Virus record (IMG/VR): IMGVR_UViG_3300032270_001390 | Coordinates: 1 to 46,405 of that record | Source of the DNA: a virus | Lineage: Duplodnaviria; Caudoviricetes | DNA: 46,405 nucleotides | Strand: one strand, 5' to 3' | Shown here: positions 1-46,405 of the stretch, in pieces | How the letters are laid out: every line of letters starts with the position of its first letter | How positions within the stretch are numbered: position 1 is the stretch's first letter | Made by a program: the position numbers and the translations under genes | Notes under the pieces: model-generated | The model's input: only the letters and a program-made list of their open reading frames with translations | What the model was told of the DNA's origin: nothing | Database searches by the model: none

Positions 1-294
1 TCCAACATCGATACCAAAGCATGAAATTGGCATTCCACGTTCTGTACCTAAGTTTGATAATACAGGTGATGCTAAACATAACCAGTTCTTAACTATTGCT
101 TCGTAAAAGAATGGTTGTAAATCTTTACGTTTTAATCTGCGTGCTGCTGATTTGGTTACTCTCTTGTATGCATCAAACACATCTTCATCAGGTAATAAAT
201 AACCTTTTGAAATCATACTAACTGCAATTTCATCCATCCAACTTGGGTAATTCTTTCCCTTAACCCATCCATCTGTGTCTACTTGTATACTCAT
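1..294 (-). CDS. nrdA: Ribonucleotide reductase class I alpha subunit, N-terminal part (runs off window start)
   Basis: Not in ORF track. Manual translation from ATG at 294: MSIQVDTDGWVKGKNYPSWMDEIAVSMISKGYLLPDEDVFDAYKRV...WLCLASPVLSNLGTERGMPISCFG. Has GYLL, SPVLSN and PISCF motifs; directly downstream of nrdB. Confidence 0.93.
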   Translation of the reverse strand, partial: MSIQVDTDGWVKGKNYPSWMDEIAVSMISKGYLLPDEDVFDAYKRVTKSAARRLKRKDLQPFFYEAIVKNWLCLASPVLSNLGTERGMPISCFGIDVG

Positions 295-304
295 TTTTTA
301 TATT

Positions 305-1255
305 TTATAAATCGTCCCAATCTGCTGTTGATTTTGAATAACTTGTTACGCGGCCTGCGAAAAAGTCTTGATGTGTTTTACCACTTGTTAAATGACCAAA
401 CCACTCAATTTGTTTTAATAAACCTGGGTCAATATCATTGTAGATTGCTTTATAACCTAATTCCATTATTTTCTCATTAGCACGTGCCTTAATGAAATTT
501 TTAAGTTGATTAACATTTAATCCATCAACATCTCCCATTTCAAATGCCTTATCAATAAAATCAAACTCTAATTGTACTGATATTTGACATGCTTCTATTA
601 CTGCGTCTCTTAATCTATTATTATTTAGTTCAGGTTGTTCTTCAAGTAATGTTCTAAACAACCAACATCCTGCTTTAGAATGTAATGATTCATCTCTAAC
701 ACTCCATTCAACAATCTGACCTGTTCCTTTCATTAAGTTTCTTAATTGGAAACTCATCAATATAGCAAACGAACTAAATAAATTTACACCTTCAGTAAAT
801 GCTGAGAATATAGCTAATGATAATGCTCTTTCCTCTAATGTTTCGCCTGGGGTTTCAATTAGTCGTTCAATTTTTGCTTTTGAAGTTTCATCTTCTAGAA
901 ATGCTTGGAAATCATCTAAACCTAATTCTTCATTTAAGCGAGCATATGCCTCAGCGTGAATTGATTCAAAATCAGCAAACACACGAGCCATTGCTTGAAT
1001 TTCAGGTTTTGGAAACCATACTGATACTTTTGTTGACCAGTAATCATTTACATGGACCTCAGTTTGTGCGAATGATTTTAATATGTTTCCAATTAAATTC
1101 TTTTCAGGTTCTGTTAGTTTGCCTTTCCAATCACCTAAATCAGATGCTAATGGAACTTCGTCTGCTAACCAGTGTACTCGATGCTGGTCCTTGTAAAAAT
1201 CAAATGCTTGTTGATACTCAAACGGCTTATAAAAATTTCTTACTTCAGTAATCAT
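305..1255 (-). CDS. nrdB: Ribonucleotide reductase class I beta subunit
   Basis: Ferritin-like dimetal motifs FESIHAEAY, TEGVNLFSSF, RDESLH; C-terminal DFFAGRVTSY. Confidence 0.96.
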   Translation of the reverse strand: MITEVRNFYKPFEYQQAFDFYKDQHRVHWLADEVPLASDLGDWKGKLTEPEKNLIGNILKSFAQTEVHVNDYWSTKVSVWFPKPEIQAMARVFADFESIHAEAYARLNEELGLDDFQAFLEDETSKAKIERLIETPGETLEERALSLAIFSAFTEGVNLFSSFAILMSFQLRNLMKGTGQIVEWSVRDESLHSKAGCWLFRTLLEEQPELNNNRLRDAVIEACQISVQLEFDFIDKAFEMGDVDGLNVNQLKNFIKARANEKIMELGYKAIYNDIDPGLLKQIEWFGHLTSGKTHQDFFAGRVTSYSKSTADWDDL

Positions 1256-1274
1256 ATAACGTTAATATAATAAA

Positions 1275-2639
1275 TTATTTGCTAAGTTCAAAGAACTTCT
1301 TTTGAAGTGCTTCTCTTTCTAAAGAATTCACACTACTAAATTCATTTACAGGTTTTGATGGGGTATAATTACCAGCTTCTTCATCATAATCATCAAATAC
1401 TTCAAAATGACCTGTTGATGTATCAATTTTAGCACCAAATGTCATTCCGTCTATTCCATATCTGTTTTTCATAATGTGAAATCTACCTGTTCCAGCCACT
1501 TTATCTTCTTTTTTACGTGAGAGAGAAATAGCTACATCAGTAATCATGATTTTGTCATAGCTACCTGCAGCTTTATCGCCTTCAATAATATCATCTTTGG
1601 CTCCTGCTCTGTTAACTTGAGATACACTCCAAATAGGGAGTTTTAGTTCACGAGCAAGACCTTTAGTACTAAGATAAATATCATCAATTTCGTCTTTACG
1701 TTCACGATTGTTTCTTTTTGATCGAAGTAGATCGACATAATCTATAATAATCAAATCAGGTTTAAATCCTTGATCAATACATTTTTGAATGTGGGATTCT
1801 AATGTAGAGATAGATGCTTTGCCTGGTGAGTATTCTTTGATGACTAGATCACCAGGTAAGTCTTTAATTGTGTTTTCAACATCAGATTTATGTTTAAGAA
1901 TGGTGTTAACAGGTATTCCTGTAAAGAACGCATCGTATCGTCTGCCAACATAATCTTCGCCTAACTCAAGTGTATAATGGATTACATTGTATCCTAATTT
2001 CACTGCATGACCTCCTAATGCTATAAGGGTCCATGATTTACCACCTCCAGGATTACCAAATATTAGTCCAAAGTCTCCACTTCCTATCCCACCTTCTAGT
2101 ATTTCATTAAATAAAGGCCAAGGAGTAGATACAGCAATACGGTGTTCTTCTCTATATCGAGTTTCTGTGTCTTTACTATATTCTAATCCTATGTTTTTAT
2201 CTCCACCTGCCTTTAAAGCATTGTCTACTAAAAAACGAATTGAATCATAGTCACCAGCATTTAATAACTCTACTGAGCTTAGTAATGCTTTTTTTAGTTG
2301 TTGGTTTTTACAAAAATTAGAAAATTCTTCTTCAACATATGCTAAATCATCATCGGATGCTTTGTATGCTTCTTTAAGTTGTTCTTTAATTGATAATTGT
2401 AAAACATCATTATCAATTCTTTTTAATTCAATTTTTAATACTTCCATACTAGGAGTAGTATGGTATTTTTCATAGTAATTTAAAATTTCTTTAATAACCC
2501 ACTTATGAGCTGTGTTGTCAAAATATTCATCACTAATAATATCATGAATATTCACTAAGAACTCTTTATGGGTTAATAAAGACGATATTACTTTGATTTG
2601 AAAGTGTGTCCCATATTGGGAAAGGGTACTTAATGTCAT
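1275..2639 (-). CDS. DnaB-like replicative helicase (T4 gp41-like)
   Basis: Walker A GNPGGGKS, YTLEL, Walker B IIIDYVDLL, SQVNR, KNRYG. Confidence 0.93.
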   Translation of the reverse strand: MTLSTLSQYGTHFQIKVISSLLTHKEFLVNIHDIISDEYFDNTAHKWVIKEILNYYEKYHTTPSMEVLKIELKRIDNDVLQLSIKEQLKEAYKASDDDLAYVEEEFSNFCKNQQLKKALLSSVELLNAGDYDSIRFLVDNALKAGGDKNIGLEYSKDTETRYREEHRIAVSTPWPLFNEILEGGIGSGDFGLIFGNPGGGKSWTLIALGGHAVKLGYNVIHYTLELGEDYVGRRYDAFFTGIPVNTILKHKSDVENTIKDLPGDLVIKEYSPGKASISTLESHIQKCIDQGFKPDLIIIDYVDLLRSKRNNRERKDEIDDIYLSTKGLARELKLPIWSVSQVNRAGAKDDIIEGDKAAGSYDKIMITDVAISLSRKKEDKVAGTGRFHIMKNRYGIDGMTFGAKIDTSTGHFEVFDDYDEEAGNYTPSKPVNEFSSVNSLEREALQKKFFELSK

Positions 2640-2648
2640 ATAACTTAT

Positions 2649-3692
2649 TTATTTAAAACTACTTAATACTTTGAATGTCTCTCTTAACCAATAATCGGCA
2701 TTTTTTAGAACATTAACTAAACCATCTTCATGATATAAATTTAAAAACTCTTTTGCCTTTAAATTAAAGGGTCTTGCTTCTACTAATTCTTGTATAATTT
2801 CTTTTTCATCATCATCCATTAACGGATTACTTAAATCCATTATTTTATAGTTATTCCTTATCGAATCACTATTAAACACTATTCGAGAATATATTACATT
2901 TTCTTTATATTTAGCTTCACTAATATCGAATATATCCTCTAATACTAAATCTTCTTCAGCTAATTCTGGGAATAGTTTAAATAACTTCTTAGGGCCTAAT
3001 CCTTGTATTCCTGGGATTTTATCTGAATTATCACCCATTAGTGTTTTATATAAGATAAAATTCTTAGGCGATAAACCAAATTTATCTTTTACTGTTTTTG
3101 GAGTATAATACTCTTTAACCATAGGGCTATAAACAGTTATATTGTCTGTAACTAGTTGTAAGAAATCTTTATCTGCGGATGTAATAATACATTTAGATTG
3201 GTATTTTTCGGTCATATATTGGGATAAATGAGCGATAATATCATCTGCCTCGACTTTATCAAGGGATATAACTTTAATTGGTAAACACCGTAGATAATGA
3301 ATTAGTCTAGATATTTGATTGGCTTTAGAATCTTGTTCATCATCTATATTATCAAAAGCCTCATAATTAGTTATCTGTTTAATGTTTCTCCCAGACTTAT
3401 ATTCGGGGAGTAAGTTCTTCCGGTTAACAGAAGAACCCACTCCATCAAATACAACATATACAGATGTAGGTTTATTTTGGTTAATTAGAAATCCTAACGA
3501 TCTTAAAAATCCTCCAAGTCCTCCAATATGAACTCCATCTTGATTAATATAATTTAATACAGCAAAATTTCTTAAAAATAAATTTAAACCATCTATAATC
3601 AATACTCGATCATGTTTATTAAATGTAGGTCCGTTAGATTCGGGTTCGTTAGTGATACCATCTAATAACTTAAATAGATTTTTCTTATCCAT
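2649..3692 (-). CDS. 5'-3' exonuclease / flap endonuclease (phage RNase H-like)
   Basis: IIDGLN, VVFDG, YKSGR, EADDII, SADKDFLQL, GDNSDKIPGIQGLGPK (H3TH). Start taken at MDKKNL (3692). Confidence 0.93.
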   Translation of the reverse strand: MDKKNLFKLLDGITNEPESNGPTFNKHDRVLIIDGLNLFLRNFAVLNYINQDGVHIGGLGGFLRSLGFLINQNKPTSVYVVFDGVGSSVNRKNLLPEYKSGRNIKQITNYEAFDNIDDEQDSKANQISRLIHYLRCLPIKVISLDKVEADDIIAHLSQYMTEKYQSKCIITSADKDFLQLVTDNITVYSPMVKEYYTPKTVKDKFGLSPKNFILYKTLMGDNSDKIPGIQGLGPKKLFKLFPELAEEDLVLEDIFDISEAKYKENVIYSRIVFNSDSIRNNYKIMDLSNPLMDDDEKEIIQELVEARPFNLKAKEFLNLYHEDGLVNVLKNADYWLRETFKVLSSFK

Positions 3693-4776
3693 TTGCTTCC
3701 TCGTCAACTAAAAGAATAGTATCTCTACTTTCATTCCATTCTGAATTGTCTTCTACTATCTCAAACTCACCTGATCCTAGGATATTTACCCACTCATGTG
3801 CGTGTTCTTTCTTGTATTTTTCGATTTCACTTTCATCAATAAATCCATGAATAGTAGCAATAACTGTACTTTTTGTTTGTAGTCCTGTAACGTGGTTTTT
3901 ATCACAAGCTACTTTTGTTCTAACAGCATATTCTACTTCTTTTTTATTCTTAGTTGCTTTAATTTTACTTGTTCCGCTGTTAGTAACATTACCAAATGTT
4001 AATACAATTGATGAATCTAAAAACATTGTTTCACCATTTTTCATCTTCATCTTTGGTTGACTCATAACATTTTCTGCAGGCGCAACCCAGATTTTATTAA
4101 CAGCTACCATTGAATTAGTGTAAGGTGATGTTTCTTTACGAGACATTGGGAATCTTTGATTAATAAAATTACCAAACTGTTGTGACACAGCACCTGCATT
4201 CCACATTGGGTTATTTTTATTCTGTTCTACACTCATTTTACATGGAATAGAACCAATTGAATCCCAGAAGAAACATAAATCGTAAGGTAAATTACCTTTA
4301 CGTTGTTCATCTAGAAGATCAGCTATAAAACTAGCTACGTCTTCAATTGTTCCTAATGTTCCTCTATCCACATATAAAAAGAAACCTTTGTAATCTAATA
4401 CCTCACCTGTTGTTTCATCAACAACATCTTCTACTTGGAATCCCATTTGTTTAGCGTGTTCCCAAGACCATTTCATCTCAGTAATGATAAAAACTGGCAA
4501 AATGCCCATTTTCTGGGCATTAATTGCTAGTTCTAACATGGCTGTCGTTTTACCTGTGTTACTATGACCACGCAGTAGTGTGATATGTCCCATAGGTGCT
4601 CCAGGTATTGAAATTGATTCTTGTAATGCTTTAGAAAACGGAATCCATCTTTGTTCTTTAAACTTAACATTCGTATTTAATAGCTTTTTCTCCTTAAACT
4701 TGTCTAAGCTAAAATTAGCTTTCATTTCAGCGGATACAGCAGCCGTCAACGATGTTGATTTTTCTCTTTTAGCCAT
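3685..4776 (-). CDS. recA: RecA/UvsX-like recombinase
   Basis: Walker A GHSNTGKTT, ITEMK, Walker B FFWDSIG, KNH motif; lies between SSB and exonuclease genes. Confidence 0.85.
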   Translation of the reverse strand: MAKREKSTSLTAAVSAEMKANFSLDKFKEKKLLNTNVKFKEQRWIPFSKALQESISIPGAPMGHITLLRGHSNTGKTTAMLELAINAQKMGILPVFIITEMKWSWEHAKQMGFQVEDVVDETTGEVLDYKGFFLYVDRGTLGTIEDVASFIADLLDEQRKGNLPYDLCFFWDSIGSIPCKMSVEQNKNNPMWNAGAVSQQFGNFINQRFPMSRKETSPYTNSMVAVNKIWVAPAENVMSQPKMKMKNGETMFLDSSIVLTFGNVTNSGTSKIKATKNKKEVEYAVRTKVACDKNHVTGLQTKSTVIATIHGFIDESEIEKYKKEHAHEWVNILGSGEFEIVEDNSEWNESRDTILLVDEEANG

Positions 4777-4790
4777 AATTTGTTTTTATT

Positions 4791-5663
4791 TTAGAATGGT
4801 GAACCTTCGCCTTCTTCTTCATCGTCAAACAACGCATCAAACTTATCTGCTTTGCTTGAAGGTTTAGCAGGAGTTTTAAGGCTATAGTTTGATTTAGGTT
4901 CTTCTTTTGCTTTGGTTAGAAGTGGATCTTCATCCTTATCTTCAACAGTATCAGTAGTTTCTTCTTCATCTTCAACAGTATCTGTTTCCTCGTCTTCTGG
5001 GTTTAACCAGTTTTGGAGAATTTCTTTTAGAGCATCAAACTCCATTTTGCGTTGAATTTCAAGAATATTTGGTTGTTCTTCTAACCACGTTTTGATAGTT
5101 TCAGTATCAGTATTTAGTGGTGTTGTTTTAGGTTTAACACGAATTGATGATTTCAATCCTTGACGACCACCAATATCACCTGTTACTACATCAACTGTAA
5201 AGTCACGTCCTTCACTAATGTCAGTAAAATCTCCATAATCCTCATCTTCAGCAATACCTAGTAATTGCATGTAGATTTCTTTTCCAAATTCCCACAAACG
5301 AACTCCTTTTTCTTCTTCACCACGAACCACTATAGGAGCAAAAACTCTCATTTTTGGATCTAATTTCTTAGCCAATTGCCAGTTTTCTTTTTCTTGTGTG
5401 TTACGAAGTGATTTTGCAAACTCAACAATTGGATCTTTTTCACCCCAGTTAGTTAAAGCATAAATTGGGAATTTTGAGAACCCGTAGTGTACGAACACTT
5501 CTTGAAATGGGTTACTTTTATTTAGAATTGAAGGTACAATTCGAATTTGATATTTACCTTCTGATTTTGGTTTCCAAAGATATTTGGAATAATCAACTTT
5601 TTCTTTCTTTTGCCCGGTTGATTGTAGGGCATTCAGTTTTTGTTTGATTGCTTTGATGTCCAT
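4791..5663 (-). CDS. Single-stranded DNA-binding protein (gp32-like)
   Basis: WKPK..G...IRIVP, VVRGEEEKGVRLWEFGK, YGDFTDISEGRDF; strongly acidic tail ending in PF. Confidence 0.85.
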   Translation of the reverse strand: MDIKAIKQKLNALQSTGQKKEKVDYSKYLWKPKSEGKYQIRIVPSILNKSNPFQEVFVHYGFSKFPIYALTNWGEKDPIVEFAKSLRNTQEKENWQLAKKLDPKMRVFAPIVVRGEEEKGVRLWEFGKEIYMQLLGIAEDEDYGDFTDISEGRDFTVDVVTGDIGGRQGLKSSIRVKPKTTPLNTDTETIKTWLEEQPNILEIQRKMEFDALKEILQNWLNPEDEETDTVEDEEETTDTVEDKDEDPLLTKAKEEPKSNYSLKTPAKPSSKADKFDALFDDEEEGEGSPF

Positions 5664-5683
5664 AGCGTTTATTTATTTATTTA

Positions 5684-5713
5684 TTAATGTACGAAATATA
5701 TAGTTGAGGCAAA
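5684..5713 (-). promoter_or_regulatory. Candidate early/middle promoter upstream of SSB
   Basis: Minus strand TTTG-18 nt-TACATTAA loosely resembles the Bacteroidota TTTG/TAnnTTTG promoter; followed by an A-rich leader without SD. Confidence 0.35.
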
Positions 5714-5768
5714 ATTTAGTTATAAAAACTCTCGAAATCCTCTTAAAAAATGTACTTTGAAAATGCGC

Positions 5769-6191
5769 TTAAAGTTCTACAATGTTATGTATTTTTGTTT
5801 TGAGTTGTTTTAGTTCGTTATGTTGTGTTAATAATATTGTGTTTTTATAGTGTTGCCAATTAATTTTGTAATGAACATCTACTGCTCCACCATTTAATTT
5901 TTTAATCAACTCATTAAGAGCATTAATGGTGTAAAGAGTATTTGTTTCCTTTTTACGATGAACAAGAATAGTGTTATCGGGAATAGAACTTAGATTAATT
6001 TGATCGGTATTGTAAGTGACAACATATTCTCCCGTATCTTTAATGTACAAAACAAATAGTTTATTATACATTATTACATACCTGTGGGAAATTTCCTTGA
6101 TGAAATTATCTATTTCTTCAAGAGTAACGAAAGTACAGAATAGTTTGTTGTTCACATCTACAAAATTCAAAAAATCACTATAATCATACAT
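5769..6191 (-). CDS. Hypothetical phage protein
   Basis: Well-formed ORF (NKLFCTF, ILVHRKKETNTLYTINALN). Start MYDYS lies 1 nt after the polymerase stop. Confidence 0.75.
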   Translation of the reverse strand: MYDYSDFLNFVDVNNKLFCTFVTLEEIDNFIKEISHRYVIMYNKLFVLYIKDTGEYVVTYNTDQINLSSIPDNTILVHRKKETNTLYTINALNELIKKLNGGAVDVHYKINWQHYKNTILLTQHNELKQLKTKIHNIVEL

Positions 6192-6192
6192 A

Positions 6193-7467
6193 TCATTTTT
6201 CTTCTGTAAAGTCATAATCGCGTCCTTGTTTAGTTTTTACATTTAAATTAAAATTCTTAAAAATATTATATATTTGAGGCATCAACTGTTGCTCTTCATT
6301 TTCATCTACATCAAATAAAAATGAATCATAGGTATATAATACTATTTGCGTGTTTTTACCTATTAATAATTTATGAATTTTTAGTAGAATCTCAACATTT
6401 GTTGAAGTTTCTAAATTTTGAAGCATATAATTAAACAGCTTCTGAGGGTTCATATTAGGTAATTGATTTGTAAGACTATAACCTGAAATTGGCACAATAA
6501 CTTCACCTAAGTTATTGAAAGTTTCCCAGTTATTATTTATAAATTCTGTTGTTTTCTGGAAGAATTCTAAGTGTTTATATTCATCAAACACACCTCCATA
6601 TAACTGCTTAAATGTTAATTCCTTAGCTTTATTATAATCTACCTCATACATGCTAGCAAAAGCAGCATGTATATCAGGCACGTCAAATTCATAATTAACC
6701 AGTTGTCCAGCCAAGGTTGGATGATAAGCTGAGATGTCAATTTCAGTGAATTTGTGATTTTTTGGTATAAAACTTTGACGTGAGCCATTTTCTTTATTTA
6801 GAGCAGCAAAATTAACCCCATTAAAACTATTTGAAGGTCTTCTCGTTGTAGTAAATAGGTTGTATTGAGTATAAACTGTGTTGTTTTGAATTGAATATAA
6901 CTTAGATTTTGTTTCATAAAATTTATCAAATGTGTTAGAATTAATTTTTATACCATTTTTTTCTATTCCAAAGAATGCTAAAATGGTCTTATCCATAAAT
7001 ATGTCTCTAGTTTCTGAGGTAGCTGCTTTAAACACATTTTCGCAGGCTTCATAGTGTTTTACTACAGGGATAATTCTATTAATGTCATTGCGATTTTTAT
7101 ATTGGGAATAAAAATATGTGTGGACTTTAGTAGATTCATTTATTGGAGTAAAACTACAATTGATTAAATTAATAACACTCTTTATAGGAAAATAATATAA
7201 AAAAGATTTTTTATCTCGAACATAAATGATATCTAATTTTTTTAAAAAATCAAAAACATGATTTATATCTAAAGATAAAGTTTCACTATGATCGATACAA
7301 ATTAAGCATCCGTGATTTCCCTTAATAGGTTTAATGTAAATTAAAGATACATCATTTAGTATAGGATGAGTATTACTGTTATGTGGTATAACTTCTATGA
7401 ATACTTCCCTGTATCCTTTATTATAAAATGCCTCCAATTGGGTTGGAGTCTCTATTAACCAAAACAT
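6193..7467 (-). CDS. Divergent, short family-A DNA polymerase-like protein
   Basis: Motif A EIDISAYHP, motif B KAKELTFKQLYGG, LQNLETS helix, motif C YTYDSFLFD, TTRRPSN (cf. TGRLSS). Confidence 0.8.
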   Translation of the reverse strand: MFWLIETPTQLEAFYNKGYREVFIEVIPHNSNTHPILNDVSLIYIKPIKGNHGCLICIDHSETLSLDINHVFDFLKKLDIIYVRDKKSFLYYFPIKSVINLINCSFTPINESTKVHTYFYSQYKNRNDINRIIPVVKHYEACENVFKAATSETRDIFMDKTILAFFGIEKNGIKINSNTFDKFYETKSKLYSIQNNTVYTQYNLFTTTRRPSNSFNGVNFAALNKENGSRQSFIPKNHKFTEIDISAYHPTLAGQLVNYEFDVPDIHAAFASMYEVDYNKAKELTFKQLYGGVFDEYKHLEFFQKTTEFINNNWETFNNLGEVIVPISGYSLTNQLPNMNPQKLFNYMLQNLETSTNVEILLKIHKLLIGKNTQIVLYTYDSFLFDVDENEEQQLMPQIYNIFKNFNLNVKTKQGRDYDFTEEK

Positions 7468-7506
7468 AACCTTTATTTATTAGTACAATGTTAATATAAT
7501 AAAATA

Positions 7507-8379
7507 TTATCCTATCCCCAAATTTTGAGTAGTTTTCTTTTCTTGAAATTGAGGAGAATATTTTTTATACAATAAACGAGGTTGACCATATAAAGGGAAT
7601 GGACCTGCTGTTGGACCTTTTCTAGCTTCTACATGATATGGTCCTACATAATCTTTTCCATCTGTTGTAACCAATTCATTACCATTAGTGTATAAATTAT
7701 TTTGGGGAGTATATGAATAAAATTGCAAATAATTATATTTTAAATATTCATCTAAACCTTTAATATTTTGGGAAGATTGTAAAAATTGAACTACATTTTG
7801 GTTTTGTTTAAATGTTCTTTCTAAATTTCCATTCAATGTCCAATTAATAGAATATATAGTATATAAATCAGCAGCAGTCTCTTGGGGTTTAGTAGTGTAT
7901 AAATCAAATGATGTTTTGTTAGTTTCTATATACACAGAATCATTATTTTTTCTAGCAAAATATCTAACAAATAATCCATTAGTATAATCATCTTTAGTAG
8001 GAAATACTGTAATTTTTGTAGGAAGAGTTCTAGGAGTAAAATTTAGAATTTCATCATTAATTTGGGCATAAGCATATGATGAAGTAGTAAAAGAATAAGT
8101 GTTAAATGAAGGTGCAAAAGGGGTTGAAAATATATTTAATATTTGATTTTGAGTAGTATCTAAAACATTATCAGTGTATGAAGATGTTGTAAAGGTAGGA
8201 GTAAATAAAATAATTTCCTTAATAGGAGAATCATATTGATTTCTTCCTGTATAGTATCTCCCAGTGTACAGTTTATGGTAATATCCAGTGTATGATTTAT
8301 CGGTATTCTCTGCATATACAAACTCAGATCCGTCTGTATACAGATTAATGATTATTTTATTTTTAGGTATATATGCCAT
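7507..8379 (-). CDS. Hypothetical baseplate-region protein
   Basis: Last gene of the baseplate unit; NLYTxGxE...YxGxYH motif present twice; PTxxDYxxG..RYF motif. Confidence 0.65.
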   Translation of the reverse strand: MAYIPKNKIIINLYTDGSEFVYAENTDKSYTGYYHKLYTGRYYTGRNQYDSPIKEIILFTPTFTTSSYTDNVLDTTQNQILNIFSTPFAPSFNTYSFTTSSYAYAQINDEILNFTPRTLPTKITVFPTKDDYTNGLFVRYFARKNNDSVYIETNKTSFDLYTTKPQETAADLYTIYSINWTLNGNLERTFKQNQNVVQFLQSSQNIKGLDEYLKYNYLQFYSYTPQNNLYTNGNELVTTDGKDYVGPYHVEARKGPTAGPFPLYGQPRLLYKKYSPQFQEKKTTQNLGIG

Positions 8380-8380
8380 T

Positions 8381-9025
8381 TTATACTAATAAATACTGAG
8401 GAAAATACTGGGTGAAAAATAGTTTTGCCTCAGAAGATAAAAGTTTATTAGTAGACAAATATTCATTTATCTTGTTTATCAGTTGAGGTAAAGAAAATGA
8501 AGTTTGGCCTTGGTATCCTGATTGGGCTAGTGAGGGAAATAATTTATTTAAAGATATGATAGCTTTATTCCATTCACCTGTTTTTAAGTATGGGACTGCT
8601 CTTTCTAATAATACTATACATGCATTATCTTGGCTTATAGGAGTAAAATCATTTAAATTATATTGTGTAGCTATGGTATTCCATGTGTTTGCTAAAATTT
8701 GATATCTTCCAGCAGCTGTAGAAAAATTATTAGGATCATCATTAGGTCCTTTTCTCCATTTAATAAGAATATTAGGATGATTTTTTAGGTTATTATCTCC
8801 TTGAATATAACTTCTACCCCATTTTTCTAAAGTATTAGGTTTCCCATAAGAAACATAACTTCCAGTGTATTTAGTAGTTCCATCTGAAGATATCCCCCAT
8901 ATAAGTAGGTTATATCCTATAGATTCATTTTTAAAGTCAGTTCCTTCACTCCAAGCAATTAGGTCTAAGAATACTTGAATTCGTTGGAACAATTCTTGAT
9001 TATTTTTTATAGGTATGGAATTCAT
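8381..9025 (-). CDS. Lambda R-type lysozyme / lytic transglycosylase, probably tail-associated
   Basis: FLDLIAWSEGT (catalytic Glu), STAAGRYQILANTW, DFTPISQD, PSL motifs of the lambda endolysin family. Confidence 0.9.
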   Translation of the reverse strand: MNSIPIKNNQELFQRIQVFLDLIAWSEGTDFKNESIGYNLLIWGISSDGTTKYTGSYVSYGKPNTLEKWGRSYIQGDNNLKNHPNILIKWRKGPNDDPNNFSTAAGRYQILANTWNTIATQYNLNDFTPISQDNACIVLLERAVPYLKTGEWNKAIISLNKLFPSLAQSGYQGQTSFSLPQLINKINEYLSTNKLLSSEAKLFFTQYFPQYLLV

Positions 9026-9028
9026 ATA

Positions 9029-12000
9029 TTATTTTTTTCCATTTTTAGGTGCCCCTTTACTTTTTGGTGTAGGTGGAGGAGGTGGGGGAGTACTATCTAT
9101 ATTTACTTCTAAAACAGTACCTTGAGCAGCCGCTACTGTATTTGTTCCAGGGAGAAGTGCTTGTAGTTCTTCACTTCTTTCTGATTTTACGGTAATGCTT
9201 TCTATTTTAGTAGTCCATTTGTTTGTGGTTATATTATGAGATATACCTTTAATTAAAAAGTCAATAATACCCTGTTTTAAAATACTTTGATTAGCAGATA
9301 CAACTTCTCTAACACTATAAGTAGGAGGCAATAAATTTTCAGTGATAGCAAAACGTTCATAATTTCTCATACCTGATAATCCGTTCATATCTAATGATAG
9401 GTTGAATGGTAAGAAAAAGGGAGCAGGCATTTTCTCAGATAATGCCTCATATCCTACTATAAAGGCTGATATGTCTTTATTTATGTCTGTTAAACCTGAG
9501 GTTAGATCGTTATCTAATAAATATTTTCCTGAGTAAATGTTATCTACAAGACTCTTTTGGGTTTTAAAATTATTTCCAAATATAGTATTTGGGTCATTTT
9601 TAGATCCAGATGCTGCTGCTGCTGTCATATCTGGGTCTAGTTTTTGGGTAATGATTCTATCTGTTAATCCTTTATTAAGTTTAGAAATAGCAGTAGCATT
9701 TTCACCTACTATATTACCCGAGGATTGGGCAGATATAGTTGCCATAGCGGCCATATTTGGAGGAATATTAACAGTAAAATTAACATTATTTATAAAGCTT
9801 CCCCATAAAAGATCACCATCTACAAAACTATCACTTGTTCCTTGAGTATTATATATAGAATTTGGATTTTGAGTAAGACCATAAACATTAAACGTTGAAA
9901 TTTCTGTCCCTTCCTTAACTTTTCTATACTGTAAAGGGTTTTCCTCAATAATTCTAATACTGTTATTATCAGCATCATAGTTAATACCCATTCTATTTAC
10001 ACCACCTAATGCTTCATTTACTCCATTTAATATGGCTTGTAAAAATGCAATTAAACTAGTTCTTCCATCTTTATCTGAGTTATCAACTAAACATTGGGTG
10101 ATAAAATTAATATTAAGATATATATTTAAAGGATTACCTAAATAAGGATTACCATTAATTAAATAACCCTTAGGAGAAAAACATTCATCTCTAGTAAGAG
10201 TATCAGCTAATAAATTTAATTTAGGAAATTTTCCATTTCGTGCTGCTTCTTGTATATCTTTTAAATCTTCGGGGTTGTCATAATATCTAAATGGAATCAC
10301 ACATACATTTGGGTCAGCAGACATTTGATTTGGGAATGATAAACAAAAGGTATTAGTAGTATCTATATCCATATTTATAAATGGAACTCCAATAACATCT
10401 CCTGTAGCACCTCTAGAAATAGAATTAGGGCTGTTTTGTTTGGTTAAATCATAAACTAAAAGCTCACTTTTAATATAACCAAAAAGAACCCCCATTTTGA
10501 TATAATTTTGGTCAAATAAAAAAGTACCAGCTCCCCCACTATTTTGTTTAAATGGAATTCTTATAAAAGGTTTATCAATTCCTATAGAGTATGGTGCAAG
10601 GGCGGTTTCAACATCTGATATTTTAGGTACTCTATATATAAAATCATATAACCAGCGAGTAAGAGAGCATCTATTATAGTTTTGTAAAATAGCATTAGCG
10701 CTATATACTCGAGTTTGTTCAAGTCCTTTAACAGCTGCTATTTCTCTACTTATAGCAGAAGATGCTGCTGCAATAGATGATTTTAATTTAGTAATATATG
10801 TTGCTAAAGCATCTCTATATATCTTTGCAGGAGAGTCAGTAGATGGAACTTTTAGTGAAAAACCATTTTCAAGAAAATCAGGTGTATCAGCTTTTGAAGG
10901 TTCAAATTCATCAAATAAAGTTAATGGGGTAGGAGTTTCTTCTGAAGATCCACCAGCAAAATTAAAGGTGCCTTGTGGGGGTGGTGTTTTACTATTTATT
11001 ACGTTTTGAAATGTTGGAGAATCAAGTTTATCCAGGGCATTTTTTAATTGATTTAAATATTCAGTATTCCCTTTTGGATTATCAAAATCAAATTCTATTA
11101 ATGATGTACCTGTTAAGTATTTAATATAATTTCCGCCCTCAAGATCTAAATAAGAATTAGCCTGGTCTATTAAATTATCTAAAGCATCACTGGTTTTTGT
11201 TTTAGCAGCTGAAGCTATATCTACTGCAGAATTAGCAACTTTTTCAGCATCTGGGATTTTTTCTCCTCCTCCAGATCCCTTATTAACTTTTAATGATTCT
11301 ACTATGTCTCCTAACCCTACTAATTTAATTTCTATATCATATCCGGAGTTATTATAAGTCCAACTAAAGTTAGTAACTTTACCAATCATAGCATCATAGT
11401 TGTAATCATGGTTAGCTCTTTCAGCTTTGATAGAGTTAATTATTTTATTTTGATCTACAACCATACTTACACCATCATTAAAAAATGCTCTGAATGGTTC
11501 TGTAGTGAAATCTTTAAAAAAGGATAGTGTACCGTTATTATTAAAATACGCAGTGTGACCCCATTCTAATAACATAGTATATCCTACTCTAAAATAAAGA
11601 ACATCTAAAATTTGTAATTGTTCTATACTATTAGCTTTTAATTTAATAGTAGCTTTTGCTAATGCTCCCCTATTATAATATGATATATCTGCAGCTTCAA
11701 TAGCAGGCATAGGTCTGTACCCGGATTCTAATCCTCCCCATCCATATGCTCCATTATTAAAAGTTGGGACTTTACCTGTTGCCATATCAGGAGATGCTAT
11801 TCCTGCTGGCATTATAGGTGCAAAAGTTGTTTCTTTTTGGTTACCCGCGCTAAGATATGATGTTTCTTCTATAGAAACAGCACCCCCAAATAACACGCAT
11901 TTTTTAGCTAAACCAGATCCTAAATATTGTTTTACATCTGTAACACCTGTTAAAAATGGGAGTTTTTCAATTCCATCTTGTCTTTCAGTTAAAGCCTTAT

Positions 12001-12172
12001 TATCTAAATTAATAGAAGATGCTAATCTTAAAAATGCAGTACTTGAATTATAACCTACAATTTCATCAATATTACGATTAAGCTTTCCTAATTTCCTTTG
12101 TCGAGTTTCTATTTGATTTCTAACTTCAGGGTCAAAAGCTTGCCCTGTAATGTTTCCGGATGTTTTGCTCAT
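9029..12172 (-). CDS. Large baseplate hub/spike-associated protein (gp27-like, putative)
   Basis: Baseplate cluster position; RPMPAI, LEWG, YDAMIGKVTNFSW, LSLDMNGLSG, W.TKI motifs; Pro-rich C-terminus. Confidence 0.6.
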   Translation of the reverse strand: MSKTSGNITGQAFDPEVRNQIETRQRKLGKLNRNIDEIVGYNSSTAFLRLASSINLDNKALTERQDGIEKLPFLTGVTDVKQYLGSGLAKKCVLFGGAVSIEETSYLSAGNQKETTFAPIMPAGIASPDMATGKVPTFNNGAYGWGGLESGYRPMPAIEAADISYYNRGALAKATIKLKANSIEQLQILDVLYFRVGYTMLLEWGHTAYFNNNGTLSFFKDFTTEPFRAFFNDGVSMVVDQNKIINSIKAERANHDYNYDAMIGKVTNFSWTYNNSGYDIEIKLVGLGDIVESLKVNKGSGGGEKIPDAEKVANSAVDIASAAKTKTSDALDNLIDQANSYLDLEGGNYIKYLTGTSLIEFDFDNPKGNTEYLNQLKNALDKLDSPTFQNVINSKTPPPQGTFNFAGGSSEETPTPLTLFDEFEPSKADTPDFLENGFSLKVPSTDSPAKIYRDALATYITKLKSSIAAASSAISREIAAVKGLEQTRVYSANAILQNYNRCSLTRWLYDFIYRVPKISDVETALAPYSIGIDKPFIRIPFKQNSGGAGTFLFDQNYIKMGVLFGYIKSELLVYDLTKQNSPNSISRGATGDVIGVPFINMDIDTTNTFCLSFPNQMSADPNVCVIPFRYYDNPEDLKDIQEAARNGKFPKLNLLADTLTRDECFSPKGYLINGNPYLGNPLNIYLNINFITQCLVDNSDKDGRTSLIAFLQAILNGVNEALGGVNRMGINYDADNNSIRIIEENPLQYRKVKEGTEISTFNVYGLTQNPNSIYNTQGTSDSFVDGDLLWGSFINNVNFTVNIPPNMAAMATISAQSSGNIVGENATAISKLNKGLTDRIITQKLDPDMTAAAASGSKNDPNTIFGNNFKTQKSLVDNIYSGKYLLDNDLTSGLTDINKDISAFIVGYEALSEKMPAPFFLPFNLSLDMNGLSGMRNYERFAITENLLPPTYSVREVVSANQSILKQGIIDFLIKGISHNITTNKWTTKIESITVKSERSEELQALLPGTNTVAAAQGTVLEVNIDSTPPPPPPTPKSKGAPKNGKK

Positions 12173-12183
12173 AAAACTATTGA

Positions 12184-12525
12184 TTATCTATTAGTAAATA
12201 CATTATTAAGTAAATAATATGAATTTAATACGTCTTGTAATAAAACTGGGATTCTTAGTTGTGACCCTACAGGTGGTAATAGAGAATTTTGTTTTAGGCT
12301 AGGATTAGCTATTGATATTACCCACCATAGTGAACTATCGTTATAAAATTGATCAGCCAATAAATCTAATCGATCCCCATCAGTAGTAATTACTTGAATA
12401 TCATTTGATGATAAAGGAACAGCAGGGTATTTAACAGTAGCTAAAGCAAGTCTAGGTTTAGCTAGTGTAGAATTATTTGTTGGGGTAACAACTGTTGTTT
12501 TTATATCAGCATATCTAGAGGCCAT
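12184..12525 (-). CDS. LysM/gp53-like baseplate wedge protein
   Basis: GDRLDLLADQFYNDSSLWWVISIANP...GSQLRIP signature. Confidence 0.85.
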   Translation of the reverse strand: MASRYADIKTTVVTPTNNSTLAKPRLALATVKYPAVPLSSNDIQVITTDGDRLDLLADQFYNDSSLWWVISIANPSLKQNSLLPPVGSQLRIPVLLQDVLNSYYLLNNVFTNR

Positions 12526-12540
12526 AGTATATTAATTTAC

Positions 12541-12549
12541 TATAAATAT
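12541..12549 (-). promoter_or_regulatory. Putative late promoter ATATTTATA (LysM/baseplate unit)
   Basis: Recurrent motif, 15 nt upstream of ATG at 12525. Confidence 0.7.
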
Positions 12550-12592
12550 GTCCAAAAGCCAAGCTTAATTTATAACTAAGGAATTATATTAC

Positions 12593-14605
12593 TTAAAAAT
12601 CTAGACCCCCACCTATTGAATTTGATAAATCTCCAGCTGATGTACCAATTGCATTTCCAGGAGATGCATAAGCGGAAGGAGGAAGTGGGTTAAAAAATTT
12701 AGTTCCTATAGTTTTTGATATATTATCTACTCCCATGTTAATAAATGGAGCATCAAAAATAGTACCAGTAGGATTTTTACCATCAATCCATTCTTGATTA
12801 AGAGTTTTAGGTAAAAACGTATGAATGGGAACAAATTTAAATCCACTAACTGTAATACCTTGAGGTAATGCTAATGATAAATTAGTATCTTGGGTTCTTT
12901 TTCCTTCTTCGTCTCTTCCTATATCCCATGAGTATTCATCGGGAACATCAAATGAAAATCCTTGTATAATTCCGGGTTGGTTTACTAAATAATCCCCTAA
13001 TGTAATTTTTACTATATTACCTCTCATAAATCCAGTAGTAAAGGTTTGATTTCCTCCTCCTGAGAATGAGGAATAGTTAGGAGCAAGTAATGATGCAAGA
13101 TAATTTAGTTTTAAATACATACTTTTTTGTTCTGCTCGAGAAGTAGCAACTACTGTAAAGTTAAATCCAATACTTCTTGCAAACCCATTATATGTGTAAA
13201 AGTTTTCTCCTCTACCTGTGTATTTGAAGGTAGCCCAATCTGCTTGATAATCATCCTTAAAACCATTTATATATGCTCTAAAGTGTATGTAATTACTTTT
13301 TGTAGGATTATCTAGATTAATTACAGCTATATGAAAAGGAATAATATCTTTATCTGATAAAACAGGGTCTGGGGCGTCACTTGAGTATATAGGTGAATAG
13401 GTAATTTGATCATAAGTAAGACCTAAACTATTATCTGGTTGTAATGGGGCGTATGAACCAACAGGGTTACTTCTATTTAAACCTTCTTTACCAGGATAAT
13501 TAAGACCATATGTAGTTTCTCTGTTAAACTGAGCATAATTAGTATATGTTAATGTTTTAAATGCTGGGGAGGATGTTGATTGTGGTTGTTCATCTACTAA
13601 AAATCTTCTAAAGTCAAATACGGTTGTTACAGGATTATCTGCAAATCCATATTGTGTACTGTATTTACCAAGATTTTTACTAGTTAACACATTAAAATAA
13701 GCATTGTTTCCTCCAACTTGAGTAGCAGATCCAATTTGAATATTTCCTCCTGGGTCGTTTGACCAAGCAGTAGTATCTGTTGCTTTTCTATAAACTTCTA
13801 ATGGGCCATTAGGTCCTTCAGGATAATAAAATAAATTTTGATCATTTAAAAGAGCAATATTAAAGGCTTGAGCAGCTGCTAAACCTAGTCCTCCTGGGGT
13901 AGCGTTGTTTATTTTTAAAGACCATAATAATCCTAATCTGCTAGTATTAGTATTAGCAATAAAGTTACCTATACGTGCAAACAAACCTCCTCCTCCTTCT
14001 CCTCTTGGTCTTTGTTGAACATTATTATAAACATATTGAGTTTGATACTCATAAGAAGATACAGGGTCAAATAATGATCCTTGGATTCTTCCGGCTAATG
14101 CTAAACTAGCAAGTTGAGGTTCTAGTAGTGAATCTAAATTTATACCAGGTAAATTAGATAAACCCTTCCCACGTTCATGTAATCCTGTAGATCCTCCTGC
14201 TAAATTAATAAATAAGTTTTTAGTGTCATAAACCGCACCGGGTTTGATTGTTGAAGGAAGTTTAGATTGTTGTTTATATAATTCCTTTTGTTTATCTAAA
14301 AATAAACTAAACGCCGGGTTATTAGGATCATCTATAAATCTAGATATTCTTTGTAAATTAGTAGATACAGTAGATAAATAATTTCCTCCTCCTCTTAATA
14401 AATAATCTTTACCAGGTAATGAATTGGCAGAATCAACTTGAGGTATAGGAACTTGTATATATGGTTGTCCACTAGATCCTCCTGCAGGTTGGTCATTTCC
14501 ATATGGATGAGTTTTAGCAGAAAAATTCCCTAACCCTCCTACATATCCTTTTGATTGGTAGTAATAAAAATTCTCTAAATTTGTAACTAATTCTACTAAT
14601 GCCAT
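12593..14605 (-). CDS. Baseplate / tail-tube initiator protein (gp48/gp54-like C-terminal domain)
   Basis: C-terminal FRAYI..F.D.Y.A.W...YTGRGENFYTY.GF.RSI.F.F and LNYLAS...P, ITLGDY...PG; typical tube-like baseplate domain. Confidence 0.65.
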   Translation of the reverse strand: MALVELVTNLENFYYYQSKGYVGGLGNFSAKTHPYGNDQPAGGSSGQPYIQVPIPQVDSANSLPGKDYLLRGGGNYLSTVSTNLQRISRFIDDPNNPAFSLFLDKQKELYKQQSKLPSTIKPGAVYDTKNLFINLAGGSTGLHERGKGLSNLPGINLDSLLEPQLASLALAGRIQGSLFDPVSSYEYQTQYVYNNVQQRPRGEGGGGLFARIGNFIANTNTSRLGLLWSLKINNATPGGLGLAAAQAFNIALLNDQNLFYYPEGPNGPLEVYRKATDTTAWSNDPGGNIQIGSATQVGGNNAYFNVLTSKNLGKYSTQYGFADNPVTTVFDFRRFLVDEQPQSTSSPAFKTLTYTNYAQFNRETTYGLNYPGKEGLNRSNPVGSYAPLQPDNSLGLTYDQITYSPIYSSDAPDPVLSDKDIIPFHIAVINLDNPTKSNYIHFRAYINGFKDDYQADWATFKYTGRGENFYTYNGFARSIGFNFTVVATSRAEQKSMYLKLNYLASLLAPNYSSFSGGGNQTFTTGFMRGNIVKITLGDYLVNQPGIIQGFSFDVPDEYSWDIGRDEEGKRTQDTNLSLALPQGITVSGFKFVPIHTFLPKTLNQEWIDGKNPTGTIFDAPFINMGVDNISKTIGTKFFNPLPPSAYASPGNAIGTSAGDLSNSIGGGLDF

Positions 14606-14606
14606 T

Positions 14607-16271
14607 TTATCCTGGGATGTTATTTAGGTATGGGTTATTTGGGGTAAAGAAATGTTTAAATCCACTAGCTATATCATTTGTAGGAGGATTGTTTTGGATA
14701 TCTAATAAACCATTAAATCCTGTAAGGTATAAAAGAGAAGTATCGTCTGGGGGAGCGGCTTGGCTGCCTACTGCATTAACAAATGTACTATCAGGTAGAT
14801 ATGTTTGAGTAAACCCATACTCAGGAGTATTTATAGGACCATTATCTATTAAATCTAATCCTTGATTACCAGTGTAACCATTATTATATAGATTTCCTCC
14901 TTCTACTGCTCCTTCACCTACTACATTAGAAAATGTATTATCAGGTAAATAAGTTTGAACAAACCCATTTCCAGGAACATTTATAGGTCCGTTATTGTTT
15001 AAATCTAATCCTTGATCACCATTAAATCCATTATTATATAGATTTCCTCCTTCTACTGCTCCTTCACCTACATCATTAACAAAAGTATTATTAGGTACAT
15101 ATGTTTGGGTAAATCCACTACCAAGATCACTTATAGGTCCATTATTTTCTAAGTCAAATCCTTGGTTGCCTGAGAATCCATTGTTATATAAAGTTGAGTT
15201 TTCATTAGGAGCACCAGCTTCACCTACATTGTTAGTGTATGATGTAGTGTTAGAAGATATATCATAATTACTATTTAAAAGACTATTTCCATCAGAAAGT
15301 ATAAAAACAGAATTTTCATTAGGTGGGGCAGACTGTCCTATATTATTAGCATATAATGAATAATTTCCTAAGCTAAGATCACTGTTATTAATTGATTCAT
15401 TTACTAACCCTGAGATATTATTAGGGTTAGGGGAAGCTTGGCCTAGGTTGTCTGTATATTCTTCAATATCTTCTGGCCATAGGTTACTAAGGAATTGATA
15501 AAGCAACATTCCTGCAGAAGTTTGTTGAGCTAATGCATTTTGGGTAAGATATCCTGGGCCATCAGAAATAGTAACATAATTAAGATTACTGTTATCTTCG
15601 TAGTATAAGCTATTATATAAATAAGAATTTTCTTCTGAGGAGAATGTTTCACCTGTTTCATTAGAAAATGTATTGTCGGGTAAATATGTTTGGCTAAAAC
15701 CACTTCCTGCATCAAATGTATTTCCAAAAGTTGTGTCATAATTACTTCCCTCAAATTCGTCATCATCAATAAAATAAGAACTATCATCAGATGGAGCAGC
15801 TTGACCTACATTAAAGATATATCTATGGTTATCACTACCAAATGGATAATAATATTGAGAAAATCCACTCCCCACATCATAAAGATTATAATTAGGGGCA
15901 GTTAAATCTAAATCACTAATAAATCCTTCATTTACAAACCCAGATACATTATTAGGTGATGGAGCTGCTTGGCCTACATTATCAGTATATTGTGTTAAAT
16001 TAGAGACATCTAGATTACTATTAAACCCATTGACTTCTAAATTTGAATTGGCTACTGCCGCTTGTCCAACGGAATTTAAATAACTATTTTCAGCAGTATA
16101 TATTTGAGTAAAGTTACTTCCAATATCATTAATAATACTATTAGTATTATCTAATTGAGAAGTATTAATACCTTGTGTTGGTTGTATTGAGGGAGCTGTT
16201 ATCACATCTGCAAAATTCTGTAATGCAGGAGATTTTAATGTAGTAGATGTGAGTAAATCAATTAGTGCCAT
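14607..16271 (-). CDS. Acidic Asn/Gly/Ser-rich repeat protein between tape measure and baseplate genes
   Basis: 554-aa ORF with its own ATATTTATA motif; about 50-aa repeats GFxQTYLPDNTFxNxVG...LYNNGxxGxQGLDLxxNGPI. Confidence 0.7.
   Translation of the reverse strand: MALIDLLTSTTLKSPALQNFADVITAPSIQPTQGINTSQLDNTNSIINDIGSNFTQIYTAENSYLNSVGQAAVANSNLEVNGFNSNLDVSNLTQYTDNVGQAAPSPNNVSGFVNEGFISDLDLTAPNYNLYDVGSGFSQYYYPFGSDNHRYIFNVGQAAPSDDSSYFIDDDEFEGSNYDTTFGNTFDAGSGFSQTYLPDNTFSNETGETFSSEENSYLYNSLYYEDNSNLNYVTISDGPGYLTQNALAQQTSAGMLLYQFLSNLWPEDIEEYTDNLGQASPNPNNISGLVNESINNSDLSLGNYSLYANNIGQSAPPNENSVFILSDGNSLLNSNYDISSNTTSYTNNVGEAGAPNENSTLYNNGFSGNQGFDLENNGPISDLGSGFTQTYVPNNTFVNDVGEGAVEGGNLYNNGFNGDQGLDLNNNGPINVPGNGFVQTYLPDNTFSNVVGEGAVEGGNLYNNGYTGNQGLDLIDNGPINTPEYGFTQTYLPDSTFVNAVGSQAAPPDDTSLLYLTGFNGLLDIQNNPPTNDIASGFKHFFTPNNPYLNNIPG
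14730..15230. repeat. 150-bp-period tandem repeat inside the 554-aa gene
   Basis: ttattatatagatttcctccttctactgctccttcacctac is identical at 14881 and 15031; degenerate copies flank these. Confidence 0.85.
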
Positions 16272-16284
16272 GATTTAATTTGTT

Positions 16285-16293
16285 TATAAATAT
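16285..16293 (-). promoter_or_regulatory. Putative late promoter ATATTTATA (repeat protein)
   Basis: 13 nt upstream of ATG at 16271. Confidence 0.7.
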
Positions 16294-19130
16294 TAACGTA
16301 ATCTTGAGGTTGACATACCTACTGAAGTTCCTACTTTATTGCCATCCATAGTAACTTTTCCTTCTTTACCTAAAATTTGACCTAATAACTGATTAGTTCT
16401 TTTTACTTCAGCTATTAATTCTTTTTGTTTTTCAATTGCACTCTTAACATCACCAGATACAGTACCTGCTGGAGCGCTTGAAAAGTCATTTACTGGGGTA
16501 AGGTCAGTTCCTGCTAAAATTGTATCTCGGTTATTAAATGAGAATGTCCCTTCAGGGGATAATAAAACACGGTCTCCGTATCCTCCTTTGTTTGAAGCTG
16601 GAGATAATAAGTCATCTGCTGTTTCTCCACCTCCTAAATAACCTTGAGCTGCAGCAACCATAGCTAAAACTGCCGCTGCACCTAATGCAGGTCCAGCAAC
16701 CGGAATTGCAGACAAAGATCCTACAATTTTAGGAGAAGCAGATGCTATGCTCTTAAACATATTTCCTTTCTCTTTTTTAGAATTAGCACTAATTTGTTTA
16801 CCTTCAGCTTTTTTAGTTTTAACAATGGTTGAGGCAATTTTTTCTCTGCCTTTCATAGTTCTAGAGAGAGCGTTTTCGCTTTTATTTATTTGACCATTAG
16901 TTTTATTTTCTTGTTGTTTAAGTTTATTTAAATTCTTTTGTTTTTTAATCTTATCATCTAAAGCTTTTTTAAGCTTATCTTCTTGCTTCATCAAACTACC
17001 ATTTACTTTACCTTCAGCTTTTTTCTGGTTGGTTAGAGTTTTTTCTTGTTGGTTTTGTTTGGTTTTAGACTTATTTATTTTTTCTTCTAGTTTAAATTTA
17101 TCACCAGTTAATTTATTAAGTCCTTTAATTAAAACTTCATTTTTCTTTAATGCATTTTCTTTAAAAGTTTCAATAGCTGTTACTATAGCTTGATATCCCT
17201 TTTGGGCCATCTGAAAACCTTTTATAGTAAGATATACACCAGCAATTGCTACAATTATTTTTTGGAAACCTGTTAATTCTTTATTTGCATCTGTAAGATT
17301 AGTAACTAAATCTGCAATTCCTCCAACAAGCCATATTACTTTTTGAGCAATGAATTCAAATATAGGTTTAATGTTATCTAAAGCACCTTGTATTGCTGGG
17401 AGGAGAGCTTTGCCCATTTCTTGTAGTTTACCTCCTAATTCTTTAACAGGGGCTTCTATTTTTTTAAATATGTCGTAAACATATGTTATTAAATATTCCC
17501 CTAATTTAAGTGCAAATCCAATAATAGGTTTTAAAAGAGATGAAAGAGTTTGAACAGCTCCTAATATTATAGGAAAAATTTTATCCCCCATTTCTTTAAA
17601 CTTATCTACAAAACTACCTACGGCATCCATAGGAATAGCTCCACTAAAAGCAGCTAGCAGCTGGGAGATTTTAGGCATAATGTATGATTGGAGTTCCCTT
17701 AATGCATCTACAAATGGTTTAAAAGCACTATATACACTAGACCATGCTGCTTCTAACCCTTCAGCTCTTCGTTGTAATTGTTCACTTAAAGAAGCACCAG
17801 ATTGTTGTGCTTTTAAACCATCTTTATGACCTTCTACTAAATCTCCTTGAATATTAGCTTGCTCTTTTTGAGTAACCATTGCTTTACTAAACTGGTCAAG
17901 ACTTAGCCCAGCTGCTTTAGCTAATGATTCTTGTTGGATAACATTTAATTTAGCAAATTCTTCTTGGCCACCCATTTGGTTCATAACCTCTTTCATGGCT
18001 TCATCACTTTTACCATTAAGAGCTAATTCACGAGCTTTTGATAAATTAATGTCTTTACCAGTTAAGAGCTGAGCTTCCATTTCAGCTTCTATAGAATCTT
18101 CAATATTAAGTAATGATTTGGTAGCTGCTACCATTTCATCAATTTCCATTCCCATTTGTTTGGCGGTAAATGCTGCTTTTACTAAAGCATCTTTTTGTCC
18201 ACCAAATTGTATACGAGCATGATATCCGGCTTTAGCTACCGTTTCCATAACTACTTTAATGCTTAAAGCAGATTTGTTTACTTTTTTAAGTTCAACAACT
18301 TGATCAGCAAATCTTTCAACCATTTCCCCAGCATCTTGACCAGATACTTTAGCCATTTTTTGAAACTCACCTAATGTATCTGCAGAATATCCTGCGAATA
18401 CATTTAATCGCATAAATGTGTTAAGGGTTTTCCCGCCTAATTTTTCAGTAGTTTCTAATGCTCCTTGAATAGCGGTAGCAGATTCTACGGCTTGAGCATT
18501 AGTAATTCCCATTCCTGCTCCTATACCTCGAGCAGCTCCAGCAAGTTTATTAGCAGCACCCTGAGCTATTCCTAGACTTCGAGCCATGCCAACATTTTGG
18601 TCACTTATTTTTTTAGCTGCTTCTTGTCCTTTTTCAAATCCTTCTTTGATTTTATTGACTAATCCTAAAATCATTCCAAAAACAGCTCCAGGCATTGCTG
18701 CTGCTAGTGTTTTAGCCATTGTAGCTGCTACTCTAAGTTTACCAGCTAATCCTAAAGCGGCTTTACCACCATCTGTTAATTTATGAGCTAAATCTTCTCC
18801 TTTTTTAGTAGCTTTTCCAAGTGCATCTGCTACTCTAGTTCCTCCTAATCCTATTTTTCCTAATACTTTTTCAGAGGCTTTAAGGGTGTTACCAAAAAGA
18901 CCCATAGATTTATTTAAGTTGCGTTGACGACGTTCAGATTCATCAATTTTACCACTTATTTTATCTTGAGTATTAGAACTTTCTTCTAATTTTTCATTCA
19001 TCTCATCAACAGAGCCATTAAACCCTCGTTGAGAAGAAGTCATTTTATCGATAGATGCAGCTAGATTCTTAATTGTTTTATTGAGTTGCCCCATTAAACC
19101 TATTAAATCTTTTGCTTCTTTACTATCCAT
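16293..19130 (-). CDS. Tail tape measure protein
   Basis: 945 aa, Ala/Lys-rich helical; SLLNIEDSIEAEMEAQLLTGKDINLSKARELAL; C-terminal V.MDG.KVG; follows the chaperone genes. Confidence 0.88.
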   Translation of the reverse strand: MDSKEAKDLIGLMGQLNKTIKNLAASIDKMTSSQRGFNGSVDEMNEKLEESSNTQDKISGKIDESERRQRNLNKSMGLFGNTLKASEKVLGKIGLGGTRVADALGKATKKGEDLAHKLTDGGKAALGLAGKLRVAATMAKTLAAAMPGAVFGMILGLVNKIKEGFEKGQEAAKKISDQNVGMARSLGIAQGAANKLAGAARGIGAGMGITNAQAVESATAIQGALETTEKLGGKTLNTFMRLNVFAGYSADTLGEFQKMAKVSGQDAGEMVERFADQVVELKKVNKSALSIKVVMETVAKAGYHARIQFGGQKDALVKAAFTAKQMGMEIDEMVAATKSLLNIEDSIEAEMEAQLLTGKDINLSKARELALNGKSDEAMKEVMNQMGGQEEFAKLNVIQQESLAKAAGLSLDQFSKAMVTQKEQANIQGDLVEGHKDGLKAQQSGASLSEQLQRRAEGLEAAWSSVYSAFKPFVDALRELQSYIMPKISQLLAAFSGAIPMDAVGSFVDKFKEMGDKIFPIILGAVQTLSSLLKPIIGFALKLGEYLITYVYDIFKKIEAPVKELGGKLQEMGKALLPAIQGALDNIKPIFEFIAQKVIWLVGGIADLVTNLTDANKELTGFQKIIVAIAGVYLTIKGFQMAQKGYQAIVTAIETFKENALKKNEVLIKGLNKLTGDKFKLEEKINKSKTKQNQQEKTLTNQKKAEGKVNGSLMKQEDKLKKALDDKIKKQKNLNKLKQQENKTNGQINKSENALSRTMKGREKIASTIVKTKKAEGKQISANSKKEKGNMFKSIASASPKIVGSLSAIPVAGPALGAAAVLAMVAAAQGYLGGGETADDLLSPASNKGGYGDRVLLSPEGTFSFNNRDTILAGTDLTPVNDFSSAPAGTVSGDVKSAIEKQKELIAEVKRTNQLLGQILGKEGKVTMDGNKVGTSVGMSTSRLR

Positions 19131-19145
19131 AAAAGTATATTTTAT

Positions 19146-19154
19146 TATAAATAT
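19146..19154 (-). promoter_or_regulatory. Putative late promoter ATATTTATA (tape measure)
   Basis: 15 nt upstream of ATG at 19130, directly after a terminator. Confidence 0.75.
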
Positions 19155-19155
19155 T

Positions 19156-19182
19156 AAAAGGCATCGCTTTTACGATGCCTTT
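19156..19182 (-). terminator. Intrinsic terminator after the chaperone pair
   Basis: AAAGGCATCG-6 nt loop-CGATGCCTTT perfect 10-bp stem overlapping the stop codon, T-run on minus strand. Confidence 0.75.
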
Positions 19183-19451
19183 ATTGTTGAAATAATTTTT
19201 TATTTGGGTTGGATATATCTACTGGGGTAAATTTAGTAGACTTACCTGGGGTAGGGGAATGATTAGAGTGTTGGTTTGAAGACTCGCTTTGTTTATCATA
19301 GAAATCCTGTATTCGTTTAAATGTAAAATTCCGAAGCCATACAGGCATATCATAAACCGTATCATAGTCAAATCCACCCTTACCATGAAATACTATTTCA
19401 TGTATTTGAGTAAATATATGAACTCTATAATCAGATGTCAGGCCAAAAAAA
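19181..19451 (-). CDS. gp51-like / GT-type chaperone C-terminal module, probably expressed by frameshift from the upstream gene
   Basis: YRVHIFTQIHEIVFHGKGGFDYDTVYDMPVWLRNF in the +1 frame, entered at a T7 run; no suitable ATG just ahead of this segment. Confidence 0.65.
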
Positions 19452-20174
19452 GTCAGTTGTAATTGGGATGCTGACTCCCTCCTCTGAGCCGTTATCTCCC
19501 TCAAAATTAAATGTTAGATCAACATCTGGTTGGATTTGTTTAATATATTCTCTAAATGCTCTTGAGTCTCTAGCTAAGAAGTTATTATCTACAAATTCTC
19601 TAATACTTGAATTATCATCATCTCCATTAATTGAAAGAATCATATGTTTAAAACGAGTAGTTAATTCAGGATTAGTATTTTTAAATGCTTTTTTTAATCC
19701 TTTTAATTCATTTTCAATTAATTTTTCATCACTTTGAGTTAGCAATTTAAAAGTAATTTCAAATTTAGAAAAAGGTAATGTAAATTTAAATTTATTAATA
19801 TTAGGAGTTAATAAATTCTTTTCATCTAATTCTTTAGATTCAATCTTAGATAAATCTACTGTTACTTTTTCTCCATCGTAGTCAAAAGAATAATCAGATC
19901 CATATCCTAAAATACGAGCTGCTACTAATAATGCGTTTTTATCACCCGTTATTAAATCATCATAATTGATTTTAGAAACAATTAGAGACTGTAATAGTTT
20001 ATCAATTACAATACCTTGTTTAATAAAATTTTGGTTGGTTAAAATGTCTTCCTCTCTAGCGGTCATGTATTTCATTTCTATCTTACCGCTTGATAGAGGA
20101 TTTTCTTTTGGATATATTAAACCTTTAGAAGGTAATTCAATAACCTCAGATGGGAATTTTGGCTTTTCACTCAT
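19431..20174 (-). CDS. T4 gp26-like baseplate hub / tail assembly chaperone
   Basis: IELPSKGLIY, MTAREEDIL, GDKNALLVAARILGYG, DSRAFREY, terminal FFWP; lies between tube and tape measure. Confidence 0.8.
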   Translation of the reverse strand: MSEKPKFPSEVIELPSKGLIYPKENPLSSGKIEMKYMTAREEDILTNQNFIKQGIVIDKLLQSLIVSKINYDDLITGDKNALLVAARILGYGSDYSFDYDGEKVTVDLSKIESKELDEKNLLTPNINKFKFTLPFSKFEITFKLLTQSDEKLIENELKGLKKAFKNTNPELTTRFKHMILSINGDDDNSSIREFVDNNFLARDSRAFREYIKQIQPDVDLTFNFEGDNGSEEGVSIPITTDFFWPDI

Positions 20175-20209
20175 AGATTTTTTATTTAATTAAAACTTTT
20201 ATATTCAAA

Positions 20210-20218
20210 TATAAATAT
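20210..20218 (-). promoter_or_regulatory. Putative late promoter ATATTTATA (chaperone)
   Basis: Between the tube terminator and ATG at 20174. Confidence 0.7.
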
Positions 20219-20237
20219 ATAAGAAAATACAAAGGTA

Positions 20238-20269
20238 TAAAAAAAGCCCACATTTCTGTGAGCTCTTTT
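20238..20269 (-). terminator. Intrinsic terminator after tail tube gene
   Basis: Minus strand GAGCTCACA-GAAA-TGTGGGCTT followed by a T-run. Confidence 0.8.
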
Positions 20270-20287
20270 GAAAAATATTGTTTTGAA

Positions 20288-20776
20288 TTAGTAGTTCAAT
20301 ATACAGTAATCCATACCTAATGATAAAGTTAGGTTTTGGGCAGCAGCTTCGTTATCCCAATTATATTCACCAAATTCAGCTGACTTGATGAATGCACCTT
20401 TAATAATCCACTCACTTACTATATCACCTACAGGGCCTAGGATTTCAATTTTTACATCTTTTTTATAAAAATCGGAGTATCCGTCGCGACCTGTTACTGA
20501 TTCGTGGTGTAAACGTACCCATTCCATTACTGCTTGAGCACCTGATGGAGTGATCGGATCGAATAATGTTAATGATAAGTCATTCCATTTTAATTTACCT
20601 TTAATTTTACGGTAAATGTTAATGTGGTTTAATATAATTTCGTCTTGTGCGAAACCCATACCACTTACTGCTTTTATAATATAACTCGGGATGCCATTAA
20701 CGTACATATAGAACCTATTCTGTAGTTTTGGTTCAAACGCCGAGAAAAATATTTCGTTAGAATTTAATATTGCCAT
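20288..20776 (-). CDS. Tail tube protein (gp19-like)
   Basis: FEPKLQNRF, KGKLKW, AVMEW, GRDGYSDFYKKD, W.IKGAF; follows sheath gene. Confidence 0.9.
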   Translation of the reverse strand: MAILNSNEIFFSAFEPKLQNRFYMYVNGIPSYIIKAVSGMGFAQDEIILNHINIYRKIKGKLKWNDLSLTLFDPITPSGAQAVMEWVRLHHESVTGRDGYSDFYKKDVKIEILGPVGDIVSEWIIKGAFIKSAEFGEYNWDNEAAAQNLTLSLGMDYCILNY

Positions 20777-20796
20777 GTCTTTACTTTATTATCAGT

Positions 20797-20805
20797 TATA
20801 AATAT
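20797..20805 (-). promoter_or_regulatory. Putative late promoter ATATTTATA (tail tube)
   Basis: 20 nt upstream of ATG at 20776. Confidence 0.7.
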
Positions 20806-20820
20806 TATATTTTTAAATTC

Positions 20821-22539
20821 TTATGCAGGGAATGTAGCTCCAGTTGGTAATATGTTAAAGTCTAGAATAATAAATTCTGCAGTCTTAGTAGGTTGGAGAT
20901 AAATAGCTCCTCTTAATTGATTTCTATCTACTACGTCTGGTGTATTATTACTTTCATCCATTACTACTTTATAAGCGTATAAACCTTGACGTTGTTGTAC
21001 ACTTTCTAAATATGGGTTCACTTGTGCTAAGAAGTTATTTCTAGTAGCTAATGTATTTTGTTCAAATACTAATGTGTTAGATATATTAGAAATAGTGTTT
21101 TTAAGAGTAATTAACAAACGACGAACATTTACACGATCTAAAGCTGATGATTTAGTTTGTAATGTTTTCTGACCAAATACTACAACTCCAGTTGCTGGGA
21201 ATGTAGCGATTGGGTTAATCTTACCAGTGTATAAACTATCGCGATCTGCGGAAGTTAATTTTCTTTCAGCTAGTACTACTTGGCTTAAACCACCACGATT
21301 AATACCGGCAGGTGCAAACCATGGAGCAGATACATTATCGCTATAAGCATATACACCTGGAATTACAGTAGAGGCAGGAACCCATACTAAATTTTGAGTG
21401 TCAGGGTCTACAATTTGAACCCAAGGCCAATATGCGGCTGCGTAGCTAGTGTTTAAAGTTGAAGCTTGGGCTTTAACTGTAGACACGTTTTGTCCGTATT
21501 TTACTAAGTCAATAACTGCAATAGCATCACCTCTGTTTTGAGTGTTATTGATTAATATATTCAATGGGATATTATGGCCTGTTTCAGCGCGCATTAATCC
21601 AGGAGCAGTAATAACATTGTATTTATAATCATCTTTATTTGCTAAAACGGCAAACGATTGAGTATAATCATTTGGGCTTATCCCTTGGATATTAGAACCA
21701 CCCATATTTTCATAGAATTTAGCTTCATAAGTAGGAATAGTATTTCCAGTTGCTCCACCAAGTGCACCACTTTGAGCTATAGGAATAGAACCAGTATATG
21801 ATACAATTGCTGTTCCTGTGTTGTCAAAGTAATTAGGAGTTCTTTGGCTTACACTTTTTACTCTTACGTACTTACTACTTACAGGATAGCTACCTGATAC
21901 TTGTAGGTATGGGTTTAAGTTTTCGTCTAAACGAATATTGTATATTTGGTTACCAATTACTTTTTCAATGTAATTGTTTTGGTTAGGATCTAATGAAAGA
22001 TTAGACCAAGTTTCCAAAATAGTAGGAGTATTAAAGGTATCATCTCCTCTTCTAATTAATAATGTAAATGTTCCAGATGCTGTGTTAGGTGCTTGAATCT
22101 CCCAACGAACATTGCTGGTGCTACCACTAGGTAATGAAGAAGATACTTCAGTACTATCACTATTACCAATAGTACCATCAGTAAGATATTCTAATGTGAA
22201 CATATTACCACCAATAGTACTACCACTTACATTAGAACTTGATGCAGGGGTAAATGAACCACTTGCAACACGAGTAACTAATAAGCTAGTACCACCATTG
22301 TTAAAATAATTGTATGCAGATAACGCTGTTAAATAATTGTAAGTACCACCTCCGCTAATAAAATAACCTCCGAAATTTTGTAAATAATCAGAATAAGTGG
22401 TTACTATTTTTGGGATACCTACTTTACCCAACAGAGTTGGACCAACAATAGCTGCACCAATAGGTGCAGGGGTTGCAGAAACAAAAGATTGATCGTTCTC
22501 TCTTGCTAAAACACCAGGGGATATTAAAGTTTCGGCCAT
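20821..22539 (-). CDS. Contractile tail sheath protein (gp18-like)
   Basis: SPGVLARE.D, YWPWV, PWFAPAG.NRG, INPIATFP, FGQKTLQ, RVNVRRLL, FEQN, PTKTAEFI. Confidence 0.95.
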   Translation of the reverse strand: MAETLISPGVLARENDQSFVSATPAPIGAAIVGPTLLGKVGIPKIVTTYSDYLQNFGGYFISGGGTYNYLTALSAYNYFNNGGTSLLVTRVASGSFTPASSSNVSGSTIGGNMFTLEYLTDGTIGNSDSTEVSSSLPSGSTSNVRWEIQAPNTASGTFTLLIRRGDDTFNTPTILETWSNLSLDPNQNNYIEKVIGNQIYNIRLDENLNPYLQVSGSYPVSSKYVRVKSVSQRTPNYFDNTGTAIVSYTGSIPIAQSGALGGATGNTIPTYEAKFYENMGGSNIQGISPNDYTQSFAVLANKDDYKYNVITAPGLMRAETGHNIPLNILINNTQNRGDAIAVIDLVKYGQNVSTVKAQASTLNTSYAAAYWPWVQIVDPDTQNLVWVPASTVIPGVYAYSDNVSAPWFAPAGINRGGLSQVVLAERKLTSADRDSLYTGKINPIATFPATGVVVFGQKTLQTKSSALDRVNVRRLLITLKNTISNISNTLVFEQNTLATRNNFLAQVNPYLESVQQRQGLYAYKVVMDESNNTPDVVDRNQLRGAIYLQPTKTAEFIILDFNILPTGATFPA

Positions 22540-22558
22540 GTTTTATATGTTTTTTTAT

Positions 22559-22567
22559 GATAAATAT
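22559..22567 (-). promoter_or_regulatory. Putative late promoter ATATTTATC (sheath)
   Basis: 19 nt upstream of ATG at 22539. Confidence 0.65.
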
Positions 22568-22586
22568 GGCGAACTATCTTCAAAGT

Positions 22587-22838
22587 TTAGACCTTAGGTA
22601 AAAATTCCCCAGTTTCTAAGCTTATAGTTCCTTCACCATATTTAACTTTCATTTGTTCAACCAAACTAAGTTCTTGGTTTTTTAAATTGTTAAATTCTGT
22701 TTTTAATTTATCTTTTTCTTCACTTAAATTGATAAATTCAATTTCAATTCTTCCTAAATTTAAAGATACTTGATTGTATTTGTTTTTAAGATCTTTAAGT
22801 GAAGTTAATTCTTCGGGAGTTAAAACTTTTTTTTCCAT
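22587..22838 (-). CDS. Small coiled-coil protein (tail assembly-associated, putative)
   Basis: 83-aa heptad-rich ORF ending KYGEGTISLETGEF; preceded by an ATATTTATA motif. Confidence 0.7.
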   Translation of the reverse strand: MEKKVLTPEELTSLKDLKNKYNQVSLNLGRIEIEFINLSEEKDKLKTEFNNLKNQELSLVEQMKVKYGEGTISLETGEFLPKV

Positions 22839-22851
22839 AAATTATTTTTAT

Positions 22852-22860
22852 TATAAATAT
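22852..22860 (-). promoter_or_regulatory. Putative late promoter ATATTTATA (83-aa gene)
   Basis: 13 nt upstream of ATG at 22838. Confidence 0.7.
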
Positions 22861-22868
22861 ATTAAAAC

Positions 22869-23825
22869 TTATACTCCATCAAACCCTGGTGAAGGAGGAT
22901 CTTCAAAGTTTACAGGGTATTGAGGTACAACTGGGTATTGAAGAGGTACATTAGAGTATGGGTCTGTAGTTTCGTTAGGATTTAAAACAGTTTCTAAAGA
23001 GAATACTACTGATGTTTGATCTGGGAGTTTTTTAATGGATTGTAAATCCTTATTAATTATATCTGGGATGATATATCCATACATAGTAATGTTAAATTCA
23101 GTTTGAACTAATCTTTCTTCCCCTTGATTGATAGAGTTATTAGTAGTAAAAGATGTAATTCTAGCTCTAAATTTAAATCTTGCTGGGTCACCCCAATATG
23201 CTTCAGATGCATAGTTAATTGCTTCAACAATTTTATTCATTTGCTCCATGTAGTATGTTGACACTATGCATTTATATGTTAATGTTACATAATCAGGAAC
23301 AACTATAGCATATTGAGTTTTTTGAGGTATTCTATTATTTAATACACCAAAATTATCATATGCATTTTCTTTTCCATATGTTTTAGTAGAAATACTGTAG
23401 TTATGAGGAAAGTTAGCATCTAGTTTATTTGCAATGCTAAAATTCTTTTCCATAGACTCTCTCCTATACATTATAAGAGGAGCCATTATTTTATCATTTT
23501 GATCTCGATAATATCCATCTGCTTGAACCGCCTTCCATCTTTCAGGGCTACCATAAATTATAGGAACCGGAATTTGAGTATTATTTTGATATACAGAAGG
23601 TTTAATAACATTTGCAAAATAATAATAAATAGCTTCATCTATATCTTGGATACCAACACTAAATGGTTTTGTAGTATCTCCTTTAAATGATAATTGATTT
23701 GCTCTATTTAAAGGATTTATATTATTAGTAGAATCATTTGTATTACCATATTGAGAACTGTAAGGATTTATCTGCTCATTACTAAGTTCTTTTTGTGTTT
23801 TTGGTATGGGTTTTCTAGCAGGCAT
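22869..23825 (-). CDS. Tail sheath stabiliser / terminator (gp15-like)
   Basis: DIDEAI, VPIIYGSPERW, PDYVTLTY, QMNKIVE; lies between neck and sheath genes. Confidence 0.75.
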   Translation of the reverse strand: MPARKPIPKTQKELSNEQINPYSSQYGNTNDSTNNINPLNRANQLSFKGDTTKPFSVGIQDIDEAIYYYFANVIKPSVYQNNTQIPVPIIYGSPERWKAVQADGYYRDQNDKIMAPLIMYRRESMEKNFSIANKLDANFPHNYSISTKTYGKENAYDNFGVLNNRIPQKTQYAIVVPDYVTLTYKCIVSTYYMEQMNKIVEAINYASEAYWGDPARFKFRARITSFTTNNSINQGEERLVQTEFNITMYGYIIPDIINKDLQSIKKLPDQTSVVFSLETVLNPNETTDPYSNVPLQYPVVPQYPVNFEDPPSPGFDGV

Positions 23826-24331
23826 TAGATTCTAGCTTTAGTTAAACTGTATTTGTCAGATGGGATTAGTTGTCCTTGACATATAATTGAGATACTGGAT
23901 CCAAAATTTTCTAATCCTGGGTTAAGTGGGTTAGGAGAATATGGGTATTCTTCAGATTTACCAGAAAATAATTGATTTTCTTGAATATTATCTAGTTCAA
24001 AAAAACTTTCATACCACATAATTATATCCCCTACCTCAGGTACAACTTGTGCATCTTTTAAATCATCTCGAAATAAATTAAAGGTCATAGTTCTTGTAAT
24101 GTTAGGACCTAAATCACTTGATCCCCATATCTGATCATTTCTTTGGATTAAACAATTTAAAAGAACAGGAGTAAAGAAGTATTTATCTATAGCTTCACCA
24201 TATATATTAACTTTATTTTTTCCATAATTATACTTATAGTATGCTATTTGTTGAGTAATAATATCCCCTAATAATTCTCGATTAAGGTTTCTAAATAAGC
24301 TGATATCTCTTGCTCCACCAAATAAAGCCAT
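23825..24331 (-). CDS. Neck / head-closure protein (gp14-like)
   Basis: N.YGE...K.F, PEVGDII.W motifs; synteny after gp13-like gene. Confidence 0.75.
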   Translation of the reverse strand: MALFGGARDISLFRNLNRELLGDIITQQIAYYKYNYGKNKVNIYGEAIDKYFFTPVLLNCLIQRNDQIWGSSDLGPNITRTMTFNLFRDDLKDAQVVPEVGDIIMWYESFFELDNIQENQLFSGKSEEYPYSPNPLNPGLENFGSSISIICQGQLIPSDKYSLTKARI

Positions 24332-24332
24332 G

Positions 24333-25487
24333 TTATCCTATATAAATTAAGTAAGGGGTTTGTTGTAATTCTTTTAATCTAGCATCTGTTTCTAAAGATT
24401 TTCTTTCTAATATTTTTTCCCTAGAAGTTTCTTCTAAATAAAGTTTTAATTTTTCAACTAAAGCAGTTTTTTCAGCAGTAGCGGCAGTTATAAGATCACT
24501 TTGATTTAATGTTATTTCTGAGTTAGGGATAGGAATGGTTGAATATTTACCTCTAATATATCCTAACATTTCTTTACATAATGCTAATGTATACTCAAAT
24601 ACCCATTGACGACCAATAGAATTAATTTGTCCATATACTGGGTTTGTAAAAGGTACATTAGAAACATTAGTAACTAATCCTGATCCAGAAGGAGCAACCG
24701 GGGTATTTTTTTCAGATTTAAGATAATACTCAAACCATAATCTTACTCCATTTTCTCCTTCTTCAGGTATAGGAAATAATCGTAATTTATTATTTCTAAG
24801 TTCAAAAGATATTTGTGATCTTCTTACTAAATCATTCATTTCAATTTCTTGAATCTTTTGAATATCAAAATAAATAGGATATAATGTAGCTGTGTTGGCT
24901 ATACCATAGTTAGCCCAACCAAAGTCATTTAATATATTTAAATATTCATTACCAGCTCCAATATAAGGATCTAAGTATCTTACAGAAGCAGGAATTTGAT
25001 TTCTAAATAAACGAGTTATTGTAATATCTTGGCCTGATAGGCTTTGGGAAACAGCCCATTCATTTAAATCATAATCTTGAACATGTTCTTTAAGTATTAT
25101 AGATCCTGAGTAGAAATTGACGTCTCCTCCTACGTTAGCTTCAATCCCATATTGTTCAGAAATACGAATAATTCCTCCTTGGTTAGGACGAATTAATGAG
25201 TGATTTAATACGGATGCAGTAGTAAATCCTTCTATATCAAGATAATCTTGTCTAACTTTATATGCATAAACTAAATTTCCATATGTAGTAATTGCTTCTT
25301 CAAATGCTGTATAAAAGTTTAAATCTTGGAGTTCAACATCAACTAATGGATATCCTAATCGACGAGCACAAAATGTTACTATTTTATCAGCATCAATTTG
25401 AAAGTCATAATCATAGTCATAAAATCCAAAAGGTGTATTACCAGGGATAAATGAACTTGAACCAGGATATATTGGGATGTTAGCCAT
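24333..25487 (-). CDS. Neck / head-tail adaptor protein (gp13-like)
   Basis: RRLGYPLVDVEL, W..EYTLALCKEMLG.IRGKY, TLN..DL, terminal P..IYIG. Confidence 0.85.
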   Translation of the reverse strand: MANIPIYPGSSSFIPGNTPFGFYDYDYDFQIDADKIVTFCARRLGYPLVDVELQDLNFYTAFEEAITTYGNLVYAYKVRQDYLDIEGFTTASVLNHSLIRPNQGGIIRISEQYGIEANVGGDVNFYSGSIILKEHVQDYDLNEWAVSQSLSGQDITITRLFRNQIPASVRYLDPYIGAGNEYLNILNDFGWANYGIANTATLYPIYFDIQKIQEIEMNDLVRRSQISFELRNNKLRLFPIPEEGENGVRLWFEYYLKSEKNTPVAPSGSGLVTNVSNVPFTNPVYGQINSIGRQWVFEYTLALCKEMLGYIRGKYSTIPIPNSEITLNQSDLITAATAEKTALVEKLKLYLEETSREKILERKSLETDARLKELQQTPYLIYIG

Positions 25488-25501
25488 GTGTTAGGTTTTG
25501 T

Positions 25502-25510
25502 TATAAATAT
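25502..25510 (-). promoter_or_regulatory. Putative late promoter ATATTTATA (neck unit)
   Basis: 14 nt upstream of ATG at 25487. Confidence 0.7.
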
Positions 25511-25530
25511 ACGAAACTATATGAATCGCA

Positions 25531-25767
25531 CTATTCAGGAAGAGGTGGTTCTGTAATTGGGGGTTCAATAGAAATATTCTCATCAATATCTTCTATTATA
25601 ATAGATTCTTGATATTGTTGTCCATATAATTCTAAAGCAATAATAAGTTCTTCTTTAGTGCTGTAAAAAAATAACTTAGGTTGTCCGGTTGTTATTTGCC
25701 ATTCTTCTTCTATTGATCCATAATGGAATACATCTATTTCATTTGTTGCTAAGTACCATTTTATCAT
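25531..25767 (-). CDS. Small hypothetical protein coupled to the DUF285 gene
   Basis: ATGA overlap with the upstream stop; MIKWYLATNEIDVFHYG...TTGQP. Confidence 0.6.
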   Translation of the reverse strand: MIKWYLATNEIDVFHYGSIEEEWQITTGQPKLFFYSTKEELIIALELYGQQYQESIIIEDIDENISIEPPITEPPLPE

Positions 25768-27668
25768 ATTTGTCCTCCGTCTACTATTGTCCAACTATTA
25801 GGTGGTGATGTTAATATTGCTCTTGAAGCTGAGGCAGCGGATGTGTATTTAATTGTTCCAAAATCAATTGATATGTTAGGTTTAACAGATTGGGAAGCCC
25901 ATCCTATTAAAATATCATCATAGTTTAAAGTTGAATAATCATTAAATGTTTTACTTGTCATAAATGAAGATGCATTTGACATTGAGGTTATTTTCCATCC
26001 TCCTAAAGGTTGATTAAAAGAAATAGCATTTAAAAATGTTTGACTAGCATTTGTTAAGTTAATTGTATTCCAATTTCGAATAGAATTACTTCCACTATTA
26101 TTAAATTGACTAGCACTTCTAGGTAAACCATAATTGTAAAATAAACCTAAAGATGATGTAAGAGCAGATACATTCCATAAACCTACTTCTTGGTTAAAAT
26201 ATGGTTGGCCAGTGAACATGAATCCCATGTCTCTTACTTTACTTACATTCCAATTTTTAATAGAAGGATCTCCACCATTATTAAATACACCATCTCTAGG
26301 CATACTACTTGGGTGGTTAAACATATGAAACATATTTGTAACATTTGATGTATCCCAAGATCCTATATTTTGGTTAAAATTAGATTGCCCTGCGAATAAA
26401 TAAGACATATCGGTTACTTTGCTGGTATTCCAATTATTTAATGGTTGGTTAAATGAACCAGTAGTTGCTCCATAAAACACAGCTAACATTGCATTCATTG
26501 CTGTAACATTTCCAACATTCCAACTCCCAATAGGTTGATTAAATTGTGGCGCCCCATAAAACATAGCAAACATATTAGAAGCACTAGCTACATTCCAATT
26601 TTTAATAGAATCACTTCCTCCATTATTAAATGAGCTAGTTCGAGTAGCACTTGCACCAGCAAATGCATAATAAAATGATCTTACTTTACTGACATCCCAA
26701 GATCCTATATTTTGGTTAAAAGCATAGGCCGAGTAAAACATAGTTGTCATATCTACTAAATTAGGTGTAGTCCAACTATTTATCGGCTGGTTAAAACGAG
26801 AAGCAGAAGAAAACATAGATGACATGCTGATAGCTGATATTGGTCTCCAGTTATCTAAAGGTTGGTTAAAATTACTATAGCCAAACATAAAGCTAAAATT
26901 ACTAGCACTACTTACATTCCAACTTTCAATAGGTTGATTAAAATTAGAATTATATAAAAATGTTTGACTAAATGAGGTTACTTTACTAGTATCCCAATTT
27001 TTAATAGAATCACTTCCTCCATTATTAAATGAGTGAGTAAAAGTAGCATTTGCTGATCCAAGCATATTAGCCATATTAGTAGCATTACTTGTATTCCAAT
27101 TACCTATATTTTGATTAAATCTATAGGTAGTATAAAAAGTTTGACCCATATTACCTACTTTACTAGTATCCCATTGATCAAGTCTACTAATAGTAGTAAG
27201 TAACGAACATGATCTAAATGTAGCTGAGAGAGAAGCACTAAGTGTTGGGTTTAGATGTTTAGTGTAAAGATTTGGGGTATCAGATATATTATTTAAAGTT
27301 AAAGCATCGCATCCATAAAATTGGGCTCCCTGGGATGATAGTTTTAACCCACCCCACTGTGATATATTGATTATTTTACGTCTATCTCTACCATTATTAA
27401 AAGACCACCCATTAATATGGCCACTCATAGTTACATTATAAGTTCCAGCAGTAGCATAAGAATGTGTTACTTCAGGTTGTAAAGCAGATGATATTGAGCT
27501 ACTAGTGTTATCGCCCCAATACACCATAAAATTATATGAACCACTTACAGTTAATGGTAATACAATTTGATTAGCAGCACTTGAAGTTTGAGATAAATTA
27601 TCCGTCTTCCATGTTGATATGAAAGGTTTAGGTTTTGAATTTACTACACTTCTATTTGCTCTAGCCAT
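25764..27668 (-). CDS. DUF285/BspA-like leucine-rich-repeat surface protein with N-terminal PKD-like domain
   Basis: Many FNQ(P/N)IGxW(D/N)xSxVTxMxxMF repeats; YWGDN...THSYATAGTY PKD-like segment. Confidence 0.9.
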   Translation of the reverse strand: MARANRSVVNSKPKPFISTWKTDNLSQTSSAANQIVLPLTVSGSYNFMVYWGDNTSSSISSALQPEVTHSYATAGTYNVTMSGHINGWSFNNGRDRRKIINISQWGGLKLSSQGAQFYGCDALTLNNISDTPNLYTKHLNPTLSASLSATFRSCSLLTTISRLDQWDTSKVGNMGQTFYTTYRFNQNIGNWNTSNATNMANMLGSANATFTHSFNNGGSDSIKNWDTSKVTSFSQTFLYNSNFNQPIESWNVSSASNFSFMFGYSNFNQPLDNWRPISAISMSSMFSSASRFNQPINSWTTPNLVDMTTMFYSAYAFNQNIGSWDVSKVRSFYYAFAGASATRTSSFNNGGSDSIKNWNVASASNMFAMFYGAPQFNQPIGSWNVGNVTAMNAMLAVFYGATTGSFNQPLNNWNTSKVTDMSYLFAGQSNFNQNIGSWDTSNVTNMFHMFNHPSSMPRDGVFNNGGDPSIKNWNVSKVRDMGFMFTGQPYFNQEVGLWNVSALTSSLGLFYNYGLPRSASQFNNSGSNSIRNWNTINLTNASQTFLNAISFNQPLGGWKITSMSNASSFMTSKTFNDYSTLNYDDILIGWASQSVKPNISIDFGTIKYTSAASASRAILTSPPNSWTIVDGGQI

Positions 27669-27670
27669 GA

Positions 27671-28096
27671 TTACTGAGTTATCCAGTATTCTACTCTTGT
27701 TCCTTTAACCCATTCAGCATAAATTATATTTAGGGTATTTGGGACATAAATTCCATTACTTACTACTACCCAAGTTGCAGGCACAGATGGTGCTATTGTG
27801 TGGTTGTGGTATATTTTTTGTACTACTCCAATTTGTGCTCCCGTTAAATCATTTGTTAAACTTCCAGTTGCAGGTGCGTCCCATTCATTATATACTGTTG
27901 TATTTACAAATGATATTACTGTTCCCGTACCTGGTATAGCTCCAGTAACACCTTGTATACCTTGTGGTCCGGGTGAATTTACTTGGATAATATCTGTTAC
28001 AGGTTGTACTACTGTTAGTTGATTATTATCAGTATCATTAACAACAACATTGTTAGTGGTTAAATTTACTACTATTCTATTTGAGTTATCAGCCAT
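27671..28096 (-). CDS. Small fibre-associated protein with short collagen-like segment
   Basis: PGPQGIQGVTG triplets; C-terminal G.Y....LNIIYAEW; located in the fibre cluster. Confidence 0.65.
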   Translation of the reverse strand: MADNSNRIVVNLTTNNVVVNDTDNNQLTVVQPVTDIIQVNSPGPQGIQGVTGAIPGTGTVISFVNTTVYNEWDAPATGSLTNDLTGAQIGVVQKIYHNHTIAPSVPATWVVVSNGIYVPNTLNIIYAEWVKGTRVEYWITQ

Positions 28097-28099
28097 ATA

Positions 28100-30820
28100 T
28101 TAAAAGAATGTTAGTTGTCTCCAGAATACAGAATCTGAATGTCTTGCTATATATAGATATTTTAAATTATCTTCTGTTCTTACCATCCACATTCTTCGAC
28201 CTTGACGAGTTGTAGACATACCTGCAGGTATTTGGCCTGCGTTATGGGTTACATCTAAATCAACATCTAAATAATATAGACGAGCGTTGGCGTTAGTTTG
28301 GATATATAATCTACTTTCTCCATCGTAAGCATACATTGTACCTGTTGTTAGTACCTCACCTATTTGTACACCTAATAAAGATGCTCTTGGGAATTCAAGT
28401 TGCATAGTATTAATGTTATATTTAGTATATCTTGTAGTAGAGTTACCTTCAAATAAGTAAATATATTTTCCTCTATTAGCAGCAGAACCTGATGGTCCGT
28501 ATCCATAAATCCATTTTAGTTCTCCTCCTGTTGTTCTTAGAGCATTAGGTATAATACTATAAACACTTGTTGAATCAAAAGCAGTTGTTAATGCTACAGT
28601 AAGAGTATTACTAGTATTAGCAGTAATAATATATTCATTACCTACGTTTGTTCCAGCTGAAATTCTTAAACGAGCACCCGCCCAAAAGTTAGAAGGCCAG
28701 TTTTTATTACTATCAGTTAACACAGTAGTAGTACCAGAAGTACATACACCATGTCCCCAAGTTGAAGCCATACTTGATGTAGTAAAAATATTAGCAGTAG
28801 CTGTAGCATTTGCACTTATAGACATTGATATAAACTGAGGAGCTGTAGGTGCTATATCAAATGATCTATAAAATGTACCTGCAGGGATACCTGATCCTGT
28901 AATTGGGGCTCCTAATGGTAAAGCTAAAACACTCGCTGATAAACTAGCTGTTACATATACAAATGGTGCTCCATTGACTGTACTTCCAGATACAAAATAA
29001 GTACTACCAGTATAAGGAGCTGGGTCTAATCCATAACTCGCCTGGAATGAGGCAGATGAAATAATATTATATCCCCAAATTGCTCCTGCTATTGTAGCAG
29101 GAAGGACTGAGTTTAATGTTAATGATTGGGATGTATTACTAGCTATTAAGCGATAATAAGTAGTAGGACTTTGAGCTGTGTTATTCCATATTTGTAGTAC
29201 TTTACCAACATGCTCATTTGTTATCCAGTTTTTAGACACATCAAAAATTGGAGAAGTAGTATGAGAGTTTAATGTAGCATTAGCTGAAGGTGTACTGCTC
29301 ATACCATAAGTAAATTGGGTAGGGCCTGTGCCTGCTGTTAATGCAGTAGATAAAGGGTATGAACTTGTTACTACAAAAAATCCATTATAAAAAGATGCAT
29401 CAGCTCCTAAAGCCCCAGATACAAAGATTCTATCTCCATCTTTAAAAGAATGGTTAGCAATTGTTGTTACAGTTGCTACTGCTCCAGTTCTAGTAATAGT
29501 AGAAATTGGAAATTTCATTTCAGTACTAGAAGAATATTGAGCATATGCTATATTAGTAGTACCCCAATCAAATACTTGAGAAGGAGACCACGAATTACTT
29601 TCATCTGAGTATTGGGCTAATGTAGCATTAGCTGCCCCCATCATATAATACTTATCATCATCAGGTACTATGTCATATAAATTACTAGCACTTAATGGAA
29701 AATCCCAGTCATGACCTATAGTGATAGTATTATTAGTATTTCTAATAATAGTATGTTCTTGACCATTAGTTAAATTTCTAACTTTATAATTATTAAATTG
29801 GTCTGGGGTCCAAGTTTTAGTGCTATCAGTAAATGAACGAGATGAAGCAGATGTTATAGATCCTGTGTCATATGCTGCTACAATTGTACTATCAATCCCT
29901 TCAATATATAATTCAGAAGCAGCAGTATATGAAGGTATAACTCCAGTTTGACTATGGGCTGAGAACCATTGGCCTCTAAGTGGTTCCCACCAATAATGGG
30001 TAAAGAATGAACCAGCTGTTGTATTAGTAATATAATGTAATGTTCCACATTTAACCACACATTCACTTGTAATATCTAAAGTAGTAGTTAAGGGTAAATC
30101 TAAAGTTATAACACTAGATTCAATGACTGCTCTTGAACCATAAGAAGTGCTAGGTGTTAAGAAAGAAGAATCCCAACCATGATTATAAGCATTATGAGTA
30201 TCTATAGCATGCCAGTTAGCATCTGCAAAGTATAAGGTATCATTATTATTATAAAGAATAGTTCTTACAAAATATTGCTGTGAGGTACCTAAATAAACTC
30301 TAATTTGATAATTTCTCCATTGATTTATTCTCCATTTTTTAGATGAATCGGTTACATAACCAAGACCAGTTCCGCTATTTGCAAAGCTAGTTATTGTGAG
30401 ATAGTCAAAAGTTGTTGGGTCAGACACAGCTGTTATGGTTCGTTCTTGTCCTGCTCCTAATCCATTTATAACTTTTATTTTATATCCTTTAACTGTTTCA
30501 CCAGCTAAAAATGCTCCAGTAATAGTGGAACCACTTCCACTTATGGCGTAAGTATGATAACCATCATCTACTTTCCAAGTACCAGTACATGTACTAGTTA
30601 CACCAACAGGTACACCTGCATTTAGATAAGACCATGAGTCTGAGTATGTATCATATCTAAAAAAGTCAGTGTTGTTAATAGCATATATATATTGGTTACC
30701 ACTACCTGTTAATGGAGGTAAAATAAATGTATTGGTTGCAGCTGTGGTGAATGGAAGATATCTCATCCATTCCCATATTGGTTGGTCTACTATTTTTCTA
30801 AGTCTGTTTACTAATGCCAT
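28100..30820 (-). CDS. Large virion appendage / receptor-binding protein (propeller-like blades with inserted repeat domains)
   Basis: Blade-like YIYA..NT.FFRYD...DSW segments; repeated xDxxKxWxxNx(W/F/H) modules; H.F.xGD.I.VSGA module. Confidence 0.6.
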   Translation of the reverse strand: MALVNRLRKIVDQPIWEWMRYLPFTTAATNTFILPPLTGSGNQYIYAINNTDFFRYDTYSDSWSYLNAGVPVGVTSTCTGTWKVDDGYHTYAISGSGSTITGAFLAGETVKGYKIKVINGLGAGQERTITAVSDPTTFDYLTITSFANSGTGLGYVTDSSKKWRINQWRNYQIRVYLGTSQQYFVRTILYNNNDTLYFADANWHAIDTHNAYNHGWDSSFLTPSTSYGSRAVIESSVITLDLPLTTTLDITSECVVKCGTLHYITNTTAGSFFTHYWWEPLRGQWFSAHSQTGVIPSYTAASELYIEGIDSTIVAAYDTGSITSASSRSFTDSTKTWTPDQFNNYKVRNLTNGQEHTIIRNTNNTITIGHDWDFPLSASNLYDIVPDDDKYYMMGAANATLAQYSDESNSWSPSQVFDWGTTNIAYAQYSSSTEMKFPISTITRTGAVATVTTIANHSFKDGDRIFVSGALGADASFYNGFFVVTSSYPLSTALTAGTGPTQFTYGMSSTPSANATLNSHTTSPIFDVSKNWITNEHVGKVLQIWNNTAQSPTTYYRLIASNTSQSLTLNSVLPATIAGAIWGYNIISSASFQASYGLDPAPYTGSTYFVSGSTVNGAPFVYVTASLSASVLALPLGAPITGSGIPAGTFYRSFDIAPTAPQFISMSISANATATANIFTTSSMASTWGHGVCTSGTTTVLTDSNKNWPSNFWAGARLRISAGTNVGNEYIITANTSNTLTVALTTAFDSTSVYSIIPNALRTTGGELKWIYGYGPSGSAANRGKYIYLFEGNSTTRYTKYNINTMQLEFPRASLLGVQIGEVLTTGTMYAYDGESRLYIQTNANARLYYLDVDLDVTHNAGQIPAGMSTTRQGRRMWMVRTEDNLKYLYIARHSDSVFWRQLTFF

Positions 30821-30821
30821 A

Positions 30822-31334
30822 TTAACTGAATGTTAAATTATTTCTTAATGCTATATATGCTTGTCTTGATCCTAATACGAAGTAATGTTCTGCTGGGGTG
30901 ATTGTGGAGTTAGCTCCACCCAAATATGTTAAATTATGGTTAACAATAGTTTGAGGAACAGTTACAACTTCTATCCTTTGTAAGCCTGTAGAGTTTTGGT
31001 TAGCAGAAGGTTCTAATAATTTAGTTATACGTCTCATTAACTCTGTTTGTTCACCAACTAATTGTAATGTTTCATCAGAGGCAGGTATAAGAATATTATC
31101 AATGAATATTTGTAATCTTCCTTCACTTGACATTGAAGTTGTATCATAATTCAATGTTAATACATTATTTTCAATGCTACCTCCAGCATTAGGATCTGCA
31201 AAATTATAAATAATCTGGTTAGTGGTTACATTTGTAATAATCAACAGTTGTTCTAATGTTATAACATCTGTTGTGTTAAATGTAACAGTTTTAGCAGCAG
31301 CATTAAAACTATAATTTTCAAATAGTATTTTCAT
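30822..31334 (-). CDS. Tail-fibre-associated protein
   Basis: YSFNAAAKTVTF...LLIITNVTTNQIIYNFADP...TL.YDTTSM, an N-terminal module I recognise from phage fibre genes. Confidence 0.6.
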   Translation of the reverse strand: MKILFENYSFNAAAKTVTFNTTDVITLEQLLIITNVTTNQIIYNFADPNAGGSIENNVLTLNYDTTSMSSEGRLQIFIDNILIPASDETLQLVGEQTELMRRITKLLEPSANQNSTGLQRIEVVTVPQTIVNHNLTYLGGANSTITPAEHYFVLGSRQAYIALRNNLTFS

Positions 31335-31476
31335 TGGATATTAATCTATATTGTTCCCCAGATGTACTTTTGTTTTGCAATTCAATCATAACTCGCTCAG
31401 ATTGATATTGATCGTAGCAACTAAAGACTGTAGTCCATATTCTTTCTTGTAATAATTGTACTTCGTATGTTGTCAT
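31318..31476 (-). CDS. 52-aa hypothetical protein (absent from ORF track)
   Basis: MTTYEVQLLQERIWTTVFSCYDQYQSERVMIELQNKSTSGEQYRLISNENTI*. Fills the gap, overlaps the next start, preceded by ATATTTAT. Confidence 0.55.
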   Translation of the reverse strand: MTTYEVQLLQERIWTTVFSCYDQYQSERVMIELQNKSTSGEQYRLISNENTI

Positions 31477-31479
31477 GGT

Positions 31480-31488
31480 AATAAATAT
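31480..31488 (-). promoter_or_regulatory. Putative late promoter ATATTTATT (52-aa gene / fibre unit)
   Basis: 3 nt upstream of ATG at 31476. Confidence 0.55.
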
Positions 31489-31495
31489 ATAAAAA

Positions 31496-32368
31496 TTATC
31501 CTAATGCTATTGCATAAGCAATTGATAATGCTTGTAAATTAACTCCATTTTGGATTATACTTCCTGATACAGATAATGAGCCTGATATTTGTACTTCATT
31601 TCCTGCGGCATATATTAAATTACTTCTATTGCTATTGTCAGTTCCATTACCTACAATAAAAGCTGCAGGTACAGATGATGTAGCGTTCCATTGACCCTGT
31701 GCATGTTGATGGTCAGCTAATGCTATTGTTTGATAACCCTCTGCATGTGAATACGATCCTGATGCTATTGTTTCTTGGCCTTCAGCGTGTGAGTAGTCTC
31801 CTTTTGCTTGTGTATAATCTCCTTCAGCATGTGAGTAGTTTCCTATTGCTTTAGTAATACTTCCTTCGGCATGTGAGTTTTCTCCTGTTGCTATATTACC
31901 TTCTAATCCTTGAATAAGAGAACCCGTTATAGTTTGATTGCCATTAAAATTATTTGAACCCGTAGTTGCAAATGAGCCTGTTTGAGTATTTATTATAAAA
32001 CTACTTGTAGCACTATTTAAAACGTAGTTTGGAGCTAAGGAGGCAGTAGATGCATATGATGATGATAAAACATTTAAAGACCCAGTATTAGCGGTTGTTA
32101 AAATATTATTACCATTTATAATGGCTGAACCACTGATGTTAACACTTCCACTAAAAATAGTTAGGCCGATATTTGTAAATGTGTTTGAGCCAGATACTAT
32201 TACAGAACCTGTTACTATTAAACTTCCACTTACAGTTTGATTACCAATAAATGCATTTGATCCAGTAGTTGCAAATGACCCTGTATCAATACTACCAGAA
32301 CCTGCTGGTCCTTGTGGGCCTGGGGGACCTTGAGGTCCAGTTGCGTTTACGACTATGACCCTTGCCAT
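31496..32368 (-). CDS. Fibre protein with collagen triplets and YadA-like (SHAEG) head repeats
   Basis: GPQGPPGPQGP; GSFATTGSNxFxGNQTxxGSL twice; four 14-aa SHAEG repeats plus QHAQG; AFIVGNGT...RSN. Confidence 0.8.
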   Translation of the reverse strand: MARVIVVNATGPQGPPGPQGPAGSGSIDTGSFATTGSNAFIGNQTVSGSLIVTGSVIVSGSNTFTNIGLTIFSGSVNISGSAIINGNNILTTANTGSLNVLSSSYASTASLAPNYVLNSATSSFIINTQTGSFATTGSNNFNGNQTITGSLIQGLEGNIATGENSHAEGSITKAIGNYSHAEGDYTQAKGDYSHAEGQETIASGSYSHAEGYQTIALADHQHAQGQWNATSSVPAAFIVGNGTDNSNRSNLIYAAGNEVQISGSLSVSGSIIQNGVNLQALSIAYAIALG

Positions 32369-32372
32369 TATA

Positions 32373-32759
32373 TTATCGGGTTACTTCTTTGCTTAAACTA
32401 ACTTGTCCTTCTAATAATCGAGTTACTGTAGTACCTGATGTTATTTCTAAATCGTATCGTGCTGATGCGAATGTAAAAGCAGAAGCTGAAGCTGCTGATA
32501 TAAAAATTCCTATTGATCCTGAAGTGGGTGGGGTTGTACCATTACTTCCACTAAAATTTAATCCTGTTCCATCGGCTGCTAATGAGCTAGATAATATAGC
32601 ATATGTGATAGGATTATTATCAGCATAATTAGATCTAATCATCATTTTACCACTATATCCTGTTAAATCAATAGGAGTATTATTAGAATCTTTATATTGG
32701 ATTTCAAAATTTAATGTTGATCCTTGTTCTATTGTAAATGAGTATTTTCCAGCAGCCAT
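32373..32759 (-). CDS. Small Ig/BppU-like virion protein
   Basis: IEQGST, PIDLTGY, YDLEI, RLLEG.V....EVTR pattern. Confidence 0.7.
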   Translation of the reverse strand: MAAGKYSFTIEQGSTLNFEIQYKDSNNTPIDLTGYSGKMMIRSNYADNNPITYAILSSSLAADGTGLNFSGSNGTTPPTSGSIGIFISAASASAFTFASARYDLEITSGTTVTRLLEGQVSLSKEVTR

Positions 32760-32773
32760 GAATTAGATTTTGT

Positions 32774-32782
32774 TATAAATAT
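32774..32782 (-). promoter_or_regulatory. Putative late promoter ATATTTATA (BppU-like unit)
   Basis: 14 nt upstream of ATG at 32759. Confidence 0.7.
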
Positions 32783-32790
32783 TAACAAAT

Positions 32791-33051
32791 CTAACCTAGA
32801 TTATTATAAATAGAAAATGCAGTTGTGTGGTCTTGAAGCATTAATAATATAAAGTAATCTAATTTAGAATCATCTAAATAAAAATCTCTAATCATTTGGT
32901 CAAATTCATCAACTCTAGTTTCTATAAATACTATTTTTTGAGATAAATCAGATGGATTATTAAATAAAGTAATACGTACTTTAGCATCCATAGTATCAAG
33001 TAGTTCTAAAATGTAATTTGTACCTAGTTGTGTAAATTTATTTTGTATCAT
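32791..33051 (-). CDS. Small hypothetical protein downstream of fibre gene
   Basis: Start MIQNKF lies 4 nt after the upstream stop; 86 aa. Confidence 0.6.
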   Translation of the reverse strand: MIQNKFTQLGTNYILELLDTMDAKVRITLFNNPSDLSQKIVFIETRVDEFDQMIRDFYLDDSKLDYFILLMLQDHTTAFSIYNNLG

Positions 33052-33055
33052 GTTT

Positions 33056-34816
33056 TTATGATGGATATATTCCGAAACTATATTGGTTAACTTGAGGTCC
33101 ATTCGCTACACTAGTACTAACTTGTAATGATATTTCAGCGCCTAGTGCAACTGATGCACTGTTAATTGTATTAGAATATAAACCAGCTGCTTGTCCTCCA
33201 GATATGTTTATTTGAATATTTGTAGCTACACCATTAACTCTAACAATAAATGTAGTAAAACTAGTAGCAACAGCGGCACCATTAGTTCTTATATAAATAT
33301 TTTTTAGTAACCCGGCAAATGGAGATGCTATTTGGCGTTGTGTTTCAGTACCAGATACAGTTGTAGTTCCAAATGGTAAATATGTTACTACAGGATTTGT
33401 AAAACCCGTACCAGCATAGTTACCAAATATAGTAGAGCCGAGTAATGAAGTTGTTAATATATTTCCACTAGTATCTACACCTAACATTGCTACTTCAGTC
33501 CCGGGAAATGCTCCTGATCCTGTGTAAGCAGGTAATGCCATTTGTAGATTATTCATACTCCACCAAGCAGCTTCACCAACACTCCCAGCATTTGTGCCTT
33601 TTAATACTCTAAGTCTATCTTGATAGAGATCAATCATTGAAGCAGAAGTATAAGTACCACCAGGAGCACTGAATCCAAGTTGACCTCCTTCATTTACACT
33701 ATCACGTGCTCCTAAGGTTAGTGTGTTTTCGGATGGCCCTAAACTAGATGATCCTATAACTGCACTACCTGTTATTATTATATTTTGGTTTAATGTGTTA
33801 ACAAATGATGCTGTAAGTGCATTTGATGATGATAGTGCGGCAAAATTAGATATTGATGATATAGATGTGCCAAGGCTATTTCTTAATTGAATACTTCCCA
33901 CAGAAAGCTGGACTATTGTAGCTCCTAGTGTATCTGAGTATGATGCTGTGAGTGCATTTGATGAAGTTATAGCTCTTGAAGAAGATATAGCTTGAGAAGC
34001 ACTTTGAGCCCAACTTGAGGTTACTAGATAAGTACCGGGGTTGAGAAATGATGAAGTTGATGCAAATGAAGCGCTTGTTATTGATCCTAATAGTAAAGAT
34101 GCTGTTAATGCAAATGATGATGTTATTGCTCTAGAGGCAGATATAGCTTGAGAAGCACTTTCAGCCCAAGATGCTGTTCCAAATAAACTTCCTGTTAATG
34201 ACCCGGATGCTCTTAATGCTAATGAAGCTGTAAGTGTATTGATTTGGGTTAAAACTGTAGCATCGCTACTAAGTAATGCTAATCCACCAAGTGAAGAAGT
34301 TTGTAAACGTTCACCTAATTTTGTCGAATAAGAAGCAGTTAAAGCATTTGTAGCGTTATTAGCCCAAGATGCGGTCCCCTCTAAAGAAGCAGATATTCCA
34401 CCTGAAGCTGTAATTGATGAGTTTGATGGGTTTATTATAATGTTTACTCCATATAAACGTTCTTCTGTAAGTGGTGAGTTAAAGGAGTCAACTGCGGTTA
34501 AATAAAAAGGAGCATTAGTAGTAGATCGTTGATTTAGTATCACGGAAGCAGTTACAGCACTAGTTGCCCACGATGCTGTTCCAATTAAAGCACCAGTTAA
34601 TGACCCTGTAAATGAAGAAGTAACTGAGGTAGCATTTATCGAGCCTGTTATAGCAACGCTTCCAGTTACTCTTAATGAACCTGTTATTACAGCACTACCA
34701 CTATATGGAAATGGGTTACCACTACTTCCACCTGTTAAAGCATATGATGCTGTAGTAGCAAATGAAGCAGTATCAGCATTTATTAGGTTATTATTTATTT
34801 TAGTTATATTAGCCAT
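33056..34816 (-). CDS. Ser/Thr/Ala-rich fibre protein (TAS/SAS/TGS repeats)
   Basis: FPYSGSAVITGSL, GSLxGTASWA, ALTASY repeats; distinct beta-rich C-terminal domain. Confidence 0.75.
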   Translation of the reverse strand: MANITKINNNLINADTASFATTASYALTGGSSGNPFPYSGSAVITGSLRVTGSVAITGSINATSVTSSFTGSLTGALIGTASWATSAVTASVILNQRSTTNAPFYLTAVDSFNSPLTEERLYGVNIIINPSNSSITASGGISASLEGTASWANNATNALTASYSTKLGERLQTSSLGGLALLSSDATVLTQINTLTASLALRASGSLTGSLFGTASWAESASQAISASRAITSSFALTASLLLGSITSASFASTSSFLNPGTYLVTSSWAQSASQAISSSRAITSSNALTASYSDTLGATIVQLSVGSIQLRNSLGTSISSISNFAALSSSNALTASFVNTLNQNIIITGSAVIGSSSLGPSENTLTLGARDSVNEGGQLGFSAPGGTYTSASMIDLYQDRLRVLKGTNAGSVGEAAWWSMNNLQMALPAYTGSGAFPGTEVAMLGVDTSGNILTTSLLGSTIFGNYAGTGFTNPVVTYLPFGTTTVSGTETQRQIASPFAGLLKNIYIRTNGAAVATSFTTFIVRVNGVATNIQINISGGQAAGLYSNTINSASVALGAEISLQVSTSVANGPQVNQYSFGIYPS

Positions 34817-34824
34817 AAATTATC

Positions 34825-37014
34825 TTATTGTTCAAACCAATCATTACTTGGTCTAAATTTCATTGCCCACAAATTAGCACTTGGTGTACTTTGATAATAA
34901 ATATGACCTACTACTCTTACAAATCCTGTTGTTGGTTGTGTGGTTGTCATCTCTCCAAAAATATCAGACATATATACAGGTCGCCCATAGCTGGCTGAAA
35001 CAACATATGCTCCTTGGCTATTATCATCACTTACTCCTATATCACCTTCTAATAGCACATATCCTGAGCCTGTGTCTACGCATATACCCTGCATTTGTGT
35101 AGCTCTAGTTACGTTATTATTTCTTGTTTGGTACCAAGTACCATTTGTGTCTAAAAATACTAAATTGTAATTTTGCACAGATGTATGTATAGATGCTTGA
35201 ATTATTTGACCTGTATATGTTGGGGTATCTACTAGTTGTTTTTGAACTTGAGCTGAGATTATATTGCGGTAGTAGAGTTGGCTATTTATGTATGTGTCGT
35301 TAGAATAATTAAGAGCTTCAAATACATTACCAGGTTCGTAAAGTACTCTATTTGTCCAATCTATACTAGCGCCTACATCGTCATATAAAAATTTGTTTTC
35401 CCAATCAACAACATTAATTCCAGTTGTAGTGTTAAGATAACCATTAATCCAATCTACCTTTGAGATAGAACCTGGGTTAGATAATATTCCATTAAGTGTA
35501 TCTATTCCTCCTGTAGATCCCGATACTACTAATGAGCCTGTGATTTTAGCTGCTCCTATAAATGGGAAAGCTGATCCACCTCCTGGGGCCCAGGAAGCAG
35601 ATGTAGCCCAACTAGATGTGCCTAATAAACTCCCAGTAAATGATCCTGTGAATGAAGATCCGGTTATAGTAGAGGAGGAAACACTAGTGATAAATAATTT
35701 ATTTGTAGATGGGTTAAAGTTAATTATAGATGAGTCTGAGTATAGGAATGCATTTCCAAGTGCTGTGCTAGCAAAAGGTATAGGGTAGAAAGTATTAGTA
35801 GAAATATTAGGATCAATACCTATTGTAATAGAGTAATCAGCAATAGATGCTTGGGAAGATGAAATTGCTCTAGAAGATGATAATGAATAAGAAGCAGATA
35901 TTACATTAGCAGCCCAACTTGCAGTACCAAATAAACTTCCTGTTATAACTGTAGGAGATCCTGCAGTGCCTATAATACCTACAGTTAATGTGTCTACAAT
36001 AGGATTATAAGTGAAATTATTAAGTTCAGCATATGCAATTTGAGATCCAGTAGAAGTAACAAATAAAATTTCATATGCTCCTGGGGTTGAGCTTAAATCT
36101 GTTACTTCTATTCTTTGAGCTAAACCTGCTGTTACAGCATATGAAGCTGATGTAGCATTGGTTATACTTCCTGAAAAATAAGATGCAGTAGATGCAAAAG
36201 ATGCACTTATAACATTATTAGCCCAACTTGATGTTGCTACAAAGGATGCAGTAGAAGCAAATGATGCACTAACAGCATTTAATATATAAGAAGCAGTTAT
36301 GGCTTGAGATGCACTTACTGCCCAACTAGCAGTACCAAATAAACTTCCAGTAAACGATCCTGTAAATGAGGACCCAGTTATAGTAGAGGAAGATATATTA
36401 GGGACAAATAGTTTGTTAGTAGATGGGTTAAAATTAAATATTGAATCACGATTTACATCAACTGCTAGTCCAGCGACATTAGCAATTAAAACTTCAAAAA
36501 AAGCATTAGTAGTAGTGTCAGAAGTAACATTTATCTTATTAGCGGTAGTAGCAGTATCTGCTCTTGAAGATGAAATTGCTCTAGAAGATGTTGTATTTAA
36601 AAGATTATTTATAGGGACAAAACTTAAACTAGAAGAATATGTAAAAAGTTCTGAGTTAGTATCAGTTTCTCTTACAAATATTACGGGAAATGAGTCAGTA
36701 AGGTATGTTGTTTGTTTTACTGAAGAAGATAAGGCAACAGATGCTGTGTTAGCAAAGGTAGCATTACTAATACTTCCTGAGAAGAAAGATGCTGTAAGAG
36801 CATATGAAGCCGATATAGCATTACTTATACTTCCTGAGAAAAAAGATGCTGTAAGAGCATATGAGGCAGTAGCAACATATGAAGCAGTATCAGCATATGA
36901 AGCAGATATAGCATTGCTAATACTTCCTGAGAAATATGAGGCTGTAAGGGCTAAAGATGCTGTGTTTGCTTTTAGAGCAACTAATGCTATATTAGATGTA
37001 GTAGTAATTCCCAT
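34825..37014 (-). CDS. Ser/Thr/Ala-rich fibre protein (SASYA repeats), paralogous to its neighbour
   Basis: ASYALTASFFSGSISNA tandem repeats; duplicated FNPSTNKLF..SSSTITGSSFTGSFTGSL; VDW repeats; C-terminal RVVG...F.PSNDW. Confidence 0.75.
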   Translation of the reverse strand: MGITTTSNIALVALKANTASLALTASYFSGSISNAISASYADTASYVATASYALTASFFSGSISNAISASYALTASFFSGSISNATFANTASVALSSSVKQTTYLTDSFPVIFVRETDTNSELFTYSSSLSFVPINNLLNTTSSRAISSSRADTATTANKINVTSDTTTNAFFEVLIANVAGLAVDVNRDSIFNFNPSTNKLFVPNISSSTITGSSFTGSFTGSLFGTASWAVSASQAITASYILNAVSASFASTASFVATSSWANNVISASFASTASYFSGSITNATSASYAVTAGLAQRIEVTDLSSTPGAYEILFVTSTGSQIAYAELNNFTYNPIVDTLTVGIIGTAGSPTVITGSLFGTASWAANVISASYSLSSSRAISSSQASIADYSITIGIDPNISTNTFYPIPFASTALGNAFLYSDSSIINFNPSTNKLFITSVSSSTITGSSFTGSFTGSLLGTSSWATSASWAPGGGSAFPFIGAAKITGSLVVSGSTGGIDTLNGILSNPGSISKVDWINGYLNTTTGINVVDWENKFLYDDVGASIDWTNRVLYEPGNVFEALNYSNDTYINSQLYYRNIISAQVQKQLVDTPTYTGQIIQASIHTSVQNYNLVFLDTNGTWYQTRNNNVTRATQMQGICVDTGSGYVLLEGDIGVSDDNSQGAYVVSASYGRPVYMSDIFGEMTTTQPTTGFVRVVGHIYYQSTPSANLWAMKFRPSNDWFEQ
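36761..36950. repeat. 57-bp-period coding tandem repeat
   Basis: gcatt(a/g)ct(a/t)atacttcctgagaa...gctgtaag occurs three times (about 36761, 36818, 36911). Confidence 0.8.
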
Positions 37015-37030
37015 TAGATTGATTATCTGT

Positions 37031-37039
37031 TATAAATAT
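37031..37039 (-). promoter_or_regulatory. Putative late promoter ATATTTATA (fibre unit)
   Basis: 16 nt upstream of ATG at 37014, abutting the phoH stop. Confidence 0.7.
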
Positions 37040-37725
37040 CAATCTCTATATTCTTGGTAAAGTTTAAGGATTGGTTCTACTATTTCGTGACGATGATTAG
37101 TTTTTAATGTTACTACTTTTACTCCTTTAATTTCTGATTCTAGGCGAGTAAAAAAGCCAATACCGCTATCTTTCTTTTGTTTCAAATCGGTTTGAGTTAT
37201 ATCACCACAAAATACCATTTTTCCACCTTTACCTAAACGACCTAACATCATTTCAGTTTGACCATGAGTAATATTTTGACATTCATCTACTATTACAAAA
37301 CAGTTAGGGAATGTTCTTCCTCGCATAAATGCAAAAGGTACAATTTCAATTTGATTTTCAGCAACCATTTTATCTACTTTATCTTTATCATAAAGTAAAT
37401 GTAAATTAGCATATATTGGAGCTAACCATGGATCCATTTTTTCTTTTAAATCACCTGGTAGAAATCCAATATCTTCTTTTGCTACTGTGGGGCGTGTGAT
37501 TACAATTTTCTCAACTTCTCTTTTAAAAACCATGTCTAATGCTATTTGACATGCAACTAATGTTTTACCAGATCCTGCCATTCCTTTTATTAAGGTGACT
37601 GGGTTTTCTAGAATTAGTTGTTTTGCTTCTTTTTGTTCACTATTAAGTTCTATTTTGAATTTAATGGGGTTTTTAGGTTTTCTTTTGTTTTGAAATACCT
37701 CATCATTGTAATCATTTGAAGCCAT
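37039..37725 (-). CDS. phoH: PhoH-family ATPase
   Basis: GMAGSGKT, TRP, GFLPGDLKEKMDPW, FMRGRTF, DECQN, RLG, GD..Q.DL, RH.IV. Confidence 0.96.
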   Translation of the reverse strand: MASNDYNDEVFQNKRKPKNPIKFKIELNSEQKEAKQLILENPVTLIKGMAGSGKTLVACQIALDMVFKREVEKIVITRPTVAKEDIGFLPGDLKEKMDPWLAPIYANLHLLYDKDKVDKMVAENQIEIVPFAFMRGRTFPNCFVIVDECQNITHGQTEMMLGRLGKGGKMVFCGDITQTDLKQKKDSGIGFFTRLESEIKGVKVVTLKTNHRHEIVEPILKLYQEYRD

Positions 37726-37726
37726 A

Positions 37727-38449
37727 TTATTTGTATATTAGTTTAATTAATTTATCTACTCCTGCTTCCACGTGCGTGGTATCAGAATGGATAAGCTCGA
37801 AGTTATAGCGCTTATCTAACGGTAATACCAAATCTACTTGGCTGCCCCAACGTATTAAACTAAATCTATCATTTTGAGATACTAATGAGTTTTGATCATG
37901 TATAAAATGAGCAATAACATCAACATCTTCATCTGCAATTTGAATTAGATAGTAAGTATAATCTAATCTAGGAGAATAGATTTTATTAAACATACGTTCA
38001 TTATTTTTTAAATAATCAATCATATGTTTAGGGTTAATAGCTGCATTTAAAATATCTTTTTCTAGCGCTAACATTGGTTTATTCATCGATTCTATTGAAT
38101 CCAACGGCTTCCATGTAATATGACCTCCATACGGTATACGGTTTATATGAACGTCATAAAACGACATAAATATGCCTACTACTAAAGATGGTTGGTTATA
38201 ATCTTTATCACCCATAACATCTTTTAAAGTGTATTTTTTACCTTTAACTTCAACTACGGGTGCATTAGAATCTTCTATATATTTTTGATACAAAATAGTA
38301 CCATCTGCTGGTGAGTAAAAATGCTCATTATCTATATAATTAGGACGCATTGGATCTCTAAAAAAGAATACGCTTCCTAATTCATCTACAGGTAATTTTT
38401 CTAGTTTGGCTACATCAGTATCCAACCATTCTTCCATTGACTTTGCCAT
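37727..38449 (-). CDS. psd: Phosphatidylserine decarboxylase-family pyruvoyl proenzyme (substrate uncertain)
   Basis: FFRDPMR, SPADG, IFMSFYDVHINRIP..G, NER, QIA, IRWG/SQVDL self-cleavage site (38-aa alpha chain). Confidence 0.85.
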   Translation of the reverse strand: MAKSMEEWLDTDVAKLEKLPVDELGSVFFFRDPMRPNYIDNEHFYSPADGTILYQKYIEDSNAPVVEVKGKKYTLKDVMGDKDYNQPSLVVGIFMSFYDVHINRIPYGGHITWKPLDSIESMNKPMLALEKDILNAAINPKHMIDYLKNNERMFNKIYSPRLDYTYYLIQIADEDVDVIAHFIHDQNSLVSQNDRFSLIRWGSQVDLVLPLDKRYNFELIHSDTTHVEAGVDKLIKLIYK

Positions 38450-38455
38450 AAATTA

Positions 38456-39367
38456 TCAGATTAAAGTTTTAGTATAATCAACATAATTTAAATGCATAAA
38501 CATACAGCTTAATAAAGCACCTGATTTCATGTATTCTGAGATGTTAAAGATAATAGGTTCCATACCTTCTTTAGCACATATACTTTCTAGTGTATTAACC
38601 TTATGGCGTTCTAGATCATATAGTTCATCTGTTTTCTTTAATTCACTAATGTTAGAAGCGCATAAAATTGCATTACCTAAACGAACTGAATTAGTAATGC
38701 CACCAAATGCATCATCTTCACTTATATCAATAATATCCGTGTATTTTGATAATACATCTAATTCTTCGGGAGAGTATAACGATGTACAAACCATTGTTTT
38801 ATCTTTGGATACAGGGAATATAGAACAATCCAAGTGATATAAATACTCTTCTACCATTTCAAGTGGAATGATATTCATGTTAAAGTTTTCACCCATCCAA
38901 TCATATGTTTCTTTTTGAGAACGGATACCATATCCTCCAACATAGGTGTTACCATAAAGATATTTTAAATCTGCTTCACCTTCCCATTTATGTGGGCTAA
39001 TATGAGTTTTATAACCCATCATATTAAAGAATTTTTCACCAACGTGTTCTTCACCTTGTCTAGGTTCTGAGGTGTAGTTAGATAAAAGGATTGTATTTTC
39101 TTTAATGTGAGGTAAATATATACCTAAATTAGCTACATATACTTGGTCTTGGAAATTACCTTCAGATGGTAATAAATAGCATAATCCTGATCCTGCTACA
39201 AAGTTGTAAACATCTAGAAATTGACGGTATGCTTTATTTCGATCAACTTTTATTTCTTCAGGGCTTAATTCTTTCATCCATATGTTATTTGGATTTGAAG
39301 TATCCAAAGTAAATGGAAAGTTCATTACATAACTAGGAATTGAAAGTTGAGATGGGGTTTCTTTCAT
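38456..39367 (-). CDS. Pentein (amidinotransferase/DDAH fold) enzyme, ArgZ/AgrE-like arginine dihydrolase motifs
   Basis: NIWM, DQVYVANLG, RQGE, WEGEAD, GIRS, YHLDCS, EYMKSGALLSCM (Glu-His-Cys triad). Confidence 0.85.
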   Translation of the reverse strand: MKETPSQLSIPSYVMNFPFTLDTSNPNNIWMKELSPEEIKVDRNKAYRQFLDVYNFVAGSGLCYLLPSEGNFQDQVYVANLGIYLPHIKENTILLSNYTSEPRQGEEHVGEKFFNMMGYKTHISPHKWEGEADLKYLYGNTYVGGYGIRSQKETYDWMGENFNMNIIPLEMVEEYLYHLDCSIFPVSKDKTMVCTSLYSPEELDVLSKYTDIIDISEDDAFGGITNSVRLGNAILCASNISELKKTDELYDLERHKVNTLESICAKEGMEPIIFNISEYMKSGALLSCMFMHLNYVDYTKTLI

Positions 39368-39388
39368 TTTATATAGATTTTATTTTCC

Positions 39389-39397
39389 TATAAATAT
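39389..39397 (-). promoter_or_regulatory. Putative late promoter ATATTTATA (pentein-PSD-phoH unit)
   Basis: 21 nt upstream of ATG at 39367, downstream of the MCP terminator. Confidence 0.7.
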
Positions 39398-39439
39398 AAG
39401 TAAGACCCAGTAAACATAAAAGCTAGTATAAGAAAAAAT

Positions 39440-39469
39440 AAAAAAGGCCGGAATAAATCCGGCCCTTTT
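39440..39469 (-). terminator. Intrinsic terminator after major capsid gene
   Basis: Minus strand GGCCGGA-TTTAT-TCCGGCC followed by TTTTTTATTTTTT. Confidence 0.88.
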
Positions 39470-39487
39470 AATTATTGAGGTATACTA

Positions 39488-41152
39488 TTAAAGAGTATTT
39501 AAACCATTTACATAGATCTTACCATAGAATTCAGGACGTAACATTTTCTTAGCGAAACGAGTCATTAAACCTTTACGTGGTGTGAAGGTATCTGGGTCGT
39601 ACACTAGAGGAGTCATGATCAACGGAATGTATGGAGCGAATACAGCACCTGCTTCTAAGAATTGAGTACCACGGAAACCAACTAAAATAGTGTTTTCAGT
39701 CATATATGGGTTCTTATAAACATTGTACTTGCTATTCAAGTTACCAGCTTTCTGTACACCAAATGCATATTGCATTTTAGAAGCATTACCATCAGAATTT
39801 GAAGCGAATCCAGGGATTGATTCAATAATAGTAGATACTGTTGGAGAACATACTAAGAAGTTAGCACCACCACGAAGAGTCAATTGGTGAATCTTGTTAC
39901 TTAATTTTTGTAATTTAGTACCAAGAGTTTGGAACCACTGACCTTGAGTGTTGTAGAAACCTAAGTTAGCTGTTGGTAATGAAGTAGCTGAAAGGGTAAC
40001 GTTGTTAATAGCTGACCAGTATTCAATATTGGTTGCAGGAACGTCTTGGATCAACATATCTAAGATTTCTAGATCAATTTCTAATGAAATGTACTCAGAC
40101 ATGATGCTAGTTAATTCAGCTTCAGCATCTAATGCTTGGTAAGCATTCAAATCTTGAGCGAATTCAGGTGTCCAAACTGCCTTTAACTTTTTAGTCTTAG
40201 CAACGATAGCCTCAGAACGCATTTTAACGTTAACTTCTGGGATTACAATTGTAGAAGCACTAGCAGAGTTAGGAACAGCGAATGAACTTCCATCTTCAAA
40301 ATCACCTACGTTATATCCAGGAGTACCTCCTAAAGCAGTAGCTTTAGTATAAATCACAAAGCTGTTTGCAGCAGCTGCAGTACCGTTAGTTTGAGCGGTT
40401 GAGCTTGTGTGGAAGAAGTTAATAACAGTGCCATTAGCAGTTAATGATGTAAATGCAGGTAACAATGTACTTACTGTTTGGGTTGAACCAGAAGTCATTA
40501 TAAATCCACGAATTCCTTCAGCATCGTAACTTGGGATCAAAGATGCAGAGAAAGAGAATTTCTTAACTTCACCTGCAGCTGCAGAAGCAGATAAATCAGA
40601 ATCGTAGTTTACTTCAGCCCAAGATCCTGAAAAAAGTGTTGCTCCAGTAACTATTGTAGAAGATGTTTGGTTGGTAGAGTAAGTGAAACGACCAGCACCA
40701 TATAAACCACCTACAGGAGATGGAGTAGCGAATGGGTATTGGCTTCCAGTATTACCATACATTGAGTTGTTCACGTTGAATGGATTCTTTGAGCTTCCAT
40801 ATTGAAAATCCAAATAGAATACAAGACCTGAAGGTAAGTTCATTGGTTGTACACTAACGAATTCTTTAGCAGCAATTTGTCCGAATACTTTACGAACTAA
40901 TGGTAAAGCGATTCCAGCCCACTGCTCACCAGTACCAGCTGTAAATGCACCGGTTCCACCAGTTGCAGAAGTTTCAACTACTAATTGCTTTGCTTGATTC
41001 TCAAGCATAAGAGACATGTTATTTTTGTCGGTTTCTTCTAAACCTTCCAAAAGCCCTGTCTTGGCCCATTTGTTTGCTAATCTAGCGGCGTCGTTTTGTA
41101 AATTTTTCCAGCCACCCGCAGCAGACTCTAATAAATTTTGAACTGTGCTCAT
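39488..41152 (-). CDS. Major capsid protein (T4 gp23-like)
   Basis: LPLVRKVF, VSVQPMNLPSGLVF, AKTKKLKAVWTPEFAQDLNAY, DAEAEL, EIDLEI, APYIPL, F.PRKGLMTR. Confidence 0.96.
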   Translation of the reverse strand: MSTVQNLLESAAGGWKNLQNDAARLANKWAKTGLLEGLEETDKNNMSLMLENQAKQLVVETSATGGTGAFTAGTGEQWAGIALPLVRKVFGQIAAKEFVSVQPMNLPSGLVFYLDFQYGSSKNPFNVNNSMYGNTGSQYPFATPSPVGGLYGAGRFTYSTNQTSSTIVTGATLFSGSWAEVNYDSDLSASAAAGEVKKFSFSASLIPSYDAEGIRGFIMTSGSTQTVSTLLPAFTSLTANGTVINFFHTSSTAQTNGTAAAANSFVIYTKATALGGTPGYNVGDFEDGSSFAVPNSASASTIVIPEVNVKMRSEAIVAKTKKLKAVWTPEFAQDLNAYQALDAEAELTSIMSEYISLEIDLEILDMLIQDVPATNIEYWSAINNVTLSATSLPTANLGFYNTQGQWFQTLGTKLQKLSNKIHQLTLRGGANFLVCSPTVSTIIESIPGFASNSDGNASKMQYAFGVQKAGNLNSKYNVYKNPYMTENTILVGFRGTQFLEAGAVFAPYIPLIMTPLVYDPDTFTPRKGLMTRFAKKMLRPEFYGKIYVNGLNTL

Positions 41153-41190
41153 TTTATTTATTTGGTTTTTAGGGTTTTATTTGTTTTATT

Positions 41191-42720
41191 TTAAATTATA
41201 CCGGCTAACTTTTTGAATCGGTCAACCATCATATTTGATTCAACAATAGGAGACTTAGTTGAAGTTCCCATTGCTTTTGAAGCAAATCCCATAGATTCAT
41301 TAACAGAAGACTTAGTAGTTTTTAAGTTCTCTAATAATGTTTCATATACTAATTTAGCTTCTTTAACACTGTTTGCTTTATCAAAAGCAGTTAAAACTTT
41401 AACCTTTTGGGTTTCAGTTAAAGAACGATTTTTAAAGATTTTGTTGGTATAAAGTAATTTAGCATTCAGTAAATTAACTTCGTTAAGTTCACTTCGTAAA
41501 GTATTAATTACTGAGTAAGCTTCAGAAAGTTCTCCTTTTAATTCTAAAGATTCGCGAGCTATTGATACTGATTGAGAAGTACCAGCTGCTGCTTTTTCAA
41601 GTCCTGTAAGATCTTTTTTCCATGTAAGTGAGGCATTACCTTCACCGCCATTTATTCTAAAGTTACCTTTGTAACTATCATATTTAGCGCCATCTTTTTT
41701 GTCTAGATATACATTGATTATATCATCTACAGATTTATATTTAGCAAAATTCTCTCCCCATTTTTCAGGTGTATCTAATCCAGCATCTAATGCTGCTTTT
41801 TTAGTTTTATCAAAAAGTTCTTTTCTTCTTTCTTCTTCACCTTCTCTTCCAGAGATTTTTTTAATTAATTTACCAAGTACTTCTTCAACTTTTTCAACTT
41901 TTTCTTTCTTATCGTCTTTTTTAGTAACTTTTTTAGCAGTAGCTTTTTTAGACTTTAATTCAGCAAGAAGTTCATCAAGAGAGTATTCATCAATAGGTTT
42001 AGCTTCAGTTTCTTCTTCTTCACCTTCTTCTTCTTCGCCTTCTACATCTGTTCCTTCTTCACCCATGATATCTTTAACGATATCTGTGATGAAGTCTTTT
42101 AGATCTTCAGGGGATTTTAAAAGTGCTTCAATATCTACATCTTCTTCACCTTCTTCTTCCTCACCTTCTTCCTCTTCTTTTATCATACCTTCCTCGCCTT
42201 CATTTTCATCTTCTTCTTCATCTTCATCTTCGTCTAGTTCTTCTAATTCAGCTAAAAGTTCTTCTAAATCAACTTCATCAGCTTCGTCAGCTTCGTCAGC
42301 TTCGTCAGCTTCGTCAGTTTCATAAAGTTCATCCATTTCTTCATCTGTTTCATCGGTTTCGTCTAAATCAGATACATACTGTTTGTCTTTCTTTGAAGGA
42401 GAAGGTTTAAAGTTTTTATACTCATCCATTTCATCCATCTCATCAAGCTCATCCATTTCGTCTGTTTCGTCTGTTTCAGATAAATCAGATACATACTTTT
42501 TGTTTTTCTTTGAAGAAGCGGGAGTTGTATACTCGTCCATTTCATCCATCTCATCCATTTCGTCCATTTCTTCCATTTCGGAAAGACGTTGTGATAACAT
42601 AGATTTTAATTGAGGAGTAAATGCTTCTTCAAGTGCAGCTTTAGCGTTTTGGATTGCTGTTTCTTTAACAGCTTTTGCATCGGCTATAGCTTCCTTAAGT
42701 AGATTTCTGTTGTTTTTCAT
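41191..42720 (-). CDS. Prohead scaffold/core protein (gp22-like)
   Basis: Immediately upstream of MCP; LLKEAIADAKAVKE start, very acidic middle, LNEVNLLNAKLLYTNK, terminal RFKKLAGII. Confidence 0.8.
   Translation of the reverse strand: MKNNRNLLKEAIADAKAVKETAIQNAKAALEEAFTPQLKSMLSQRLSEMEEMDEMDEMDEMDEYTTPASSKKNKKYVSDLSETDETDEMDELDEMDEMDEYKNFKPSPSKKDKQYVSDLDETDETDEEMDELYETDEADEADEADEADEVDLEELLAELEELDEDEDEEEDENEGEEGMIKEEEEGEEEEGEEDVDIEALLKSPEDLKDFITDIVKDIMGEEGTDVEGEEEEGEEEETEAKPIDEYSLDELLAELKSKKATAKKVTKKDDKKEKVEKVEEVLGKLIKKISGREGEEERRKELFDKTKKAALDAGLDTPEKWGENFAKYKSVDDIINVYLDKKDGAKYDSYKGNFRINGGEGNASLTWKKDLTGLEKAAAGTSQSVSIARESLELKGELSEAYSVINTLRSELNEVNLLNAKLLYTNKIFKNRSLTETQKVKVLTAFDKANSVKEAKLVYETLLENLKTTKSSVNESMGFASKAMGTSTKSPIVESNMMVDRFKKLAGII
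42272..42577. repeat. 9-bp microrepeats (DEM/DET/DEA codons) and a duplicated ~38-codon block in the scaffold gene
   Basis: (gcttcgtca) x4 at 42281-42316; DEMDEMDEY..S.KK.K.YVSDL.ETDETDE occurs twice. Confidence 0.85.
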
Positions 42721-42824
42721 TTGTCCTTAAATTTTAATTTTTTGGAAATACGTTTATTAGATAGGAAACGTAATAGGGATTTTAACTAATAGTGATACCA
42801 TATAAGAAAAATGGCATATTCTAA

Positions 42825-42833
42825 TATACATAT
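42825..42833 (-). promoter_or_regulatory. Variant late promoter ATATGTATA (scaffold-MCP unit)
   Basis: One mismatch to the motif; sits just after a terminator, about 104 nt upstream of the scaffold ATG. Confidence 0.5.
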
Positions 42834-42854
42834 ATGAAGATTCTTTAAAATCGC

Positions 42855-42888
42855 ATAAAAAGAGAAATGCCCCGCTATTGCGGGGCAT
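42855..42888 (-). terminator. Intrinsic terminator upstream of the scaffold promoter
   Basis: ATGCCCCGC-4 nt-GCGGGGCAT perfect 9-bp stem, then TTCTCTTTTT on minus strand; a second hairpin (cctaaaat-gct-attttagg) at 42893-42911. Confidence 0.8.
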
Positions 42889-42916
42889 CAGTCCTAAAAT
42901 GCTATTTTAGGAGAGG

Positions 42917-43501
42917 TTAAGATTCCATTTCAGCACTTCTACGAACTCTGCTTATAAGTTTTGTAGCAAGTGATGAATTATTTTTCTTTAATTCTTTATA
43001 TTTTTTATCTTTAGCTAAAGCTTCAACGCCTTTAGCACTGTATTTTTTTTCTAGAGCATCAAAAATTTCTTTTTCTTCAGTTTTAGTTAATTCTTTTTCA
43101 ACTTCTTCTCTAATAAATTGTCTTAATTTTAATATTTTAGATTCAGCTAAAGGATCTTCTTCATCATCGAATAAATCTGCATCACCCATTTCACTATTAT
43201 AGTTAAACATATCATCAGTATATGCGTTTGGGTTAGAGGTTCCAATAGTACTAACATACTCTTCTACACCTTGTTGTATATCTCCTCTTAGTGCTGAGAA
43301 GGGGGTGTTAACTACATCGTCTATATCTTCTGCTCCGTCAAGATAACCTAAAGCGATATCTTCTTTTTCTTCGTATGTTAGATCATTATCCCATACTGAT
43401 GCGGCAGAAGGGGTGTTCATTTCGTTTAATTGAGATTCAGTAATTATTCCTGCAAGTTTTTGCATTTTACGGAATTCTTCAGATAAAATTTGGTTTTTCA
43501 T
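42917..43501 (-). CDS. Putative internal head protein with KMQKLAGII motif
   Basis: Start MKNQILSEEFRKMQKLAGIITE; shares KLAGII with the scaffold C-terminus; lies between protease and scaffold genes. Confidence 0.7.
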   Translation of the reverse strand: MKNQILSEEFRKMQKLAGIITESQLNEMNTPSAASVWDNDLTYEEKEDIALGYLDGAEDIDDVVNTPFSALRGDIQQGVEEYVSTIGTSNPNAYTDDMFNYNSEMGDADLFDDEEDPLAESKILKLRQFIREEVEKELTKTEEKEIFDALEKKYSAKGVEALAKDKKYKELKKNNSSLATKLISRVRRSAEMES

Positions 43502-43505
43502 AGTG

Positions 43506-44114
43506 TTAGAATATTGGGCATGATCCATTAGCACATAATATATCTGTGATAATAGAGTTTACCTTTAGGTATGGATTGTTGTTTTGTTGGTTTTCGTTTA
43601 AGCTTCCGATAACATGCATGTATGATCCTGGGTTTGAGGGGGTTGAGACAAAATCCCAACATAAAAGTTCAAAATCATTTTGTACTTCTAGAGTTTCACC
43701 TATTTGTTTTAGTGAACCCATCCCACGAGAAGATACTCCTACTGTAATGTTATTAGATAATAGTGATGCTAGTATATTTCCTGAGGGTGTAGGTAGAATT
43801 TCAATTGCACCCATTACCTTATCACCATCCCACCATATTTTTTTGATATTGTGAGATACATTTTTTAAGTTAATAATAGAAGAATCAGGGTGGTCAAGTT
43901 CACCTAAGGCACGATTATCTTTAATACATTTTTGATAATTGTTGATTTCTCTTTCCCAAAGTTCTTTTTTATAATACCTACCGTTACCATTTTTAATTTC
44001 AGCAGTAGCTAATATCCCTTCTACTAAAAGATTTTTTCCTTCAGACTGTTTTTCTTCTGTTAATTTAACAGGTTTAAAACTAAAAGTAGAAGTTTCTATA
44101 AGTACTTGTTTCAT
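43506..44114 (-). CDS. Prohead core protease (T4 gp21-like)
   Basis: NGNGRYY, ALGELDHP, VSH, TP.G, GVSSRGMGS, DFVSTPS. Confidence 0.95.
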   Translation of the reverse strand: MKQVLIETSTFSFKPVKLTEEKQSEGKNLLVEGILATAEIKNGNGRYYKKELWEREINNYQKCIKDNRALGELDHPDSSIINLKNVSHNIKKIWWDGDKVMGAIEILPTPSGNILASLLSNNITVGVSSRGMGSLKQIGETLEVQNDFELLCWDFVSTPSNPGSYMHVIGSLNENQQNNNPYLKVNSIITDILCANGSCPIF

Positions 44115-44138
44115 AGTATAATTTGATTTTTTCTACTA

Positions 44139-45590
44139 TTATGTTTTTTCTATATTTTGAATTTCAGAATCTGCTTTTCCAACTTCAGTTTCAGCAGCAG
44201 CAAGTTTAACTAAAGCCGCTTGTTTTTTCTTATAAGCAGCTGATAGTTTAGTGCTTGTTTGTGGGTTTGCGGCTACAGTTGCTTCTTCAAGTGATTCTTC
44301 ATCTAATACTTGTGTATCTTCGGATTTAGGAGATTTTTTAGATTCACCAAGTTTAGATTTTAATTTTTCTAATTTCTTAATATCATCATTTAATTCTTTA
44401 ATCTTTTTAGGATTAACAGAATCTTCTTCTAATTCTTTTAAAGTAGTTAAAGCTTTTAATTTCTTTTTACGCTTTATAATTTCTTTATCAATTAATTTAG
44501 ATTTAGCGTTGTCTGCTGCTGCTTTACCAGTATCTTCAATATTTTTAAGATCAATAGCTTCTTTAATTAATTTAGAAATTATTTGGCGTAATTTAGACTC
44601 ATAAACACCTTCATCTTCTTCATCAGATTCTTCAAATAATCCTGTGTTTCTAAAGTTTCCAGCATCCTTAAGCCATACATTATTATAGACTTGTGCGGGG
44701 GACATATTAGCATTGAAGTATTTTTGTAGTTCAAGTTCATCTATAGATATTTCATCTTTATCTAAACCAGCATCATTCATAATAATACTATAAAGTTTTT
44801 CTTTCCAAGTATTAAATTGGTATTCCCAAACATTATCACCAATTTGTGGGGAACGCCCAGACATTGATTCTTTTAGTTTGACTGGTTCCATTCCAGATGC
44901 TTTATATTTGCCTTTTACTTCTTTTGGTTTACTATGACCAGGTAAATCATCTTTGTATCCTAAACCTTCAATTCCAAATTGACCGCTTTTAAGATAATAT
45001 TGGCTATCTTTAGTTAAATTTTTAGTAACTATAGCTTTTAATTCTTCAACTGTTTTATCAACATTTTTAATATTATCAATTTCAACAGATAAACCTAAAA
45101 GATATTGATTAAAAGAAACATTGTTTATATTTTTTTCATCCTCATAATCATAATTACGAGTTTCAGCATCTGTTACTTCTTTAGTAGTTTTCTTTTCTAC
45201 TGCTTTAGTTTCATTTAATTTACCATACTTGTCATTAATTTCATCCCAAGCATCATTACTAACATATATTTTCTTAGTAGTACCATCACTATACTCAACA
45301 GTGTATGATTTGTCACCATTTTGTTTAGCGTTTACTATTTTTTCTTTTTCTTCTTGAATAGATCCCATATTTTCTTTAAAAATAGAAACCCAATCTGGGG
45401 TAGTACCTGTAGTAACTATACCACCTGCAGCTTCAGAAATAATACCTCTTTGTTTTAAAATAGAAGTAGTTTCTTGAAATGTAGAAGCATTAGTAACATA
45501 TTGGGGAAATAAGGTTTTAGCCTGTTTAAGGAATATTTCTTTGTTACCTTTACCTTCTTTAATTAAAGTGTATTGATCTTGAAGTGTCAT
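44139..45590 (-). CDS. Putative internal head protein
   Basis: Charged 483-aa ORF in the head operon with many L/I-x-E sites; KNL.KD..YY motif. Confidence 0.6.
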   Translation of the reverse strand: MTLQDQYTLIKEGKGNKEIFLKQAKTLFPQYVTNASTFQETTSILKQRGIISEAAGGIVTTGTTPDWVSIFKENMGSIQEEKEKIVNAKQNGDKSYTVEYSDGTTKKIYVSNDAWDEINDKYGKLNETKAVEKKTTKEVTDAETRNYDYEDEKNINNVSFNQYLLGLSVEIDNIKNVDKTVEELKAIVTKNLTKDSQYYLKSGQFGIEGLGYKDDLPGHSKPKEVKGKYKASGMEPVKLKESMSGRSPQIGDNVWEYQFNTWKEKLYSIIMNDAGLDKDEISIDELELQKYFNANMSPAQVYNNVWLKDAGNFRNTGLFEESDEEDEGVYESKLRQIISKLIKEAIDLKNIEDTGKAAADNAKSKLIDKEIIKRKKKLKALTTLKELEEDSVNPKKIKELNDDIKKLEKLKSKLGESKKSPKSEDTQVLDEESLEEATVAANPQTSTKLSAAYKKKQAALVKLAAAETEVGKADSEIQNIEKT

Positions 45591-46109
45591 TTATTGTTGG
45601 TTTTTAAATAGTTTGATTAAATCATTTAAATAATCTACTGCTAATTCAGTACTTCCATATACTGGTCTTATAAGTGGGTTTTTCTTGTATGAGTTAACGG
45701 TGGTTTGTTTTGCTCGTTGTAATAGTGGGATAAGAATATTAAGTTTAAGTTCAATATCCTCAAACTCATTCATTTGCTTAGAAATACGTTGTTTAACCTC
45801 AGGGTCATCTGTATCTAGATTATCAACAAAACTATTTGCGTCAAAATTTTCTTCATTTAGTTTAGATTTTTTCCACAAATGTACATAATCTACTCCTTTT
45901 TGTTTTTTAGCTAATATATCAGGATCAGCATCCTTAAAACCTAAAGAAGCATACATTGTATCTTTTACTCCTTTAATTTTCTTTTTAGAAACAAAATATG
46001 GAGTAGCAAATTGAGGACCAGAACCGGCTGTACCAGCAGCTGTACCCCCTGTAACTCCCATTTCTAGAAGTTTAGCTTTTATAATTTCTTTTAACTGATT
46101 TTTTTTCAT
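45591..46109 (-). CDS. Hypothetical head-operon protein
   Basis: LKEIIKAKLLE then MGVTGG...G.QFATP..; ATGA-coupled to the upstream gene. Confidence 0.6.
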   Translation of the reverse strand: MKKNQLKEIIKAKLLEMGVTGGTAAGTAGSGPQFATPYFVSKKKIKGVKDTMYASLGFKDADPDILAKKQKGVDYVHLWKKSKLNEENFDANSFVDNLDTDDPEVKQRISKQMNEFEDIELKLNILIPLLQRAKQTTVNSYKKNPLIRPVYGSTELAVDYLNDLIKLFKNQQ

Positions 46110-46405
46110 TTAACTATTTTAGTTAGTTCTTCTACTAATTCAGCGTATTGAAGAAGATCAATTAAATGGTTATCTTTTATTTTTTGGTTTTTATCCAATT
46201 CAATTAAAAGTTTAGAAACTTCATTTAATTTAATTTGAACTACTTTATCAGTAACTTTCTTATTAAGTGTATTTAATGTAGATTTTATTTCCTGGATCTT
46301 ATTGTTATAGAAATCTTTTAATTTGGGGGTAGAATCTACAGAATTGATATATTCTTTTAATATTGATTTTTGGAATGAATTTAAATTATCATACTTAGAA
46401 TTAAA
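46106..46405 (-). CDS. C-terminal part of a hypothetical head-operon protein (runs off window end)
   Basis: Open frame FNSKYDNLNSFQKSILKEYINSV...LLQYAELVEELTKIVK*; its TGA overlaps the next ATG. Confidence 0.75.
   Translation of the reverse strand, partial: FNSKYDNLNSFQKSILKEYINSVDSTPKLKDFYNNKIQEIKSTLNTLNKKVTDKVVQIKLNEVSKLLIELDKNQKIKDNHLIDLLQYAELVEELTKIVK

What the first reader, a model, noticed from the sequence alone, without database searches (positions are those of the whole stretch)
37727..39397. Arginine-dihydrolase-like pentein plus PSD-fold pyruvoyl decarboxylase: candidate new phage polyamine pathway beside the capsid gene
Seen: two tightly coupled genes (6-nt gap) directly after the MCP terminator, behind the same ATATTTATA motif as the virion genes. 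Gene 1 has NIWM, DQVYVANLG, RQGE, EGEAD, YHLDCS and EYMKSG...SC. As I recall them, these best match the ArgZ/AgrE arginine dihydrolase domain (NPWM, DMVFTANAG, RQGE, EGAGD, YHLDTC, EFLKAGG..KC), including Asn in the 'AN' position rather than the 'RD' of DDAH/deiminases. Gene 2 is an intact PSD-family proenzyme. Established: ArgZ converts Arg to ornithine; the PSD fold can be repurposed for a free amino acid (fungal PsiD, Trp decarboxylase); T-even virions carry polyamines as DNA counter-ions. Inference: the pair makes putrescine from arginine (via ornithine or via agmatine) late in infection to support DNA packaging, using a decarboxylase type I do not know in polyamine synthesis. Alternatives: supplying an amine for virion or lipid modification, or two unrelated auxiliary genes.
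Basis: partly seen in the sequence, partly recalled or inferred. Interest (0 to 1): 0.9.

Follow-up and report, generated by a model that had tools for sequence, protein, structure and literature searches.

The report
Phage arginine-to-polycation enzyme pair
Right after its capsid gene this phage carries two coupled enzyme genes, found together in many unrelated phages and in soil bacteria, that likely turn arginine into a positively charged amine (most likely a short chain of agmatine units, otherwise plain putrescine) that would help pack the viral DNA.

Summary
Behind the capsid-gene terminator and a likely late-promoter motif sit an ArgZ-like pentein (38456-39367) and an anchorless PSD-fold decarboxylase (37727-38449), then phoH. 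No fetched locus with room for the partner lacked it, though in two cases the genes lie apart. Cultured Campylobacter and Bacteroides phages carry both genes. Soil bacteria carry them in reverse order, mostly before a MATE or ABC exporter. The decarboxylase has an acidic patch where pssA-linked Psd has a basic one, so a lipid substrate is unlikely. Putrescine is plausible (0.40 over two routes). Strict pairing, exporters, arginine-methyltransferase-like neighbours and a dedicated agmatine-deiminase-like third gene fit better with chains of agmatine units (0.45). No activity was measured. The pair was not found in print in my searches. This scan noted it before on at least 7 other genomes, and one of those notes gave me the agmatine-chain lead.

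The parts
39441..39469 (-). Intrinsic-terminator-like hairpin closing the major capsid gene (39488-41152)
   Evidence: capsid Pfam Gp23 E 3e-71
39389..39397 (-). ATATTTATA, likely late-promoter motif, about 30 nt before the pentein start
   Evidence: exact TATTTATA within 80 nt upstream of the pentein in 32 of 84 distinct related upstream regions, a TATGTATA variant seen in others but not counted
38456..39367 (-). ArgZ/AgrE-like pentein (guanidino-group-modifying enzyme), 303 aa, PHROG 12759; site residues N28, D74, N80, R103, E129, R149, H178, D180, C288 and a family-specific E131
37727..38449 (-). PSD-fold pyruvoyl decarboxylase proenzyme, 240 aa, PHROG 12670; H101, G202-S203 predicted cleavage site, acidic D173-x-D175, no hydrophobic N-terminus
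37039..37725 (-). PhoH-like ATPase, 1 nt behind the decarboxylase; probably on the same transcript, not part of the bacterial module

Best explanation
The two genes form one strictly paired module that likely builds a short chain of agmatine units (an oligo-guanidino polycation) from arginine late in infection, to act as a likely counter-ion for DNA packaging. Shown: the genes, their folds, kept active-site residues, the pairing and the neighbours. Inferred step 1: the decarboxylase cleaves itself at G202-S203 and removes CO2 from arginine or from an arginyl chain end, leaving a primary amine. Inferred step 2: the pentein binds arginine through its kept carboxylate site, forms the ArgZ-type covalent Cys intermediate with loss of ammonia, and hands it to that amine instead of to water. 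This gives an N,N'-disubstituted guanidine whose new alpha-carboxyl the decarboxylase removes, and the cycle repeats. Bacteria would export the product, in some clusters after methylation or acylation. The optional agmatine-deiminase-like gene would cap or trim the guanidino end. The DNA-packing role is inferred from gene position only.
For: (1) Pairing. In IMG/VR loci the genes are adjacent in 76 of 80 decarboxylase-seeded and 64 of 69 pentein-seeded loci; one more has a 757-nt gap, and all 8 misses lie within 66 nt of a contig end. They are adjacent in 75 of 80 metagenome loci (2 more about 300 nt apart, 3 short contigs) and in 23 of 23 actinobacterial loci. Among 50,697 phage records the hits for both genes are the Campylobacter and Bacteroides phages, unlinked in Fletchervirus. 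Phages do carry other Orn/Arg decarboxylases (PMC10407285, abstract start in listing), so a simple Arg-Orn-putrescine route would not need such strict pairing (inference). (2) Export. A MATE gene follows in 49 of 80 metagenome loci (many others end at the pair). An ABC exporter adjoins the pair in 7 of the 14 actinobacterial loci scanned, of 19 fetched, and in L155-L157. (3) Neighbours. A PRMT5-like methyltransferase lies beside the Amycolatopsis operon (weak, E 6e-5 to 4e-4). A methyltransferase, an amidinotransferase-like gene (named by eye, no Pfam hit) and a PLP decarboxylase follow in L231/232/237/238, probably one organism. Ketosynthase plus acyl-ligase genes lie next to it in L276 and L289. 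Saskemycin has a tail of five N-methyl-agmatine units, and its cluster holds an arginine methyltransferase and an amidinotransferase (PMC12637814, passages). The GenBank note on the Fletchervirus decarboxylase names AF210249_12 as similar; that this is the bleomycin cluster and that B-series bleomycins end in agmatine units is recalled. (4) A phage agmatine-deiminase-like subfamily sits beside the decarboxylase in 13 of 14 loci (9 of 10 that were not seeds) and beside both genes in 11 of 14. It is present, unlinked, in 6 of 6 Bacteroides phage records. An ornithine route would give it no substrate. (5) A PSD-fold arginine decarboxylase exists. D173 is kept in 91 of 94 and D/E175 in 84 of 94 family representatives, where 6 housekeeping Psd proteins have QIAG-x-x-ARR. 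(6) R103 and R149, matching AgrE R90 and R139, are kept in 87 of 87 viral sequences; their carboxylate-binding role is recalled. An extra acid E131 (AgrE A120) could hold the incoming amine (inference).
Against: No activity was measured, and I know no characterised pentein that makes such chains. The closest solved enzymes are hydrolases (ArgZ/AgrE, Foldseek E about 1e-21), while amidinotransferases rank lower (SxtG 1e-11, HsvA 4e-11, human AGAT 3e-10). The Asn at the dihydrolase position is kept in 87 of 87 viral and 75 of 78 bacterial sequences. I could not show that the saskemycin cluster holds this pair: the word decarboxylase does not occur in the main text and its supplement, with the gene table, could not be read. 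Most bacterial loci are stand-alone three-gene operons, not antibiotic clusters. E131 is Phe in two near-identical distant phage loci. The deiminase-like gene fits the plain agmatine-to-putrescine route too, and it was not found in the three complete relatives of this phage or in Fletchervirus NCTC12673. In some phages the pair lies among replication genes (L146, L149, L162), not virion genes.
Confidence: 0.45

Rival explanations
1. Putrescine via ornithine: the pentein is an arginine dihydrolase (Arg to Orn + CO2 + 2 NH3) and the PSD-fold enzyme a new kind of ornithine decarboxylase.
For: All nine AgrE site positions visible in the alignment (N22, D65, F68, N71, R90, E118, R139, H168, D170) have a match, F68 as Tyr. 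The top 10 Foldseek hits are ArgZ/AgrE, TM 0.78-0.81. Phage virions carry polyamines (PMC7226272, passages). No spermidine synthase, AdoMetDC-type or PLP-type Orn/Arg decarboxylase was found in 5 of 5 phage genomes tested, so the pair could stand in for them.
Against: It does not explain the agmatine-deiminase-like third gene, the exporter, or why neither gene was seen without the other. Scores lie far below the NCBIfam cut-off for arginine dihydrolase (70 against 450 bits).
Confidence: 0.25
2. Putrescine via agmatine: the PSD-fold enzyme is an arginine decarboxylase, and the pentein hydrolyses agmatine (or N-carbamoylputrescine made by the deiminase) to putrescine.
For: Ao-ADC1 precedent. The three-gene form mirrors the chlorovirus ADC + AIH + NCPAH route (PMC9992855, passage).
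Against: The pentein keeps the two arginines recalled to bind an alpha-carboxylate, which agmatine lacks. Exporter and strict pairing stay unexplained.
Confidence: 0.15
3. The amine serves something other than bulk packing: a DNA or virion modification, or a counter-defence or host-takeover function delivered with the virion.
For: Family members are fused to Acb1 (P0249) and to ParB-like plus Alt-like ADP-ribosyltransferase domains (P0250). One pentein has a 180-aa N-terminal extension and lies in a head-gene cluster (L339). Fletcherviruses replace dG with dI (PMC13091555, abstract start).
Against: No DNA-modifying gene recurs next to the pair. The Fletchervirus paper never uses amidinotransferase or decarboxylase. 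Fusions are a few of 150 representatives, and their contigs were not seen except for one unfused relative.
Confidence: 0.12
4. Two unrelated auxiliary genes, one an ordinary phosphatidylserine decarboxylase.
For: Pfam PS_Dcarbxylase E 6e-23. Databases label homologues so. E. coli Psd is the best fold match. In G004 it is the only PF02666 match.
Against: The pairing survives order reversal and unlinking. 3 of 4 carrier genomes hold a separate psd. No pssA appears beside it. The basic motif is replaced by an acidic one. All NCBIfam Psd cut-offs are missed.
Confidence: 0.03

Closest known systems
ArgZ (Synechocystis Sll1336) / AgrE (Anabaena Alr4995) arginine dihydrolase domain, PDB 6JUY-6JV1, 6LRF-6LRH
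   Same: Pentein fold (TM 0.78-0.81) and matching site residues including the N71 position
   Different: About 20% identity; stand-alone, no cyclodeaminase domain; extra acid E131; always with a PSD-fold decarboxylase; 70 bits against a 450 cut-off
Ao-ADC1 (Aspergillus oryzae PSD-fold arginine decarboxylase, PDB 9JER) and PsiD
   Same: PSD-family pyruvoyl enzymes acting on a free amino acid; weak fold matches, E 3e-3 and 6e-4
   Different: 483 aa with an N-terminal helical region against 240 aa here; the phage motifs are of the short PRK05305/TIGR00164 type, so probably a separate repurposing
Short-type phosphatidylserine/archaetidylserine decarboxylases (PRK05305, TIGR00164)
   Same: His and Gly-Ser processing motifs, closest sequence families
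   Different: No hydrophobic N-terminus, acidic instead of basic patch, no pssA neighbour, separate branch in a quick tree (SH-aLRT 81)
Polyagmatine tail of saskemycin (and, recalled, agmatine tails of B-series bleomycins)
   Same: Arginine-derived guanidine chains; cluster with an amidinotransferase and an arginine methyltransferase
   Different: Chain-forming enzymes are not characterised in the passages read; homology to this pair was not tested here
Virus-encoded polyamine enzymes (PMC9992855; chlorovirus ADC-AIH-NCPAH-HSS)
   Same: Phage or virus making its own polycation
   Different: That paper's main text has no occurrence of phosphatidylserine, dihydrolase, amidino, Campylobacter or Bacteroides

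Membership tests
Pentein / guanidino-group-modifying superfamily | alpha/beta propeller fold with Cys-His-Glu/Asp catalytic set | tested here: met
   Model pLDDT 92.4, Foldseek E 5e-22; E129, H178, D180, C288 in 87 of 87 viral sequences. C288 = ArgZ C264 is inferred from the C-terminal motif; the alignment ends earlier.
ArgZ/AgrE arginine dihydrolase | Asn at the ArgZ N71 position and the two substrate arginines | tested here: met
   N80, R103, R149; roles recalled, the two structure papers were not held
ArgZ/AgrE arginine dihydrolase | Score above NCBIfam NF052232 cut-off | tested here: not met
   70 against 450 bits
ArgZ/AgrE arginine dihydrolase | Arg to ornithine + CO2 + 2 NH3 | not testable with these tools
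   needs assay
DDAH / arginine deiminase / amidinotransferase | Asp at the position of N80 (recalled) and family score | tested here: not met
   Asn kept; DDAH_eukar 21.6 against 23 bits; NF045659 82 against 300
PSD-fold pyruvoyl proenzyme (PF02666) | His plus Gly-Ser self-cleavage site and fold | tested here: met
   H101 in 92 of 94, G202 and S203 in 91 of 94; fold match to E. coli Psd beta chain E 7e-6, TM about 0.5
Phosphatidylserine decarboxylase (short type) | Hydrophobic N-terminus, QIAG..ARR motif, link to pssA, NCBIfam cut-off | tested here: not met
   N-terminal hydropathy maximum 0.51 (family at most 0.59, n=94) against 1.39-2.27 in 9 short-type Psd; but 3 long-type Psd gave 0.24-0.89, so this sign alone is not decisive; cut-offs missed
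Ao-ADC1-type arginine decarboxylase | About 480 aa with GGST site and activity on arginine | tested here: inconclusive
   Different length and site (WGSQ); no sequence match in PDB; weak fold match; activity untested
Polyagmatine-forming genes of the saskemycin cluster | Homology to the sas genes | not testable with these tools
   Gene table not readable

The most novel reading that the evidence does not exclude
Many unrelated phages make their own synthetic-polymer-like DNA condensing agent, an oligo-agmatine polyguanidinium, with a two-enzyme ratchet: a pentein that couples arginine to an amine end and a self-cleaving decarboxylase that resets the end. Soil bacteria use the same module to export guanidine chains and to build antibiotic tails, and some phages load the enzymes into the head.
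Probability: 0.4. Interest if true: 0.9.

Novelty: new variant of a known kind. Interest (0 to 1): 0.74.

Why it matters
Either outcome gives new enzymology. One is a polyamine route with a prokaryotic PSD-fold Orn/Arg decarboxylase; the other is the first enzymes for guanidine-chain (polyagmatine) synthesis, which would also bear on how such antibiotic tails are built. It would fix the annotation of two unknown-function PHROG families now labelled as a lipid enzyme and a DDAH. It is directly testable, because cultured Bacteroides and Campylobacter phages carry both genes and both proteins are small and predicted soluble.

Tried and rejected
Lipid enzyme and chance neighbours: rejected (see rivals). 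Fusion of the two proteins: long open frames in 14 loci looked like fusions, but none held both domains. P0342 (DnaJ-like plus the C-terminal part of this protein) was set aside as a chimeric assembly. Link to the dI modification of Fletcherviruses: no support in the one paper searched. Host source: in 301 genomes of the phylum of the Flavobacteriales bin only the seed contig matched, and it has phage gene order. The module was also found in only 1 of 401 genomes of the class of G001 and 1 of 301 of the family of G004. Literature: 10 searches found no paper on the pair. The one paper with all three of phosphatidylserine decarboxylase, amidinotransferase and phage has the first two only in its reference list. 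Subscription papers are not covered. orf28 of the bleomycin cluster is named but not described in PMC7017467. The careful tree did not finish; the quick tree is used. No complex prediction was sent.

Full report
Observation. The window is a 46-kb piece of a T4-like myovirus (gp23 capsid, sheath, tube, gp32, helicase; record 28% complete). After the capsid gene come a terminator-like hairpin, the motif ATATTTATA, a 303-aa pentein, a 240-aa PSD-fold protein 6 nt later, and phoH 1 nt after that. The motif is enriched (12 against 4.79; 1 of 100 shuffles as high). 10 of its 12 copies lie 21-43 nt before virion-region genes and none before the replication genes, so it is likely a late promoter. That it is the reverse complement of the T4 late promoter is recalled.

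The pentein. Its only significant PDB sequence matches are AgrE and ArgZ. The model (pLDDT 92.4) ranks them first as well, then DDAH, then amidinotransferases. AgrE N22, D65, F68, N71, R90, E118, R139, H168 and D170 align with N28, D74, Y77, N80, R103, E129, R149, H178 and D180. Among 165 distinct near-full sequences, all but Y77 (85 of 87, Phe in 2) are kept in 87 of 87 viral ones, as is C288, and in 69-78 of 78 bacterial or metagenomic ones. E131 (AgrE A120) is a family-specific acid: 87 of 87 viral, Glu or Asp in 78 of 78 bacterial. It is Phe in two near-identical distant loci. The family lies well below the arginine dihydrolase cut-off. The two ArgZ/AgrE structure papers were not held, so residue roles are recalled; PDB titles confirm that N71 and C264 matter.

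The decarboxylase. It is a PF02666 member of the short type. His101 is kept in 92 and Gly202-Ser203 in 91 of the 94 full-length proteins among the 150 listed representatives. The model (pLDDT 84.5) matches E. coli Psd, then PsiD and Ao-ADC1, all weakly because the solved chains are cleaved. Six housekeeping Psd proteins read QIAG-x-x-ARR where this family reads QIAD-x-D/E; four other actinobacterial Psd did not show the motif. The N-terminus is not hydrophobic, though long-type Psd proteins score low on that test too. 3 of 4 bacterial carriers hold a separate psd. A quick tree puts 46 family rows and 10 housekeeping rows on two sides of one branch (SH-aLRT 81). A cationic small-molecule substrate is inferred. 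Ao-ADC1 shows that this fold can decarboxylate arginine (PMC12904898, passages).

Distribution. In IMG/VR the order capsid-pentein-decarboxylase-phoH is kept across relatives at about 70% identity. The genes are adjacent in 76 of 80 and 64 of 69 loci; one more has a 757-nt gap, and all 8 misses are at contig ends. The two sets overlap and hold near-copies. In GenBank phages the decarboxylase hits 45 records (39 Campylobacter, 6 Bacteroides) and the pentein 47 (40, 6, and one 21% Xanthomonas hit annotated as DDAH). The genes are adjacent in Bacteroides phage DAC19 and about 42 kb apart in Fletchervirus NCTC12673. Distant phages carry the pair among head, connector or tail genes (L339, L421, L422, L428) or among replication genes (L146, L149, L162). 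Bacteria carry it in reverse order: adjacent in 75 of 80 metagenome loci and 23 of 23 actinobacterial loci. It is patchy: 18 of 401 genomes of one actinobacterial family (17 without the unpublished G466), and only the seed in three other samples.

Neighbours that bear on the product. A MATE gene follows the pair in 49 of 80 metagenome loci (the ORF filter missed some, such as L158). An ABC exporter adjoins it in 7 of 14 actinobacterial loci scanned, of 19 fetched, and in three Amycolatopsis loci. An AguA-like deiminase follows the exporter in L155-L157, L275 and L277. A separate phage subfamily of deiminase-like proteins lies next to the decarboxylase in 13 of 14 loci, 4 of them seeds, and unlinked in 6 of 6 Bacteroides phage records. 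It also hits 6 unannotated records that lack the pair. It was not found in the three complete relatives of this phage or in NCTC12673. Methyltransferases of arginine-methyltransferase type appear in two bacterial contexts, and ketosynthase plus acyl-ligase genes in L276 and L289. None of 5 phage genomes tested has a spermidine synthase, an AdoMetDC-type or a PLP-type Orn/Arg decarboxylase.

Mechanism. The data agree on a module that makes a cationic amine from arginine. The putrescine routes are the simplest reading of the folds (0.25 via ornithine, 0.15 via agmatine). But they leave unexplained the strict pairing and the exporter, and the ornithine route also leaves the deiminase without a substrate. 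A cycle in which the pentein couples arginine onto an amine end and the decarboxylase resets the end uses the kept carboxylate site, needs both enzymes, gives a product worth exporting, and offers a guanidino end to a deiminase (0.45). Deiminase homologues specialised for a bis-guanidino polyamine are known (PMC13625781, abstract). Natural polyagmatine exists in saskemycin, whose cluster has an amidinotransferase and an arginine methyltransferase (PMC12637814, passages), but I could not test homology. I had noted the bleomycin-cluster hint from a GenBank note. The polymer idea itself came from an earlier unchecked note of this scan, and I tested only its context. Use as a DNA counter-ion is inferred from late position and from polyamines in virions (PMC7226272, passages). 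It is recalled, not checked, that Fletchervirus DNA is hard to free from bound material.

Novelty. Ten literature searches found no description of the pair; subscription journals are not covered. The viral polyamine survey PMC9992855 does not mention these families in its main text. Phage polyamine enzymes and both folds are known, so I rate it a new variant of a known kind. It would be categorically new if the polymer reading holds. The scan had noted it on at least 7 other genomes, which is not independent evidence.

Noticed in passing
P0249, P0250, P0262 (one search hits): The decarboxylase domain is fused to an Acb1 anti-CBASS domain (P0249), to ParB-like and Alt-like ADP-ribosyltransferase domains (P0250), or to a long unknown tail (P0262), as in virion-packaged multi-domain proteins.
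   Followed up: partly
P0244, P0383: Family members interrupted by LAGLIDADG inteins.
   Followed up: no
L339:3715-5154: Pentein with a 180-aa N-terminal extension, split from the decarboxylase by a GIY-YIG endonuclease, directly before head-morphogenesis, protease and capsid genes.
   Followed up: partly
L231, L232, L237, L238: Extended operon: pair, MATE, unknown gene, PLP decarboxylase, amidinotransferase-like gene, methyltransferase, flavin amine oxidase.
   Followed up: partly
L421:7897-9252 and 9938-12913: DUF3326 gene right after the pair, and a portal protein fused to a topoisomerase IB domain.
   Followed up: no
window 25764-27668: DUF285 repeat protein (E 7e-112) among the neck and tail genes.
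   Followed up: no
window 33056-37014: Two Ser/Thr/Ala-rich repeat proteins (586 and 729 aa) without family match, behind their own motif.
   Followed up: no
window, upstream of most genes: No Shine-Dalgarno sequence and A/T-rich leaders, as recalled for Bacteroidota; a close relative lies in a Flavobacteriales bin (L154). Host not established.
   Followed up: partly
L161: Relative of the Bacteroides phage genes in which the pentein lies on the opposite strand about 1.6 kb from the decarboxylase.
   Followed up: no
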